DNA of 40,857 nucleotides from a virus (lineage: Duplodnaviria > Caudoviricetes). Each line of letters opens with the position of its first letter. Position 1 is the first letter of the stretch. Under the pieces are notes generated by a model. The model was not told the origin of the DNA. It worked only from the letters and a program-made list of their open reading frames with translations, and searched no databases. The position numbers were made by a program, and so were the translations under genes. The stretch lies in IMG/VR virus record IMGVR_UViG_3300017780_003951, positions 1-40,857 of that record. One strand, given 5' to 3'. Shown here piece by piece: positions 1 through 40,857 of this stretch.

Positions 1-126
1 GCAAATTAAAGCTGCTTCTTTTGCTTTTTTTATACTTGTGTAACACTCATTTTCGTCTATCCATATAGTAGAATGGTTTTTATAAATCTCTACTAACTCA
101 ATTGCTTCTTCTCTTGCACTCATCAT
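1..126 (-). CDS. N-terminal part of small hypothetical protein (MMSAREEAIELVE...ALIC) continuing at the other window end
   Basis: Hand-translated; open to position 1; paralogous to 40588..40761 (MSAREEAVELV...ALICVDE). Confidence 0.75.
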   Translation of the reverse strand, partial: MMSAREEAIELVEIYKNHSTIWIDENECYTSIKKAKEAALIC

Positions 127-290
127 TTAAAATTTGTTTTATGAATTATAAATTTATCTGTTATAATTGGAAATTTTAAACGCGCTAATGTATGGTATTT
201 TAAACTTTCAAAATCACAACACTTTTTTAAATTTCCGTAAGTTTCTATTCTGTCGCCTTTAATGAATACTATTATTGATTGTCTTTGCAT
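123..290 (-). CDS. Hypothetical protein, 55 aa (MQRQSIIVF...KTNFK)
   Basis: Hand-translated, below ORF-track cutoff; ATGA overlap with downstream gene. Confidence 0.6.
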   Translation of the reverse strand: MQRQSIIVFIKGDRIETYGNLKKCCDFESLKYHTLARLKFPIITDKFIIHKTNFK

Positions 291-356
291 GTTTTTAAAT
301 GTTTTTTTCTTTTAGTTTCATTATTAAAATGCGTTACAGTAGCATCCCTGATTTAG

Positions 357-563
357 TTAGTTTACTTTTTTAGCATTTTTTATAGCTTCTTCTTTTGTAT
401 ATCCATATCCTAAAAAATCTGCTGTATCATCACCAAAAACAACACATAAGGGAGTTTCGTTTTTAATGTTATTTGACAATTTAGCTTCTTTTTTAGATAC
501 TTTAGACACTAATACTTGTACCGTTTTTCCGTTTAATTCTGTTGTTGAAAAAGTAAGTTTCAT
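357..563 (-). CDS. Hypothetical protein, 68 aa
   Basis: ORF track; A-rich start; promoter box at 596-603. Confidence 0.65.
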   Translation of the reverse strand: MKLTFSTTELNGKTVQVLVSKVSKKEAKLSNNIKNETPLCVVFGDDTADFLGYGYTKEEAIKNAKKVN

Positions 564-595
564 AATTTCTATTTTTTTAGTTGTTATTTCTTTTA

Positions 596-603
596 CAAAT
601 ATA
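596..603 (-). promoter_or_regulatory. Putative Bacteroidetes sigma-A -7 element TATATTTG
   Basis: Matches TAnnTTTG, intergenic, about 30 nt upstream of ATG 563. Confidence 0.55.
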
Positions 604-659
604 CGACTAATTTTGATACTACCAAATAAAAATACAATTATTTTTAAAATATTTGTAAA

Positions 660-1091
660 TTACAATTTAAAAACTACAAAATTAAAATCAAAGTTTGGTA
701 CTCCTACGGGGTTTGTGTCAATTATCACATCGAAACTATTAACGGTTGGATTGTCGTAAGATAAACTTCTTCTTTTACCGTTTACCATAATAACGTAGTC
801 ATTGTCGATTTGCGGCGTTAAAAAAGTAATTCGGTATGTTGTGTTGTTTATCTTGGTTGTCGTCGCTCCAAAGCCTTTTAATAACGTTCCTGCGTTATTT
901 ACTACTCCCATACAAATTGCTGTATAGGGTGCTGTGTATTGAACTCCTGTAGAAGTAGCTTCAACTGTACCTGTTGTTAGGCTTCTTACCCTTAAAGAAC
1001 CATTAACGTCTAGCGTATTTGTAGGGTTTGTAGTCGATATTCCAACTTGGCAGATTGCGAAGATTGGAAATAATAAAAAAAGTGTTTTCAT
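660..1091 (-). CDS. Secreted protein with Bacteroidetes-type VGIxTTxP..LDVNG motif
   Basis: Likely start at 1091 (MKTLFLLFPIFAIC-Q, signal-peptide-like with Gln at +1), then VGISTTNPTNTLDVNGSLRVR. Confidence 0.65.
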   Translation of the reverse strand: MKTLFLLFPIFAICQVGISTTNPTNTLDVNGSLRVRSLTTGTVEATSTGVQYTAPYTAICMGVVNNAGTLLKGFGATTTKINNTTYRITFLTPQIDNDYVIMVNGKRRSLSYDNPTVNSFDVIIDTNPVGVPNFDFNFVVFKL

Positions 1092-1095
1092 TTGA

Positions 1096-1296
1096 TTAGT
1101 TTTTAAATGTTTCATTGTAATAATCTTCACTTAATAAAGTCCCTATTACTCCAGTTTTATAAGCCTCAATAATCTGTTGCTTTTCTTTTTCTAATTGGCT
1201 ATTAAAAAACTCAAAACTTTCATCTGTTAAATAAAAATTTTGTTTTAAATAATTGATTAATTCCTGCATTGCTGTCAATTTCTTTTCTGTGCTCAT
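1096..1296 (-). CDS. Hypothetical phage protein, 66 aa (EKEKQQIIEAY motif)
   Basis: ORF track; co-oriented, tight packing. Confidence 0.7.
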   Translation of the reverse strand: MSTEKKLTAMQELINYLKQNFYLTDESFEFFNSQLEKEKQQIIEAYKTGVIGTLLSEDYYNETFKN

Positions 1297-1357
1297 AATC
1301 TTATTTTTTTTAGTTACCGCACCAATAGTTAAATCAGTGCGGATTTGTTAGTTAGTT

Positions 1358-2440
1358 TTAAGACAATTTCAATTCAGCTAATTCAGCCATTAATAAATAT
1401 TGTTTCTCAAAGTTAGTTCCTTTATGTGATGTTTTTACTTTTTCTTTAAATTCTAAAATAGTACCAAAGAAACAACCACAAGAAACTTTAATTATATTTT
1501 CTTCTTTTGTTTTAAAAAACGTAGTGTTTCTGTTTGAAGAACCGAATTTACTAAATACACAAAAGTCATTATCTGATTTTAATTTTGCGTCACCATAAAC
1601 CTTTGCGTCACCAAAAACCTCTGCGTTACCATAAACCTCTGCGTCACCAAAAACCTTTGCGTCACCATAAACCTTTGCGTCACCATAAACCTTTGCGTCA
1701 CCATAAACCTTTGCGTCACCAAAAACCTCTGCGTTACCAAAAACCCATGCGCCACCAAAAACCCATGCGCCACCAAAAACCTTTGCGCCACCATAAACCT
1801 TTGCGTCACCAAAAACCTCTGCGTCACCAGAAACCCATGCGTTACCAAAAACCTTTGCGTTACCAGAAACCTTTGCGTTACCAAAAACCCATGCGACACC
1901 AGAAACCTCTGCGTTACCAGAAACCCATGCGTTACCATAAACCTTTGCGTTACCATAAACCTCTGCGCCACCAAAAACCCATGCGTCACCATAAACCTTT
2001 GCGTTACCAGAAACCTTTGCGTTACCAAAAACCTTTGCGCCACCATAAACCTTTGCGTCACCATAAACCCATGCGTCACCAAAAACCTTTGCGTCACCAG
2101 AAACCTCTGCGTTACCAGAAACCCATGCGCCACCAGAAACCTTTGCGCCACCAGAAACCTTTGCGTTACCATAAACCTCTGCGTCACCAGAAACCTTTGC
2201 GTCACCATAAACCTTTGCGTTACCATAAACCTCTGCGTCACCAGAAACCTTTGCGTTACCATAAACCTCTGCGTCACCAGAAACCCATGCGTTACCAGAA
2301 ATATTTTCTTCTTTTTCAACCCACCCTCCTAAAGTTCCAATCTCTATTGATTTGAATTTTTTAGTAGCTTTAATTCTAAATAATTTAACTCCAAATGCAT
2401 TGATTTTAAATTCTTCTGTTAACTCGAAATGCTTTTTCAT
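1358..2440 (-). CDS. Hexapeptide-repeat (predicted left-handed beta-helix) protein
   Basis: 39 full G-[NDGV]-A-[KEW]-V-[SYF] repeats between non-repetitive N-terminal (LFRIKA...LGGWVEKEENIS) and C-terminal (VSCGCFFG) caps. Confidence 0.85.
   Translation of the reverse strand: MKKHFELTEEFKINAFGVKLFRIKATKKFKSIEIGTLGGWVEKEENISGNAWVSGDAEVYGNAKVSGDAEVYGNAKVYGDAKVSGDAEVYGNAKVSGGAKVSGGAWVSGNAEVSGDAKVFGDAWVYGDAKVYGGAKVFGNAKVSGNAKVYGDAWVFGGAEVYGNAKVYGNAWVSGNAEVSGVAWVFGNAKVSGNAKVFGNAWVSGDAEVFGDAKVYGGAKVFGGAWVFGGAWVFGNAEVFGDAKVYGDAKVYGDAKVYGDAKVFGDAEVYGNAEVFGDAKVYGDAKLKSDNDFCVFSKFGSSNRNTTFFKTKEENIIKVSCGCFFGTILEFKEKVKTSHKGTNFEKQYLLMAELAELKLS
1586..2296. repeat. 18-bp tandem repeat, 39 full units plus a partial
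   Basis: Minus-strand unit GGT RDC GCA DRG GTT THT read directly. Confidence 0.95.
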
Positions 2441-2460
2441 AATCTTATTTTTTTAAATTA

Positions 2461-2548
2461 AAAAAGCCTTTTAATACTCTCAAGACTGGTACTCTTGATT
2501 TCCTAAAAGGCGATTCGTTTATTTTTTCGTCCATCAGTACCAGTGATG
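2461..2548 (-). ncRNA. Putative structured 5' leader: two hairpins with complementary 9-nt loops, ending in a terminator-like stem and U-run
   Basis: Minus strand CATC[ACTGGTACT]GATG ... GCCTTTTA-GGAAA-TCAAG[AGTACCAGT]CTTGA-GAGTAT-TAAAAGGC-TTTTT. Confidence 0.55.
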
Positions 2549-2563
2549 TTTAAATGACATACG

Positions 2564-2571
2564 CAAATGTA
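2564..2571 (-). promoter_or_regulatory. Putative -7 promoter element TACATTTG
   Basis: TAnnTTTG match, intergenic, just upstream of the structured leader. Confidence 0.6.
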
Positions 2572-2602
2572 TAAAATGTTTTTTTAATGTGCAAGGTTTA
2601 TT

Positions 2603-3529
2603 TTAAAAAAGTGTGTTTTTAATTATATCCCCTTTACCGTTCCAAAATATAGACTCAAATACTTTCTTTTTATTATTAGTAGCTGATAAACTACTTCGGT
2701 GTGAAAACATTTCTATCTTTTCAAAAGGTGCATCGTACTCGCTTAAATAGGCTGGGTATTCTAAATCACTAAACCATTCATAAAAAGCATCGTGATTAAA
2801 ACCACCCTCTTTATATTCACCCGTTCCTTTGTATGGAATATCGCAATAAATTATCGGATTACTTCCTTGTATTAAAACTTTTTCGTAACTTGTGTTATTT
2901 GTCTGTAGGTTCTGTAGGTTCTGTAGGTTCTGTAGGTTCTGTAGGCGTGTTAAGTGTTCTACTAATTCTAAATTTTGAACATCGCATCTTTTTTCAGTTA
3001 TTTTTTTAACGTGGCTACAAAAAGCTAATCTTCGTTTTTGAATATCTTTTATTTTAAATATACCTTCCATATTTAAACCTAACTTAAACATTGAGGTTTC
3101 GTCTAAATTAACAATTAATTCGTGTGCAAGTCTTTTAAATTCTTCAATATCAGCACCATACAAATATGAATTTTGACTATTACCAAAACTCCAGCAACTC
3201 ATAACAAAACCAGAAAACCAATCCGCCTCGCTATTACTTTTATTTATTTGCTTTTTAAACTCTTCACGTGTTACCCATTCGTAAAATTTAGGTTCTAATT
3301 CTTTATTGTTTTTAATATACTCTACTAAACTATAAATATGTTTATTTAATTCGTTGTAGTGTACGTTAAAACGATAATCTCTTACTGCAGTAAAACTAAT
3401 TGAACCGCCACCACCAAATAAATCGTAAAAGTCTGTTGTTTTTTCGTGTCTGCTTGTAATTTTTTCTAATATTTGAGAAGCTAATTTTCTTTTACTTCCC
3501 ATATACGGTATTCCTAAATTTTGTTTCAT
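2603..3529 (-). CDS. DNA adenine methyltransferase (Dam/D12 class)
   Basis: PYMGSK, DLFGGGGS (SAM-binding motif I), YNELN, YCDIPY (DPPY-like motif IV). Confidence 0.85.
   Translation of the reverse strand: MKQNLGIPYMGSKRKLASQILEKITSRHEKTTDFYDLFGGGGSISFTAVRDYRFNVHYNELNKHIYSLVEYIKNNKELEPKFYEWVTREEFKKQINKSNSEADWFSGFVMSCWSFGNSQNSYLYGADIEEFKRLAHELIVNLDETSMFKLGLNMEGIFKIKDIQKRRLAFCSHVKKITEKRCDVQNLELVEHLTRLQNLQNLQNLQNLQTNNTSYEKVLIQGSNPIIYCDIPYKGTGEYKEGGFNHDAFYEWFSDLEYPAYLSEYDAPFEKIEMFSHRSSLSATNNKKKVFESIFWNGKGDIIKNTLF
2902..2945. repeat. 9-bp tandem repeat (TCTGTAGGT), 4 full copies plus 8 nt, inside the MTase, encoding LQN repeats
   Basis: Read directly. Confidence 0.95.
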
Positions 3530-3586
3530 AATTATAGTATTTTACGTTCTTCAATTTGTATATTGTTTTTTTAATATGCAAGGGAT

Positions 3587-3727
3587 TTAGAATAAAATTA
3601 ATTGAACCCCGTATTTTTTTTCTTTACGCCATTTTTCGCAATCTATTTTTATTTGTTTTAATGCTTTTTTTGTTCTTGGATGAGCTAACCACTCATCGTA
3701 TGTAAATGGATATTTTAGTGGTTTCAT
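3587..3727 (-). CDS. Hypothetical protein, 46 aa (MKPLKYPFTYDEWL...)
   Basis: Hand-translated; ATGA-coupled to upstream ORF. Confidence 0.5.
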   Translation of the reverse strand: MKPLKYPFTYDEWLAHPRTKKALKQIKIDCEKWRKEKKYGVQLILF

Positions 3728-3888
3728 TTCGTTTCAATTTTAATCCCGTAATCGAACCACATTATTTTTTTGCGGTTCTCTGGGGTGTAGTTTTTTCTAA
3801 TTTTTGTTATATCCTCTGTTTTATATTTTTTGCAATTAGGCGTAAATATTTTACAACTATTTAAGCAATGTTTGCATAAGGTCTTCAT
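3724..3888 (-). CDS. Small Cys-rich hypothetical protein, 54 aa (MKTLCKHCLNSC...)
   Basis: Hand-translated; fills gap after VRR-NUC gene. Confidence 0.5.
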   Translation of the reverse strand: MKTLCKHCLNSCKIFTPNCKKYKTEDITKIRKNYTPENRKKIMWFDYGIKIETK

Positions 3889-4189
3889 ATTGTTTTAAGT
3901 TTCTAATTAGTAAATATTCAAATCCTAACGCCTCGACTTTATTCTGGAAGTTTTTTTGCACTTCTGACTGGATCCCTTTTTCAGTTTTCAACTCTAAAAA
4001 TATTATTCTGTTTGGCGCCATTATTATCAAATCTGAAATACCAGCCATTGTTCCTGTTTTTTTTAATTTCATTGCTTCGATTGGATTTCTTGATCCTCCA
4101 TTTGGTACGCTAAATATCAAATTGTCATTTTTTAAGTTTCGATTTCTAAAATCGATAACTATTTTCTGTTGTAATTGGTCTTCTGTCAT
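3857..4189 (-). CDS. VRR-NUC domain nuclease (putative junction resolvase)
   Basis: MTEDQLQ...FSVPNGG...GISDLI...FLELKT...QSEVQ pattern. Confidence 0.9.
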   Translation of the reverse strand: MTEDQLQQKIVIDFRNRNLKNDNLIFSVPNGGSRNPIEAMKLKKTGTMAGISDLIIMAPNRIIFLELKTEKGIQSEVQKNFQNKVEALGFEYLLIRNLKQYEDLMQTLLK

Positions 4190-4190
4190 A

Positions 4191-4450
4191 AAAAGGTTAC
4201 TTTAAATTATTAGTGTTTATTGGTGTTCGCATTGTTTTTTATTAAAAAGTAACCAGTAACCTTTTTCTTTTTTGAGAGTTATATATAAAAATAAAAAAAC
4301 ACTATTATATAATATTATGTATTATTATGTATTATTATATAGTTTATATATATATTTAGGTTACTAGGTTACTTTCTTTCTTAGCTCTTTATTTTTCAAT
4401 ACTTAAGCGGTAACCTTTTAAAAGTTACTTTAGGTTACTAGTAACCTTTT
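4191..4450. other. Putative replication origin: GGTTAC/GTAACC repeats around an AT-rich core
   Basis: 8 exact hexamers (4195, 4249, 4256, 4359, 4367, 4410, 4433, 4441); palindrome AGGTTACTAGTAACCT 4432-4447; non-coding, next to primase-helicase. Confidence 0.65.
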
Positions 4451-6622
4451 TTAAAGGAACGTTTGCTCGCTTATTTCTTCTTTTATCCACAATTTGTAGC
4501 CTTTTTTAGAGACTCCATCTGTTTTATAAAGTTTATAATCATGTTTATTTTTTATAAAAATATCCTTTACATCGTATTTTGAAACAGGAAAAGAAGATTT
4601 TATATTTAAAAAATGAAGCACTTCACCTTGATTAAAAATTACGGACTTGCAAAAATCAATATTACCATCAAAAGAAAAGTGATTGAAAAACATTTCTTCA
4701 ATAGGCATTACTTCAATGTTTTGATTTGTATTTTCAGCTAAATAATTAATATCTTCACTACTATATATTTTCCAATCAAAGTCTTCACGCCATAATTTAA
4801 ATGCTTCACGCCATAAGTCATCTGTATTAATTTTAATCATTTCATCGTAATTAATACTTTCAACATTTAAAGGTAAAATTCTTCGATTTCCTGTAACATC
4901 TTTTAAAACTGATACATCATTACTGGTTCCGCATAAAGACGCTTTACGTTTCATTTTTGAATAATAAGCGGAGTAAGGCAATCTTATATCTATTTGGTTT
5001 GCATCTGCTATTTTCTTGAAGTCTTTCACGTCTTTTGTTGCCAGACCACCGAACTCGTCATCTAGTACAATTAATCCTTTTACTAAATTATAAATAGAGT
5101 CTTTGTCCTTGCTGTCGATTTTATGTTCAATTAAATATTTTTTAAGATCATTAGGTAAAAGATTTCTAAAAAAAGAAGTTTTACCAGTACCTTGTTTTTG
5201 GCCACATAAAACCAAAGTTAAAGGACTTACTTTTGTTTCATTGTGTGGGCTTATCCAGTTATGTACACATCCGACAATCCATTTTTTAAACGCCCATTTA
5301 TTATAATCGTTTTTTGGCTGTATGCAATCAATGTATTTATCAATGTTTCCAGACTCAAATGTTTTACTTTTAAAAAATTCATTTAAAGGATTAAAGACAG
5401 GTGTTGCTTCTGAGTTTATCATATCCCTAACGTCTGATTTGTTTACATTAAAATCTAAACAATTCTTTGCAGAAAAATAGATAGTATTTAATTTAACATC
5501 GTCTAAAATTATATCATTTACAAATATTTCGTTTGTGATTGAATCTCTTACTGGGTTAAAATTATCTAATATAAATTTTTTAAGTTGGTTTACTTCTGTA
5601 TCGTCGTTTTCAACTTCATACTTTATATTAGAATCGATTAACGTTTGTATTAACTTTTCGTCTGGATTATCAATTTTTAATATTTCGGTAATGTGTTTCT
5701 TTACGCTTTCTATTGTTGGTGTGCCTTGTGCTTTTTGTGCTGCAACTGTTGAAATAGTTTTTTTTGTTTTTTCGCTATAAATCTCAATCCCTTCTTGTTT
5801 TACATAATGGTAAAAAGTAGCTATTGTGACATTTCCTTTTTTACAAAAGTTTTTATAGTGTTTTTCTATTTTCTCTGGTTCGTACTTAGACCCGTTTTGA
5901 CAAATAGATTTAAAATAATTTAAACCACTTTCTCCGAACTCGGAACCAATAGCAAAGCCAATATTAACATATCTTTGATAATCATCTTGACAAAGATCAA
6001 TATTTGATAATTTATTTAAAACCTCAGTAAAATCATCATGTACAAAAATAAAGTTTTCTTTTTCTTTTGGTTTTTCAATTTTGCTTTTTGCAACAAGTTT
6101 TTTTGATTTTTCATTATAGAACAAATAAGGATCATAAGAAAAATAACGCAATCGGTTTTTATTTTTACAACTTGGATCAATTGTTAAATTAAAATTATCC
6201 CAATAGTATTGTCCTAATTCGTGAAATGATTCAATGAATTTATTAGGATTAATTTTTACAAAAATGCAAACCCCATCACCACCAAAAGACCTATGAGAAA
6301 TAAAAGTATATTTGTCTTGATTAATTTTTGTAATTGTTTCAATATCTACTTGATCATCAATATCAATAACGATTAAACCGTTCATTTCTTGAATATTACT
6401 CTCAATTTTTGAACCTTGATTCATAATTGCAGAACCAGTTATACAAGGCATTTGTGATTTTAAAAACTTATATTGTTTTTCATCATTTTTTACTGCACGA
6501 GCTTTTAAAACAATATCCTGATATTTACCATTTTTTACGGAATCAATATAAAAATCTAAATCAATATCGATTTTATTTTTATCTAAAACATTCTGATAAC
6601 TACTAAATTTTATCGGTTCCAT
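4451..6622 (-). CDS. Primase-helicase (VirE N-terminal/BT4734-like, PriCT-2-like, VirE/VapE P-loop ATPase)
   Basis: IVIDID, SFGGDG, DPSCKN..RLRYFSYDP; Walker A GQKQGTGKT; LDDE; GTSN; TGNRR. Confidence 0.88.
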   Translation of the reverse strand: MEPIKFSSYQNVLDKNKIDIDLDFYIDSVKNGKYQDIVLKARAVKNDEKQYKFLKSQMPCITGSAIMNQGSKIESNIQEMNGLIVIDIDDQVDIETITKINQDKYTFISHRSFGGDGVCIFVKINPNKFIESFHELGQYYWDNFNLTIDPSCKNKNRLRYFSYDPYLFYNEKSKKLVAKSKIEKPKEKENFIFVHDDFTEVLNKLSNIDLCQDDYQRYVNIGFAIGSEFGESGLNYFKSICQNGSKYEPEKIEKHYKNFCKKGNVTIATFYHYVKQEGIEIYSEKTKKTISTVAAQKAQGTPTIESVKKHITEILKIDNPDEKLIQTLIDSNIKYEVENDDTEVNQLKKFILDNFNPVRDSITNEIFVNDIILDDVKLNTIYFSAKNCLDFNVNKSDVRDMINSEATPVFNPLNEFFKSKTFESGNIDKYIDCIQPKNDYNKWAFKKWIVGCVHNWISPHNETKVSPLTLVLCGQKQGTGKTSFFRNLLPNDLKKYLIEHKIDSKDKDSIYNLVKGLIVLDDEFGGLATKDVKDFKKIADANQIDIRLPYSAYYSKMKRKASLCGTSNDVSVLKDVTGNRRILPLNVESINYDEMIKINTDDLWREAFKLWREDFDWKIYSSEDINYLAENTNQNIEVMPIEEMFFNHFSFDGNIDFCKSVIFNQGEVLHFLNIKSSFPVSKYDVKDIFIKNKHDYKLYKTDGVSKKGYKLWIKEEISEQTFL

Positions 6623-8156
6623 ATTTTTTAATTTTTGTTTCTGTTAGTATTTTTTGTGTTAGTGTGTTGTATTTTACATTTTTTGAATCTTTCAAAATTG
6701 ATCCAATTACTTTAAAATAAAAAGGTCTTAAATGTAGTCTAAATTTTTCATTAAACTGACCGTTAAATTCGTGATACTCAAAAGTTTCTTTTTTTATTTC
6801 TAGTTTACAAAGAAATTTAATCCATTTATCTTTAAGAACTTTTAACGCTTCATATTTTGTAGATCCTTTATTTATAAAAAAATTAAGATCTATTACTGGG
6901 GGGGGCAATTTATTTATTTTTCCTTTTATTATAAATTCTTTTTGTTCTACTTCTTCTGGTTTTTCTTTTATTGGAATAGGTTCCCCGCAATTAGGGCAAA
7001 TTTTATCTTTTACAGGAAAATTAAAACCGCAACTTTCACATTCGTGAGTATCTTCTAAAATATTTTTTATTTTACGATCATAAAATATTTTTTTCCAATC
7101 ACGATCAAATGAAAATATCCCGTGCTCTTCATTGTTATTTCCCCCATCTATTAAAGTAAAATAAGGCTTTTCTATTTTTTTTGTTGTTCTGGCGCCACGC
7201 CCTGCGATTTGGATCCACAAAGATAAAGACTTTGTAGCACGTGCCATTAAAATAACCTCAACATCACAAACATCAAACCCTTTTGTAAAACATCCTGTAT
7301 TTATTAAAACTGCATCACGTTGGTTTTTAAACCATTCTATAACTTCGGTTCTTTCTTTCGCTTCATTGTTTACACTATCATAAGTACGAACGTTTTTATC
7401 TTTAAATAATTCCGCATAGATTGCGTTAGTTTCTGTACTACTTGTAAAAATCATTGTTTTTTTACCGTCGCAAATTTTATCAAATGTTTTACGCAATGCG
7501 CCTTTATAAGACTCACTTTGAAAAACTTCTTTTAGTGAAGCTGCCGTAAATTCTCCAGAAGCATCTGTTTTAAGTGGCGAACTGTCAAACTCTATATATT
7601 CGTTTTTCTCCGGCACCAAATAACCGTTTTCCATCAACCAACTAATAGGTTTACCGCAAACAATATCATCATAAACATCGCTCATTGTTTCGACTGCTGT
7701 TTGTAAATCGTTTATTTTATAACGACTTAGTCTTACGGGCGTTGCTGTAAATCCGATTATTTTACAATCTAATAAAAAAGGAAATATTTTATTAAACTCA
7801 AAAATGTGGCATTCATCAATTATGCAGTAATTAAATTTAGGTATTTTTTTTCTACGGTTCCAAAGTGTTTTAACCATTGCAACAATGATATTGTTTTCTG
7901 GTATTTTAGTATTCCCAGCTAATACACACCCGACGTCTAAACCTTGCTTTTTAAAGGTGTCAACCGTTTGATTTACTAGATCAATACTATCTACTAAAAT
8001 TAAAGTTTTTTCATTTAGTTGAGAAACTAATTCTGTAAAAATAACAGTCTTGCCACCGCCTGTAGAGAGTTGACAAACAATCTTATTATTAACTTTAATA
8101 CTTTCAAGTATTTCATTTAAAAGATCTTGCTGGTATGGTCTTAAAGTTTTTTTCAT
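6603..8156 (-). CDS. SF2 DEAD/DEAH-box helicase with C-terminal Zn ribbon
   Basis: LRPYQ, STGGGKT, DECH, TATP, GFD, QIAGRGAR; CESC...CPNC. Confidence 0.93.
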   Translation of the reverse strand: MKKTLRPYQQDLLNEILESIKVNNKIVCQLSTGGGKTVIFTELVSQLNEKTLILVDSIDLVNQTVDTFKKQGLDVGCVLAGNTKIPENNIIVAMVKTLWNRRKKIPKFNYCIIDECHIFEFNKIFPFLLDCKIIGFTATPVRLSRYKINDLQTAVETMSDVYDDIVCGKPISWLMENGYLVPEKNEYIEFDSSPLKTDASGEFTAASLKEVFQSESYKGALRKTFDKICDGKKTMIFTSSTETNAIYAELFKDKNVRTYDSVNNEAKERTEVIEWFKNQRDAVLINTGCFTKGFDVCDVEVILMARATKSLSLWIQIAGRGARTTKKIEKPYFTLIDGGNNNEEHGIFSFDRDWKKIFYDRKIKNILEDTHECESCGFNFPVKDKICPNCGEPIPIKEKPEEVEQKEFIIKGKINKLPPPVIDLNFFINKGSTKYEALKVLKDKWIKFLCKLEIKKETFEYHEFNGQFNEKFRLHLRPFYFKVIGSILKDSKNVKYNTLTQKILTETKIKKYGTDKI

Positions 8157-8284
8157 ATTTCATAAAATATAAAAACACGTAACTGCATTATCAAAATAAG
8201 CGCTTATTTCTTATTGCTATGTTATCCGCACACCACGTGATAAGGTTCGTTATATCCGCCAGAGTTACGTATTTAAAAAGTAAA

Positions 8285-8377
8285 ATTCCATTAAGTCGGC
8301 AGTATTGTGAGAAGTGCCTTCCTAATGGAATCTTTATAATATTTTCGATATGTTTGTAATGCTTCTCACTTCATCAC
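8285..8377 (-). ncRNA. Second putative kissing-loop structured leader
   Basis: Minus strand GTGATG[AAGTGAGAAG]CATTAC ... ATTCCATTA-GGAA-GGCA[CTTCTCACAATAC]TGCC-GACT-TAATGGAAT-TTT. Confidence 0.5.
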
Positions 8378-8394
8378 TCCTGCAATATTACGAC

Positions 8395-8434
8395 AAAAAA
8401 AAATACCTACCAAATAAATTGATAGGTATTTTTT
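8395..8434 (-). terminator. Rho-independent terminator after SSB gene
   Basis: AAAAAATACCTA...TAGGTATTTTTT inverted repeat with T-runs. Confidence 0.7.
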
Positions 8435-8438
8435 GTGA

Positions 8439-8795
8439 TTAAAAAGGTAAATCGTCGTGATCTTCTTCTTTAAAATCTGATGGCGGTGTGTTTTCTGCTG
8501 GCACATACGCTGGTTGTTGTGCTTGTTGTTTCTCAATTCGCCAACCTTGAATACTATTAAAGTATTTCGTTTCTCCTTGTGGATTAACCCACTCACGACC
8601 TCGTAAGTTAATGTGTACTTTTACGTCTTGTCCTACTTCATAACTATTTAAATCGTCCACTTTTGCTTGTGTAAATTCAACCATAATATGTTGTGGATAC
8701 TGCTCTTCAGTAGTAACAACTAATTCACGTTTTTTGAATGAAGCACTAACGTCTTGAGTGGCACCAATCATTTTGATTTTTCCGATAACTTCCAT
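8439..8795 (-). CDS. DUF3127-type single-stranded DNA-binding protein
   Basis: MEVIGKI...FKKRELVV...YPQ...INLRGREW...YFNSIQGWRIE; acidic C-terminus DDLPF. Confidence 0.85.
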   Translation of the reverse strand: MEVIGKIKMIGATQDVSASFKKRELVVTTEEQYPQHIMVEFTQAKVDDLNSYEVGQDVKVHINLRGREWVNPQGETKYFNSIQGWRIEKQQAQQPAYVPAENTPPSDFKEEDHDDLPF

Positions 8796-8796
8796 T

Positions 8797-9480
8797 TTAA
8801 TTGTTTTTTAATTGTGTTAATAATTCTTTTTCTATATATTCTCTAACCTGCAAAACTCTTTCTTCTGCTTTTTTAATAAAATCTTCGTCATAATCAAATT
8901 CAAAAACTTTTATTCTTAAATTTTCATCTAAATTGTCGTAACTAAGTTCTTTCTCAGCTTGTTCCCAGTCATCGATGTCTGGTTCGTCTTTTTCTAATTC
9001 TTTTGCAATTTTCCAAGATGCACGCTCTATTTGTTCATCACTTCCATTTTCTAAACAATAACATAAGCTAGCTTTTTTTAAACCTGTTAAGTGCATATAA
9101 ATCTGTAACTGTCCGTAATAGTCTGGATCAATTTTTTCTGCAAAGAAAGGAAACGTAAAAGCATCAAAAGGGACTTTAGTATCAATTACTCTTTCGTTAT
9201 TTTTTGCGTCAAAAGTACCTGTAAAAAAATCATTTTCCAAATTAATATCATTTTTTACAAGTTCGCAATTGTAATACTTAGCAACTCGATTAATTGCGCT
9301 TTCTTCCATTGCATTACCACGTTCAAGATACTTTGATTTAATATCTTTTTCTTTGGCTGTAATTTGAGAGATTAACCATTCTTTAGCATATGTTTTTGCT
9401 GTTTCTCCCATTCCTTTACCACTACGGTCATTGGTAAGTATTTTACCAATTTGAGAAGCTCTACATTTAAACTGTTCCAT
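8797..9480 (-). CDS. YqaJ/lambda-exonuclease-like recombination nuclease
   Basis: FKCRAS, ERGNAMEE, GTFD, IDTK, YYGQLQIYM. Confidence 0.75.
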   Translation of the reverse strand: MEQFKCRASQIGKILTNDRSGKGMGETAKTYAKEWLISQITAKEKDIKSKYLERGNAMEESAINRVAKYYNCELVKNDINLENDFFTGTFDAKNNERVIDTKVPFDAFTFPFFAEKIDPDYYGQLQIYMHLTGLKKASLCYCLENGSDEQIERASWKIAKELEKDEPDIDDWEQAEKELSYDNLDENLRIKVFEFDYDEDFIKKAEERVLQVREYIEKELLTQLKNN

Positions 9481-9985
9481 CTTGCATTTCTTTTAATTGT
9501 TCTATAGTTAAATCGTATTTTTCAATAATAGCTTGTAAAGTAGCTTTTTTATCTTGAATCGCTTTTTTTGCACCTGCTAAATCTTTTAATTCAACTAAAG
9601 GCAATACTTCAATAGTCATTGGTGTACGTTTGTTTTTTGCAGTTGTAACCAATACACGTGTAGCACTTGGAATGTGTGAAGCGTGACTTATTCTTATGCC
9701 ACCTATTTCAACACCCGCCCACTTTACGCTATCATCACGGTAAATAGTTAAACGTCTATTAATGTATTGCAAACCATCAGCACCCCATAGCTGAACTAAT
9801 ATTCTTCGAACTGATTTACAAGGTTTGAAAGGCTTATTATTGTCCCCATAAAAGTAAATGCAAACTGGTTGCGTTTCGTCTGCTCCCGCTTTTATATCAC
9901 GTATTTTAATAATCTTTGCTCCTTCAATTAAATCATCTGCATTTAATTGGTCTGATTTTGGTATTATTGTTTTCGATAAATCCAT
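9467..9985 (-). CDS. Conserved phage protein (PKSDQLNADDL), probable annealing/recombination partner
   Basis: Overlaps exonuclease gene, upstream of SSB; function inferred from position only. Confidence 0.6.
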   Translation of the reverse strand: MDLSKTIIPKSDQLNADDLIEGAKIIKIRDIKAGADETQPVCIYFYGDNNKPFKPCKSVRRILVQLWGADGLQYINRRLTIYRDDSVKWAGVEIGGIRISHASHIPSATRVLVTTAKNKRTPMTIEVLPLVELKDLAGAKKAIQDKKATLQAIIEKYDLTIEQLKEMQDGTV

Positions 9986-10016
9986 AATATATTTATTTAA
10001 ATTGTTGCTTTTTTAA

Positions 10017-10166
10017 TTAGTTAATAATAATTTCGTAAGCGTTACACATTCTTTTGTTACTTCCTCTATACTGATTCTGAATTTTTTCAATCCATTTTTC
10101 AAAATCTAAAACTTTTTCAAAGTCTGTTTTACTTTTCGGTGCTAAATCTGAAATATTATTTTTCAT
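10017..10166 (-). CDS. Hypothetical protein, 49 aa
   Basis: Hand-translated MKNNISDLAPK...EIIIN; A-rich start. Confidence 0.5.
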   Translation of the reverse strand: MKNNISDLAPKSKTDFEKVLDFEKWIEKIQNQYRGSNKRMCNAYEIIIN

Positions 10167-10204
10167 TTTATTTAGTTTTTAAGTTGTTATAAATCTCATT
10201 TGCT

Positions 10205-10465
10205 TTATCTGTTAGTATCATATCTACTTTTATTTGAGTTTTTAACTTTTGCGTGTTCGCATTGTTTCTGTAAGTTTTCCAATGCTGTAAATTCTAGTTT
10301 TAATAATTTCTTTAATTCCGCTTTGTGTAAAGAAATTTCTTCTTGTCTTTTTTCTTCGGTGCTGAATGTTTTATAAAAAGTAGAAACTTTTGTGTATTCA
10401 ATATGTGAATTAATTTCCTTAATTTCACTTCTAATTAGAAGTAATTTTTTAATTGCTTTTTTCAT
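10205..10465 (-). CDS. Hypothetical protein, 86 aa
   Basis: ORF track; start context CTAACCATGAAAA shared with 10802. Confidence 0.7.
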   Translation of the reverse strand: MKKAIKKLLLIRSEIKEINSHIEYTKVSTFYKTFSTEEKRQEEISLHKAELKKLLKLEFTALENLQKQCEHAKVKNSNKSRYDTNR

Positions 10466-10487
10466 GGTTAGTTAGTATTTCAATTGT

Positions 10488-10802
10488 TTAATAAAAATCT
10501 GATTGTTTAGTTCCTGTGCTTTCGTAGTCGTCTGTAAACCCTTTTGCATTTTCATACTTTGCGTTAATTTCGATTTGTTGAAGTTCTATATAAAATAAAT
10601 TAACTATTTGCTCTATTTGTTCTTTTTGTAAATTAATTTCTAAATCTTTATTATAGCATTCTAAAAATATACCTCCAGCATCTTCACAGTAAACGTTTAA
10701 TTCATACGTTTGCCATTTTGCTCTCATTCCTAAACTCAAATCGATATCGCTTGTATCTCGTTTTAAGTTTGCTATTAATTTGTCAAAAGTTTCTGTTTTC
10801 AT
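10488..10802 (-). CDS. Hypothetical protein, 104 aa
   Basis: ORF track; operon packing. Confidence 0.7.
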   Translation of the reverse strand: MKTETFDKLIANLKRDTSDIDLSLGMRAKWQTYELNVYCEDAGGIFLECYNKDLEINLQKEQIEQIVNLFYIELQQIEINAKYENAKGFTDDYESTGTKQSDFY

Positions 10803-10804
10803 GG

Positions 10805-11065
10805 TTAGTTATATTTTAAGTTACAATATATTTTACACTCGTATTCAAATCCATAATCTTCATCTATTTCAGTTTCAAAACCTAAACATTGAATTTTTTG
10901 TATTGTTTTTTTTAATTTAGAAACAGATAATTGAATAGAAAAACTTTCTAATCCATCAATAATAGAAGTTAAATCAGATACTTTTTTTGTAATGATATTT
11001 TTTGTACCATTTTCCGACTGTATAGCAGTTAGCGTTTTTCCGTATTTAATAGAAGTCGTTTTCAT
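10805..11065 (-). CDS. Hypothetical protein (likely start MKTTSIK at 11065)
   Basis: Track start 11092 overlaps the promoter box; internal ATG has typical context. Confidence 0.65.
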   Translation of the reverse strand: MKTTSIKYGKTLTAIQSENGTKNIITKKVSDLTSIIDGLESFSIQLSVSKLKKTIQKIQCLGFETEIDEDYGFEYECKIYCNLKYN

Positions 11066-11089
11066 AATTAGTTCGTTATTATTATGTAG

Positions 11090-11195
11090 CAAAGATACAC
11101 ATTAATTTGAAACAAACAAACTTTTGCGTAAAAAAAACAAAAAATAATCTTTTTTAAACTTTTGTTTGTTTATTAATAAAAAAGCATTACCTTTG
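11090..11195. promoter_or_regulatory. Divergent promoter pair
   Basis: Minus TATCTTTG 11090-11097; plus TACCTTTG 11188-11195; each preceded by TTTGTTTGTTT and ATTAAT; sits at the coding-strand switch. Confidence 0.75.
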
Positions 11196-11221
11196 AAAAA
11201 TAAATTTAAAACTAAATAATT

Positions 11222-11524
11222 ATGAAATTTAAAGGAACAAAAGGGAAATGGTATTTAACAGAAGTAGATTCTGAGATACAAATAAATTGCGACACACCTA
11301 ATTGGAATGTCTGTAATATTACAACAAATTACGAACAAGACAAAGCCAACGCCTTACTAATTTCAAAAGCACCAGAAATTCTTGAAGAGCATATAAAAGA
11401 TTTAGAACTTTTACAAAAAGTGGCCGATCAATTAGATGAATTAGGCGGTTTTTTATGGGATGACGTAATGGAAAAAATAGCGGTGAAAAAACAATTAATA
11501 CAAGAAGCAACTAAAATCAATTAA
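11222..11524 (+). CDS. Hypothetical phage protein (KGTKGKW...ANALLISKAPE type)
   Basis: First gene after the plus-strand promoter. Confidence 0.8.
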   Translation: MKFKGTKGKWYLTEVDSEIQINCDTPNWNVCNITTNYEQDKANALLISKAPEILEEHIKDLELLQKVADQLDELGGFLWDDVMEKIAVKKQLIQEATKIN

Positions 11525-11526
11525 TT

Positions 11527-11706
11527 ATGTGTACATTTTGCGGAAGAAATCACAATCAAAAACCTAAGACAAAAACAATTTATATTTATGATGGTAAAGA
11601 CAATGAGTTAGGTAGTATTGAAGTCAATGTTGATACAAGAGTTAGAGATTATCAAAAAGGATTGTATCTAAAGTATCATAGCTGGCAATACACAAAAGAG
11701 AATTAA
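11527..11706 (+). CDS. Hypothetical protein, 59 aa (MCTFCGRNH...)
   Basis: Hand-translated; fills gap exactly. Confidence 0.6.
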   Translation: MCTFCGRNHNQKPKTKTIYIYDGKDNELGSIEVNVDTRVRDYQKGLYLKYHSWQYTKEN

Positions 11707-11724
11707 CAATTAAACTATAACAAA

Positions 11725-12228
11725 ATGAAAAATTATGAAATTACAGAAGAACAGATTAAACAACTAGCAAAAGGAAACGCAAAAGTAAAAGAATGGTTTC
11801 CAGATGTTTTTGAAACAATAATAAAATCAGGCGAGTTTTGGTTTCATAGTACAGGATGTTTAGTATTGGTGTTTGGAGTAACCAAAGATAATGGAGGTAC
11901 TGTAAAATGCAAACATATTAATAATGAAGAACATTTTGCTTTTCACGGTATTGATTGTATGTATAGAAAAGCCACCGATTCAGAAGTATTAGAAGCTTTG
12001 AAAAATGAAGCTATTAAAAGAGGGTTTAAAGGTGGGGCTTTTTATATACATACTGGAGTAGGTATTATTAGACAAGTGTTCGGAGATAATTTTATTTATA
12101 ATTGTACAAAACAAGAACTAAGTATTAACGGATTTTGTATTTTAGAAAAAGGCAAATGGATTGCTGAAATAATTAAAACCTACACCAAAGAAGAAGCAGA
12201 GAAATTATTAAACGCTAAAATCATATAA
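11725..12228 (+). CDS. Hypothetical protein, 167 aa
   Basis: ORF track; C-terminal TKEEAEKLLNAKII. Confidence 0.8.
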   Translation: MKNYEITEEQIKQLAKGNAKVKEWFPDVFETIIKSGEFWFHSTGCLVLVFGVTKDNGGTVKCKHINNEEHFAFHGIDCMYRKATDSEVLEALKNEAIKRGFKGGAFYIHTGVGIIRQVFGDNFIYNCTKQELSINGFCILEKGKWIAEIIKTYTKEEAEKLLNAKII

Positions 12229-12229
12229 C

Positions 12230-12460
12230 ATGAAAGAATTAAAAGAACTACACGCGCAAATTAAAGACAAAAAAACCTTTAACAAAAACTTATCCGAAAA
12301 ATTATTTTTAAGTGAAGTAACAGTTGAAAACGCTTTTAAAACAAGTGGTAAATTTAAATCCAAACATTTGGAAGTTGTTAATCATTGGTTAAATGTAGAA
12401 CTACGTCTACAACAAAAAGCACTTGAAATGTGGGTAAAAGATTGGGAGATTGTTAATTAA
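12230..12460 (+). CDS. Hypothetical protein, 76 aa (possibly DNA-binding)
   Basis: ORF track; function speculative. Confidence 0.65.
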   Translation: MKELKELHAQIKDKKTFNKNLSEKLFLSEVTVENAFKTSGKFKSKHLEVVNHWLNVELRLQQKALEMWVKDWEIVN

Positions 12461-12475
12461 AACGAAAATGTTATT

Positions 12476-12583
12476 ATGAAAAGATTTTTTAAATGGGAAA
12501 GTAAACCCAACGGGAATTGTCCTGTACAGTCAAATGGGTGTTTTCTGTTTCTTTTGAAACCGAAATCAAAGTATATACGCTAA
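12476..12583 (+). CDS. 35-aa ORF ending at the first array core; possibly a remnant
   Basis: MKRFFKWESKPNGNCPVQ...KYIR; stop TAA lies within CTAAC 12580-12584. Confidence 0.4.
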   Translation: MKRFFKWESKPNGNCPVQSNGCFLFLLKPKSKYIR

Positions 12584-12708
12584 CGGCTCTCGGCTTTGCG
12601 AGGTTGCGTAGAATAAAAAATAACCATTACAAACACACAAATACTTTAAAATTATGAATAAAGTTTTAGAAAATCCCGAAAGCAGCAATGCGATAAAGCC
12701 GATGTTAG
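12580..12708. repeat. attC-like hairpin site 1 (129 bp)
   Basis: CTAAC-GGCTC-TCGGCTTT...TTGC / GCAA...AAAGCCGA-T-GTTAG. Confidence 0.8.
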
Positions 12709-12965
12709 GCGATGTGCCTTTCACTGATGTAGATGGCAAACTAATTTTTATTAATGATATAATTGAACAAACCAATTTCAATGGAGAGCAATATTTAGCA
12801 AGATACCAAGTAGTAGTTGATCCAGCAGATAATGAAGTTTGTCTTTTAATGCTTTATGGAAACGATAAAGCAATGAACCTTTTTAATAGCTATAAATATT
12901 CAGCTTTTGGAACTGTAATAAATGGCAAACTTCGTAAAGGTCGAGTTGTCGGGCATATCGCCTAA
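12654..12965 (+). CDS. Cassette 1 hypothetical protein (YopX-like motif DVDGKLIFINDII)
   Basis: Starts in loop of site 1; stop inside CTAAC of site 2. Confidence 0.75.
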   Translation: MNKVLENPESSNAIKPMLGDVPFTDVDGKLIFINDIIEQTNFNGEQYLARYQVVVDPADNEVCLLMLYGNDKAMNLFNSYKYSAFGTVINGKLRKGRVVGHIA

Positions 12966-13089
12966 CGTCAAAGCGTTGGCGATGTTGGGGATTAGAAAGT
13001 ACAAAAGCTCAAATAAAAACAAATGATAGTAGAAAGCACAAAAGCTCAAATTAAGCACGGAAGCCCCAATATTGCTAATGCATTGTTGG
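12962..13089. repeat. attC-like hairpin site 2 (128 bp)
   Basis: GCGTTGGCGATGTTGGGG 12973-12990 pairs with CCCCAATATTGCTAATGC 13064-13081 (4 G.T); right core GTTGG. Confidence 0.85.
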
Positions 13090-14174
13090 GTGCAGCTCCT
13101 GTCCACAAATTTCCTTATAACTGGAATTTAAAAGATGCAAACTTTACAAAAGATAAAGGCAAAGTATTTAGTTGTTTTGCTTGTGGTGGTGGTTCAACAA
13201 TGGGTTATAAATTGGCTGGATTTGATGTAATAGGACACAGTGATATTGATAAGAAAATGATTGAAGTTTATAAAATAAATCATAATCCTAAATATTCATT
13301 TTTAGAAAGCATTACAACTTTTGCTAAAAGAAAAGATTTGCCAAAAGAACTTTATGAACTTGATATTTTAGATGGTTCGCCACCTTGTAGCAGTTTTTCA
13401 ATGGCTGGAAATAGAGAAAAAGACTGGGGCAAAGAAAAAGTATTTAGAGAAGGTCAAGAATTACAAGTTTTAGACACATTATTCTTTGATTTTATTGATT
13501 TAGCAAAAGAATTACAACCGAAAGTAGTAGTAGCTGAAAACGTAAAAGGATTGCTATTAGGAGAAGCGAAAGAATACGTTATTAAGATTTACAAAGAGTT
13601 TGAAAAAGCTGGTTACTATTGCCAACACTTTTTGCTTGATGCTTCAAAAATGGGTGTGCCACAACGTAGAGAAAGAGTTTTCTTTATTGCATTAAGAAAA
13701 GATATAGCACAACCGTTTTTATATTATGCAGATATGTTTACAGAATTGCCAAAAATTGATATGCAATTTAACGAACCAACAATCACATTAAACGACATTA
13801 AAGACAATAGTGCTAATGATGAAAAATGCGAAATGACTGATGTTAAAAGAAACATCTGGAATAATAGAATTAATGGAGATAGTGATTTTAGCTGCACATT
13901 AGGGCGAATTGAAAACAGACCAAATTCAATGTTTAATAATAATTATTTATATGGTAACAAGCCACTAAATACTATTTCATCAAAAAAGAATGATGTGCTT
14001 TTTGATGAACCAAGACATTGTAATTTTAACGAAAACACATCCGGACAAACATATCCAAAAGATTATAACTTTTTAAATATGCCTTATTTGTATTTAATAG
14101 GAATGAGTGTGCCACCTGTAATGATGGCTCAAATTTCAACTAAAATATACGAACAATGGCTGTCGAAGTTGTAG
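13023..14174 (+). CDS. Cassette 2: DNA (cytosine-5)-methyltransferase
   Basis: FACGGG (I), GSPPC (IV), ENV (VI), QRRERVF (VIII), IGMSVPP (X). Confidence 0.93.
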   Translation: MIVESTKAQIKHGSPNIANALLGAAPVHKFPYNWNLKDANFTKDKGKVFSCFACGGGSTMGYKLAGFDVIGHSDIDKKMIEVYKINHNPKYSFLESITTFAKRKDLPKELYELDILDGSPPCSSFSMAGNREKDWGKEKVFREGQELQVLDTLFFDFIDLAKELQPKVVVAENVKGLLLGEAKEYVIKIYKEFEKAGYYCQHFLLDASKMGVPQRRERVFFIALRKDIAQPFLYYADMFTELPKIDMQFNEPTITLNDIKDNSANDEKCEMTDVKRNIWNNRINGDSDFSCTLGRIENRPNSMFNNNYLYGNKPLNTISSKKNDVLFDEPRHCNFNENTSGQTYPKDYNFLNMPYLYLIGMSVPPVMMAQISTKIYEQWLSKL

Positions 14175-14195
14175 ATGCGTCTTTTGGAATTGCAC

Positions 14196-14326
14196 CTAAC
14201 GTTGTATTATTGTCGTCAGGTGGCGACAAAATAAAAACTAATTTTTAAATTTAAGACAAATTATGAAAGCACAAAACAATATTTCAATTAAAGACCAAAC
14301 CGCCACTTGCGACAATAATGTGTTAG
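14196..14326. repeat. attC-like hairpin site 3 (131 bp)
   Basis: ATTATTGTCG-T-CAGGTGGCG 14206-14225 pairs with CGCCACTTG-CGACAATAAT 14301-14319; single bulged T. Confidence 0.85.
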
Positions 14327-14652
14327 TGGCTGGCATAATTTCATACGAAGGTCGTCAATGGTTAGCGGAAGAATATTCAGAAGAAATTGGAAACGGTGCT
14401 TGGATGGCAAGTCCAATTTATCATACCGATAATGGGCTAGAAGTTCGCCCTGCAGGTGGCAATTGGTGTTTTAAAAGTCGCGGAGCAGTTCCATCTATTT
14501 TAGAACCTAAAAAGCAAAAAGAAGTTTACGAAAGTTGGATTAAACATTTGCAAAAAACAATCAACTTTTTAAGAGGTAAATTTCCAGAAGTTGAATTGGA
14601 TTATAAAAATAAAATTTCGTTTTGGCAAAGTTTGGCAGATGCTTGCCACTAA
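14263..14652 (+). CDS. Cassette 3 hypothetical protein, 129 aa
   Basis: Starts in loop of site 3; stop inside next CTAAC. Confidence 0.75.
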   Translation: MKAQNNISIKDQTATCDNNVLVAGIISYEGRQWLAEEYSEEIGNGAWMASPIYHTDNGLEVRPAGGNWCFKSRGAVPSILEPKKQKEVYESWIKHLQKTINFLRGKFPEVELDYKNKISFWQSLADACH

Positions 14653-14777
14653 CGTTAAAGCATAACAGTAGTTTAGGGAAAGTAAGCCTAATCTATCGGA
14701 GTTAAAACCAAAGATTCCAAGTACAAAAATAATTATAAATCCAGCCTAATGCCTAAATTACTGTTATGCAGTGTTAG
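14649..14777. repeat. attC-like hairpin site 4 (129 bp)
   Basis: GCATAACAGTAGTTTAGG 14660-14677 pairs with CCTAAATTACTGTTATGC 14752-14769. Confidence 0.85.
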
Positions 14778-15114
14778 GGAATCGGTTACATATTTACAAG
14801 CTATGAAAATCACAGAAAAACAATACCAAAAAGCATTGCTTGTAATTAAGCAATACGAAACTCAACAAAAACCTAAAGATATTTTTGAATTATTAAGACA
14901 AGGTTATGATGCGGAAGTGATAAAATACATTATAGAAAAATGCGATTTTGAAATTGACGAAACGTTTTTTCATAGAGATATTGCTTACGGTCTTGAAGTA
15001 GTTATTGAAAGAAAAAAAGCAAACGAACCAATTGCGATTGGAGCTATTGAATTTTTAAAAGCAATAGAAAAACAAGATCGTTTAACTCATCAAGATTATC
15101 TTGATTTTGGCTGA
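14749..15114 (+). CDS. Cassette 4 hypothetical protein (internal MKITEKQY start also plausible)
   Basis: ORF track; start uncertain. Confidence 0.7.
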   Translation: MPKLLLCSVRESVTYLQAMKITEKQYQKALLVIKQYETQQKPKDIFELLRQGYDAEVIKYIIEKCDFEIDETFFHRDIAYGLEVVIERKKANEPIAIGAIEFLKAIEKQDRLTHQDYLDFG

Positions 15115-15131
15115 TTTTCTATAACTGTTCC

Positions 15132-15262
15132 CTAACGCCCCGCAGCTACAAGATGAACTGGATAAAACAAGCCGTGTCACTTCCGAGTTGCACAATCAAT
15201 ACTGAAACAAAACAATTAATAAATTAAAAACTAATACCCGTTTATATTGTAACTGCTGTTAG
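15132..15262. repeat. attC-like hairpin site 5 (131 bp)
   Basis: GCAGCTACAAGATGAACTGG 15142-15161 pairs imperfectly with CCCGTTTATATTGTAACTGC 15237-15256. Confidence 0.8.
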
Positions 15263-15290
15263 CAGACGTTGTGGGTATTTAAAACAAAAC

Positions 15291-15497
15291 GTGATTATGA
15301 AAAATTATTTAGCATTTTATGGAATGGTTTATTACCCATCAGGCGGAATGGATGACTTATTAGGGGATTTTGATACATTAGAGGAAGCTATCGAATCTAT
15401 TACAAAAAAAAATAATGAATCCGATGGAGGTAGCTGGAGTTACTGTTGGGCAAATGTTTATAGTTTACAAGATAGAATTGAAGTTTACACAACTTAA
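15291..15497 (+). CDS. Cassette 5 hypothetical protein (YYPSGGMDD motif)
   Basis: ORF track; entirely within cassette ends. Confidence 0.75.
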   Translation: MIMKNYLAFYGMVYYPSGGMDDLLGDFDTLEEAIESITKKNNESDGGSWSYCWANVYSLQDRIEVYTT

Positions 15498-15529
15498 TTT
15501 CTTCTCAAAACGATTAGTAACAATGTTTG

Positions 15530-15658
15530 CTAACGTTCGACGGCTATACGATGGTTGGGATAAGATAGCCGTAATTTTTCCGATTAACACAAATTATCCC
15601 GACACAAAACAGACTTTAAATTAAACAATTAACCCAACTATTGTATAACCGTTGTTAG
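15530..15658. repeat. attC-like hairpin site 6 (129 bp)
   Basis: ACGGCTATACGATGGTTGGG 15540-15559 pairs with CCCAACTATTGTATAACCGT 15633-15652. Confidence 0.85.
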
Positions 15659-15683
15659 CAGTAGTTATAATACTCAAATTATT

Positions 15684-15944
15684 ATGTACACAAAAGAACA
15701 ATTAAACAAATTAGGTTTTAAAGAAGTAAAAGACCAAGAAACAGGAATTATTGATTTTGTAAATAAAGTTACAAGCAATGTTCATTTAGTTTTAAGCCCA
15801 ATGTTAGAAGAATTATTTATTTGGATTTTAGAAGATGGTGGCGATGAAGATTCAGATGGAACAAAATTAATTATTGATACTTCTGATTTGGAGCAAGCAA
15901 TTGAATTATGTAAGATTATTGTCGGTGTTGACGATGGCTTCTAA
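15684..15944 (+). CDS. Cassette 6 acidic hypothetical protein, 86 aa
   Basis: ORF track; within cassette ends. Confidence 0.75.
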   Translation: MYTKEQLNKLGFKEVKDQETGIIDFVNKVTSNVHLVLSPMLEELFIWILEDGGDEDSDGTKLIIDTSDLEQAIELCKIIVGVDDGF

Positions 15945-15953
15945 TAATTACTG

Positions 15954-16140
15954 CTAACTCATTTATTGACGAATAAAAAGTAATACTTATTATACAAAAC
16001 CACGTACTATTAAATTTTCAGACAATACGCTTAAAAAAGAATATTGTCCGTTTTAGAATTAAATATAACTCAATATAATAAATAGAAATTATGAAAACAG
16101 AAAATACCGAAAACGAGGCATTGAACAAAAACGATGTTAG
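15954..16140. repeat. Atypical junction 7 (CTAACTC half-site; arms do not pair; 187 bp)
   Basis: CTAAC 15954 and GTTAG 16136 present but no matching arms seen. Confidence 0.6.
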
Positions 16141-16300
16141 CGGTTCGTTACTTTCGGATTTAAACTACTGGAAGCAAAGATGTTTATTAGCTGAAAAATG
16201 TTTAGAAGAAAGTCCTAATGACCCAGACATAACAAGTGAGCAAATTAAAGCTCATAATTCTTACCACAAGTTCATTAGTCACTACGGCAATGACCGCTAA
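16091..16300 (+). CDS. Cassette 7 hypothetical protein, 69 aa
   Basis: Reads through GTTAG core (NDVSGS); stop inside CTAAC. Confidence 0.75.
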   Translation: MKTENTENEALNKNDVSGSLLSDLNYWKQRCLLAEKCLEESPNDPDITSEQIKAHNSYHKFISHYGNDR

Positions 16301-16370
16301 CGTTCCCACGATAGGGGCTGTTTGCCTATGCGGTTAGTAGATTACGCCACTAGCTACAAACGTGTGCTAG
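16297..16370. repeat. Short, degenerate hairpin site 8 (74 bp; right core GCTAG)
   Basis: CTAAC-GTTCC-CACG ... CGTG-T-GCTAG; additional GTTAGTAG at 16333. Confidence 0.6.
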
Positions 16371-16418
16371 TAGCTGGACGGATATTAAAGATAAATTAAC
16401 TTATAAAAACTAAATAAA

Positions 16419-16598
16419 ATGGATAAGGAACTAAAAATTACAGATAGACAAATTGCACACCTAAGAGAAGAAATTAGCAGAGTGCAAAGACAAGTACAAT
16501 TAATCAAACAAGGCAAAACTCATTTAGGAGATAAAAATCGAATGGATATTGCTGTTGATTGTTGTAAAGAAATTGACCGTGTATTATGTGAATTGTAG
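16419..16598 (+). CDS. Cassette 8 hypothetical coiled-coil protein, 59 aa (MDKELKITDRQ...VLCEL)
   Basis: Hand-translated; fits between cassette ends 16366 and 16611. Confidence 0.7.
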   Translation: MDKELKITDRQIAHLREEISRVQRQVQLIKQGKTHLGDKNRMDIAVDCCKEIDRVLCEL

Positions 16599-16696
16599 TC
16601 TTGCTACTAACTCACAAATATACACAATACCATTTTCAACTATCTAATTTAGGTATTGCGTAAAAATAAATATTAACAATTAAATAAATAGAAATT

Positions 16697-16894
16697 ATGA
16701 AAACACACACAATTGACCAAGAAGCATTAAGAGAATGGCAACAAGAAGAAAAAGTAATTTTTGCAAGTAGCACAAAAGAAGACAAACAATTGCATTGTAC
16801 TTTAAGAGGCAGTTATGAGGTTTGGCATAAAAAAGAAATAGTTTTAGAAACTATGCAGGCAGGAAAAGCAGTTGAAAAATACAACTCAATATAA
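16697..16894 (+). CDS. Hypothetical protein, 65 aa (outside the array)
   Basis: ORF track; last plus-strand gene. Confidence 0.75.
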   Translation: MKTHTIDQEALREWQQEEKVIFASSTKEDKQLHCTLRGSYEVWHKKEIVLETMQAGKAVEKYNSI

Positions 16895-16896
16895 CA

Positions 16897-16930
16897 TAAA
16901 AAAACCCTAACATTACGCTAGGGTTTTTTT
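16897..16930. terminator. Bidirectional terminator between convergent blocks
   Basis: AAAAAAACCCTA-ACATTACGC-TAGGGTTTTTTT. Confidence 0.8.
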
Positions 16931-17316
16931 ATATAATTCACAATCATAACAATTACAAACATGATTATTAAAAGCCAAAATAGCTTTGTAGAAAGACTTT
17001 CTATTAGTTGCGTGTAGTCTTTTTCTTTTTCTTTAACTTCTTGCTTTAAATCGGTGTTTTTGGAAGTACTGTCTTTATAAATGATCCTTTCACTTGTATT
17101 GGTAAAAGTTGCCTTTGTATTATAATATTCTTTGCCGTTTATTAAAATTGGTTTTTCTAAATTAATAGGCTCTAAACTCCAGCCTTCTGAAAATTTAGTA
17201 GCATCTATATTTACAATTGAAGTGCTGTCTGTTTTTAATTCCGTTTCTGTATTGGTTTTTTTAACCGTTGCACACTCGATAAAAAATAAAGGGATTATTA
17301 AAATAAGTTTTTTCAT
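16918..17316 (-). CDS. Putative lipoprotein with C-terminal TM helix (unimolecular-spanin-like topology)
   Basis: MKKLILIIPLFFIE-C (atypical lipobox); C-terminal LFWLLIIMFVIVMIV; follows endolysin. Confidence 0.6.
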   Translation of the reverse strand: MKKLILIIPLFFIECATVKKTNTETELKTDSTSIVNIDATKFSEGWSLEPINLEKPILINGKEYYNTKATFTNTSERIIYKDSTSKNTDLKQEVKEKEKDYTQLIESLSTKLFWLLIIMFVIVMIVNYIKKP

Positions 17317-17385
17317 TGTTTTTTACCAAAGATAAGAAATAAGTTGTATATTTGATTTTCATAATTAGTTTTTTTTTAGTTAATT

Positions 17386-17419
17386 AAATCCGTAGTATTA
17401 TTTATTACGGATTTTTTTT
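17386..17419 (+). terminator. Hairpin with T-run
   Basis: AAATCCGTA...TACGGATTTTTTTT. Confidence 0.55.
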
Positions 17420-17478
17420 GTATATTAGCTATTATCTTTGTAACGCATATGAATAAATTGTTTGTTCCACGACAAACA

Positions 17479-17511
17479 AAAAACCCCTACTCAAACGAAT
17501 AGGGGTTTTTT
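17479..17511. terminator. Terminator after endolysin (bidirectional shape)
   Basis: AAAAACCCCTA-CTCAAACGAA-TAGGGGTTTTTT. Confidence 0.75.
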
Positions 17512-17512
17512 A

Positions 17513-17956
17513 TTATTCAACGTGTGCAAATATGGCTACACTTTTATTTCTTTTTCGCCTCATTACTTGACCACCATTCGAGTCGTTACCTACTGCAGTA
17601 TTTCCTTCAATTGTTTCAAATTCATTATCACTTAACCACTTTACGAAAATTCCCGTGTGGTCGTAACGTCCGTCTTTATTCCAGTCAAAAAAAACAATGT
17701 CACCAGCAATTGGTTTAGTTGTGATTTGGTTATTCTTTTTAAAGTACGCTACTGCTGTTTGACATCCTGCAAATCCTTTTGTAAATCCTATTTTTGGAAG
17801 CGGAAAGCCTGCGGTTGAATAAACCCAACTCACAAACATTCCGCACCATGCTACGCCGTCAAAACCAAACCATTTACCGTATTTTGTTTTATTTGAATTA
17901 ATTGGTTTTTCTACTTGTCCGATTTCTTTTTCTGCAATTCTTATAATTTCATTCAT
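17513..17956 (-). CDS. CHAP-domain endolysin
   Basis: AWCGMFVSW (Cys), GDIVFFDW, HTGI (His), TIEGN. Confidence 0.88.
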   Translation of the reverse strand: MNEIIRIAEKEIGQVEKPINSNKTKYGKWFGFDGVAWCGMFVSWVYSTAGFPLPKIGFTKGFAGCQTAVAYFKKNNQITTKPIAGDIVFFDWNKDGRYDHTGIFVKWLSDNEFETIEGNTAVGNDSNGGQVMRRKRNKSVAIFAHVE

Positions 17957-17975
17957 TTTTTATTTTTTTTCAAGT

Positions 17976-18437
17976 TTATAAACACGTACTATTTTCGTCA
18001 ATTTTCTTCATTAGTTTTTCTATTGTAAACACTATTAAATTTCCTATTTTCTCCAATAGCATACTTATAAAATCATTCGACTTATATTCTTTCATATCAT
18101 AAATACTTCTACAATTATAAACAACAGACAAGCCTTCGTTTAATATCATTATCTTCATAACAACAGATACGGCAACTTTAAATTCCTCAAATCCTAATCC
18201 TTTAGCCATTAAAGCCAAAGCCATGATAATGATTAAAAGAACCGATTTTTTAAGCAAACCAACCGATAAAACGGATTTTTTAAAAGTCATTTCGGGAAGT
18301 GTAGCCGATTTTATGGCACCTGTAACCATATCAAAAGCAATAAGTATAATCAAACACTTTGCAATATAGCCATCTATCTGCAAACTAACAAAATACCCAT
18401 AACAACAGGCTTTAATTTCATTTATATATTTCTCCAT
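17976..18437 (-). CDS. Holin
   Basis: Hydrophobic segments, DMVTGAIK...GLLKK...NEGLSVVYN pattern; next to endolysin. Confidence 0.75.
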   Translation of the reverse strand: MEKYINEIKACCYGYFVSLQIDGYIAKCLIILIAFDMVTGAIKSATLPEMTFKKSVLSVGLLKKSVLLIIIMALALMAKGLGFEEFKVAVSVVMKIMILNEGLSVVYNCRSIYDMKEYKSNDFISMLLEKIGNLIVFTIEKLMKKIDENSTCL

Positions 18438-18832
18438 GTCGCTACAAATAAAAGGCCAATAACAGACAGAATACTATAATTCACTAATCCTGAGTAAGTA
18501 CTCCAACAAACAGGAAACAATAAAAAAGTAATGTTTAAGAAGTAGTACAAAGCAAGAAATATCACAATTAACTTTTGACGTTTGCAAAACCTTAATCTTT
18601 CAGAATGGTAATTTATAGCCACAAAAATAATAAATAAAGAAATGTTGCAAAGCAATGGATAAATAAACTCTACGTAACTTTGGGGAGTTGTGTAGTCTTG
18701 AATTTTCATAGAAAATAATTCTATAATAATCAATGCAAAAAATGCGTAAAGTTTTGATTGTTTTTTAATTTTTTCGTTTACTGCCTTTGCTATTCTGCAA
18801 ACTGTACAGGTTCCTTTTGGATTTGCTGCCAT
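18422..18832 (-). CDS. Multi-pass membrane protein
   Basis: About four hydrophobic segments; overlaps holin start. Confidence 0.65.
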   Translation of the reverse strand: MAANPKGTCTVCRIAKAVNEKIKKQSKLYAFFALIIIELFSMKIQDYTTPQSYVEFIYPLLCNISLFIIFVAINYHSERLRFCKRQKLIVIFLALYYFLNITFLLFPVCWSTYSGLVNYSILSVIGLLFVATWRNI

Positions 18833-18836
18833 ACTT

Positions 18837-19292
18837 CTATTTATTTAATTGTGTTAGTGGATAAAATGGTTTTATAATAATTAAGCCTATTAATCGGCTG
18901 TATGCTGAAATAAAATCGACTTGTAATGTTCTCATGTCTTTTACGTATTGCAAATCTAATTTAAAAGATTCTTTTAACCAGTTCAAATAAGATAAATTAG
19001 AAATATGAATATATCCAAAGTCATGGTTTCCTGCAGGCGCATCGTATTGAAAAATAGTATCTCGATCCCTTACAATTGTTGCGCCGTCATAACTATAAAT
19101 GTTAGGGTAGTTTTTGAAAGCGTCGAAAGATTCCATCCACCTTTCCATGTCCTTAACTCCGAAATCATTTAGCACCATTATTAAATGCTGTCTTTTAATT
19201 GCGAGTATTTCTCTTGGCTGTAAAAAGAACTCGCTTTTAGAATGCTTATATAGATAAAAAGCGTATGCGAAAATTAATAAAGTTATAATCAT
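18837..19292 (-). CDS. Hypothetical protein with YDGAT...HDFGY motif (DUF1353-like)
   Basis: Motif recognition only. Confidence 0.6.
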   Translation of the reverse strand: MIITLLIFAYAFYLYKHSKSEFFLQPREILAIKRQHLIMVLNDFGVKDMERWMESFDAFKNYPNIYSYDGATIVRDRDTIFQYDAPAGNHDFGYIHISNLSYLNWLKESFKLDLQYVKDMRTLQVDFISAYSRLIGLIIIKPFYPLTQLNK

Positions 19293-20089
19293 AGTGAGTC
19301 GAATTGAGTTTTTAAATCATAAAATCCTTGTAAATCTGTAATTAAATGTAAATCCTGCAATAGCAAAAAACCTGCATCTAATTTTTCAAACTGCATTAAA
19401 TCTAAACGTGTTAGTGATGTAATTCTAAACACTTCACTTAATGCTGTTAATTCTTCGTATAAGAAACTGCCTAAAGCAAATTTTGTTAATACAATGTAGC
19501 AGAATAATTGCATCCGTGTTAATCCTGTTGTAGGGATTTCTACTCCATTAATTGAATTTAGATAAGCAATTGTTTCATTTAATTTTTCCCCTGCAAAATC
19601 TATTTCACATTCAACATAATACATTGAATTGAAAAGTGTTTGATTTGTAATTTTTCCCGTAGCTAAATACGTTTCTGCAAGTAATTTTTTTCTTGGATAA
19701 ACAATTTCTTTTAAATCGTTCAAATCTTTATCCGTCAAATAATCGAATTTAGAAGCTTCTTTTCCTATTGCTCTACGCAAAGCAGAGCGATTTAATTTAG
19801 CTGATTCTGCGCTTATTTTTTCAAGATATTTCTGGAATTTTCTTGCGTTTTCCGCTTCAATTTCTTCCGCTGTAAAGTCAATTACTTCTTTTGTGACAAT
19901 GTCGTTTACTAGTACGTATTCCGAACTTAAACGCTGTAAGTTTGTTGTTGTTGGAATAACCACCTCACGCCAGCCGTGTGCATAATGATTGGTACTTTGC
20001 GAATAGTTGTGAATTTCAAAACCGTCCACCACCCAAACATTAGGGATTTCATTATAAACTATCTGTATATTTTTTAAATTTGCTATCAT
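19289..20089 (-). CDS. Hypothetical tail-module protein (possible fibre chaperone)
   Basis: Follows LamG gene; position-based. Confidence 0.6.
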   Translation of the reverse strand: MIANLKNIQIVYNEIPNVWVVDGFEIHNYSQSTNHYAHGWREVVIPTTTNLQRLSSEYVLVNDIVTKEVIDFTAEEIEAENARKFQKYLEKISAESAKLNRSALRRAIGKEASKFDYLTDKDLNDLKEIVYPRKKLLAETYLATGKITNQTLFNSMYYVECEIDFAGEKLNETIAYLNSINGVEIPTTGLTRMQLFCYIVLTKFALGSFLYEELTALSEVFRITSLTRLDLMQFEKLDAGFLLLQDLHLITDLQGFYDLKTQFDSL

Positions 20090-20093
20090 AATT

Positions 20094-20834
20094 TTAAATT
20101 AAAGTTTGACCTAAAAGTCCCTTGTTGTAAGCTTCTAAAACTTCACTTGCACTCCAAACCCTGTTTTTATAAATATACGCTTCGTCAATAAATCCTTTGT
20201 GCTTGTTACCGTTAGCTATATTGTAGTTAGCGTTTCCAAAATTAGCGTTAAGCGTATTGTTTCCCATAGTTACGTAAGTTCCGCCTTGTTGTTTAGTAGT
20301 TGTTATTTCCAAGCCGTTTATGTATATTTTTTCGTTTCCTATTCCGTTGTCCGTATAACAAATGTGATACCACGTATTAATGACAAAAGGATTTGAAGCG
20401 CTGTATATGTATCGGAACGCACCAAGATTATTATCTTGGTATTTTAAGAAATAAAGCGAACCGTTAAAAGCAAATCTGTAACCTGAATAAGGCGGATTGT
20501 CTGCGCTTGATTTAGTGAAAAAATTACTTATAACGTTTAAAGAATGAAATCTCACCCACATTGAGACTGTAAAAATTGTATCTACAGTTCCGTTTGAAAA
20601 ATTAAAATCAGTCGTATGTGGAACAGTAACACAATTTAGATTAATATCATTTACGAAATCAATTGCATTTCCAACCTTACCTGTTGAAAAAGTCGGTGAA
20701 CCTACAATTGTACCGTTGTGATTTTTACCGCTAAAATCATTTGCATCACTATTAAACCTATAATAGCCTACTAAATCAGCTAAATAAGGACTAACGGCTC
20801 CACCAATCGGAGAAAAAAACATTTTCTTACTCAT
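20094..20834 (-). CDS. LamG/concanavalin A-like domain protein (candidate receptor-binding)
   Basis: LVGYYRFN..ANDFSG..HNGT, FTVSMWV, WYHICYT, KIYING, GFIDEAYIY. Confidence 0.85.
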   Translation of the reverse strand: MSKKMFFSPIGGAVSPYLADLVGYYRFNSDANDFSGKNHNGTIVGSPTFSTGKVGNAIDFVNDINLNCVTVPHTTDFNFSNGTVDTIFTVSMWVRFHSLNVISNFFTKSSADNPPYSGYRFAFNGSLYFLKYQDNNLGAFRYIYSASNPFVINTWYHICYTDNGIGNEKIYINGLEITTTKQQGGTYVTMGNNTLNANFGNANYNIANGNKHKGFIDEAYIYKNRVWSASEVLEAYNKGLLGQTLI

Positions 20835-20836
20835 AA

Positions 20837-21490
20837 TTAAGTCGGTTGTACGATTTGAACTTTTCTATCCGTTCCAAGTGTTTGCACAGTAATAGTATTT
20901 AAAGGCGAAGTTCCTATATAAGAACCCGTAATGAAACCAGTCCAACCAGCTGGATATGTAAGTGAAAAATTACCATTTACTTGCAAGTTTATAGTTTTAG
21001 TTTTTCCACTTGCTGGTAAATTACTTTCAGTTAAGGTTGTATTTCCTGTAAGTGTTAATCTCCAAACATCGCCAGCAGAATAATCAATATTATAAGTGCC
21101 GGATACCGATGCGTTTGTTATGATAGTTTCGTTTTTAGGAACAAATAACTTATTATCTGCTCCTAGTTGTAAAGCGTTATCTGCATCAGAACTTATATAG
21201 CTTGAAGCTGTTGGAATAATGCCGTTTGTATCTATTCCTGTATAACCTAACTCGGTTAAACGATTTTCTAAATCTGTGAAATTAGTAAATAATTCGGCAG
21301 TTCCTAAATAATCAAAAACAGAAATTTCTAAAACATCATACTCTCTTTTTTTTGCTCCATAAGCCTCAACAAGAAAAGCTTTGTTTAGTTCTTGTTTAAA
21401 GCTAAAACGACCTAAAAAGAATTCACCGTCTATGCTATCAGCGTGTTTAAAACTTCCACTTTCTAGTTTTCTAATTTGTAAAGTACTCAT
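20837..21490 (-). CDS. Putative tail tip/fibre protein
   Basis: SSDADNALQLGADNKLFVP and LTLTGNTTL motifs; position. Confidence 0.65.
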   Translation of the reverse strand: MSTLQIRKLESGSFKHADSIDGEFFLGRFSFKQELNKAFLVEAYGAKKREYDVLEISVFDYLGTAELFTNFTDLENRLTELGYTGIDTNGIIPTASSYISSDADNALQLGADNKLFVPKNETIITNASVSGTYNIDYSAGDVWRLTLTGNTTLTESNLPASGKTKTINLQVNGNFSLTYPAGWTGFITGSYIGTSPLNTITVQTLGTDRKVQIVQPT

Positions 21491-21491
21491 C

Positions 21492-22574
21492 TTAAAAAGC
21501 TTTTGATTTTCTTGAAATCTTAATATTCCTTCTGCCTATTGTAACCGTTCCTGAATCTACTCTAGCATATAACTTACCACCGTTAGTTAAAAAAGTGCCT
21601 AATGTATGATAATCCAATGGAATACTTTGATCATAAGGAGCGTTCCCAATTGTTTGAATGAAACCTGTAAAAGCTTTATTTGTTCCTGCAGCCCCTCCAC
21701 TAATATCAATAATTAATTCAATTGCATTCGGCGAGCCTGTTTTGGCCGTTATAGTAACATCAAGTTTACCATCGTAGTCGTCGCCTACAGAAATAGGTGT
21801 TATTTTACTGCCTACCCATAATTGAGAAGTGCCTCTAATTTCTAAAGGTAAATAATCGCTAACATTTGCTCCTAATGCATCGATTGAAATCTGCGTGTAA
21901 GTTGTTCCTATTGTAATTGTTGGAGTTACTAAGCTATCGACATAATACGCCCAGCCAGTTGTTGGGTTTTTAAAATAATCAACTGGTAAGCTGTACGGCG
22001 TTGGAATACCTAAAAATCTATTGTCTACCTCTACTTTAAAACCTGAAAAACCTAATATGTAATTAGGTTCTGGTACGCCAAAACCACCATTGCTTATCTC
22101 AAAAGTAAAATTCACATCACTTGGAGTTGGTACACTGTAGCTAAAACCGAATGTATAGTGTTTTCTTAAAGTCAATGTTCTAATATCTATCTCTTTTTCA
22201 AAAGTGTCTAATAATGTTACGCCGTAAAATACGTTTACCTTAAAAGTAACTAATTGAACAGTATCAAATTCTGTATGAATAGGATATAGAGAAAACTGAA
22301 ATAGATTTTGTTGGCTTGTAATTGCTGTATATTTCAAAGCATCGCCTAAATTAAAAGCCACACTAGAACCTGTGAAAAAATCTATATTTCCACTATTGTA
22401 TATAAATGTTTTGGAATATTTCGAAAAATCTAACTCATCAGAATAACTATCTATATCGTAAGTTCCGTCTCCAACAAAAGAAACGGTCGGCGTTGTGTTT
22501 AATAAAGAGTCAACGCTTAAAATATTATCAGAATATTTATTGCTAAAATTTGTTATTTGTATTAATTGTGACAT
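21492..22574 (-). CDS. Putative tail structural protein
   Basis: Thr/Gly-rich composition; position. Confidence 0.65.
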   Translation of the reverse strand: MSQLIQITNFSNKYSDNILSVDSLLNTTPTVSFVGDGTYDIDSYSDELDFSKYSKTFIYNSGNIDFFTGSSVAFNLGDALKYTAITSQQNLFQFSLYPIHTEFDTVQLVTFKVNVFYGVTLLDTFEKEIDIRTLTLRKHYTFGFSYSVPTPSDVNFTFEISNGGFGVPEPNYILGFSGFKVEVDNRFLGIPTPYSLPVDYFKNPTTGWAYYVDSLVTPTITIGTTYTQISIDALGANVSDYLPLEIRGTSQLWVGSKITPISVGDDYDGKLDVTITAKTGSPNAIELIIDISGGAAGTNKAFTGFIQTIGNAPYDQSIPLDYHTLGTFLTNGGKLYARVDSGTVTIGRRNIKISRKSKAF

Positions 22575-22580
22575 ATTTTT

Positions 22581-23057
22581 TTAATTTTCTGTTAAATATT
22601 CAATGTTTAAATAAACCACTCCAAACGCTCCTAATGTTTCAACACATAGTTTGTTATCTTCAAGATATAGTTTTACGGGGTCGCCCGACACTGTTGCGCA
22701 TAATGTAGGTGCGCCACCTATACCATCAATTGCAAAGTTTGGAAAATACTCACTATTTACAATTTCGAAAAAGTTTGAAACTTCTCCCGCGATTATAGCG
22801 GTTGAATTATTTATTAAATTACCTTTTATTGTAACTTTTCGCCCTTGTTTACAAAAGAAAACGTTATATTGTAAATTAGGATTTGAAGCGTTTTCTGTCG
22901 TTATGCTATTTACTAGATGCGTTTCGTTTATTACAGTTCCGTAAGAATTAGCTAATAAAGCATCTTCTACGTCTGCGTGTTCTGTTTTATCTATTAAAGC
23001 TGGATTACTTCTAATTAAAGAAGTAATTAATCCTTGTATTACTGATTTAATTGCCAT
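22581..23057 (-). CDS. Putative tail protein
   Basis: Position; operon packing. Confidence 0.6.
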   Translation of the reverse strand: MAIKSVIQGLITSLIRSNPALIDKTEHADVEDALLANSYGTVINETHLVNSITTENASNPNLQYNVFFCKQGRKVTIKGNLINNSTAIIAGEVSNFFEIVNSEYFPNFAIDGIGGAPTLCATVSGDPVKLYLEDNKLCVETLGAFGVVYLNIEYLTEN

Positions 23058-23060
23058 AGT

Positions 23061-24197
23061 TTAGTTTGTAAAATATTGTGAATTATTATATTGCGTGTTG
23101 TTATAATGTCCTTCTTGTATGCTGAAATTCCAAGTACTTGAATTTGCTGTAAAAGTTTGTCCTAAAACGCTTGTAGCCTCAAATAAAACGTAATACTCTC
23201 CAGTTTCTAATGTGGGTAAATCGAAGAAAAAAGTATTGTTTAAAACCAATGGGATAATGTTTTCTAATAAAGAACCGTTAAAATATAACTGAACATTATT
23301 AACAGATTGTAAATCGTAATTAAAACCTGCTTGCGCTTCAATAGGTAAAGCTGATAAAGCGTAATTTCCTAAAGGATTGTAAAAACCAACAAAAGGAGGC
23401 GCTATTTGATAATCTGCAATGTAAGTATCATTAGCTTCAAATTGACCCTTAAAAGTACTAGAAAACTGATTCGCCATACCTTGCCTTTCGTCGCTTTGCA
23501 CATTTTCGCTAACCTTAAATCTTACGCCGTTTAAATAAACAACGTCGCTATTTAACGCAACCATTAAACGATCAATTGTAAAAGTATCTATATCTTCTAT
23601 AACGTAAGAATATTCTAAGGCCTGAGTTGTACGACTTCTTCTAATGTCGCCATTTGTCAAAGTAGTAATTTTAGTATTTTCCTTAGTGCTTGGTAAATTA
23701 TAAAACGCTTTTATTTCAATAGATTGGTAATAATTTGCCCTATCGTAGCTAACCCCTTGGTAATAAGAATAGTTTTTATAATCTAATCTAATTGTTTGAA
23801 CATTATCAGTTACTAAAATCGGATTACTCCATAATGTTAAATCGCTTCCTGTGTGTTTGAATCTTAGAAATAAGTTTTTGTTGTAAAAATCTGTTTTAAT
23901 TGGTGCAATTTCAAAAGCTATTTGATAAATTCCGTTAATGTCTTGGAACTCATTAATATAAATTTTATTAGTAATATCTAACATTGCGTTATCCGCACAA
24001 TCCACCAATTCAACTATATAACTGTCGTCAAAGGCAATGTTAGTTAAACTATTACTAATTTGTAAAAACTTATTTGTTGGAGAAATAACAATAGTGTCTT
24101 TGTAAATGTATTGACTGCTCACCATCATTTCGCCCTTAGCTACTGAAAAATCAGTAACTAAACGCAAAAAAGACTTGTCTAATGTATCTATATTCAT
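23061..24197 (-). CDS. Putative minor tail protein
   Basis: Position downstream of tape measure. Confidence 0.65.
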   Translation of the reverse strand: MNIDTLDKSFLRLVTDFSVAKGEMMVSSQYIYKDTIVISPTNKFLQISNSLTNIAFDDSYIVELVDCADNAMLDITNKIYINEFQDINGIYQIAFEIAPIKTDFYNKNLFLRFKHTGSDLTLWSNPILVTDNVQTIRLDYKNYSYYQGVSYDRANYYQSIEIKAFYNLPSTKENTKITTLTNGDIRRSRTTQALEYSYVIEDIDTFTIDRLMVALNSDVVYLNGVRFKVSENVQSDERQGMANQFSSTFKGQFEANDTYIADYQIAPPFVGFYNPLGNYALSALPIEAQAGFNYDLQSVNNVQLYFNGSLLENIIPLVLNNTFFFDLPTLETGEYYVLFEATSVLGQTFTANSSTWNFSIQEGHYNNTQYNNSQYFTN

Positions 24198-26818
24198 AAA
24201 GATTCTATCGCATTAATAAGGTTATCAATGTTTTCATAAGTAATTCCATTAATCGCAACCTTATCGAATTTTGTTCTATTACACAAATTTATAGAATTTT
24301 TATCAAAAAATTGGATAAAATCGTTAAAAATATTGTAATTTTTTACATTTGCAGTTTTTTCATCATATCCAACTTCATTAATTCGCAATAATCCACCTGA
24401 AAAAGTAACGTTTAAAAAGTCGCTTTCGTTCTTAACTTCTAATTCTAATTCTAATTCTTCATTATTCCATAGGTAATTCGCTTCTTTTATATAACCTTTA
24501 ATTATTGCTCCACTAGGATTTTGAACTCGAATAAATCCACGTACATTTTGAATGTCATTTAATAATTGTACGGCTTGTTCAAAACCACATGTTACACTTG
24601 TTTTGTAAATATCCTGATTTAGTATTTTTTTACTAGCAATATCACTTATTAAAATATCCTCATTTTCTTTTATTGGTAAAGGTTCGCCAACAAACTGTGT
24701 AGTACATTCTCCGTTTGATTTGAAATAAGTATTTTTAATTTTCTTAGTCGGTATAAATTTTCCGTAAGTTGCTAATACTTCAAACCAATGCTTAATATTT
24801 CTTTTTATAGAATAACGTAAATTTCCGAAGTTATCAGAATTACGTAAGTTTTCCGAAAAAATCAATCCTTCGTTTGTTCTATTTGTGTATAAAACATTCG
24901 TTAACGGATAATCAATAGTTATGAAATTTGTGCCAGTTCCGTCAGCTCCAGAAAATGACAATGTCAAAATGCTTGGAGTTATCGCAAAAACAACACGACT
25001 TACTCCAGTTTCTATAATAGTGTCGCCAACATTAAAGCCTAATTGATCCCAGCTAAATGTATTATCTGAAACTATTTTAGTAGTTCCTTGAGTACCGTTT
25101 GTTTGCCAAGTAAGTAATCTCGTAAATTTATTTCTTGAATTTGGTGGCAATAAAGTAATATCGGCAATAAGTATGTTATCGTCTGTGCTGTCTGAATTGT
25201 TGTTTGTAGAAAAAACAGACTTTCTAGCTGTTTCAATAGTAAAAAAATCACGAATAAAAGGTAATTTAAAACTTTTTGTATTTATGGAGTTTTTAGCCTG
25301 TGGAAACCACTCGCTATCTGTATGTATTGCATCAACTGTATTTCTTTCGTTTCTGTCTTGCTCGTACTTTTCATAACCAAATACAAATTTATTTACTAAA
25401 TACTTAATATTTTTAATAATGTTTGAATCGTAAGTAGGTAATTCTAAAAAACCGCCCATGTCTACATTTCTGTAAAAATCAGGGTATTGCCCTATATAAA
25501 TTTTGTCATTATTTATCTGAGCATAAGCGCATTGCTCAAGTAAATGTTCTTTAGTGTCTTTTAACTTTAAATAAAAAGGACTTGTCGTGTTTTGTTTAAT
25601 TAAGTTTTTTGTAAATAAAAAATTGTCGTAAAACTCGCCACCTACATCGTACTTTTCAGCATCAACTGGCAAACTTCCTATTGCTTTGTAATTTTGTTTA
25701 ATTAAATCAATCCATCGAACTGCATTAATTACTGAGCTTATTGCTGTTGAAGTTGCTGTTATTTCAATAGATTCACAACTTGCGTTTACGGTAGCATTAC
25801 CTAAAATAGCACCTGTTGGAAAATTAGGCACGAAAGTAGTAAATGAAATTATTATATGTTGTCCAGAAGGCAAAGAAGGAATTGTTAACTCGTAATCTAA
25901 GTTAGTTACTGAAAATCCACCAAATGAGTTAGGAACAATGTTAACAATAGTTGATTCTGTTGAAAAATAACCCGCTCCATATTGAATTATTAAACCGCAT
26001 TGAACCGTACCTGAAGCATTTATAAAAGCTGTTAATTTATTTATTTTAATTTTTATATTGCTTAAATCTTCTTTTGCAACTATCATTCTTGCACCTCTTC
26101 TTATTTCTCTTACTTCGTCGTTTGATGAAAGAGGTGGTGTATAATAACTTTCAAACTGCACAAAACTATTATCTATGGCGTAATCTGTAAGCTGTGAGTT
26201 ACTTAAAGGAATGTAAAAACTGTCTTGTCCGAAATGATTATATACTTTGTTTTCTAAATTAAAGCTTTCCCATTTACTGCCTGAGTAAGTAGGCTTCGCT
26301 TTTAAAAACATTCTTTGCACAGGAATTGGCGTAATTGTATTATCGTCCAAATCCTTATCGCTTAATAAGTCAATAATAATATCTTCACGCTTTTTTATTA
26401 AAGCCTGATTATTATTTTGAATTACTCGGCACTTAACATAAGTTTCGTTATCTGTTTCAAAGTCTTTATTAAAGTCGATATTTCCAGTTGTGAAACTAAC
26501 GCCATTTTTTTTAAGTATGTATTTTACGTCCGCTTCGTTTCCGTTGTTTTTATTTTCTTCAATCAATAATTCAACGCCACTTTGTAAATGATTTATTAAA
26601 ACACCATCGTTATTCATGTATGAGCCAATAGGTGCGCCGTAATTAATTGCAAATTCCAGTTGACTTTCTTCGTTGCCGTAATAAGTGTCTCTTGCTATGT
26701 CGTCCTGAACTACTTTAAAATTTGATTGGTCAAAATTTGTAGGTACTATTATTTCAGTTTCGACACCTCCTATTTCTAAGAAGTGTCGAAATGAATTTGT
26801 TTCTATTGGATTGTTCAT
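24194..26818 (-). CDS. Large tail tip/hub-like protein
   Basis: 874 aa, immediately after tape measure. Confidence 0.7.
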   Translation of the reverse strand: MNNPIETNSFRHFLEIGGVETEIIVPTNFDQSNFKVVQDDIARDTYYGNEESQLEFAINYGAPIGSYMNNDGVLINHLQSGVELLIEENKNNGNEADVKYILKKNGVSFTTGNIDFNKDFETDNETYVKCRVIQNNNQALIKKREDIIIDLLSDKDLDDNTITPIPVQRMFLKAKPTYSGSKWESFNLENKVYNHFGQDSFYIPLSNSQLTDYAIDNSFVQFESYYTPPLSSNDEVREIRRGARMIVAKEDLSNIKIKINKLTAFINASGTVQCGLIIQYGAGYFSTESTIVNIVPNSFGGFSVTNLDYELTIPSLPSGQHIIISFTTFVPNFPTGAILGNATVNASCESIEITATSTAISSVINAVRWIDLIKQNYKAIGSLPVDAEKYDVGGEFYDNFLFTKNLIKQNTTSPFYLKLKDTKEHLLEQCAYAQINNDKIYIGQYPDFYRNVDMGGFLELPTYDSNIIKNIKYLVNKFVFGYEKYEQDRNERNTVDAIHTDSEWFPQAKNSINTKSFKLPFIRDFFTIETARKSVFSTNNNSDSTDDNILIADITLLPPNSRNKFTRLLTWQTNGTQGTTKIVSDNTFSWDQLGFNVGDTIIETGVSRVVFAITPSILTLSFSGADGTGTNFITIDYPLTNVLYTNRTNEGLIFSENLRNSDNFGNLRYSIKRNIKHWFEVLATYGKFIPTKKIKNTYFKSNGECTTQFVGEPLPIKENEDILISDIASKKILNQDIYKTSVTCGFEQAVQLLNDIQNVRGFIRVQNPSGAIIKGYIKEANYLWNNEELELELEVKNESDFLNVTFSGGLLRINEVGYDEKTANVKNYNIFNDFIQFFDKNSINLCNRTKFDKVAINGITYENIDNLINAIESL

Positions 26819-26819
26819 A

Positions 26820-29800
26820 TTATACGTTTTTTCCTTTAAAGTAGTCTGTGTCTATTCTTTTGTTATTAAGAAACACTTGCGTATCACTTCCTTTATTGCT
26901 TTGCATTGTTTTGGCTAATTTACTAATTCCAGCGTTAAAATCCTGAGTAGTTAGTGAATTTTGTTGCGAAATACTTTCTACCATTCCACGCATTGGCTGT
27001 ATTCCCACAGTAGATAACTGTTTGTTGATTACTTCATTCCATTGGTCGTGAGTAAAAATCTGTGTACCCTTTGGTCGGTTCATTACAACATTTCGCCCTG
27101 TTGGCTTTTCTATTTTTCCGTCTGGCGTTACAATTGTTTCTCTAAAATTTGCGCCTTTACCGTCGTTAACCATCATTAAACCCCCATCGTGTTCTCCTCC
27201 TTTCCAGAACTGCGGTATTTCTTGCGCTGAAACCATGGCTATTTGAGCCCCCCCGATTGCTCCCATAGCAATTGCTAAAGGAATACCCGCTGGGAAACCT
27301 ACTTTTGCATAAGTCGCTAGAACCGCCTGAGCTGTATTTGTTATTATATTAAATATAGCAAGTCTTTTTTGAGCTTCTGCCTCCCTTCTTTGTATTGCTT
27401 TCTTACGTTCTTCGTATTGGCGTTCTATTTCTTCTCTAGCTGTTCCGCTTTCTCCTGCAAATTTTACTGATATTTCCTTTTGCATTTCTAAACGTGAATA
27501 TTCCGCATCAAAATTGTTTTGACTCGCTTGTGCTATTGTGTTAAACGCTTCTTGGAATGCTTCTGAAATTGCAAGAGCAGCTGTAGCTCCGCCTTCTTTT
27601 AATAACTTAAAATTATCTTTAATTAAGTCAAAAGTTTTGCTAAATCCACTTTCAGAGGTAAAAGAATCTATAAAGCTATCGAAATAATCTGTATTTTTTT
27701 CTTTGGCTTTTTCTGTTTCTTCTGAAACACCTTTTATTTTATTAATTAATTCGTCATAAAACTTTATTTGACTTTCAATTTTGGCGAACTCTTGGTTTGT
27801 TTCAGATTGCGTTTGTTGTACTTTTCTTAATTCAGTTATTAAACTTTCATAATACTCAATTGTTCCGTATTTTAAAGTTTTTTCAGTTTCTTCATTTGAT
27901 TTTTTTTGCGCACTTGTTAAAGTTTCTAGCCATTTAGCATAAAAAGCAATTCCTCCCCCGATTTCTCTGTATGCTTCTGAGGTTGTAGATGTTTTACTTC
28001 TAGTTTCTTCTAATAATGAAATTTGCTTTTTTAACCACGCCTCAGTACCAAAAATTAACTGTTCTTCTTCTTTTTGAACTTTTACGGTATTTGCTTTTGT
28101 TGTATTGTAGTTTTGAGTTTTTTTATCAACTGTTTCAATAACTTTTCCGTAATTATCTGCGCTTTCTTTTACTTGTTTCCAATAAGCTAAGTCAAAATTT
28201 GCTCTTTCAATTTCTTCTTTTAAATCTTTTTCACTTTTACCAAAATTAGGATTAAATGTTCTTTTTAAAAAAGTGCTTTGTTGCTCTTCTGTTTTTTTTA
28301 ATTGTTCATTTAATTTTATTATTTTACCCGTATATTTATCAATATTCTTATCCGCTGTATTGCTTAAACTTTCAGCTTGTCCAATACTAGGGTTTAACTT
28401 TCTGCTAAGTTCGTTTAGCTCTTTTTGAAGCTTAGGGTCGTTATAACCTGCACGCATTTCGTCTTTAATATCAGAAATACGTTTTCTAATACTAGCCCTT
28501 TCTTTTGCCGAAAGTTCTACATCACTACTATTTAAACGAATATTTTCATCAAAGAATTTTTTTCCTGCTTTTTCTCCTTTTGCCCCTGCTTGCTTATATA
28601 AATCGTTCCAAGAAGTATTTACACGAATTAACAAATTAGCAATTTTGTTTAATCCGTCAACTATGAATTTAAAAAATTGACTAATTCCTCCAGTTTCGCT
28701 TTCGTTTAAACTTCTAACTAATTCCGTCCAGCTATTTTTTAATCTGTTTTGTGAAGCAGCTAATGTTTCGACTCTTTGTATAGTTTCAATTCCGTAAACT
28801 TTTTCTAACTCACGGGCAAATTTAGGTAATACTTCATCGGCTAAAAGCTTACCGTCCTTCATTAATTTACCTAACTCTACCTCAGTAACACCTACCGCCT
28901 TTGCCATAATACCAAAAGCACCCGGCAAAGCTTCGCCTAATTGACCTCGTAATTCCTCAGCTGAAACTACGCCTTTAGACATCATTTGGTTAAGCGCTAA
29001 AAATGCACGTTCTTGATTTTCAACTGATAACCCCATAGTCGCCCCAGCCTTTGAAACGCTTCTAAAAATATTTTCAATTTCCGTGGCTGATATTTTGTCT
29101 TTTGCACTTACATAAAACTGGGTGAATTGCTTTGTAAGACTGTTTATTTCTAATCCATAAGCCTCGGAAACATCACGCAAAAACGCTTGACTTCTTGCCA
29201 TTTGTTCCTGTGTCCCTGTTACTTGTCTTAGTGCGTTATCTAATGTTTGTAATTCCTTAGTAGTTTGAAATACACTTGTTGCAATACCAGCAAACAAAGT
29301 TACACCGCCAGCAATACCGAACGCACCTATCAAATCTCTTAAACCAGAAAAAGCCTGTCTATAATTACCTACGTTACGATTAAATCTACCTACCGCACGA
29401 TCAGCACTTTGAATACGACGATCCAGCCCTTGAAAAGCAGTCTGTGCTTCTCTTATTTCACGATTATATTGTGATTGGGTTTGATTTGCTGTTCTACCTC
29501 TTGCGATTAAGTCCTGTAATCTTCTGGATGCGATTTGATGTTGTGCGTTAAGGTTGTTATAAGCGCCAACTAAAGCACTTGTAGCTCTTGTTTGTCTGTC
29601 CGCATTTTGAGCAAGTTCCCTTTGATTTACAATTTCTTCACTGGTTCTTTGAACTCTTTCTCTTGATGCAGTTGTCTGTCTTTGTCTTAAACTAGCTAAT
29701 TGAGTTTCTACTTGCAATAATCTTGCTTGTGTTTCTTGTAGTGCTCTATTTCTATCTGATAATTCAGATAATAAACGCAAATATTGACTTGGAATATTTG

Positions 29801-29930
29801 AGAAAGAACCTGTGTAATTAGATACGGCAGTTGCGCCTGCGTTTAACCTTCTTATGTTCTCGTCTAAAGTTTTGTTTAGTTTATCAACTACTCTTTCTAA
29901 ATCGACTATATTATCTTTTACTTCCGCCAT
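26820..29930 (-). CDS. Tail tape measure protein
   Basis: 1036 aa, helical; LNQMMSKGVVSAEELRGQLGEALPGA signature; C-terminal IPQFWKGG. Confidence 0.92.
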   Translation of the reverse strand: MAEVKDNIVDLERVVDKLNKTLDENIRRLNAGATAVSNYTGSFSNIPSQYLRLLSELSDRNRALQETQARLLQVETQLASLRQRQTTASRERVQRTSEEIVNQRELAQNADRQTRATSALVGAYNNLNAQHQIASRRLQDLIARGRTANQTQSQYNREIREAQTAFQGLDRRIQSADRAVGRFNRNVGNYRQAFSGLRDLIGAFGIAGGVTLFAGIATSVFQTTKELQTLDNALRQVTGTQEQMARSQAFLRDVSEAYGLEINSLTKQFTQFYVSAKDKISATEIENIFRSVSKAGATMGLSVENQERAFLALNQMMSKGVVSAEELRGQLGEALPGAFGIMAKAVGVTEVELGKLMKDGKLLADEVLPKFARELEKVYGIETIQRVETLAASQNRLKNSWTELVRSLNESETGGISQFFKFIVDGLNKIANLLIRVNTSWNDLYKQAGAKGEKAGKKFFDENIRLNSSDVELSAKERASIRKRISDIKDEMRAGYNDPKLQKELNELSRKLNPSIGQAESLSNTADKNIDKYTGKIIKLNEQLKKTEEQQSTFLKRTFNPNFGKSEKDLKEEIERANFDLAYWKQVKESADNYGKVIETVDKKTQNYNTTKANTVKVQKEEEQLIFGTEAWLKKQISLLEETRSKTSTTSEAYREIGGGIAFYAKWLETLTSAQKKSNEETEKTLKYGTIEYYESLITELRKVQQTQSETNQEFAKIESQIKFYDELINKIKGVSEETEKAKEKNTDYFDSFIDSFTSESGFSKTFDLIKDNFKLLKEGGATAALAISEAFQEAFNTIAQASQNNFDAEYSRLEMQKEISVKFAGESGTAREEIERQYEERKKAIQRREAEAQKRLAIFNIITNTAQAVLATYAKVGFPAGIPLAIAMGAIGGAQIAMVSAQEIPQFWKGGEHDGGLMMVNDGKGANFRETIVTPDGKIEKPTGRNVVMNRPKGTQIFTHDQWNEVINKQLSTVGIQPMRGMVESISQQNSLTTQDFNAGISKLAKTMQSNKGSDTQVFLNNKRIDTDYFKGKNV

Positions 29931-30642
29931 CTTGTCTCTGTTTACTTATTTCTTGTGCTTTGTTTAATAGTTCTATCCACTTTATAACGTTTGTCTTACT
30001 TATATCTACCTCACGACCTAACACTTGTTCTACATCGACTAATTGCTTTTCAAAAGTATAGTTTTTTTCTTCGAATTTCTCTTCGTTTTCGCCGTATTTT
30101 CTATTGTACGTTAATTCGTTTGAGTTAATTAATTTAGCTATAATCTCTATGTTTTCATCAATAGTATTAAAGCTTCCGAACTTTGCATATTTAGAAACTA
30201 TTTTAACGCAATCATAAACTTCATTTTCTTTGTGCAAAGGGTTTTTTATTACTTTGTAATTTTTTTTAATAGACTCCAAAGCACTTACACAGTCTTTTAG
30301 AATTAAAATCTTAGATGAAAGCTGTATTTTTTCCTGTGTTTCTCTTAAACTTTTCTTTGCATACGAATTATTTAACCTTAAAAAATAATCATCGTAAAGC
30401 TCGCTAAATTTATGACTAATTAAAGCGTTTTCTTTTGACGTGTATTTTTTACTTTTATCAAATTCTGTATCTAATAAATAGAAGTTTTGAGTTGTTAAAA
30501 TTTCGTTCCATAACTCTATATTAATCTGGCTTAAATTCTGAAATATGGAAATATTCGTTTGGATTTTCCTTAGCCATAATTTCTTTAAAATATTCTTTTC
30601 TCGTAATGCTCCAATCAGTTTTTTCATCTTTTCTATAAACAT
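29911..30642 (-). CDS. Pre-tape-measure protein (tail assembly chaperone position); start uncertain
   Basis: ORF track; overlaps upstream ORF by 122 nt. Confidence 0.6.
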   Translation of the reverse strand: MFIEKMKKLIGALREKNILKKLWLRKIQTNISIFQNLSQINIELWNEILTTQNFYLLDTEFDKSKKYTSKENALISHKFSELYDDYFLRLNNSYAKKSLRETQEKIQLSSKILILKDCVSALESIKKNYKVIKNPLHKENEVYDCVKIVSKYAKFGSFNTIDENIEIIAKLINSNELTYNRKYGENEEKFEEKNYTFEKQLVDVEQVLGREVDISKTNVIKWIELLNKAQEISKQRQDGGSKR

Positions 30643-30739
30643 AAAATTCAGTTCCTAATTTATCAAACTCCTCTTTTTTTCTTTTAACGACCGCAAAAAA
30701 GCTACTGTCGAATGATTTTCCACAAGTTATACAAGCCAT
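30521..30739 (-). CDS. Hypothetical protein, 72 aa (MACITCG)
   Basis: ORF track. Confidence 0.6.
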   Translation of the reverse strand: MACITCGKSFDSSFFAVVKRKKEEFDKLGTEFYVYRKDEKTDWSITRKEYFKEIMAKENPNEYFHISEFKPD

Positions 30740-31167
30740 ACTTTTTTTAAATAAATTTCAAAAGCTTTTAAGTAAAGAGTGTTAAATAATTCATTTGTTT
30801 GCTCTTTACTCATGTTAAAATTTTCAATTCCGTATTTATCCGATATTTTCTCGAATTTACTATCTGTTGAAAATATTTCATATTCTTTGTTGTTTCTTTT
30901 TTTTACAGTCAATCCACGACCTAGCGCACCCGTCAAAGTTAAATCGACATTACCATTAGCCGAAGAGTTTATTCCTACTTTAAACATTCTATAAGATGAG
31001 CTTCTGTAATTCCCTATAACACCTCCGTTCGGGTCTTTACCGAATAACCAGCGTTTTCTAATGCCATCAACAATGTTTGTGCTGTTAAATATTATCAGAG
31101 TTCCAATCGTTTGACTTATCTGACTTTTTTCTCTTGTTGCTTTTTGTAGTAGTTGTTTGTAATTCAT
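30727..31167 (-). CDS. Putative tail completion/virion morphogenesis protein
   Basis: GKDPNG...VDLTLTGAL motif; position. Confidence 0.6.
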   Translation of the reverse strand: MNYKQLLQKATREKSQISQTIGTLIIFNSTNIVDGIRKRWLFGKDPNGGVIGNYRSSSYRMFKVGINSSANGNVDLTLTGALGRGLTVKKRNNKEYEIFSTDSKFEKISDKYGIENFNMSKEQTNELFNTLYLKAFEIYLKKVWLV

Positions 31168-31306
31168 CTTTGACTAATTTTGAAGCATTTATAAGTGCTT
31201 TTAGTTCTTTTTCCGTACGTGCCGGATTTGCTTTTCGTAAAATTGGCAAAATTGCATCGTAACTCCAAACTACATTTTCTGAAAAATCTACGTTTAATAT
31301 TTTCAT
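31085..31306 (-). CDS. Hypothetical protein, 73 aa
   Basis: ORF track; follows major tail terminator. Confidence 0.55.
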   Translation of the reverse strand: MKILNVDFSENVVWSYDAILPILRKANPARTEKELKALINASKLVKDELQTTTTKSNKRKKSDKSNDWNSDNI

Positions 31307-31319
31307 GTACTTTTATTTT

Positions 31320-31352
31320 AAAAAAATGCCCCTCTGATTTAGAGAGGCATTT
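31320..31352 (-). terminator. Terminator after major tail gene
   Basis: Minus strand AAATGCCTCTCT-AAATC-AGAGGGGCATTT-TTTT. Confidence 0.75.
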
Positions 31353-31376
31353 AATATTTATTATTAAATTTATAAA

Positions 31377-32294
31377 TTAAGCAGTAACAACAGAAGTTAA
31401 CACATTAGATTTATAATACTTTAATTCAGTATCTGCAACAATCCCTTTTAAAGAAATTGTAATTACTTCACCTGTATTAGTAGAAGTAACAAAATTTAAA
31501 GAAATATTTTCACCAGATAAAACAACAGTTGAAATAGCTCTAGCAACTCCATTTACTTTCAATTCCCAGTCCCCCACCGAATCAAATAATGAAGCGTAAG
31601 AAATTGAGTTATTGCAATTGTCAACTAAATTAACAACAATTTCTGTTACACTATCAGCTATTGGAGCAACTAAAGATACTTTAGTTTCAATAACATCATC
31701 AATTTCAGTAGGGTTAAAACCTAAAATTGTGTAAGGAATAAATACCCAAGTGTCTGTAAATTCTTTAGCGTTTTTAAACTGCATTGCGATTCTTGAATAC
31801 TCAGTCTCTGTCGCTGATAAGAATTTAAATACGTTAGCATCTAACATTCCTAAATCAAAACCTTTTAACTTTGTGCCTTGTGAGTTAGTAGTTAAAAGAA
31901 TACCGTTTGAAAAATATAATTGTGCATCCCATCTGCCCTGACCTTTTAATGACTGTAACCCTCTATCAAAACAATAACCGTTTCTAAAGTTTACATTATA
32001 CATCGGTTTTCCTTCACGTACAGACTTCATAAATCCTTGTGGAGAAGTGTAACGCTCATTTTCTGGTGTAGCATCTTCAAAGGCATCTACATTTAATAAT
32101 TGGTGCAATTTACCGTCAGTAATTAAACCTCTAAATACTGTCTCGGTATAACCGTTTGCTGTTGTGGCTAAAGTTGTTCCTTTGTCATTTAAACCAACCC
32201 CTAAAAAGTCGCTTAAATCCCCAATAGGGCAAGTCCCTACGCCTGTTCCAATAACAACGCCCTCGCATTGTCCTAATTGTTGGAATAATACCAT
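31377..32294 (-). CDS. Probable major tail protein
   Basis: Size, position, trailing terminator, Ig-like C-terminus. Confidence 0.65.
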   Translation of the reverse strand: MVLFQQLGQCEGVVIGTGVGTCPIGDLSDFLGVGLNDKGTTLATTANGYTETVFRGLITDGKLHQLLNVDAFEDATPENERYTSPQGFMKSVREGKPMYNVNFRNGYCFDRGLQSLKGQGRWDAQLYFSNGILLTTNSQGTKLKGFDLGMLDANVFKFLSATETEYSRIAMQFKNAKEFTDTWVFIPYTILGFNPTEIDDVIETKVSLVAPIADSVTEIVVNLVDNCNNSISYASLFDSVGDWELKVNGVARAISTVVLSGENISLNFVTSTNTGEVITISLKGIVADTELKYYKSNVLTSVVTA

Positions 32295-32307
32295 ATCTTT
32301 TTTATTT

Positions 32308-32841
32308 TTAAATTAATATACATTCTGGAGCAATCTCCATTTTTAACTTTAATATTTTTGCATCAACAATATCAATAGTAATGCTTTTTTTACCTTTTTC
32401 TGTTATTGTTTTAAAGTCGTTTGTTTCTGAACTTTCAACCCCGTAATTAGGCTCGTCATAATCTGGTAAAAACTTTGTGCCGTTTAATAAAGTAGTGTAA
32501 GGGTTTTGCCTTAAAGTATCGTTTACCATCTTGTAAGTTGGTTCTAAATAGTTCAAATAAGAAGTATTAAATCTCTTATCATTCATCATACTTGTTTCTT
32601 TGTTTCCAAAAAATAAATATAATTGACTATCTACTTTAATTTTACCGTTTGCAAGTCTTTCGTGTGGCGCTATTACATACCATATAAGAGGGTACTTTTG
32701 TTGTTGTCCTCTCATTTTTTCAGCTACCCAAAAGTTAAATTCTTTTTGATCACCAAAATGAAATTGAACAGACACATCGTCTTGACCTACTTTAATAGTC
32801 TTGCCCTCAAAAACCTTTTTTAAAGCCATTGCTACAATCAT
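32308..32841 (-). CDS. Putative neck/tail-terminator protein
   Basis: KYPLIW motif; position. Confidence 0.6.
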   Translation of the reverse strand: MIVAMALKKVFEGKTIKVGQDDVSVQFHFGDQKEFNFWVAEKMRGQQQKYPLIWYVIAPHERLANGKIKVDSQLYLFFGNKETSMMNDKRFNTSYLNYLEPTYKMVNDTLRQNPYTTLLNGTKFLPDYDEPNYGVESSETNDFKTITEKGKKSITIDIVDAKILKLKMEIAPECILI

Positions 32842-33470
32842 ATTCCGAACTCGTTTTTAAAGTTTAAAGGTCTTGCGTTGTAGCCTGTATAATCTAGTTT
32901 GTTATCCATTAAAAACTGCAAGTAACTTACGTAACCATTGTTTGCATTGTGATTATAATAATCAACAAATAAAACACCGTTATAAAAATGATTTGTAGGT
33001 TCATTGCAATAAATACCTTGATACATTTCAACAAATTCATTCCATACATCAACTAAGTGTTGCGTTGGGTTAATATTAATGCCGTTTTTAGGTATTACTA
33101 CTATTTGACCCATCGGCGAATTAATATCCGTTTGATAATGATTTACGTATGTGTAATGCGCTAGAATAGAAACTTTATAAAGCCCTTGTTCGTATTTTAA
33201 ACCTTGCCAAGTATAATCCTTACCATCTTTAGTGTAAGTACAACCGTTTACCAAATTTAACCACTTCTGAGGTGCTGTATTAATCAGCACCCCGTCTATG
33301 ATATTTGTGTCTAAATCAGCAAATAAAACATTGTTTAAAGTCATTTGTATAAATTGACGCACATATCTATCAATCGAAGTGTTTAAACTTACTAACTCAG
33401 TTGAGTTATGCTCTTCGATATTTGGTATCGAAATAGATTTTAAAAAATATGTTTTGTCAATTAAATACAT
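32838..33470 (-). CDS. Putative head-tail adaptor
   Basis: MYLIDKTYF start; position after capsid. Confidence 0.6.
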   Translation of the reverse strand: MYLIDKTYFLKSISIPNIEEHNSTELVSLNTSIDRYVRQFIQMTLNNVLFADLDTNIIDGVLINTAPQKWLNLVNGCTYTKDGKDYTWQGLKYEQGLYKVSILAHYTYVNHYQTDINSPMGQIVVIPKNGININPTQHLVDVWNEFVEMYQGIYCNEPTNHFYNGVLFVDYYNHNANNGYVSYLQFLMDNKLDYTGYNARPLNFKNEFGI

Positions 33471-33473
33471 TTG

Positions 33474-33638
33474 TTACTTTTTTGTTGTTTTCTTTACTTC
33501 TTTTGCCTCGAATAATTTAGCTACTTTCAAATCACTAACAAAAATGTTAGCATTATCCCTACTAAAAGTTTTTACTTCGCCTTTTTTAATACTTTCAAAA
33601 TCGGCAGTAAACTCGATTTGTTTATCTGATTTTGCCAT
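33474..33638 (-). CDS. Small basic protein, 54 aa (MAKSDKQIEF...KTTKK)
   Basis: Hand-translated; fills capsid-adaptor gap. Confidence 0.65.
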   Translation of the reverse strand: MAKSDKQIEFTADFESIKKGEVKTFSRDNANIFVSDLKVAKLFEAKEVKKTTKK

Positions 33639-33649
33639 ATTTTAAAATA

Positions 33650-34855
33650 TTAAGTTGCTAAAGTTCCTAATGCAGCGGAAATACTTGTAACTTTTCTGAA
33701 GCCTCCTTTGTCAGCTTCTCTAATTAAGAAAGCTAATCTTTTACGAGCTTTTAAAGTCATTGCGTCTTCAATGAATTGATCTCCTACCATTCCAGTAGAT
33801 AACTCAACCCCGCCAGTTTCGTAAATTTTAGCGTAACGAGTATCACAAACTACCAAAGTATTAGCTGGTGCAATATTCGATTCAATAACTACCATACCAT
33901 CAATATTTCTACCGTCAGCAGAAACAAAAGGAGGTAAAAGATAATTGTTTTCTCCGTCTTTTTTTAACTTCATTTGGTTAATAACTGACTTACGAGCGAT
34001 AACAGCGTTAGGCATATATTTCGAACCTCCTACTGTAGTAATGTCCTCAGATACTTTTATAATTAAATCATAAATATTAGCGTCAACAATTCCAGAAGCT
34101 ACAGGTGTGTAAGCTGGAGACGATTGATATAACCCTACTAAAGTGTTAGATGCCCCTGTCCCGTTACATAATTGGCTGTCAACTACTAATTGTACGTTAG
34201 TATCTAAAAATAAAGACAACTCAGACGCAAACATTGCTTCGTCTTCTAAAAACTCTTCAGTAACTGGTAAAGTGTCCCCTATTTTTTCTAATACGATAGA
34301 ACCTTTTTTGAATTTAGCAGTTGACTCTGGAAAAGCAGCGCCCTCAGCAACCGAAGCAGCCGCTCTCGCAATAGTAGCCTCATCCCAATCATAGTAGCGA
34401 ATAGTTCCGTTGTGGTTTGAGCTAGATACTTGTACTTTTGGAAAAATATTATATAAAGATAATTTTCTAGTAGCTAATTGTCCAATGCCAGTTAAGTCAA
34501 CTGCTTGTTGGTTGTTGGCGATAGAAGCTCTGTTTGAAATTGCTTTTAAAGTAACAGATTCCTTTGTTTCTCCTTTAGCGACTTTTGTAATTGCTTCTTT
34601 GTTTTCTGCGATTTCGCTTTTTAATGTTTTCACGCTTTCTTCTCCTTTAGATCCCTTTTCTAATAATTGTTTAGCAACTTCCGCCCCGATTACATCGTCT
34701 AAGTTTTTGTTAGCTTCGGCGATTTGAGCCTTTACAGCTTCTGAAATTTGCCCTTCTAATTGTTTGGCTTCGTGCGCCTTTAATTCTGTTTTGTATTGGT
34801 CTAACTGCTCAGCAGTCATAGCTTCCAATTCGGATGTGTTTTTGTAAACAAACAT
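33650..34855 (-). CDS. Major capsid protein (HK97 fold)
   Basis: N-terminal coiled coil; VAEGAAFPES, VTEEFLED, QLCNGTG, LKLKKDGENNYL-type motifs. Confidence 0.9.
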   Translation of the reverse strand: MFVYKNTSELEAMTAEQLDQYKTELKAHEAKQLEGQISEAVKAQIAEANKNLDDVIGAEVAKQLLEKGSKGEESVKTLKSEIAENKEAITKVAKGETKESVTLKAISNRASIANNQQAVDLTGIGQLATRKLSLYNIFPKVQVSSSNHNGTIRYYDWDEATIARAAASVAEGAAFPESTAKFKKGSIVLEKIGDTLPVTEEFLEDEAMFASELSLFLDTNVQLVVDSQLCNGTGASNTLVGLYQSSPAYTPVASGIVDANIYDLIIKVSEDITTVGGSKYMPNAVIARKSVINQMKLKKDGENNYLLPPFVSADGRNIDGMVVIESNIAPANTLVVCDTRYAKIYETGGVELSTGMVGDQFIEDAMTLKARKRLAFLIREADKGGFRKVTSISAALGTLAT

Positions 34856-34866
34856 AAATTTTAATT

Positions 34867-35706
34867 TTAAATTACACTTAATTTTCTTTTAACTTCATGA
34901 GTGACCATTGTCGGCTCTTCTTTTATTTCGGGTGTGATTATATCGGCATCCGTTTTATTTTCTTGTTCAATCATTCCAGTAGCACTATTTGAACCAAATA
35001 AAACTAAGGAACTTTCATAAACGTTTTTAGCTTCATCTATTACGTGGAAATATATAATTTCCTCAAAATCTTCTTTATTAGAAATTAAATCGTAATATTC
35101 TTCATAAACTGCGTTTTGTTTAGCGTAATCGGGGTTATTTGATTTAAAAGCCGTCCTCATCTTAATGTACTGCATCCTAACACTAGCCTCTAATTTATAA
35201 CCATCTTCAAGCCATTGTTTAGCCTCTTTGTTAGCTATTTTGTATTTTGCTACTTTATATATCAAAGAATAAGTTTCCCCTTCGTAAGACTTACCAAGCA
35301 TTGAAAACGGTATTTTAGCCGTCATAAGCTCAACATCTTCTTTCATTGCAATAATTTCAGAACGTTTTAATGTATGGTCAAACACTAAAAACACTTTGCC
35401 TTGTTGCTCTTTTACGGTTTTTTTCCAGTTACCGTCTACGTGCATATCGTTGTGAGAATCCAAAATATTTGAAGAGTTAACAACAAAATAATAATAATTA
35501 TCATCAAATTTTAAACCTTTGTTTGCATCAGAAGTTAAAGCTTTTTCAATTCCTTTTTGGTCGGTTACGATTTGCAATCCTTTATCAATAGATTTGTAAA
35601 TCTGCCCTTTTTTAGCTGTATGAATAAGAGTTTCATTTTCGGCTAGTGCTTTAAATAAATCTTCTTTATTGTCAAAATCTTGCTTTAATTCTTTGCAGTA
35701 TATCAT
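34867..35706 (-). CDS. Probable prohead protease
   Basis: Between portal and capsid; LDSHND, FDH, ESSLVLFGSN. Confidence 0.65.
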   Translation of the reverse strand: MIYCKELKQDFDNKEDLFKALAENETLIHTAKKGQIYKSIDKGLQIVTDQKGIEKALTSDANKGLKFDDNYYYFVVNSSNILDSHNDMHVDGNWKKTVKEQQGKVFLVFDHTLKRSEIIAMKEDVELMTAKIPFSMLGKSYEGETYSLIYKVAKYKIANKEAKQWLEDGYKLEASVRMQYIKMRTAFKSNNPDYAKQNAVYEEYYDLISNKEDFEEIIYFHVIDEAKNVYESSLVLFGSNSATGMIEQENKTDADIITPEIKEEPTMVTHEVKRKLSVI

Positions 35707-35819
35707 TTTTTTACCGTTTTATTTTTTAGTAAAATATTTTTTCTTTGTTCTAATGCTTTTTTCATTTCTGGCGAAATATCTTTATCCTCTAGCATTTTAT
35801 TTATTTCTTTAATATCCAT
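35703..35819 (-). CDS. Small protein, 38 aa (MDIKEINK...)
   Basis: Hand-translated; ATGA overlap with protease gene. Confidence 0.5.
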   Translation of the reverse strand: MDIKEINKMLEDKDISPEMKKALEQRKNILLKNKTVKK

Positions 35820-35824
35820 AATTA

Positions 35825-35998
35825 TTAATTTAAATATTTAATTACCCAAATCAACATCCCGTCGCAAACATTGTTTAAAATCTCTTTTCCTGTAAATAGC
35901 CACATTGGTATTGAAATAAACAGAGATATACAAGCGATTAAAAACATAAAAGGCAATATAAACAATACCGATAATCTTTTAAATATTTTAATATCCAT
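35825..35998 (-). CDS. Small membrane protein, 57 aa (MDIKIFKRLSVLFIL...)
   Basis: Hand-translated; hydrophobic; overlaps portal stop. Confidence 0.45.
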   Translation of the reverse strand: MDIKIFKRLSVLFILPFMFLIACISLFISIPMWLFTGKEILNNVCDGMLIWVIKYLN

Positions 35999-37193
35999 AA
36001 ATTTCTTTTAATTTATTGGTTATAATTGATTGTTCTAATCCTAATTCTTGCGCTATTTTTAAAGACTCTAATTCTTGTTTAGTGTTATTTACCTTTTCAG
36101 CTTCAAATACTGCGTTAAAAGGCAAGTGTTTAAATGAACCTCTGACCTCTTGCTTATCGAAAAGAATTTCTAATAAGTCAGAATGTTGTTGTGCCTTTGG
36201 CATTATCGAATAATCAATAAACGCCCCTATTGCTTTTTCTTTATTCTCGTATGTAGAACCTTTCGAAACAATATCTAAAACGTCCTTAGTCATTCCGTAC
36301 ATATTGCCGATAATGGTTAAATCGGCTAAATAACTATTATCTAAATCTAAACTTTTAAGGTTGCTAACTAACTGTTTAACATCAATCTTTTCTTTAGTAG
36401 CGTAAATCTCTTTATTACCTTGCAAACCTTTTGATATGCTTTGTTGTTCATTTTCGCCCATTGGGGTTGAGAAAACATCTTTGCTATCGTGTTGTCCACT
36501 AACGCTGAATTTTGTCGTATAAAATAAGGTTCTGTTTTTAGCTTTTAAACTTAACTCACTATTTTTAACTACTTGATACAGCGCGTCTAAACGACTATTC
36601 CCTCCTAACCAATCACCACTAATAGAAGTACTTAAATCTGATAAAATATGTAAGTTAGCTAGTTCTAAAGTTTGCCATTCTGCATTTTCATTAAACTTAG
36701 CTTTAAACTGCCCTTTTTTAGATTGTTTAGCTGTAAAACTAGAGAATGAATACTTGTTTATAGCTTTTAACTGTTCGTCTTTAATATCCATGTATAATGG
36801 ATTTAAACAATACAGTACGTCTTTTTCCTTGTAAATATATGCGTTTCCTAAATCTCTCCAGAAAGAAACATCATAATGAAAATCAATCCATGTTTGATGC
36901 GGGTTAGGACGTTCCATTTCCGAATAAAGGAAATCAGTTTCGATTAATTTGTCGTTACTCCATTCGTTAAACTTAATTTGCGAATAAATATCGGCACGAA
37001 ATCCAACAACTTTTAACAAAGCAGGATTGTAAAGTGCCTCATGTAATTGTTTCTTAACACAATTAAACCCCTTTTTTGAGTCTTGACCTGTAAAGAAATC
37101 TTTAACGGCATACCACCAATCCCCGTTTGCATTCCTTTCAACGTAGTTAGGTAGTTTGTTATTCCCGAATGATAAATTAAAGCCGAATCCCAT
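35988..37193 (-). CDS. Portal protein
   Basis: PNPHQTW...GNAYIY...LNP, GNSRLDAL, STYENKEKA. Confidence 0.85.
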   Translation of the reverse strand: MGFGFNLSFGNNKLPNYVERNANGDWWYAVKDFFTGQDSKKGFNCVKKQLHEALYNPALLKVVGFRADIYSQIKFNEWSNDKLIETDFLYSEMERPNPHQTWIDFHYDVSFWRDLGNAYIYKEKDVLYCLNPLYMDIKDEQLKAINKYSFSSFTAKQSKKGQFKAKFNENAEWQTLELANLHILSDLSTSISGDWLGGNSRLDALYQVVKNSELSLKAKNRTLFYTTKFSVSGQHDSKDVFSTPMGENEQQSISKGLQGNKEIYATKEKIDVKQLVSNLKSLDLDNSYLADLTIIGNMYGMTKDVLDIVSKGSTYENKEKAIGAFIDYSIMPKAQQHSDLLEILFDKQEVRGSFKHLPFNAVFEAEKVNNTKQELESLKIAQELGLEQSIITNKLKEIYGY

Positions 37194-37295
37194 ATAACAA
37201 ATAAAGCCTTGTACTAATGAAGTTAATCAATAGCGTAAGGCTCTTTTTTTAATAAAATTAATATTCCCATGTTATCGCAACATTAGATTTAGACA

Positions 37296-37303
37296 CAAAT
37301 ATA
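37296..37303 (-). promoter_or_regulatory. Putative -7 promoter element TATATTTG for the structural operon
   Basis: TAnnTTTG in the terminase-portal gap. Confidence 0.55.
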
Positions 37304-37332
37304 TAATAAAATATTGATATACAAGTAAAAAG

Positions 37333-38886
37333 TTAAACAATTTTTATAACTCCTATTTGTTGAAGATACAAAGCTACGTATCTAATAGGGTCAATTAAGT
37401 GATTATCCGTATCGATTGGGTCGTCTAAAACTTTTCCGTTACTATCTTTGCTCCTGCTGTAATTCTCTTGCTCGTACTTTATGTTTTTGCTTGTGTGTGT
37501 GTAAAAAACCTGTAAATTTTCTAATAAATCAACCCCGTCAATTATAGAATTTGGTTTTTTTGATATTGCGATTGCGTTTTCCCATCCAGAATCTCTTAAT
37601 GCTAATATTTTTAAAGGCCTATTGCTGTCGCAAATCAAATATTTATCTTTTAAAACATTTAATTTAGTAAAAATCCAACTAACAAAACCTTCATTTTCTT
37701 TTTTGATATTTGTACGCTCTTGAATAGATAATTTATTTTTCCATTCATCCTCACTGTCGTAGTTTAATTCATGGCAATACAAACAACCGTCAATGTATTT
37801 TATTTCTACAATTCCAAATTTATCAACTTTACCCCAGTCTACCCCATACATAAAAGTATTGGTATTTAGTTTTAGGTACTCGCTATAATTTATTTCTTCC
37901 CAGTTAAAAATTCTATCCGGTCTTTCTGCTTTAATTCCTAAGCCGTAAATGTCCCATTTTACAATACTAGCACTCCTTTTTTCTTCATTAATAAGACACC
38001 TTGAAAGTTCTTTAACTTGTCTTTGTGTAAAGTTTAAAGGATTTTTTTCTAAATCATAATTATAACAATCTACTTCTTCTATGAGTTTTAATTCAACCGC
38101 TTCCGAACGTTTAACAGGTTGATAACCTAAAATCTTAGCCCTTTGCTCAATAGGACAAAACGGGTTGTCTTTAAATGTTGAATGAATAACCAAACAACGT
38201 TGATCTTTTTGTATATCGTCGCTCCAATGATCTTTTTTAGGATTCAAATCGATAAACATAAAATCAGACGTACGCATATCAATCTGGTCTACCGTGTCTT
38301 TACTAATTTTATAAGGCTCATTTAACCAGCTTGCGTCTTGTTCTAATCCATGTACCGCTTCTTCATCATCTGTTCCGTGTATTTCAAAAGTTGAATTTGT
38401 TGAATAAGTAAATATAGACTCTGTTTTATTGAAAGATTGATTAACTTCGTATCGTCCTGTTTTTCTTAAATGCTTTTTAGCATCGTTTAAAACGGTTTTC
38501 TTGCAATCTGTTTTTGTATCTCTCCAAACTGTTAACCTTTTATTTTCGTTTGAGCGTGCATAAAGGTCATAACAATCAATTAAAGATATTGTTTTACTTG
38601 AACGTGAAGAGCCTCTATTTAAAATGTATTTATAACGATTATATAGATTATCTGTTCCAAACTCTTGTAATTTATTTATATCACACAAATAACTAATATC
38701 AGAATAAACATCTAGACGGTACTTTGACAAATCAACTTTTTTTTCATCAAGCAGTTTGTAATCCCCTGTGTTTTTATTAAGGACGTAAAACTCAAAAATG
38801 CTATCTTGTTTTTGTTTAACAAAATAACATTTTAAATTTATCGCTTCCCAATTCTTTTGAAATACAACAGTTCCGTTAATCGTCAT
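37333..38886 (-). CDS. terL: Terminase large subunit
   Basis: Walker A GSSRSSKT, Walker B WLNE, DLNP, HSTFKDNPF, nuclease GVDWG and DNHLIDPIRY. Confidence 0.92.
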   Translation of the reverse strand: MTINGTVVFQKNWEAINLKCYFVKQKQDSIFEFYVLNKNTGDYKLLDEKKVDLSKYRLDVYSDISYLCDINKLQEFGTDNLYNRYKYILNRGSSRSSKTISLIDCYDLYARSNENKRLTVWRDTKTDCKKTVLNDAKKHLRKTGRYEVNQSFNKTESIFTYSTNSTFEIHGTDDEEAVHGLEQDASWLNEPYKISKDTVDQIDMRTSDFMFIDLNPKKDHWSDDIQKDQRCLVIHSTFKDNPFCPIEQRAKILGYQPVKRSEAVELKLIEEVDCYNYDLEKNPLNFTQRQVKELSRCLINEEKRSASIVKWDIYGLGIKAERPDRIFNWEEINYSEYLKLNTNTFMYGVDWGKVDKFGIVEIKYIDGCLYCHELNYDSEDEWKNKLSIQERTNIKKENEGFVSWIFTKLNVLKDKYLICDSNRPLKILALRDSGWENAIAISKKPNSIIDGVDLLENLQVFYTHTSKNIKYEQENYSRSKDSNGKVLDDPIDTDNHLIDPIRYVALYLQQIGVIKIV

Positions 38887-39313
38887 CTTCTAAAGGTTTT
38901 GAAATACTGACTTCTATTTTTGTGTTTGTATTAACGTCTTTACCGTTAGTAGTAATATCGGTTTGTTGCTTGTCCGTAAAATTATGATTATTCTTTAAAA
39001 TAAAGATTGCCATTGTAGGGTTTGCGTCTCCATCAAGGCCTTGTTTTACTAATCTATTTTTAACAATATCCTTAGCCTTTTTAATTGATTTAAAAACAAC
39101 ATCAGGAAACTTATTTAAAAGATAAGAAATAAGCTCTTCATATTCTCCAACTTCCACCACTGCTTCTGATAGGCTTCTGCATTTAGGATTGTCTTTTACG
39201 TATTTTAATATATCGTCAAAAAACATATCAGTTTTTACTAAATCCCACTTTTCAGCGTTGGTGTTACCGTCTGGAGCGCCACCTTTATTTTTTTCTTCTG
39301 TACTGTATGCCAT
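38876..39313 (-). CDS. terS: Terminase small subunit
   Basis: GGAPDGNTNAEK, MAIFILKN, DITTNGKD; overlaps terL. Confidence 0.82.
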   Translation of the reverse strand: MAYSTEEKNKGGAPDGNTNAEKWDLVKTDMFFDDILKYVKDNPKCRSLSEAVVEVGEYEELISYLLNKFPDVVFKSIKKAKDIVKNRLVKQGLDGDANPTMAIFILKNNHNFTDKQQTDITTNGKDVNTNTKIEVSISKPLEDDD

Positions 39314-39406
39314 ATTACTTTATTTTAAACCTATAATCTTTTTTTTATTGGTTTTATGTAATTATAAATTTCTTTAGCGTAAATTAACCACGTTTTGTAA
39401 AAGGAT

Positions 39407-39601
39407 TCATAATTGCTCTGTTATTTTTAATTTATATTTTGTAAAAAACTTACAATAAAAAAAGATTAAATAAGCTTTTAAAATATTATATTTTTTAGGT
39501 TGTTTATTTACAAATAAATTAATTTTATTACCTATAAAATTAAACATATAAATTTTTAAATATGTTTTATGAACTAATACTTCTATATAAACTTTTTTCA
39601 T
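39407..39601 (-). CDS. Possible hypothetical protein, 64 aa
   Basis: ORF track; very AT-rich. Confidence 0.35.
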   Translation of the reverse strand: MKKVYIEVLVHKTYLKIYMFNFIGNKINLFVNKQPKKYNILKAYLIFFYCKFFTKYKLKITEQL

Positions 39602-39605
39602 TACT

Positions 39606-39797
39606 CTAATATTGTATTAATAAACAAATTAAATCATTTTTCTCGCACTCTAAATATAATTCAGCACTTATATATAAATACTCTTTATGTATCGGATCTA
39701 TTACAATTATTTGTTTAGCGTTAGGATATTTAGATAAATCTATTCCTTTTTCTAAAAAATGAATTCTTGATATGTATTCGTATTTTAATTTTTTCAT
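39606..39797 (-). CDS. Hypothetical protein, 63 aa
   Basis: ORF track; tight packing. Confidence 0.55.
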   Translation of the reverse strand: MKKLKYEYISRIHFLEKGIDLSKYPNAKQIIVIDPIHKEYLYISAELYLECEKNDLICLLIQY

Positions 39798-39798
39798 A

Positions 39799-40050
39799 TC
39801 AATTCTCGCATCTAATAAATCTTGCGTTTGGTGTAGGTTTCCATATTGGTTTTCCAGTAACGCAATCTAATTCTATATTTTCAAAATAAGTATAATCACG
39901 CCCTAATTCTGGTGGTGGTAATTGTGATTTTTGATCTATCATAGGAATGTAAAACGTTGCTAAATTGCACATACAAGGTTGTTGTGTTTGAACTTCTGGT
40001 TTAGAACAACCTATTAAGGTTATTGCTAATAATAATATTATTTTTTTCAT
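39799..40050 (-). CDS. Small lipoprotein
   Basis: MKKIILLLAITLIG-C lipobox. Confidence 0.75.
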   Translation of the reverse strand: MKKIILLLAITLIGCSKPEVQTQQPCMCNLATFYIPMIDQKSQLPPPELGRDYTYFENIELDCVTGKPIWKPTPNARFIRCEN

Positions 40051-40076
40051 AATGAGTGCAATTTACGTATTATTTT

Positions 40077-40397
40077 TTAATTATTGAAATTTATTTTACT
40101 TTCGAAACTTTGGCACGCAAATTCGAAATATGGTTTTCTTTCTTTTTTTATTACTGGATAAAGTACTGGTTGGTTAAATGCTATTAGTAAATCTTTGTAA
40201 TTATAAACTCTTACACTTTGTCTTGCTTTTTCGCAATACTCTTTTTCTACTGGTTTTAAATTACATTCGTTTAGTATCACAGCAACATGATTTACGCTGT
40301 GTTTTGTCATTTCAGAGATTTCCCTTACTGAATAGTTTCTTTTTTCTAAATTTAAAACTACTGGCTTGCCTTTGTAGTTTTTTAATATTGTTGTCAT
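40077..40397 (-). CDS. Hypothetical protein, possible HTH (YSVREISEMTKHSVNHV)
   Basis: Motif resemblance only. Confidence 0.6.
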   Translation of the reverse strand: MTTILKNYKGKPVVLNLEKRNYSVREISEMTKHSVNHVAVILNECNLKPVEKEYCEKARQSVRVYNYKDLLIAFNQPVLYPVIKKERKPYFEFACQSFESKINFNN

Positions 40398-40591
40398 GGT
40401 TTTTTAAATATTTTTATAAATATAAATACTCCGCAACTTATCCAAAGTAAGTTGTGTATTACTAACAAAAAAACAGTACTAGAATCACTCCACTCATTTA
40501 CGTTAAAATTAAATTCTACACTAGCAAATGCTAAATAAAACATTATACTTATTTGAATAGCAAATAAAAACATTTTTAGTATTTGTTTCAT
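40394..40591 (-). CDS. Small two-TM membrane protein
   Basis: Two hydrophobic segments; ATGA coupling at both ends. Confidence 0.65.
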   Translation of the reverse strand: MKQILKMFLFAIQISIMFYLAFASVEFNFNVNEWSDSSTVFLLVIHNLLWISCGVFIFIKIFKKP

Positions 40592-40761
40592 AGCTTATGT
40601 ATTTCTTCTTTTACTTCTTGGTAGTGATTTATTTTTGCAAGACTTTTAAAGTCTTCATAACCTACTTCTATTGAATTTATAATTTCATCTACGCAAATTA
40701 ACGCTAATATTTTTAAGCCAAACTTATCTACTAACTCTACAGCTTCTTCTCTTGCACTCAT
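40588..40761 (-). CDS. Hypothetical protein, 57 aa (MSAREEAVELV...HYQEVKEEIHKL)
   Basis: Hand-translated; tandem paralog of the end-spanning gene. Confidence 0.75.
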   Translation of the reverse strand: MSAREEAVELVDKFGLKILALICVDEIINSIEVGYEDFKSLAKINHYQEVKEEIHKL

Positions 40762-40796
40762 AGCTTATGTATTTCTTCTTTTACTTCTTGGTAGTG
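40588..40796. repeat. 39-bp perfect direct repeat (40588-40626 and 40758-40796)
   Basis: TCATAGCTTATGTATTTCTTCTTTTACTTCTTGGTAGTG occurs twice. Confidence 0.95.
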
Positions 40797-40857
40797 TTTA
40801 TAGATAGTTGTGTTTACTCCGCCTAATAATTTATAATGACTTTTTAATATTTTATCA
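40758..40857 (-). CDS. C-terminal part of the end-spanning gene (DKILKSHY...HYQEVKEEIHKL)
   Basis: Continues the ORF at 126..1 if 2 nt are restored. Confidence 0.7.
   Translation of the reverse strand, partial: DKILKSHYKLLGGVNTTIYKHYQEVKEEIHKL

Follow-up and report, generated by a model that had tools for sequence, protein, structure and literature searches.

What moves a row of eight genes on a phage that encodes no integrase, and does this row belong with the integron cassettes that it resembles? The window (the whole stretch of DNA analysed, 40,857 nt) represents a freshwater phage, and CheckV rates the record as 100% complete, yet it is linear and without end repeats. The lack of an integrase claimed by the initial annotation was borne out: none was found among the 62 ORFs with PHROGs and Pfam, six-frame searches with PF00589 or PF00239 gave no match in this phage or its relative G001, and a profile of the array-linked recombinase described below reached a best E of only 0.07 in the window. 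An independent run (X2) yielded contigs with zero differing letters over positions 11000-13005, 13604-16327 and 16299-17500. Because these contigs are letter-identical, the array is not an assembly artefact; because their gene order is that of the window, shuffling of this very array was not seen. No circle joint or excision junction was present in the assembled contigs of the runs.

The following features were assigned, the unit limits being predicted by placing the crossover between TAA and C, a rule taken from the breakpoints of relatives:

11188..11195, + strand: possible promoter, a consensus match to TAnnTTTG, upstream of the + strand genes at 11222-16894, the array among them
12580..12708, + strand: hairpin site of cassette 1 (TAAC, 5 nt, arm, AT-rich loop, arm, 1 nt, GTTA)
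12584..12965, + strand: predicted cassette 1 unit, hairpin and 103-aa ORF (12654-12965)
12962..13089, + strand: hairpin site of cassette 2, containing the methyltransferase start codon
12966..14199, + strand: predicted cassette 2 unit, hairpin and C5-cytosine DNA methyltransferase (ORF 13023-14174, 383 aa)
14196..14326, + strand: hairpin site of cassette 3 (z -4.6)
14200..14652, + strand: predicted cassette 3 unit, hairpin and 129-aa ORF (14263-14652); the copy in L259 stops at the downstream TAAC
14649..14777, + strand: hairpin site of cassette 4
14653..15135, + strand: predicted cassette 4 unit, hairpin and ORF 14749-15114; the copy in L262 stops at the downstream TAAC
15132..15262, + strand: hairpin site of cassette 5
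15136..15533, + strand: predicted cassette 5 unit, hairpin and 68-aa ORF (15291-15497; phrog_1411, unknown function)
15530..15658, + strand: hairpin site of cassette 6
15534..15957, + strand: predicted cassette 6 unit, hairpin and 86-aa ORF (15684-15944)
15955..15990, - strand: first attI-like non-hairpin end, closing cassettes 1-6, assigned by eye from its likeness to the array ends of FCL-2, L230 and L238
16091..16300, + strand: cassette 7 remnant, with right arm, outer stem and 69-aa ORF, without left arm
16297..16370, + strand: short site of 74 nt, arms unpaired
16301..16610, + strand: predicted cassette 8 unit with 59-aa ORF (16419-16598); its ends are used elsewhere with unrelated ORFs
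16608..16628, - strand: second attI-like end, containing a TAnnTTTG element

All of the 16 repeat motifs described initially were found in place, and the ORF list confirms the TAA of CTAAC as the stop codon of four ORFs (12583, 12965, 14652, 16300). Each gene start indeed pairs with the end of the same gene: the own end beats the end across the spacer in 8/8 cases, and the observed pairing scores highest among 40,320 permutations. As proposed, this pairing exceeds 7 bp, the outer stem formed from a gene's own ends measuring 13-16 nt. The suggested RYYYAAC and GTTRRRY cores did not hold up, strict GTTRRRY occurring in only 2 of 8 starts and strict RYYYAAC in only 2 of 9 ends. The conserved core is TAACG...GTT, and TAACG and GTT alone are invariant among the 39 sites compared. 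That every one of the eight genes has its own inverted repeat is true of six intact hairpins (spacers of 128-131 nt), whereas cassettes 7 and 8 look decayed. A hairpin finder returned 6 sites within 12400-16700, against a mean of 0.04 (maximum 1) in 100 shuffles, and 0 sites on both strands of the rest of the window. Compared with shuffled sequences, three of the six array-form hairpins fold no better (z 0.0 to -0.7), and the others have z of -2.1 to -4.6.

The cassette 1 hairpin, which scores 82 bits (the site itself being in the training set), contains the start codon of gene 1 (12654), and the corresponding ORF has no family match in PHROGs or Pfam. The cassette 2 ORF matches PF00145 (E 4e-47); no in-frame ATG lies between the hairpin site and the conserved domain, the nearest being 27 codons upstream. 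This methyltransferase cargo likely counters host restriction. The spacer 15954-16140 consists of the first attI-like end and a lone right arm; cassette 7 has no good left-arm partner upstream, and full hairpins precede the same ends in three other loci (L179, L184 and L220). The short site at 16297..16370 is likely a chimera of two short hairpins, its left half resembling by eye a site of L216 and its right half a Lillamyvirus short site.

Comparison with relatives revealed gain, loss and reordering at the cores, which bears out the idea of a shuffled accessory-gene platform in a Bacteroidota phage. Among 17 cultured Flavobacterium phage arrays (Muminvirus, Lillamyvirus and Hattifnattvirus), 16/16 clean indels have ambiguity windows of 5-12 nt containing TAAC, and a 439-nt unit occupies two different positions in lillamy9-6 versus lillamy9-7. 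TAAC windows, which make up 2.1% of array length, hold 90 of 101 breakpoints; the other 11 lie 8-9 nt past TAAC (four), at GTTA (one), inside hairpins (three) or elsewhere (three), all indel and breakpoint counts referring to distinct junctions, some of them sums of others, and not to independent events. Cassette-type copies of cassettes 2, 3, 4 and 6 in other phages stop 3-6 nt past the downstream TAAC in 12/12 cases, including five copies of cassette 2. Cassette 6 is cassette-type in 5 of 7 homologous loci, where it stops 3 nt past the downstream TAAC while the neighbours differ. On the left, the 12 copies end less uniformly (six at the upstream TAAC, two at GTTA, four inside the site), so hairpins have been swapped by another route too. 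These indels and breakpoints define the unit as a hairpin plus its downstream gene, so that the initial annotation needs amending: each hairpin goes with the gene after it and not with the one before. Judged by sequence, crossing over takes place at the TAAC found at the gene's 3' end, within the AAC/GTT triplet of one box, the exact base being beyond what sequence can fix.

One could suppose that the row is a frozen relic, assembled in a recombinase-bearing ancestor and now changed only through homologous exchange with co-infecting phages. The unchanged order in X2, the decay of cassettes 7 and 8 and the missing recombinase in this phage and G001 are in keeping with such a history, which we nevertheless consider improbable, since single-unit indels, and a relocation between neighbours that are otherwise identical, occur in cultured phages lacking the array-linked recombinase. 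This enzyme is present in 23 phage records, which include no Muminvirus or Lillamyvirus record of the comparison, and tooticki6-1 and G159 also lack PF00589. Compensatory change moreover keeps the arms paired, with 85.5% of cells paired versus 64% in shuffled sites and 152 versus 54 compensatory cells, counts that rest on a structure derived from the very sequences counted.

The array also has attI-like ends, a feature absent from the initial annotation. Aligned in register at its core, the second end shares 18 of 21 nt with the fixed site that adjoins the host recombinase, and a search of the window with that site at 3 mismatches gave 16608..16628 as the sole match (0.01 expected). The fixed non-hairpin terminus is the place of 7 of the 16 clean indels in relatives, and a single hairpin-plus-gene unit of 307 nt, located at the attI-like end beside the recombinase, distinguishes Freya_10 from Freya_9. 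Such ends thus behave as fixed non-hairpin entry sites for new cassettes, as attI does, and may share its function. The TAnnTTTG element, which we take to be the Bacteroidetes promoter motif, occurs once on the + strand inside the array, within a gene; scans for Sigma70-type promoters and for terminators remained at chance (32 vs 29.8 and 3 vs 2.3).

The search for a tyrosine recombinase beside host copies succeeded in Flavobacteriaceae, whose chromosomal arrays combine the same sites with classical gene polarity, an adjoining tyrosine recombinase and a fixed attI-like site. Two F. covae arrays begin beside one same recombinase and one same fixed site, and 49 of the 151 F. covae family genomes encode the enzyme. 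Adjoining site matches were found at 21 of 40 recombinase loci checked and were lacking at 19, and the folding strand points at the recombinase in 37/37 site matches. Five of 90 viral loci also encode the enzyme, 50-60 nt after the attI-like end. Its catalytic R-K-H-R-H-Y residues are intact, its I2 region spans 25 residues versus 68 in IntI4 (2a3v), the insertion is likewise lacking in an alignment of 10, and its TIGR02249 scores of 179-223 bits fall below the cut-off of 265. The linked enzyme lacks I2 and no integrase is present in cis; therefore the integron cassette reading survives as integron-like working, while membership with IntI fails, the site geometry not being that of classical attC either.

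It is quite unlikely that the sites merely serve phage recombination proteins as homology patches, in the manner of PeSLs in T4-type phages and with no site-specific enzyme. A YqaJ-like exonuclease and an SSB are encoded near the array (PHROGs, Pfam), the hairpin swaps, the chimeric site and the reuse of ends with unrelated ORFs require such a route, and mini-circles do arise from PeSL exchange (PMC2839356). However, the sites share a mean identity of just 56% per column, homology at the junctions amounts to just 3-12 nt, AAC always included, insertions occur at the non-hairpin end, and the sites are linked to one recombinase family with fixed polarity.

The viral sites have a characteristic fold: 176 of 286 have a one-sided bulge of 5/1 offsets, and 143 of those 176 also mispair C with A at arm position 5 (single bulges further out left uncounted). 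Own ends pair in 232 of 250 viral sites versus 16 of 44 host sites (controls 2-11%). Of 79 viral sites, 73 are followed by a gene on the strand that folds, whereas at 31 of 32 recombinase-linked host sites the gene downstream occupies the other strand. A role of the hairpins or gene-end pairings in mRNA processing, termination or translation control, with mobility incidental, could explain why the better-folding strand in phages is the coding strand and why an ORF begins within 116 of 222 long viral hairpins, but this already disfavoured idea has very little to recommend it, given that the excess of G-T over C-A pairs on the same site strand (arms, 441:70 in phages and 108:23 in hosts; host outer stems, 25:1) falls on the non-coding strand in hosts, that Rfam has no match for the sites, and that RNA function does not predict TAAC breakpoints.

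Equally implausible is a classical CALIN of ordinary attC cassettes drawn from a host integron and moved by a true IntI: the AAC/GTT core with G after AAC recalls most attC sites (PMC2727003), and a similar array of Polaribacter phage P12002L was filed as CALIN by Qi et al. 2023 (PMC9892861), yet unit polarity is inverted, the spacer is a one-sided bulge, the linked enzyme has no I2 insertion, and P12002L attC1, a hairpin of this type, failed to recombine with IntI1 (PMC9892861).

We consider it probable that the locus is an orphan array of a Bacteroidota integron-like system, with units of hairpin plus downstream gene exchanged at TAAC, presumably by an I2-less tyrosine recombinase borrowed from the host or a co-infecting phage. 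What the data show directly are the hairpin sites with their covarying arms, the limits of the units, where the breakpoints lie, insertion at a fixed non-hairpin end, and the association of such sites, chromosomal and phage-borne alike, with a single recombinase family; the integron-like system of Flavobacterium-type hosts is the likely source of the enzyme. In this scheme, the coding strand, once single-stranded, would fold so that TAAC and GTTA form a core duplex, next to a 4-nt bulge and a second box carrying the C-A mismatch; the recombinase would cut between AA and C, like IntI on the attC bottom strand, releasing hairpin and gene as a circle. There, the gene's own ends would lengthen the stem by 13-16 nt, so the circle site would be stabler than the hybrid site of the array (the circle form folds better than the array form in 6/6), and capture would therefore be favoured over loss. 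The circle would then integrate either at one of the attI-like ends (15955, 16608) or at a different TAAC core. Since phage genes run opposite to those of host cassettes, the AT-rich loop is able to provide a start codon, and transcription of the whole row would come from a distal phage promoter. New cassettes likely arise when an ordinary phage gene is swapped into existing ends: the ends of cassettes 6, 7 and 8 enclose unrelated genes elsewhere, and one methyltransferase family comprises 72 free genes versus 9 cassettes, in three kinds of ends.

The broader reading, for which we see about even chances, is a second, I2-less integron lineage in Bacteroidota that standard tools miss and into which virulent phages plug, with an attI-like dock, back-to-front cassettes, a host recombinase shuffling anti-restriction genes in trans, and new cassettes made from ordinary genes in ready-made ends. 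Host arrays are stocked with restriction-modification and other defence-type genes and phages carry methyltransferases, which would amount to an arms race on one shared machine. To our knowledge, it is not settled how cassettes come into being; if true, this lineage would make a path of cassette genesis visible and serve as a present-day model of the stage preceding I2 acquisition. The system is testable because cultured isolates differing by single units exist. The frequency of the recombinase in the F. covae family contrasts with the near-absence of complete integrons from Bacteroidetes in IntegronFinder 2.0, which reports one, in Salinibacter (PMC9024848). Since the I2 helix is held responsible for integrase action on folded single strands (PMC7790495), an I2-less enzyme acting on such strands would be a direct test of that view.

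The array resembles integrons, especially sedentary chromosomal ones, in its tandem one-gene units, AAC/GTT core, single folding strand and self-matching ends, and the wider system shares their fixed non-hairpin insertion site adjoining a tyrosine recombinase, with growth at that end. Unlike integrons, the linked recombinase lacks the I2 insertion and scores below the TIGR02249 cut-off, and the phage window has no integrase gene in cis. Where attC has a two-sided unpaired central spacer and 2-3 extrahelical bases (PMC2727003), the present sites show a bulge of 4 nt on one side, a conserved C-A mismatch, a ~90-nt loop and the long outer stem. The phage gene lies on the folding strand after its hairpin, often starting inside it, whereas an attC hairpin follows its gene on the 3' side and folds from the non-coding (bottom) strand, an arrangement that the host arrays do fit. 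With respect to the definition of a CALIN, the locus is a site cluster without a nearby integrase, and its sites are attC-like but miss three attC features. The CALINs of Qi et al. 2023 (PMC9892861) are likewise integrase-less arrays of virulent phages with DNA methyltransferase cassettes, and P12002L attC1 is a short 5/1-type hairpin on the coding strand before a methyltransferase with self-matching ends. The authors read the two P12002L sites as divergent classical attC; by our own reading, attC2 sits at the array end, the position of attI-like sites here. Flavobacterium phages are named 0 times in the text and one supplement of that article, and the portions available do not describe inverse polarity, an attI-like end or an I2-less enzyme. 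Smyshlyaev et al. 2021 define an 'Integron-like' tyrosine recombinase subgroup (PMC8138268), whose insertion-less members are assigned no cassette system in the available part of the paper. We found no description of this integron-like system in the literature, and it is apparently undescribed. PeSL cassettes of T4-type phages (PMC2839356) are also hairpin-bounded accessory genes shuffled in variable regions, and PeSLs have been circularised. Unlike the present units, they are promoter-terminator repeats exchanged between similar copies, with a strong promoter and terminator stem-loop repeated per unit that our chance-level scans do not reproduce; here, divergent sites recombine by one-core crossovers, and a dedicated recombinase and an attI-like site exist.

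The phage record (40,857 nt) is rated 100% complete by CheckV and is linear, with no end repeats. Family scans recovered terminase, portal, capsid, tape measure, primase, helicase, SSB, exonuclease and lysis genes, and the cultured phages matching its DNA are mostly Flavobacterium phages. Judged from its sequence, the region is a genuine orphan array with clear limits, belonging to an integron-like system. The array lies within the sole plus-strand gene run (11222–16894), and a related phage (G001) has an array of different genes at the equivalent position. The initial annotation held that this phage encodes no integrase; this was borne out by family scans of 62 ORFs, six-frame searches and a profile of the array-linked recombinase that lies beside host arrays, which found neither a tyrosine nor a serine recombinase in the window. 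At 11090–11195, where the minus-strand run switches to the plus-strand run, two elements with the sequence TAnnTTTG, which we take to be the Bacteroidetes promoter motif, stand back to back and are likely a divergent early promoter pair. A perfect inverted repeat at 16893–16936 separates the convergent gene runs and is likely a bidirectional terminator. On the minus strand, 1358–2440 encodes a protein of 360 aa (PF18836, phrog_7964) whose long repeats are of a hexapeptide-like beta-solenoid type, its DNA forming a degenerate tandem array. Also on that strand and outside the cassette array, 2603–3529 encodes the second DNA methyltransferase of the window (adenine-specific, PF02086), which contains a short 9-nt tandem repeat near 2900–2945.

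Every motif quoted for the inverted repeats of the eight cassettes (c1–c8) was confirmed at its place. The start of each gene indeed matches the end of the same gene, since for all eight genes own-end pairing is better than pairing with the end beyond the spacer, and this arrangement ranks top of 40,320 permutations. Six spacers are hairpins of 128–131 nt, in which TAAC and some 5 nt precede an arm of about 18 bp; an AT-rich loop comes next, then the partner arm, 1–3 nt and GTTA. The other two spacers of the eight are not intact hairpins:
15954–16140: spacer; a non-hairpin end, then a lone right arm
16297–16370: spacer; arms that do not pair
The hairpin finder returned 0.04 sites in shuffled sequence and none elsewhere in the window. 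Contigs of an independent run are identical to the window across most of the array region. Contigs of the sequencing runs contain no joint at a core, and their one skip, from 16414 to 16591 (the 21-nt side), fits c8 ends enclosing other content. The proposed resemblance to integron cores holds for an AAC/GTT-type core, whereas most window cores fail the strict attC consensus. The TAA of the core serves as a stop codon for four ORFs in the window but not generally (only 56 of 215 viral sites), so that this feature is weak evidence.

The mobile unit was delimited by comparing arrays from 17 cultured Flavobacterium phages of the Baltic, the counts being of junction types and not of independent events. 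Relatives had been expected to gain and lose DNA at the cores, and all 16 distinct clean indels have TAAC inside a 5–12 nt ambiguity window at the 3' end of a gene, the extra DNA being a hairpin plus the gene downstream of it. Seven of the 16 end at one fixed non-hairpin terminus, and a 439-nt unit takes differing positions in lillamy9-6 and 9-7. Among distinct breakpoints of all kinds, 90 of 101 fall in TAAC windows amounting to 2.1% of array length; the other 11 lie 8–9 nt past TAAC (four), at GTTA (one), inside hairpins (three) and elsewhere (three). The classical polarity, with the hairpin 3' of its gene, was rejected by the breakpoints, folding energies alone being undecided. No ATG is available to the c2 methyltransferase except within the hairpin upstream of it, which fits only a hairpin-before-gene polarity. 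Cassettes c2, c3, c4 and c6 are present in other phages beside different neighbours; at 22 loci examined, the right end of cassette-type copies lies 3–6 nt past the downstream TAAC in 12 of 12, and their left ends lie at the upstream TAAC (six), at GTTA (two) or inside the site (four). The cultured phages Freya_10 and Freya_9 differ by one 307-nt hairpin-plus-gene unit at the attI-like end beside the recombinase, with AAC as the sole shared letters at the junction; this came from direct comparison because the hairpin finder, which misses diverged host sites, found no sites in Freya or Ingeline.

We consider it probable that the array is served by single-strand site-specific recombination at AA|C, with an enzyme lacking the I2 insertion acting in trans and the attI-like ends at 15955 and 16608 as docks. 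By analogy with IntI, the site would fold as a single strand, the unit would leave as a circle, and the circle would insert. There is a small chance that the array is a frozen relic. Homology-driven, PeSL-like shuffling has a still slimmer chance of being the main explanation and is probably a real secondary process.

In the 39 phage sites used to build a covariance model, TAACG and GTT are invariant, the paired cells reach 85.5% (64% shuffled, at most 46% slid) and compensatory cells number 152 versus 54, both counts using a structure derived from those same sequences. In the commonest layout, that of 176 of 286 viral sites, 5 nt flank the arm on the left and 1 nt flanks it on the right, and in 143 of the 176 a C-A mismatch stands at position 5 of the arm; the site may comprise two boxes spaced 6 bp apart and separated by a 4-nt bulge. 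On one strand, G-T pairs exceed C-A pairs, by 441:70 in the arms and 308:20 in the outer stems of viral sites and by 108:23 and 25:1, respectively, in those of host sites; this identifies the folding strand. Of 250 viral sites, 232 show own-end pairing (14–21% in swapped controls), as do 16 of 44 host sites (2–11%). The modelled circle form of the site folds better than the array form for all six of c1–c6, e.g., −31.9 versus −22.0 kcal/mol for c3 and only −18.5 versus −17.8 kcal/mol for c2. Three of the six native window sites fold no better than shuffles, and a generic repeat finder did not detect the window sites. An ATG with a frame open for at least 40 codons beyond GTTA lies within 116 of 222 long viral hairpins, as it does at 13023–13103 of the window, so that, with starts as predicted, many unrelated phage proteins would owe their N-termini to the right arm. 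A function of the repeats as RNA structure is highly improbable; Rfam at E ≤ 1 gave three chance matches, none on any site. Sigma70 promoter and terminator scans were at chance level.

The array-linked recombinase contains PF13495 and PF00589 domains with intact catalytic residues and scores 179–223 bits against the integron integrase model (cut-off 265), its XerC and XerD scores being lower. It has 25 residues opposite 68 of IntI4, indicating that the I2 insertion is absent, and its C-terminus aligns well. The phage form is named XerD or tyrosine recombinase in databases. An AlphaFold2 model of the host enzyme, built from one sequence, had a pLDDT of 39.9 and was set aside.

The covariance model found 19–34 matches each in four of five Bacteroidota genomes and none in a Chryseobacterium genome (G006). 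A tyrosine recombinase had been anticipated beside host copies, and two Flavobacterium covae arrays each start next to one divergent recombinase type. Both share one fixed sequence that ends with GTTA, and from there on their cassettes differ; methyltransferases, a restriction endonuclease and an FRG protein are among the genes carried. A 21-nt piece of this fixed site has one window match, at 16608–16628 on the minus strand (3 mismatches, 0.01 expected), in register with the last window core. Of 151 genomes sampled from the family of F. covae, 49 carry the recombinase, and site matches were found at 21 of 40 recombinase loci fetched from 55 matches. Counted from coordinates, 37 of 37 site matches near the recombinase lie on one side of it, with the folding strand toward it. 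At 31 of 32 host sites (5 edge sites dropped), the downstream gene lies opposite the folding strand, and at 73 of 79 viral sites (3 edge sites dropped) it shares that strand; the viral sites come from 90 loci, 82 of them distinct, retrieved by a pattern made from phage sites. Five of these 90 loci encode a 265–268 aa version of the recombinase, 50–60 nt past a non-hairpin end; 23 phage records carry this enzyme, and none of the compared Baltic phages is among them.

Host loci L129–L168 display two layouts: enzymes 56–60% identical to that of F. covae have a divergent array upstream, and a 34–46% clade has the array downstream, which we take to recall 'reverse integrons'. A third F. covae attI-like copy (L069:2676, near 2.036 Mb of genome G004) ends a cassette, with no PF00589 among the matches listed nearby. 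The attI-like end of the window contains TAnnTTTG (16615–16622, minus strand), antisense into the array; the equivalent element of host arrays faces the cassettes in their sense direction. One phage cassette adjoining an attI-like end (L187:4155–4604) has its gene in host orientation and is possibly an acquired host cassette. A phage-like contig from a Chitinophagales MAG (L040:651–13660) has at least 12 sites; most belong to methyltransferase cassettes, and some appear to be duplicates.

Homologues of the c2 methyltransferase comprise 72 free genes among 81, with their own ATG 2–8 codons ahead of the domain, and nine cassettes with three kinds of ends. In a quick tree (81 of 82 rows retained, 65 of them distinct), the window clade nests among free genes, and four changes between free and cassette states are needed, at least three by well-supported branches. 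One kind of cassette end is carried with two methyltransferase lineages, and therefore allele swapping in existing ends explains part of these changes. The ends of c6, c7 and c8 surround unrelated interiors at 4, 3 and 3 viral loci, respectively, and some host cassettes have c6-like ends around a gene that faces the other way; a strict end-reuse search returned nothing for c1, c2, c4 and c5. These patterns suggest that cassettes may often be made by ORF replacement inside ready-made ends. The start of the non-cassette ORF at 11222–11524 resembles, by eye, a 95-aa ORF within c8-type ends of tooticki6-1, forming a free-versus-cassette pair.

The system was not found described in the portions searched of a mostly open-access literature, including PMC8138268, PMC8618304, PMC7077304, PMC8776804, PMC9024848, PMC2727003, PMC8352920, PMC7790495 and PMC2839356. 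The accessible part of a paper on MITEs (PMC11602168) has no treatment of these sites, and 'integron' and 'cassette' have no occurrences in the main text of the Baltic and North Sea phage papers. In the available text of Qi 2023 (PMC9892861), 17 phage CALINs are reported, and for P12002L, attC1 showed no recombination with IntI1 whereas attC2 recombined. In our reading, attC1 of P12002L is a hairpin of the window type and attC2 sits at the array end. That the window array is a classical CALIN, a cluster of ordinary attC cassettes worked by a true IntI, is very unlikely. Compared with integrons, the window system falls outside both IntI and attC on several tested features.

Follow-up and report, generated by a model that had tools for sequence, protein, structure and literature searches.

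The window that we analysed is a 40,857-nucleotide stretch from a Flavobacterium-type freshwater phage, and it carries six attC-like sites, all on the + strand: site 1 at 12580..12708 (129 nt), site 2 at 12962..13089 (128 nt), site 3 at 14196..14326 (131 nt), site 4 at 14649..14777 (129 nt), site 5 at 15132..15262 (131 nt) and site 6 at 15530..15658 (129 nt). The original prediction described six spacers of differing sequence, 128–131 nt long, and we reproduced the coordinates and lengths of all six; the CTAACG start and T-GTTRG end that it reported are present in each. The cores (CTAAC ... GTTRG in 6/6 sites) are a loose fit to the 7-mer consensus RYYYAAC ... GTTRRRY. A site model built from 45 Bacteroidota chromosomal sites only matches all six, always on the + strand and with E values between 2e-18 and 4e-9 (sites 1 to 6: 6.7e-11, 1.8e-18, 2.7e-11, 4.1e-09, 3.1e-09 and 5.7e-16); the next match lies at E 0.06. 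Site 2 is the window site nearest to the chromosomal sites (77% to L139). By sequence and predicted structure, the window sites and the Bacteroidota chromosomal sites are one family. With a general repeat finder the sites did not emerge as one family, and no Rfam family reached its gathering score in the window, where two miRNA matches at E 0.6–0.8 are attributable to chance.

In each of the six sites the arms pair with one another, and, as had been noted, the arms differ from site to site. The core-side loop is indeed asymmetric, the arm register being offset by 4 in sites 1, 5 and 6 and by 3 in sites 2, 3 and 4. A C.A mismatch common to sites 5 and 6 and a single bulged T in site 3 were also confirmed, the latter being kept by four other copies of the site-3 hairpin. 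The suggestion that such irregularities are a general equivalent of extrahelical bases did not hold up: the near-invariant marks are G.T pairs, one at arm position 15 and the other at outer-stem position 11, and they occupy the places where integrons have flipped-out bases. The inner G.T is present in 127/134 phage and 149/171 bacterial ungapped sites, in a scan that gave G.T and A.C equal scores. The outer stem is 15 bp, and its position 11, which was not used in the selection of cassettes, is G.T in 121/128 phage and 83/90 bacterial cassettes. Pairing at 14 or more of 20 arm positions, with no bulge and in one ungapped register, was found for 134/163 phage sites; 171/183 bacterial sites pair in one ungapped register. 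At score 10 the hairpin scanner gave 16 false positives in 304,700 shuffled bases versus 294 matches in 1,500,723 real bases, and our counts are therefore restricted to oriented sites with a score of at least 11–13; the window's own contig (L248) was left out of them.

Selection on spacing, also proposed originally, fared less well. A length of about 128 nt is the commonest class: 125–132 nt accounts for 101/163 phage sites, the seeds of which were length-selected by the search pattern, and for 149/183 bacterial sites, for which the pattern was not length-selected. Strict selection is nevertheless unsupported, bearing in mind that sites of ~120, ~91, ~75 and 51 nt also occur and that the loop has a periodicity of 19/37 nt; site lengths cluster in a modal class, with a 37-nt unit in the loop, and obey no strict rule.

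The sites punctuate an array in which each phage cassette comprises a hairpin, a GTTAG core, a gene, and an end that is complementary to the 15 nt after the cassette's own GTT. A cassette begins with the C of one CTAAC and finishes with the AA of the following one. Its two ends together form a 15-bp stem, the full outer stem existing only when two ends meet, and the right core of each site pairs best with the next left core. All of the cassettes are on the + strand. Cassette 1 (12584..12965) consists of site 1 and ORF 12654-12965 (103 aa, no known family), the stop codon of which is inside the next core. Cassette 2 (12966..14199) combines site 2 with ORF 13023-14174, a C5 cytosine methyltransferase (PF00145 E 3.9e-47; TIGR00675 above cut-off) with 79% DNA identity to gp004 of phage tooticki6-1. 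Cassette 3 (14200..14652) has site 3 and ORF 14263-14652 (129 aa, no known family, 13 protein relatives); cassette 4 (14653..15135), site 4 and ORF 14803-15114 (103 aa, no known family); cassette 5 (15136..15533), site 5 and ORF 15297-15497 (66 aa, phrog_1411, function unassigned); and cassette 6 (15534..15957), site 6 and ORF 15684-15944 (86 aa), for which there are five cassette-type copies and two non-cassette homologs. The ORF of cassette 7 (16091..16300, 69 aa) starts in the loop of a 3' site remnant that has lost its 5' arm (16048..16140, +; it holds ATG 16091 and is 84% identical to the intact site L037:12644-12761) and stops in the next core. Cassette 8 (16301..16610) contains ORF 16419-16598 (59 aa) and a short seventh site (16297..16370, 74 nt, +) with a degenerate right core (GCTAG) and a weak match to the Bacteroidota model (E 0.061); this site is 82% identical to an intact 74-nt site in L089, and its outer stem pairs with 16607. 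The left flank of the array (12569..12583, +) may be that half of the original insertion site which was displaced; upstream, no sequence complementary to it was found. Beyond phrog_1411, protein family searches returned nothing for 7/8 cargo ORFs, and no interbacterial immunity family was found among the cargo. A promoter scan was uninformative (34 matches versus 30.5 +/- 5.1 in shuffles).

Also of interest is that the next gene starts inside three of the six 'spacers', at loop ATGs 12654 (site 1), 13023 (site 2) and 14263 (site 3), a feature absent from the original prediction. Nor did the latter include the 74-nt seventh site, the 3' remnant, the 15-bp cassette-end stems, the fixed G.T pairs or two attI-like junctions, both of which are on the - strand. 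Junction a (15954..15972) is a CTAAC followed by T, with no hairpin, and it ranks 1/377 among the TAAC cores; this cassette end is also present in five other contigs, where a site starting with G comes after it. Junction b (16607..16625), at the array end, ranks 3/377, a moderate result; in L087, a cassette end homologous to that at junction b is followed by a hairpin site. The ranking derives from a matrix of 11 recombinase-adjacent junctions and is weak (3/11 leave-one-out scores are near or below 1); rank 2/377 is a match at 25179, inside a structural gene. In two large-phage lineages an attI-like junction directly precedes the recombinase gene.

Another key observation to emerge from this analysis is that cassettes change neighbours. 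All four other copies of cassette 3 keep its hairpin type and have four different upstream neighbours, the change occurring at the core, while 5/5 other copies of its cassette end differ downstream right after AAC (five different neighbours). Three full and two partial copies of cassette 6 elsewhere keep the hairpin. For both cassettes the neighbour changes exactly at the left TAAC and the upstream hairpin is mostly kept, so that the genes are inverted relative to the site; this is the arrangement in 82/83 phage cassettes, in 4/4 scored window cassettes and in 7/46 of those in bacterial-genome loci. In other phages, 9/10 pairs that share a cassette end have different following hairpins. The break points map to somewhere within the AAC of the left core (GTT on the - strand), and metagenome contigs start or stop at 12963, 12968, 14197, 14201, 14656 and 15958. 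We had also considered a crossover at the right GTTAG core (the canonical order), and dropped it: shared cassette ends differ in the following hairpin, and near-identical cassettes swap neighbours. The hairpin is sometimes replaced at the other core: for cassette 1 in L253, for cassette 8 in L087, in two further pairs, and in at least 3/10 near-full-length relatives of ORF 14263, the N-terminus of which is clearly different. The whole-cassette comparison covers only six pairs. No circular cassette or excision joint was present among the joints listed (8 runs, all contigs), and no RNA run was among those listed as containing the sequence. An assembly artefact was rejected: contigs from another study (X2) match 11600-13005, 13604-16327 and 16299-17400 with 0 differences.

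The original prediction ascribed these hairpins to selection for a fold of the single strand, similar to attC in principle and different in geometry, an interpretation that is now supported by covariation, by relatives that adjoin a recombinase and by exchange at the cores. In an alignment of 101 model-aligned phage sites, itself fitted to the structure, 92.4% of cells are paired versus 67.7% in shuffles (0/500 shuffles as high), two-sided changes number 410 versus 137, and slid-register controls yield 34–46%. Comparison of each site with 150 dinucleotide shuffles supported the proposed folding in part: as RNA, five of the six sites fold better on the + strand (z = -1.8, -3.5, -5.2, -5.0, -2.9 and -4.2 for sites 1 to 6), whereas as DNA this is true only of sites 3 and 4, the other four being no better than their controls (z = -0.2, -0.4, -5.3, -3.1, -0.4 and -1.2). 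The + strand folds better than the - strand in 6/6 sites, in both circle and array form.

The stronger RNA folding, and the start codons inside the loops, would suit hairpins that are mRNA control elements (for termination, processing or translation coupling), with the genes being swapped by homologous recombination at shared cores through phage recombination proteins; this phage encodes an exonuclease and an SSB, and exchange is observed at both cores. We regard that explanation as quite improbable, given that only about 4–6 nt of identity are shared at the break, that the outer stem is complete only when both cassette ends meet, and that the same sites adjoin a dedicated recombinase in chromosomes. 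Furthermore, the wobble-favoured strand is sense in 82/83 phage cassettes and antisense in 39/46 cassettes from bacterial genomes: polarity therefore follows the site, not the transcript, which argues that the functional fold is likely to be that of single-stranded DNA and not of mRNA. The hairpins may have a secondary role in mRNA.

We consider it highly probable that these six elements join the cassettes of an array and are, as such, likely folded single-stranded attC-type substrates for a short Xer-like recombinase that would be borrowed in trans. Counting against this view are the hairpin replacements at the other core, the four DNA folds that do not surpass their shuffles, the lack of circles and excision joints among those listed, the weakness of the attI matrix and the scarcity of recombinases in such phages. 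No tyrosine recombinase (PF00589) was found in this 40.9-kb phage, and only 3/24 array-bearing phage records have a recombinase. In chromosomes, on the other hand, a recombinase was recognised by motif in 13/80 long loci, co-oriented at the array head in 12 of the 13. These enzymes are Xer-like, have no IntI insertion and are about 40 residues shorter than VchIntIA across it; their best matches are to NF040815 and, in two pieces and below cut-off, to TIGR02249. In the genus of G001, sites occur in 36/41 genomes and the recombinase in 26/41, among them 12/12 genomes with at least 14 sites. The link between the short recombinase and these sites, its putative substrates, is one of association; the open-access literature yielded no report of such an activity for this family. 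The sites also occur in cultured phages, namely tooticki6-1, FCL-2 and P12002L.

A phage genome that has no recombinase could instead harbour a frozen relic, acquired from a host or a large phage, the former recombination sites of which are out of use in small phages. Remnant or truncated sites (16048-16140; L241, L242) are in keeping with decay, and in two runs, one of them possibly the source, contigs carry an identical array over the compared pieces. We think a relic unlikely: near-identical cassettes are found with different neighbours and exact joints in many phage and metagenome contigs, all six sites, though divergent, have kept their arms and G.T marks, and inverted cassettes are found almost exclusively in phage-type DNA, from which it follows that the pool is kept among phages.

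For an active array of junction sites, we hypothesize the following process. A short Xer-like tyrosine recombinase would be supplied by the Bacteroidota host or by a co-infecting large phage, and the + strand would fold. In the excised circle a long stem would form, its outer arm 15 bp and its inner arm 20 bp long, separated by a central region of 6 versus 10 nt in which the unpaired bases follow the cut; one G.T pair per arm would mark strand and register, thereby replacing flipped-out bases. The strand would be cut at AA|C, equivalent to G|TT on the other strand, and the attI-like junction at the operon's 3' end would take up new cassettes. With the genes inverted, the array could be read from an upstream phage promoter, each cassette bringing its own translation start. 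The hairpins thus probably enable the phage to acquire new genes by means of a borrowed host enzyme, and a likely purpose of the methyltransferase and similar cargo is protection from host restriction. A broader proposal is that small Bacteroidota phages share an integrase-free cassette exchange, characterised by attI plus inverted cassettes, in-hairpin starts, and a hijacked Xer-like recombinase that recognises single-stranded sites by two symmetric G.T pairs, not by flipped-out bases. We give it an even chance of being correct; if true, structure-specific DNA recombination would have been solved a second time, independently, and phages would use this solution to take up methyltransferases and further counter-defence genes whenever required.

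The portions of the literature drawn on here (PMC8138268, PMC3053210) regard cassette recombination as dependent on the IntI insertion and on the extrahelical bases of attC, and IntegronFinder 2.0, in the section that we used, recorded almost no complete integrons in Bacteroidetes (PMC9024848). If active, the sites would represent an overlooked gene-capture system with another recognition code in a major phylum and its phages, which would exploit that system in trans; many odd N-terminal extensions of flavobacterial phage proteins would then be recombination-site sequence. Cultured phage–host pairs make the system directly testable.

In a canonical attC about 5 nt are unpaired in the central spacer on either side, whereas here the central loop is 5-versus-1 (offset 4) or has an offset of 3, next to a 15-bp outer stem. 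A classical attC carries two or three extrahelical bases in one arm of the recombined strand; here none is conserved, and two fixed G.T pairs (plus C.A mismatches) are present instead. In classical integrons the gene lies upstream of its own attC in the same orientation, whereas the phage cassettes are inverted and often start in the loop. There is nonetheless much in common with classical integrons (IntI1, VchIntIA), as described in the portions of PMC3053210 and PMC8876359 drawn on here: GTT/AAC cores, an imperfect hairpin with a variable loop, complementary cassette ends, placement of the crossover at G|TT, one favoured strand, and a simple candidate attI-like site at one end of the array. 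Such GTTRRRY-like cores and cassette-end complementarity, and phage CALINs (attC clusters with no nearby integrase) already in print (PMC9892861, in part), might suggest ordinary attC sites served by a classical IntI, the window having a cluster and no integrase. We view this as very improbable indeed: the sites are not canonical attC, having the 5-versus-1 loop and no conserved extrahelical base, and the recombinases that adjoin their chromosomal relatives have no IntI insertion and score below the TIGR02249 cut-off.

The CALIN of Polaribacter phage P12002L is particularly instructive, since its P12002L_attC1 is a 51-nt site with the same geometry and strand relation as the window sites, and since it too has methyltransferase cargo and no phage integrase (Qi et al. 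2023, PMC9892861, in part). There the site is treated as a canonical attC, yet, in the same portion of that paper, it is the one site of six for which IntI1-mediated recombination with attI1 was not demonstrated, a further point against service by a classical IntI; nor does that portion describe the site family, the inversion or a cognate recombinase.

The array that we interpret as a set of junction sites for a borrowed recombinase also bears comparison with rAID-1 of Bacteroidales, in which an XerD-like recombinase heads a series of co-directional genes and the repeated motifs between these genes are described as 'reminiscent of integrons' (Ross et al., bioRxiv 10.1101/471110); the part of this preprint drawn on here contains no structure or recombination analysis. 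We are aware of no account of the site family or of inverted phage cassettes in the open-access literature. The motif logos of rAID-1 may bear on how it is related to these sites. The recombinases heading immunity arrays in B. ovatus and P. distasonis share 44% identity with the recombinase used here, and the rAID-1-type repeats of those arrays have, by eye, the same short-spacer/long-spacer layout. These repeats are about 45 nt and end in CATTA, whereas the six window sites are 128–131 nt, and site model R1 found no match in the arrays of L256 or L257. The 5' XerD-like recombinase of rAID-1 is absent from the window phage and present with the chromosomal relatives of the sites. Finally, rAID-1 is chromosomal, with immunity-gene cargo in the canonical gene order, whereas the window array resides in a phage and its genes are inverted.

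We rechecked the six attC-like hairpins (sites 1–6: 12580–12708, 12962–13089, 14196–14326, 14649–14777, 15132–15262 and 15530–15658, + strand), and their positions and lengths, internal-loop asymmetries, the C.A mismatches of sites 5 and 6 and the bulged T of site 3 are all as originally described. The accompanying claim of selection on single-strand structure is supported. The RNA fold of the + strand is better than 150 shuffles in 5/6 sites (the exception is site 1, with 7/150 shuffles as low); in DNA folding, sites 3 and 4 alone outperform their 150 shuffles. The sites are both structured and covarying: covariation is strong across 101 phage sites, in an alignment that was fitted to the structure. 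When folding is computed with an open loop, the + strand is stabler than the − strand in 6/6 sites. A G.T pair occupies inner arm position 15 in 127/134 phage and 149/171 bacterial sites; in phage the strand that bears it is the sense strand and in bacteria the antisense strand, because gene orientation relative to the site is opposite. An mRNA fold cannot account for both of these strand relations; a single-stranded DNA substrate can. The G.T-bearing strand has AA|C at its 5' foot and then unpaired bases; the recombined bottom strand of attC likewise has AA|C at its 5' foot, with unpaired bases next. We infer that the sites act as folded single-stranded DNA substrates, in which the + strand would be cleaved and the G.T pairs may mark strand and register.

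The proposed conservation of a length near 128 nt needs qualifying: this is the commonest class (125–132 nt in 101/163 phage and 149/183 bacterial sites), but sites of about 120, 91, 75 and 51 nt occur. The loops have 18–19-nt and 37-nt periodicity; relative to shuffled sequence, 3-mer matches at a lag of 37 are 10.3-fold in bacteria, 3.7-fold in phage and 3.1-fold in the six window sites, and the 128 and 91 length classes lie one 37-nt unit apart. Shared descent explains the length class.

When sites are oriented by their long spacer and gene direction is compared with the chromosomal order, phage cassettes (each a hairpin site plus downstream ORF) prove to be inverted: 82/83 single-gene phage cassettes carry the gene this way round, and 39/46 cassettes from bacterial genomes are canonical. 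Among the seven inverted bacterial exceptions, several look phage-derived, three of these being methyltransferase-like. In 39/83 phage cassettes the first ATG is within the site, divided among the three frames as 25, 4 and 10; in-site starts in all frames would follow from start and gene moving as one. The window ORFs with a predicted in-site start begin at 12654, 13023, 14263 and 16091.

Cassette boundaries are marked by a second stem: the sequence 3' of each GTTAG is the reverse complement of that 5' of the next CTAAC, and its match to other cores is always poorer. This stem is 15 bp long and ends at position 16 (128 phage and 90 bacterial cassettes). Its position 11, which played no part in cassette selection, is G.T in 121/128 phage and 83/90 bacterial cassettes, and in 6/8 window cassettes.

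The cassettes are mobile. Cassette 3 has four copies elsewhere (L238 and L249–L251, other compared sequences) with the same hairpin type and four different upstream neighbours, the L238 copy having a shortened 3' hairpin arm; five other ends, including L252, diverge immediately 3' of AAC. Cassette 6 keeps the whole hairpin in three copies and only the 3' arm in two, and its downstream sequence diverges past AAC in 5/5. Two homologs of its gene (L246, L247) are plain phage genes that lack sites; cassettes might form from such a pool. Cassette 4 has one copy elsewhere, with a similar 3' half and a new downstream site; cassette 1 has one, in which the gene and outer stem match but the hairpin differs. 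Among 174 other phage sites, members of five groups have hairpin and downstream gene in common and different upstream neighbours, two pairs share the downstream part with different hairpins, and in 9/10 pairs sharing a cassette end the hairpins that follow differ. Contigs from wastewater and lakes also begin or end at left cores. Since neighbours change at AAC and contigs end at left cores, the main crossover maps to the left core, within AAC, and what moves is the hairpin plus its downstream gene. Right-core exchange also occurs, with opposite-strand recombination and independent capture as candidate explanations. Immediately 3' of AAC-G, the unpaired bases differ more than the arms do between copies of one cassette (3 or 6), possibly as a strand-exchange footprint or because they are merely unconstrained. 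Cassette circles were not seen among the matches listed from eight metagenome runs, all of them contigs.

We traced the site family to Bacteroidota. A pattern scan of bacterial genomes gave 120 loci, nearly all Bacteroidota among the 80 listed. Their arrays have as many as 16 sites on one strand within 20 kb. The order is canonical: first the gene, then YTAAC, 1 nt, an arm, the loop, the other arm, 5 nt and GTTAG. A covariance model built from 45 Bacteroidota chromosomal sites matches the six window sites on the + strand at E 1.8e-18 to 4.1e-9 and the 74-nt seventh site (16297–16370) at E 0.06 (E-values rough), and finds 101 sites in 84 phage sources. At 12450–12511 a weak match (E 0.99), confined to loop positions, could represent an older, eroded site at the array's distal end.

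The bacterial arrays are associated with a short recombinase. A tyrosine recombinase was recognized by motif in 13/80 long loci, co-oriented at the array head in 12/13; the best matches are NF040815 and TIGR02249, mostly below cut-offs. Opposite 62 residues of VchIntIA (2A3V) it has 20, so the IntI insertion is absent. Among 41 genomes sampled from one genus, that of G001 (whose locus L128 is labelled Flavobacterium zubiriense), sites occur in 36, the recombinase in 26 and both in 25; all 12 genomes with at least 14 sites have the recombinase. An exception to the co-oriented majority is G034:C1 (885170–1106777), where the recombinase and a long array diverge; this genome has 54 sites. Relatives of the recombinase on Acinetobacter, Klebsiella and Aeromonas plasmids have 48–49% identity over ~70% of the length.

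The first core after chromosomal recombinase genes has a TATA-like box 9 bases before GTT; in phage sense-strand form this junction reads AAC, T, 4 bases, WATW. In many arrays, attI-like junctions of this kind come after the last cassette, with T after AAC in 26/128 junctions, and in two large-phage lineages one directly precedes the recombinase gene. Those of the window (15954–15972 and 16607–16625, − strand) rank 1 and 3 of 377 with a weak matrix. Because there are two, the array looks like a fusion of two blocks that both end in an attI-like junction; a damaged site opens the second block. We hypothesize that these junctions serve as attI.

The 40,857-nt virus record is rated complete, with genes for terminase, portal, capsid, tape measure, holin and CHAP endolysin, and for a primase-helicase, helicase, SSB and exonuclease. 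Flavobacterium phages provide 86/110 records with DNA resembling the array region, so the host is probably flavobacterial. The array sits in a small-gene block (11.2–16.9 kb, +) converging on the lysis genes, and contigs of a second study cover most of it with 0 differences. Neither a PF00589 search nor a profile built for the recombinase found a tyrosine recombinase in the window; 3/24 array-bearing phage records, all 76–170 kb, encode one. The enzyme would be supplied in trans, and the array's methyltransferase may give an anti-restriction benefit. A D12-class adenine methyltransferase (2603–3529, −), the second methyltransferase, lies outside the array. Where the array and the lysis genes converge, a short inverted repeat (16898–16931) with flanking A and T runs includes CTAAC. 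By eye it looks like a two-way terminator; it is not among the matches listed by a promoter scan of the window and has a low attI score. Elsewhere, a 360-aa protein (1358–2440, −) with a YdcK beta-solenoid match is built on an 18-bp tandem repeat (at least 39 overlapping copies among the matches listed), and short near-identical repeats occur at both record ends (89–123, 40588–40629, 40727–40799).

Searches of open-access literature turned up no description of this site family. In Qi et al. 2023 (PMC9892861), a 51-nt site of Polaribacter phage P12002L, with the same geometry as the window sites, is classed as attC; of six sites it is the only one for which recombination by IntI1 was not demonstrated. 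Cultured Flavobacterium phages FCL-2 (L259, 4574–5480) and tooticki6-1 (L002, 1.4–8.2 kb) have unannotated arrays of these sites that end in an attI-like junction; the tooticki6-1 region holds four methyltransferase genes. On a Chryseobacterium plasmid (L258, 13765–15041), an array of sites is followed by a group II intron maturase, which recalls attC-targeting introns. rAID-1 (10.1101/471110) is a sister system with a related recombinase; its repeats are shorter and do not match the covariance model. Two rAID-1-type immunity arrays (L256, 7825–14601; L257, 7825–13843) have ~45-nt hairpins with a CATTA right core and, by eye, the short/long spacer layout of the window sites. The array probably functions in the manner of integron cassettes, but it departs from canonical attC in extrahelical bases, spacer geometry, gene orientation and integrase.

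Follow-up and report, generated by a model that had tools for sequence, protein, structure and literature searches.

A fixed G·T mispair in the hairpin sites of an integron-like phage cassette array

Described single-strand systems and the phage array

The ability of integrons to recombine single strands is attributed to the I2 helix and to flipped-out bases. The integrase IntI recombines only the folded bottom strand of attC sites, which averages 1.24 G:T against 0.39 (PMC5027507, in the parts covered). Integrase-less arrays (CALINs) have been described in virulent phages, among them Polaribacter phage P12002L, whose attC1 was the sole site of six not integrated by IntI1 (PMC9892861, parts covered). 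A folded phage single strand is also the substrate when CTXphi borrows the I2-less Xer-type enzymes XerC and XerD of its host (PMC4792948, parts covered).

The window analyzed here is the whole 40,857-nucleotide stretch of IMG/VR virus record IMGVR_UViG_3300017780_003951. Between 12,570 and 16,628 it carries the following array, in which T11 and G11 are the bases at position 11 of the outer arms, ‘inner’ refers to the hairpin enclosed by a site, and single coordinates after ‘core’ are starts:

12570–12718, plus strand: site 1, with T11 at 12574, core CTAAC at 12580–12584, core GTTAG at 12704 and G11 at 12714
12602/12689, plus strand: inner G·T of the site 1 inner hairpin, which contains the ORF1 start codon
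12654–12965, plus strand: c1 gene, 103 aa, no family; start in the hairpin loop, stop formed by the TAA of the next core
12952–13099, plus strand: site 2, with T11 at 12956, core at 12962, inner G·T at 12984/13070, core GTTGG at 13085 and G11 at 13095
13023–14174, plus strand: c2 gene, C5 cytosine DNA methyltransferase
14186–14336, plus strand: site 3, with T11 at 14190, cores at 14196 and 14322 and G11 at 14332
14307 and 14219, plus strand: inner pair of site 3, T opposite G past a one-base bulge (register read from the sequence)
14263–14652, plus strand: c3 gene, 129 aa, no family
14639–14788, plus strand: site 4, with T11 at 14643, core at 14649, inner G·T at 14671/14758, core at 14773, then a bulged T and G at 14784
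14749–15114, plus strand: c4 gene, 121 aa, no family
15122–15272, plus strand: site 5, with T11 at 15126, core at 15132, inner G·T at 15155/15243, core at 15258 and G11 at 15268
15291–15497, plus strand: c5 gene, 68 aa, no Pfam family; start past the site
15520–15668, plus strand: site 6, with T11 at 15524, core at 15530, inner G·T at 15553/15639, core at 15654 and G11 at 15664
15684–15944, plus strand: c6 gene, 86 aa, no family; start past the site
15944–15975, plus strand: internal attI-like half site, with T11 at 15948 and core at 15954, lacking a hairpin partner and matching the terminal-site profile
16091–16300, plus strand: c7 gene, 69 aa; start within an orphan right half-hairpin
16121–16147, plus strand: features of that c7 orphan half-hairpin, with inner T at 16121, core at 16136, a bulged T and G at 16147
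16287–16380, plus strand: site 8, with T11 at 16291, core at 16297, core GCTAG at 16366 and G11 at 16376
16320/16351, plus strand: inner G·T of the short, degenerate, 64-nt site 8 hairpin
16419–16598, plus strand: c8 gene, 59 aa, no Pfam family
16597–16628, plus strand: terminal attI-like site (resemblance judged by eye), with T11 at 16601, core at 16607 and no hairpin after it

The AAC/GTT crossover triplet is present in the inverted R boxes of 9/9 left and 7/8 right cores, c8 having GCT instead. No recombinase gene lies within the window. A Rfam search of positions 12300–16900 returned six weak matches, every one under the gathering score, and a generic repeat finder missed the sites. A search for an empty site with the gene that follows site 9 led to three loci, none with a matching empty site; the contigs of four runs contained neither a core joint nor a circle, and contigs drop rare forms.

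The array and its relatives share with integron attC/IntI systems (attCaadA7 and the Vibrio VCR; PMC5027507, parts covered) an invariant AAC crossover triplet, ends that pair only in the circle, a single marked strand that folds slightly better and is richer in G:T, and, at one end of the array, a recombinase together with an attI-like site. Closing complementarity extends over 15 positions here, compared with the 7-base R box of integron attC (PMC5027507, same parts). Both arms here bear a fixed G·T as strand mark and, in a minority, a bulged base, whereas attC has 2–3 extrahelical bases near the L box; the central loop has approximately 5 bases against 1, whereas attC has 5–6 unpaired bases per arm.

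Like the present array, that of P12002L lacks an integrase and carries methyltransferase cargo, and its attC1 is a short site of the same family (TAACG...TGTTA with T11). The published attC2, by our analysis, overlaps a terminal hairpin-less core in the opposite-strand reading. The covered parts of PMC9892861 handle these sites as ordinary attC and report neither the wobble code nor a cognate enzyme. In the literature covered (mostly excluding subscription papers, and without figures) the system and its wobble code are undescribed apart from those P12002L sites. The CTXphi stem is without extrahelical bases, as here, but there the whole phage enters chromosomal dif (PMC4792948, parts covered), whereas here cassettes are stacked at an attI-like site; unlike CTXphi, arrays related to the present one have their own recombinase gene.

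The G·T pair at position 11

The nine CTAAC cores of the window (starting at 12580, 12962, 14196, 14649, 15132, 15530, 15954, 16297 and 16607) are each preceded by a T six bases upstream, as had been noted in the initial annotation, with intervening strings ATACG, ATCGC, TGCAC, TGCCA, GTTCC, GTTTG, TACTG, GACCG and TGCTA. The chance of a T in 9/9 left cores is 1.6e-5 from the local T frequency of 0.293; the other plus-strand CTAAC sequences of the window have T in 16/33, which gives a stricter value of ∼1e-3. The further claim that G stands opposite this T holds for 8/8 cassette starts, the G lying at position 11 in c1, c2, c3, c5, c6 and c8, and, where a T is bulged out (c4 and c7), at position 12. 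For c8 this requires use of the degenerate core GCTAG at 16366; the alternative right core, GTTAG at 16333, was rejected since it pairs poorly and a match in L150 spanning 16298–16369 favors 16366. The fixed G·T mispair at position 11 is confirmed as genuine in the window.

An earlier hand count of about 18 G·T versus about 5 C·A pairs across the stems proved roughly right in number, but the excess is mostly positional. An ungapped count over the eight outer stems and inner stems 1–6 gave 22 G·T and 8 C·A, 13 of those 22 being the two position-11 pairs; the remainder (9 G·T versus 8 C·A) is noisy, as part of sites 1 and 3 falls out of register. Site 2 does have the four G·T pairs ascribed to it, though not the absence of mismatches, as one A×A adjoins the core. 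Strand composition was rejected as the source of the window's wobble bias, the products fG*fT (0.053) and fA*fC (0.054) being nearly equal and leaving the excess of G·T over C·A unexplained.

We then consider 630 cassettes of other phages and bacteria, chosen without use of position 11, from loci found with three anchor patterns and one methyltransferase search (the loci are not all independent). The position-11 pair is G·T in 615/630 cassettes and the T is present in 629/630; among distinct arm pairs the figure is 461/478. The free co-variation of neighboring pairs described for the window is borne out in this set: outer-arm neighbors of position 11 occur in all four pair types. Own-cassette arm pairs (n = 505, no pairing filter) are 63–87% Watson–Crick at positions 5–10 and 12–15 and 2% at position 11, compared with 26–56% for 1012 array junctions, and mutual information at the same flanking positions is 0.26–0.83 bits (0.03 or less for junctions), with none at position 11. 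In the bulged variant (117 G·T cases) the G has moved to position 12 and still faces the T, and this tracking of the bulge fits a fold rather than a duplex half-site. The short site type has T11 in 170/172. A coding constraint on G11 or T11 was rejected, as both are kept outside ORFs (275/283 for the G) and at every codon position. The general plus-strand wobble bias that had been proposed is present but modest (in 478 outer stems, 46 G·T versus 23 A·C once position 11 is set aside), and with plus-strand C×A common in the inner stem, a uniform bias was discarded.

A feature absent from the initial annotation is a mirror-image G·T at the inner hairpin's own position 11. The inner stem mirrors the outer arm, including T11·G and the bulged variant; among 296 hairpin representatives unmatched by the scan patterns, T11 is present in 281 and G·T in 242. 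At inner arm position 2 a paired A almost never occurs, and plus-strand C×A is found in 71/296. The left strand has 3–4 extra bases in 261/296 representatives; 532/571 inner stems are gap-free over the arm, the 3–4 extra bases on one strand lying beside the core, and a minority carry a single bulge near position 10. A third fixed wobble was dismissed: with pattern-matched sites dropped, G·T occurs at inner arm position 8 in just 60/296 and at position 6 in 41/296, an earlier figure of 299/532 having been inflated by the search anchor. The marked strand forms the more stable outer duplex in 333/355 stems, with a small mean gain of ∼1.1 kcal/mol; the native inner hairpin is more stable on the minus strand in 2/6 window sites and 46/164 representatives.

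Cassette boundaries, hairpin exchange and linked recombinases

A cassette runs from the C of a TAAC core through a reusable hairpin, a GTTA core and a gene up to the next TAA, and its ends are complementary across 15 positions, position 11 excepted. Shared cassettes break at CTAA|C. The c2 methyltransferase cassette matches core to core in L001, L002, L012 and L036, in other contexts, and its gene is found with another hairpin in L003 and L004. The hairpin was lost in 24/24 upstream flanks found before different genes, and among genes following differing upstream flanks 22/32 kept it in at least one pair; the four core-to-core methyltransferase loci and the 24/24 upstream clusters indicate that the hairpin travels with one cassette. 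The missing ‘upstream plus hairpin’ pairs do not exclude right-core events, because neighbors are almost never conserved in the loci sampled (1 case). Fifty-five hairpin clusters occur with two or more genes. Replacement of the hairpin under an unchanged gene was seen in 11/32 clusters and broke at the GTTA core; hence the right core is not inert, and selection of one strand may be leaky. A hairpin swap by complete two-strand exchange cutting the inner arm was rejected: its apparent support came mostly from one gene cluster, and with each cluster given a single count the four spacer bases go with the hairpin, not the gene.

The hairpin-less terminal sites (n = 125) have a common profile with a five-base spacer and are putative double-stranded attI-like sites. 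The A expected at position 11 of their second arm is present in only 50% of the 125, so readout of T11 is not strict there. The 5'-most sites have T in 102/132.

Recombinase matches in site-bearing loci are 3' of an array in 28/28 cases, directly so in 27, with that of L423 between two divergent arrays; the distance to the attI-like site is at most 120 nt in 12/16 measured. Eleven linked recombinases score 136–209 bits on TIGR02249, below its cut-off of 265, and far under the XerC and XerD cut-offs, the best profile being the XerA-like NF040815 in 10/11. A linked enzyme aligns to VchIntIA in two pieces, with 34 residues bridging an 82-residue stretch, and the L082 enzyme, encoded at L082:8876–9679, is missing about 48 residues of VchIntIA. 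The linked recombinase is without the IntI insertion (I2), in contrast to complete integrons, whose IntI has the I2 domain. Of four bacterial genomes checked, one gave a match at E 7e-97 and the other three weaker ones only (E about 1e-50); as the window also has no recombinase, supply in trans is an assumption. By sequence comparison the array is integron-like, and the recombinase of related arrays is a predicted XerA-like enzyme, absent from this phage. On the same footing, many Bacteroidota genomes share with this phage swappable gene cassettes whose apparent boundaries are G·T-marked hairpin sites.

Readings of the marked strand

The proposal that the position-11 pair is a recognition or orientation determinant is supported: conserved in 615/630 cassettes and not compositional, it looks like one. 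The accompanying idea that the plus strand folds because it is coding stands only in part, since that strand is marked and probably folded, but it is site polarity that the mark follows. Among assignable phage cassettes the marked strand is coding in 434/442, and so a translation start is carried by the cassette itself, within the hairpin (often in its loop) or beyond it. In bacterial genomes 65 genes are antisense and 13 sense to it (n = 78 cassettes), and the G·T stays with the site. We infer that recombination uses the marked strand; in integrons the recombined strand is the non-coding bottom strand.

We think it likely that the position-11 G·T is a strand-selection code for a XerA-like tyrosine recombinase, supplied from outside and acting on folded single-stranded DNA. 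In the excised circle, the TAACG...TGTTA strand would fold so that an asymmetric loop is flanked by two inverted binding arms of 11 bases each. The enzyme would read T11 on the bound strand and cut the outer arm at AA|C; G, the sole non-A base that pairs with T, would keep the stem paired, while the complementary strand would receive C opposite A, with no T, leaving a single usable strand. The near absence of a paired A at inner position 2 (often C×A) likely blocks the second cut. The partner of the folded site in recombination would be the double-stranded attI-like site that closes the array on its 3' side, and replication would resolve the product, as it does in integrons. We infer each of these steps by the recombinase, from binding and cutting to the choice of strand.

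Several other readings account for part of these observations. The wobble might instead be a structural mark that bends or loosens the arm, for synapse geometry or to block a second exchange, with strand choice coming mainly from the one-sided central loop. The 3–4 extra left-strand bases (261/296) would alone suffice to distinguish the strands, a bulged base beside position 11 is tolerated, and several unpaired features act jointly in integrons (PMC5027507, parts covered); yet the T is more fixed than its partner (629 versus 615 of 630), the left arm of attI-like sites also has T11, there necessarily in an ordinary duplex T:A pair, and the wobble is on both arms and so cannot alone separate the cut from the uncut arm. 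We regard this reading as unlikely. Quite improbable, in our estimation, is that T and G are a footprint of cassette making, left by a copying or templated step without a role in recombination: hairpins reused over many genes and shared ancestry in the arm bases suggest a common assembly route, and position 11 carries no mutual information, but its neighbors take all four pair types while it does not, and the recurrence of the mark, mirrored on the inner arm and in both short and long sites, points to selection.

The sites could also be read as duplex, with T and G belonging to two different half-sites as in two-protein Xer sites, in keeping with a linked XerA-like enzyme that is without the insertion tied to IntI single-strand recombination (PMC4792948, parts covered). 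Such sites would need neither the sequence-free complementarity of cassette ends hundreds of bases apart nor a one-base shift of the G exactly when a bulge is present, and we consider this very improbable. Scarcely credible is the alternative offered in the initial annotation, that the folded molecule is RNA (in mRNA processing or translation control) with G·U simply tolerated. The coding sense of the marked strand in phages and the starts in the loop would suit it, but G·T is retained in 120/122 cassettes whose gene lies on the opposite strand, leading us to reject mRNA folding, and one fixed wobble per arm together with common C×A is unlike the scatter expected from G·U tolerance. An RNA step may nonetheless have a part in cassette creation.

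Strand selection through the position-11 pair, our preferred reading, would leave strand choice apparently written in two fixed wobble pairs, in a very common cassette system that has neither an I2 helix nor flipped-out bases. The small site and its 267-residue enzyme offer a test case for Xer-like action on folded DNA, a step on which PMC4792948, in the parts covered, only speculates. If correct, this reading would also account for the exchange of methyltransferases and other small genes by Bacteroidota phages, and might provide a compact, direction-controlled tool for single-strand recombination. More tentatively, and with considerable doubt, the arrays could represent a separate integron-like lineage with an I2-less Xer-type enzyme and a DNA-encoded code. 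Twin T·G wobbles would pick the strand and the unpaired position 2 would silence the second cut; the 15-pair closing stem would fold the single-stranded array into a four-way junction (hairpin n, closing stem, hairpin n+1 and flanks) from which one exchange frees a circle, and the hairpins would serve as exchangeable expression modules. Present across Bacteroidota and their phages, such a lineage would offer a living model for the passage from Xer to IntI. A pattern for short marine sites matched two loci, and one narrow pattern matches an estimated 570 viral, 3400 genome and 10000 metagenome stretches.

The phage record and the position-11 pair

The window, an entire virus record of 40,857 bases, carries head, tail, lysis and replication genes of a tailed phage. 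Over 12574–16611, nine TAAC cores are interspersed with eight small plus-strand genes. One of these encodes a C5 methyltransferase, and the remaining seven have no Pfam family. A further methyltransferase gene lies elsewhere:

2603–3529, minus strand: second DNA methyltransferase gene, outside the array

Neither a PHROGs search of the 44 window ORFs nor a six-frame search of the window with a profile of array-linked enzymes yielded a tyrosine recombinase. The host is probably a Bacteroidota bacterium, because that phylum holds most genome records matching the site pattern (among the matches listed). Bacteroidota appear among integron-bearing phyla in the portion consulted of PMC8618304; the main text of PMC4889954 has zero occurrences of ‘Bacteroidetes’.

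Each cassette runs from the C of one TAAC core through a hairpin, a GTTA core and a gene to the next TAA, and is closed by an outer stem. The initial annotation claimed an invariant G·T pair at position 11 of that stem, and the window bears this out: T is present six bases upstream of CTAAC in 9/9 cores, with G opposite it in 8/8 cassette starts (at position 12, after a bulged T, in cassettes c4 and c7). Without position 11, the outer stems hold 104 Watson-Crick pairs, 2 G·T, 3 A·C and 3 other mismatches. The accompanying claim of a general plus-strand wobble bias stands only in part, since our count of 22 G·T versus 8 C·A is near the earlier tally but 13 of those 22 sit at position 11, leaving 9 versus 8. 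Strand composition was rejected as the cause of the wobbles, the odds being equal (G·T 0.053, C·A 0.054).

Related loci were fetched by searching with the methyltransferase and with the gene after the array, and with patterns fixing only the cores and part of the inner left arm (among the matches listed), with full flanks for 80 loci per fetch. A site finder blind to position 11 and to the outer arms detected at least 1015 unique sites across 601 sequences, against 2 matches in reversed sequences (one strand); T11 was present in 956/1015 (among the matches listed). For 505 neighbouring site pairs taken without a pairing filter, cassette start and end were complementary in 63–87% at positions 5–10 and 12–15, dropping to 2% at position 11 and 23% at position 16 (among the matches listed). 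The pairs at position 11 were G·T (394), C·T (65), T·T (33), A·T (11) and G·G (2). At 1012 array junctions, the two adjoining arms are complementary in only 26–56% (among the matches listed); because own-cassette arms pair far better, the closing stem is a property of the cassette, and would be expected to form once the cassette is circular.

With the register corrected for a one-base bulge, the conservation seen in the window extends to 615 of 630 cassettes for G·T and 629 for T, and to 461 of 478 distinct arm pairs for G·T (among the matches listed). Both sets required 9/10 other positions to be paired, which caps mismatches elsewhere; outside position 11 the 478 arm pairs contain 46 G·T versus 23 A·C (p = 0.008). 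The position-11 G·T pair is a real, highly conserved feature.

The strand that carries the mark

The gene lies on the marked strand (that reading T11 and AAC) in 434/442 assignable viral cassettes, and on the opposite strand in 65/78 genome and 49/70 metagenome assignable cassettes. Folding of the mRNA, the alternative raised in the initial annotation, is ruled out as the cause of the G·T pair by its retention in 120/122 antisense-gene cassettes. A coding constraint is likewise ruled out: outside ORFs, G11 is kept in 275/283 cases and T11 in 346/347, and G11 is kept across codon positions 1, 2 and 3 (52/53, 97/99 and 31/33). The proposal that the plus strand folds survives as probable, with the strand defined by site polarity and not by coding. 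DNA folding energy favours the marked strand in most stems (333/355 outer and 116/164 inner, by 1.1–1.4 kcal/mol); among window stems this holds for 8/8 outer but only 4/6 inner. As the gap is only 1.1–1.4 kcal/mol, the data suggest that the pair acts through recognition more than stability.

We consider it quite probable that the position-11 G·T is a strand-selection mark. T·G would keep T on the AAC strand and the stem paired, while the complementary strand would have C opposite A, in both arms; T-A at this position would leave both strands equal. This analysis establishes the site anatomy and its covariation, the two fixed wobbles and their polarity, the side of the crossover, and the linkage to the enzyme. 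In the scheme that we propose, the marked strand would fold and a recombinase, probably supplied in trans, would read T11 and cut at AA|C; the second cut would be blocked, with resolution by replication. Its models are IntI-attC chemistry and Xer-driven CTXphi integration, as set out in the sections consulted of PMC5027507 and PMC4792948, respectively. The I2 helix, an extra IntI domain, is described in part of PMC7790495 as having enabled single-strand recombination in IntI.

The inner hairpin, the array ends and the linked recombinase

The inner stem (between CTAAC and GTTAG), followed inward from GTTA, repeats the arm in mirror image: a near-invariant A and then, eleven places along from the first base of the arm, a T. 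Of 296 hairpin representatives outside our own scan patterns, 281 have this T and 242 pair it with G; the TCG bulge variant of the outer arm recurs here. Window sites 1, 2, 4, 5, 6 and 8 carry the inner G·T, as does site 3 after a bulge, by reading of the sequence. Inner-arm position 2 differs from the outer arm (the T-A pair of the outer arm in only 7/296 inner arms, C×A in 71/296) and adjoins the would-be second cut; attI-like sites are also poor in T there (9% of 125). Three to four extra bases lie beside the core, on the left strand of the hairpin. Long hairpin modules are near-constant (core to core 120–125 nt in 607/759), with separate short classes of 40–90 nt.

The array ends are hairpin-less, attI-like cores that share a profile in which AAC is followed by T, a five-base spacer and a degenerate arm. 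The window core at 15954 falls within the profile set, and that at 16607 is similar by eye. Read in this way, the array has six cassettes up to an internal attI-like site, and beyond it two damaged cassettes that end in a second such site. Site 7 (15954–16140) lacks a hairpin and joins an attI-like half site, through an A-rich leader, to an orphan right half-hairpin; this leader resembles that after site 9 (repeat D3, 16071–16122 versus 16677–16728, 77%), as if two platforms stood in tandem. A near-palindromic motif, possibly a regulator or promoter element, lies ∼15–25 bases after the attI-like core in 11/125 terminal sites:

about 15975–15990 in the window, and in fetched loci L018, L095, L109, L113, L118, L123, L154, L398, L426 and L428: A/T-rich near-palindrome

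Of 30 recombinase matches in the loci, some of which overlap on one contig, 27 lie 3′ of all sites, two have no site, and one lies between two divergent arrays and 3′ of one of them. This last is the single recombinase of a viral contig (L423) that bears two arrays in opposite orientation. The linked enzymes retain catalytic residues; XerA-like is the best score in 10/11, and all fall below the IntI cut-off. Xer sites have arms of roughly 11 bases. The enzyme of locus L082 lacks ∼48 residues found in VchIntIA. Four bacterial genomes were checked, with a strong recombinase match in one; the remaining genome matches, at E values around 1e-50, could be ordinary Xer proteins. Phage recombinases are ∼267 aa and directed away from the array, whereas most chromosomal enzymes are 354–561 aa, with N-terminal extensions, and most are directed toward it.

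Relation to integrons, and cassette mobility

The position-11 G·T probably works like the attC strand mark of integrons. However, the phage sites differ from attC in extrahelical bases and spacer shape, and the array-linked recombinase differs from that of a complete integron (IntI) in its integrase domain; for these reasons, the sites are a variant of the integron attC kind, not members. Qi et al. 2023 reported a CALIN in Polaribacter phage P12002L, in which, according to the portion consulted, IntI1 did not integrate attC1 and attC2 did recombine (PMC9892861). P12002L attC1 is a short site of the same family as the window sites. The cassette that begins there has T·T at position 11 of its closing stem, while four other closing stems on the strand have G·T. 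The published attC2 coincides in part with what this analysis reads, on the opposite strand, as a terminal core. The literature searched contained no description of the wobble code or of the linked enzyme.

The methyltransferase cassette is matched core to core in four loci (L001, L002, L012 and L036), and from the GTTA core onward in two (L003 and L004). With each cluster of the 820 long sites counted once, upstream flanks found before different genes lost the hairpin in 24/24, while 32 genes found after different flanks kept it (17), both kept and replaced it (5), replaced it (6) or were intermediate (4); 55 hairpin clusters are each associated with at least two genes. In one of 11 ‘replaced’ pairs the arm ends are identical, which may be loop divergence. 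As upstream flanks lose the hairpin and genes mostly keep it, crossover can be placed mainly at the left core; the right core apparently takes part in exchange less often. Contigs from four sequencing runs contained no joint at a core, and thus give no direct sign of current activity. Contigs from two runs (X3 and X4) skip window 16414–16591, almost exactly the c8 gene, with a short side of only 21 bases; these contigs may carry different cargo between the same arms, or may come from a different organism.

The gene that follows the array (16697–16894) is free-standing in the window but lies inside a cassette in L081 (2018–2400), and among relatives of the methyltransferase many are ordinary genes that have no sites. 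Because both are found in the two settings, genes appear to pass between cassette and non-cassette form.

Follow-up and report, generated by a model that had tools for sequence, protein, structure and literature searches.

We find an array of eight small-gene cassettes, spanning positions 12580-16611, in a Flavobacterium-like siphophage. The window (the whole stretch of DNA analyzed, 40,857 nucleotides) is a 41-kb contig of this phage, and no integrase or recombinase gene was detected anywhere in it. We consider it probable that this is an integrase-less array, with genes antisense to attC-like hairpins, that is moved in trans by an IntI-related tyrosine recombinase of Bacteroidota. Since its attC-like sites are clustered and have no integrase near them, the array qualifies as a CALIN. 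A search of openly accessible papers returned no description of such a system. The features of the array are as follows:

12560..12583, plus strand: upstream flank ending in CTAA, without a partner core; putative remnant of the original target site
12580..12708, plus strand: hairpin J1, attC-like, the plus strand being the bottom strand; holds ATG 12654
12654..12965, plus strand: cassette 1 ORF, 103 aa, no family; its stop is the TAA of J2
12962..13089, plus strand: hairpin J2, core GTTGG; holds ATG 13023
13023..14174, plus strand: cassette 2 ORF, C5 cytosine DNA methylase (PF00145), with a predicted 20-residue leader from the hairpin
14196..14326, plus strand: hairpin J3; holds ATG 14263
14263..14652, plus strand: cassette 3 ORF, 129 aa, no family; its stop is the TAA of J4
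14649..14777, plus strand: hairpin J4; ATG 14749 in the right arm, in weak context
14749..15114, plus strand: cassette 4 ORF; candidate starts 14749 or 14803
15132..15262, plus strand: hairpin J5, loop without an open ATG
15297..15497, plus strand: cassette 5 ORF, phrog_1411-like, start 3' of the core
15530..15658, plus strand: hairpin J6, loop without an open ATG
15684..15944, plus strand: cassette 6 ORF, 86 aa, start 3' of the core
15954..15976, minus strand: first attI-like bare half-site, the left part of J7; top 1.2% of background
16091..16300, plus strand: cassette 7 ORF, 69 aa, reads across an orphan right arm and the core at 16136; left arm missing
16297..16370, plus strand: decayed junction J8, core GCTAG at 16366
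16419..16598, plus strand: cassette 8 ORF, 59 aa, start 3' of the core
16607..16629, minus strand: terminal attI-like bare half-site J9; top 0.2% of background

CTAAC motifs occur at 12580, 12962, 14196, 14649, 15132, 15530, 15954, 16297, and 16607, and cores at 12704, 13085 (GTTGG), 14322, 14773, 15258, 15654, 16136, and 16366 (GCTAG). Pairs of CTAAC and GTTAG spaced 50-260 nt apart number 11 across the window, 7 of them inside the 4-kb stretch of the array, where 5 of the 7 are 129-131 nt long. Six hairpins are intact. In seven of the eight cassettes, the closing arm pairs best with the cassette's own opening core; in cassette 4, the own core is the second-best partner (11.5 versus 12.0). 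ORFs 1, 3, and 7 stop on the TAA of the closing CTAAC. The initial annotation had described an array that opens with a full hairpin and ends in a bare half-site, and both ends agree with this: the first CTAAC has a single partner, weak and distant, and the last has no hairpin. Its placement of ORF 16091 inside junction 7, reading through the core, holds with one refinement: J7 is no hairpin, consisting of a second bare half-site and, after it, an orphan right arm.

A search with the terminal flank of the array for an empty site gave no matches. The upstream flank gene has no confirmed relative, and the downstream flank gene has three, all in other contexts; thus, no cassette-free allele was found via the terminal flank or flank-gene relatives. 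Among assembled contigs from runs X1-X4, there was no joint at any cassette boundary. The same runs showed a single joint within cassette 8, unreliable because one side is short, and contig breaks near J8, which are a hint at most.

The hairpins have the form of attC sites, with inverted AAC/GTT cores closing a compensatorily conserved stem: comparison of aligned sites reveals changes on both sides in 16 of 26 base pairs. J1-J6 align, as reverse complements, with the experimentally mapped veb1 attC and with host Bacteroidota sites. The plus strand is thus the equivalent of the attC bottom strand, as initially proposed. Sites folded with their own arms also fold better on the plus strand (6/6), and G.T pairs outnumber A.C pairs 611 to 156 across 208 sites, a count that is partly circular since the site detector favors G.T pairs. 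Against this, full-length in-array folds of J1, J4, and J7 slightly prefer the minus strand. The left arm is 3-4 bases longer than in a canonical attC in 197 of 215 sites, so the spacer is not the canonical one. We found no conserved extrahelical base: even the most frequent unpaired arm position is present in 11 of 208 sites. Covariance-model searches for Flavo-1 RNA (RF01705) or any other Rfam family gave no relevant match, and Flavo-1 instances are a different sequence.

The strand that folds most stably is also the mRNA strand, and the loops bear start contexts. The hairpins might be mainly RNA-level expression modules, genes being shuffled as the repeats recombine through homology or micro-homology. 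The PeSL cassettes of T4-type phages, for example, consist of a sigma-70 promoter within a repeated stem-loop, and such modules could serve as promoter or translation cassettes. Genes for a YqaJ-like exonuclease and an SSB are present in the phage, and one hairpin or frame serves different gene bodies, both consistent with this reading. We nevertheless regard it as quite unlikely. The hairpins are only ~54% identical to one another, and the same hairpin lies antisense to genes in hosts. Cassette-specific outer arms, which are complementary in 160 of 189 cassettes, and attI-like ends would also be left without a role.

Recombination at attC-like hairpins leaves the question of polarity. In the classical arrangement, a unit would be a gene plus its downstream hairpin, with crossover between G and TT on the plus strand and with the loop ATGs arising by chance. 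Both polarities yield the same circle, so outer-arm pairing cannot discriminate between them. The initial annotation had proposed the opposite unit, hairpin plus downstream gene, and had suggested asking which hairpin is kept by homologues; the answer favors its proposal. Relatives of the methylase (Dcm) cassette (L001, L002, L012, and L036) match the window over ~12962-14200, starting at the upstream CTAAC and ending at the closing one, and none matches beyond. Five of six cassette families found in new contexts keep the upstream hairpin (identity 0.88-1.00) and have a changed downstream one (0.42-0.67, against a background mean of 0.54); a relative of cassette 3 (L374) shows this pattern too. 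The remaining family (67% body identity) keeps neither. There are exceptions: three copies of the methylase (L003, L004, and L056) and two relatives of cassette 7 (L375 and L376) have different upstream hairpins. Leaders are thus sometimes exchanged between genes, and homology of the leader-swapped copies begins at the core, as classical polarity would have it. Yet no homologous cassette in a new context retains its downstream hairpin at high identity, and it also speaks against this polarity that the array opens with a full hairpin and ends bare. We consider classical polarity very improbable and largely refuted.

Comparison of relatives shows each unit, as delimited by its sequence, to comprise the upstream hairpin with its GTTAG core and then the gene, up to the closing CTAA. 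Sequence in this way narrows the crossover to the shared AAC triplet; the bond itself, between AA and C, is suggested by analogy to IntI. The typical cassette, a top-strand gene followed by its attC, is not what we observe in phages: 98 of 100 phage cassette genes, from a set gathered partly by hairpin pattern or methylase query, are on the bottom strand, in keeping with the antisense layout first proposed. In bacterial assemblies, 19 of 34 cassettes are classical, and 13 of the remaining 15 are in the phage-like L137 and L142. DNA-modification enzymes make up 22 of 88 cassette cargo genes, a share partly biased by the query, and this cargo likely counters host restriction.

All ORFs and core peptides quoted in the initial annotation are present (12654, KPMLGDV; 13023, NALLGAA; 14263, NNVLVAG; 14749, CSVRES; 16091, NDVSGS). 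The core is read in two frames; the third, GT-TAG, is a stop. The proposal that genes start within the hairpins holds in part. The start contexts of ATGs 12654, 13023, 14263, and 16091 are better than those of 95% of 122 internal ATGs, and the methylase ORF has no ATG from the core up to codon 60, inside its Pfam domain. The context of ATG 14749 is poor, being equaled by 27% of internal ATGs, and the genes of cassettes 5, 6, and 8 start beyond the core. Thus, only four of the eight genes here are convincingly predicted to start 5' of the core. More broadly, 61 of 85 long hairpins hold an in-frame open ATG, versus 31.9 ± 3.5 when shuffled (maximum 43). The frame is open with the gene's own upstream hairpin in 43 of 62 cases, versus 16 of 62 when the downstream hairpin is put in front, which also argues against classical polarity; classical cassettes have an open in-frame leader in 1 of 19. 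Judged by open frames, leaders are coupled to the reading frame of their own gene, as the initial annotation proposed. The dual role it gave the site, as initiation region and N-terminal coding sequence, is predicted for ~70% of long hairpins and for no short ones.

The bare end of the array resembles attI-like sites that adjoin a host tyrosine recombinase lacking ~40 residues of the IntI insertion. The matrix for these sites came from a host attI set picked by eye (14 of 18); by it, the ends in the integrase-less window match the site that adjoins the recombinases of hosts and phages. Of 35 open ends, 13 were left out as probable missed hairpins; among the 22 phage array ends scored, 18 lie above the 95th percentile of the 6,902 cores that served as background. 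Array, attI-like site, and recombinase occur together in two phages (L297 and L307) and two hosts (L274 and L290). The linked enzymes score 154-209 on TIGR02249, below the cut-off of 265, and so do not classify as IntI; their patch-to-HxLRH spacing is mostly 53-64, versus 100 in IntI. XerC/XerD identity was rejected, the enzymes falling below the cut-offs of those models and elsewhere in the tree. In a quick tree of 56 of the 58 rows, rooted at the midpoint and with long branches flagged, they group with IntI (SH-aLRT 95), apart from host Xer-like rows. An overlooked host recombinase, relatives of which also adjoin clinical resistance genes, probably moves the phage cassettes. Re elements adjoin blaVEB.

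The same cassettes and polarity might instead be served by ordinary IntI integrases that co-occurring bacteria carry, or by XerC/D of the host, in which case the insert-less recombinase would be a mere neighbor. True IntI genes are present in viral contigs, and many insert-less recombinase loci lack detected hairpins (11 of 20 host loci, several of which run to a contig end, and the majority of 80 viral loci). IntI1 precisely recombines the veb1 attC, a member of the site family, but does so ~50-fold more poorly than the aadB attC (PMC3518468), and for P12002L attC1 no IntI1 junction was verified (PMC9892861). Moreover, none of 36 motif-bearing genomes has a TIGR02249 match above cut-off, and phage array ends match the site that adjoins the insert-less recombinase. 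We therefore consider another mover unlikely.

With the insert-less Bacteroidota recombinase as mover, the folded coding strand would be cut between AA and C and joined to the attI-like end, so that a new cassette would land at the downstream end of an early transcription unit of the phage. In the ~122-nt hairpin, the A-rich loop would serve as a translation-initiation region and encode a leader of 13-24 residues. A gene captured without its own start could thus still be expressed through the hairpin leader. Rare leader swaps may arise from opposite-strand excision or shared-core recombination, with in-frame swaps surviving.

The array shares with integron cassettes and CALINs (Cury 2016, PMC4889954; Neron 2022, PMC9024848) its AAC/GTT cores, cassette-specific outer arms, folded asymmetric hairpin, and attI-type end, and the right half of window-family sites has the geometry of the aadA7 bottom strand. 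Unlike these, its genes are on the bottom strand with the hairpin 5' of the gene, often giving a likely start and leader; the left spacer is ~3 nt longer, with no conserved extrahelical base; and the recombinase lacks the IntI insertion and, in hosts, often faces its array. The veb1 attC belongs to the same site family, with 123-nt core spacing and arms that align, but has the classical strand and is located in class 1 integrons (Aubert 2012, PMC3518468); that paper draws one EHB in it and, in the available portion, makes no connection with any other recombinase. Phage CALINs (Qi 2023, PMC9892861), especially that of Polaribacter phage P12002L, are likewise integrase-less arrays with methylases in virulent phages. 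P12002L attC1, detected by HattCI, is a short member of the window hairpin family, and the strand cloned as its bottom strand is the one that encodes the genes on either side; attC2 falls on the bare end of the array. The available account gives gene orientation only as "divergent directions" and is silent on inverted polarity, a leader, and a dedicated recombinase. A published phage CALIN thus already holds the inverted layout, unrecognized. ORF-11 of attI1 and short attC ORFs are further cases in which recombination sites aid translation of start-deficient cassettes (review, PMC8876359), but they work via termination and re-initiation, whereas here the hairpin ORF is fused in frame and co-mobile.

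Surveys have reported hardly any integrons in Bacteroidetes, and they class recombinases without the IntI insertion as non-integron enzymes. We put it at slightly better than even that Bacteroidota and their phages run a large, unrecognized sister system to integrons that can do without both the IntI insertion and extrahelical bases; that phages use this system backwards, the hairpin being a portable module of start and leader through which headless genes become expressible; and that the same system supplied veb and, probably, tet(X3), now in Proteobacteria. If so, integron surveys have overlooked a whole phylum and its phages, and the poor performance of the veb1 attC with IntI1 and the "TnpF" gene 5' of tet(X3) would be accounted for. 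The IntI insertion would be dispensable for hairpin-based cassette recombination, which bears on the origin of integrons from Xer-like enzymes. A recombination site that doubles as a protein start would be a new cassette design, and it suggests a route by which gene bodies become cassettes.

The cassette array at 12580-16611 comprises eight units delimited by nine CTAAC sites and eight cores. The arms flanking each gene are complementary to one another, and a cassette's own core is its best partner in seven of the eight cassettes. The junctions (J), 5' to 3', are as follows.

J1-J6: hairpins of 128-131 nt
J7, 15954..15976 (-): bare half-site, then an orphan right arm
J8: decayed
J9, 16607..16629 (-): bare half-site

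The window spans the complete 40,857-nt contig of a tailed phage, which encodes a terminase, a portal, a capsid, a tape measure, an endolysin, a helicase, and a primase. DNA matches to the region come from 95 phage records, 77 of them Flavobacterium phages. Both best-matching sequencing runs are freshwater metagenomes, and one of them may be the source. No recombinase was found among the 52 window proteins scanned, nor did tblastn of five host recombinases match the window. Outside the array, the phage encodes a 360-aa protein of 18-nt (six-residue) tandem repeats matching the YdcK beta-solenoid (1358-2440) and a second DNA methyltransferase, of the D12 adenine class (2603-3529).

We find that genes generally travel with the hairpin upstream of them. 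Of 80 viral loci that carry the C5 cytosine methylase of cassette 2, four (L001, L002, L012, and L036) match the window from ~12962 to ~14200, with different neighbors on both sides. Among 160 arm-paired cassettes, six families occur in more than one context. Five of these keep the upstream hairpin interior (identity 0.88-1.00), but identity of the downstream interior falls to 0.42-0.67 against a background mean of 0.54, as expected from the inverted polarity proposed in the initial annotation. The sixth (67% body identity) keeps neither (0.56 and 0.72). The single relative of cassette 3 retains its upstream hairpin. The linkage does not appear to be rigid: in L003, L004, and L056 the methylase lies behind a different hairpin, in frame nonetheless, and both relatives of cassette 7 carry other hairpins. 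Sequence places the crossover, proposed at CTAA|C, no more finely than within the shared AAC.

One frame can hold different cargo. Cassette 8 (16357-16611) and a cassette of phage tooticki6-1 (L288, L287) have the core, the outer arms, and the start region in common, but their gene bodies gave no alignment. The gene after the array (16697-16894) has a 92% identical homologue in another phage (L393 2017-2374), itself a hairpin-led cassette. The start regions behind the two attI-like sites, J7 and J9, are 77% identical (16071-16122 and 16677-16728), which suggests a duplicated or merged platform.

By alignment, the window plus strand is equivalent to the attC bottom strand, as originally proposed, because two sites of classical orientation are reverse complements of its hairpins. 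In the host locus L274, the same hairpin lies 3' of its genes. The veb1 attC, with 123-nt spacing, is the reverse complement of J1-J6; its crossover is at G|TT, and IntI1 recombines it precisely with attI1, ~50-fold less efficiently than the aadB attC (Aubert et al., PMC3518468). In the stem common to veb1 attC and the window hairpins, 16 of 26 pairs have changed on both sides (10 related sequences, structure specified by us). G.T pairs outnumber A.C pairs by 611 to 156, a partly circular count. The plus strand folds better in all six own-arm reconstructions and in four of six full in-array folds. Among distinct phage cassettes, 98 of 100 have their gene on the bottom strand, and cultured phages tooticki6-1, 11b, and P12002L share the window layout; among cassettes from bacterial assemblies the figure is 15 of 34, with 13 of those 15 in two phage-like loci.

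In stored bacterial genome sequence, ~2,000 stretches contain one right-arm 20-mer, and 70 of 78 loci among the matches listed have Bacteroidota titles. Of 280 sites, a partly selected set in which duplicates are counted, 198 have cores 120-129 nt apart, the peak of the distribution; smaller classes lie near 60, 85, and 185 nt. Across many loci, hairpin classes near 60, 122, and 185 nt are separated by ~62-63 nt.

Hairpins also appear to supply start codons. The peptides quoted in the initial annotation are present in the window, spread over two frames. Judged by a matrix trained on 40 window genes, the proposed starts at 12654, 13023, 14263, and 16091 resemble those of the phage's other genes; the one at 14749 has a poor context, and genes 5, 6, and 8 start downstream of the core. 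The next methylase ATG is codon 60, within the Pfam domain, whose first residue is 47. Non-cassette homologues begin approximately at the core position, so the cassette copy has apparently lost the original start, unless a TTG at the core serves. An ATG is open through the core in 61 of 86 long hairpins preceding bottom-strand genes, in 0 of 27 short hairpins, and in 1 of 19 long hairpins from cassettes of classical polarity; the split among frames is 28/3/26. Shuffling hairpins among gene bodies left 31.9 ± 3.5 of 85 open (maximum 43) versus the 61 observed, and placing the downstream hairpin in front left 16 of 62 open versus 43 of 62 with the native upstream hairpin. A host site aligns with J2 across the loop, ACAAATG included, so the start codon probably arose by co-option of an A-rich loop.

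None of 36 motif-bearing genomes had a TIGR02249 match over cut-off. The best scorers were a 276-587-aa family that skips model positions 180-238 and lacks the insertion of Vibrio IntI4. This family is abundant: of 8,000 candidates scored, 7,996 clear 1e-40, a number in which other tyrosine recombinases are also counted. A quick tree places the insert-less group (SH-aLRT 92) with true IntI rows (95), of which four were separately confirmed, and apart from Xer-like rows. Among 20 host recombinase loci, hairpins lie downstream in classical polarity in seven and upstream in one; one has only a same-strand site, and no hairpin was detected in 11. In 14 of 18 host loci, the recombinase gene is followed by a core that has an A/T-rich box upstream, sites that were picked by eye. 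With a matrix from these sites, 18 of 22 phage array ends exceed the 95th percentile of a background of 6,902 cores, after 13 of 35 ends were dropped as probable missed hairpins; J9 ranks in the top 0.2% and J7 in the top 1.2%. Multi-site arrays that lead into the enzyme on one strand occur, among the 80 loci of viral recombinases, at L297 (three records) and L307; their genes are on the bottom strand, and L297 has an attI-like site. Single sites lie close to the enzyme at L300, L310, and L313, and most of the 80 have none. From this linkage, we infer that the insert-less recombinase catalyzes the cassette reaction.

A Chryseobacterium plasmid (L290 12001-17810) carries a full platform in classical polarity that includes a threefold-repeated short unit, an IS110, and a group II intron. 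Canonical IntI genes occur in viral-contig records L328, L332, L334, and L340, with a 98-nt repeat array in L328.

The nearest non-Bacteroidota plasmid relatives of the recombinase (48-49% identity) lie immediately upstream of tet(X3) and blaVEB-3, and both resistance genes begin behind an attI-like core. Downstream of tet(X3) comes half a hairpin of the window-type family.

L289 2967-5117, L292 5052-7073, L291 5142-6763: short recombinase relatives (TnpF and an unnamed one) upstream of tet(X3)/blaVEB-3

We do not class the system as an integron, because it lacks two defining features: the IntI insertion, and the canonical spacer with extrahelical bases. Cury 2016 dismissed insert-less recombinases near attCs, and Neron 2022 reported nothing from Bacteroidetes beyond In0 elements and a single Salinibacter integron. 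Qi 2023 tested a short member of the window hairpin family, which yielded no verified IntI1 junction; the bottom strand they cloned corresponds to the coding strand. The site published as P12002L "attC2" recombined with attI1; it lies at the bare end of the P12002L array (L286 29160-29250) and may be an attI-like site. We found no description of an inverted-cassette system in the literature searched. We regard the observation as real and its inverted polarity as supported, and infer a mechanism by which this phage array would work like the cassette array of an integron.
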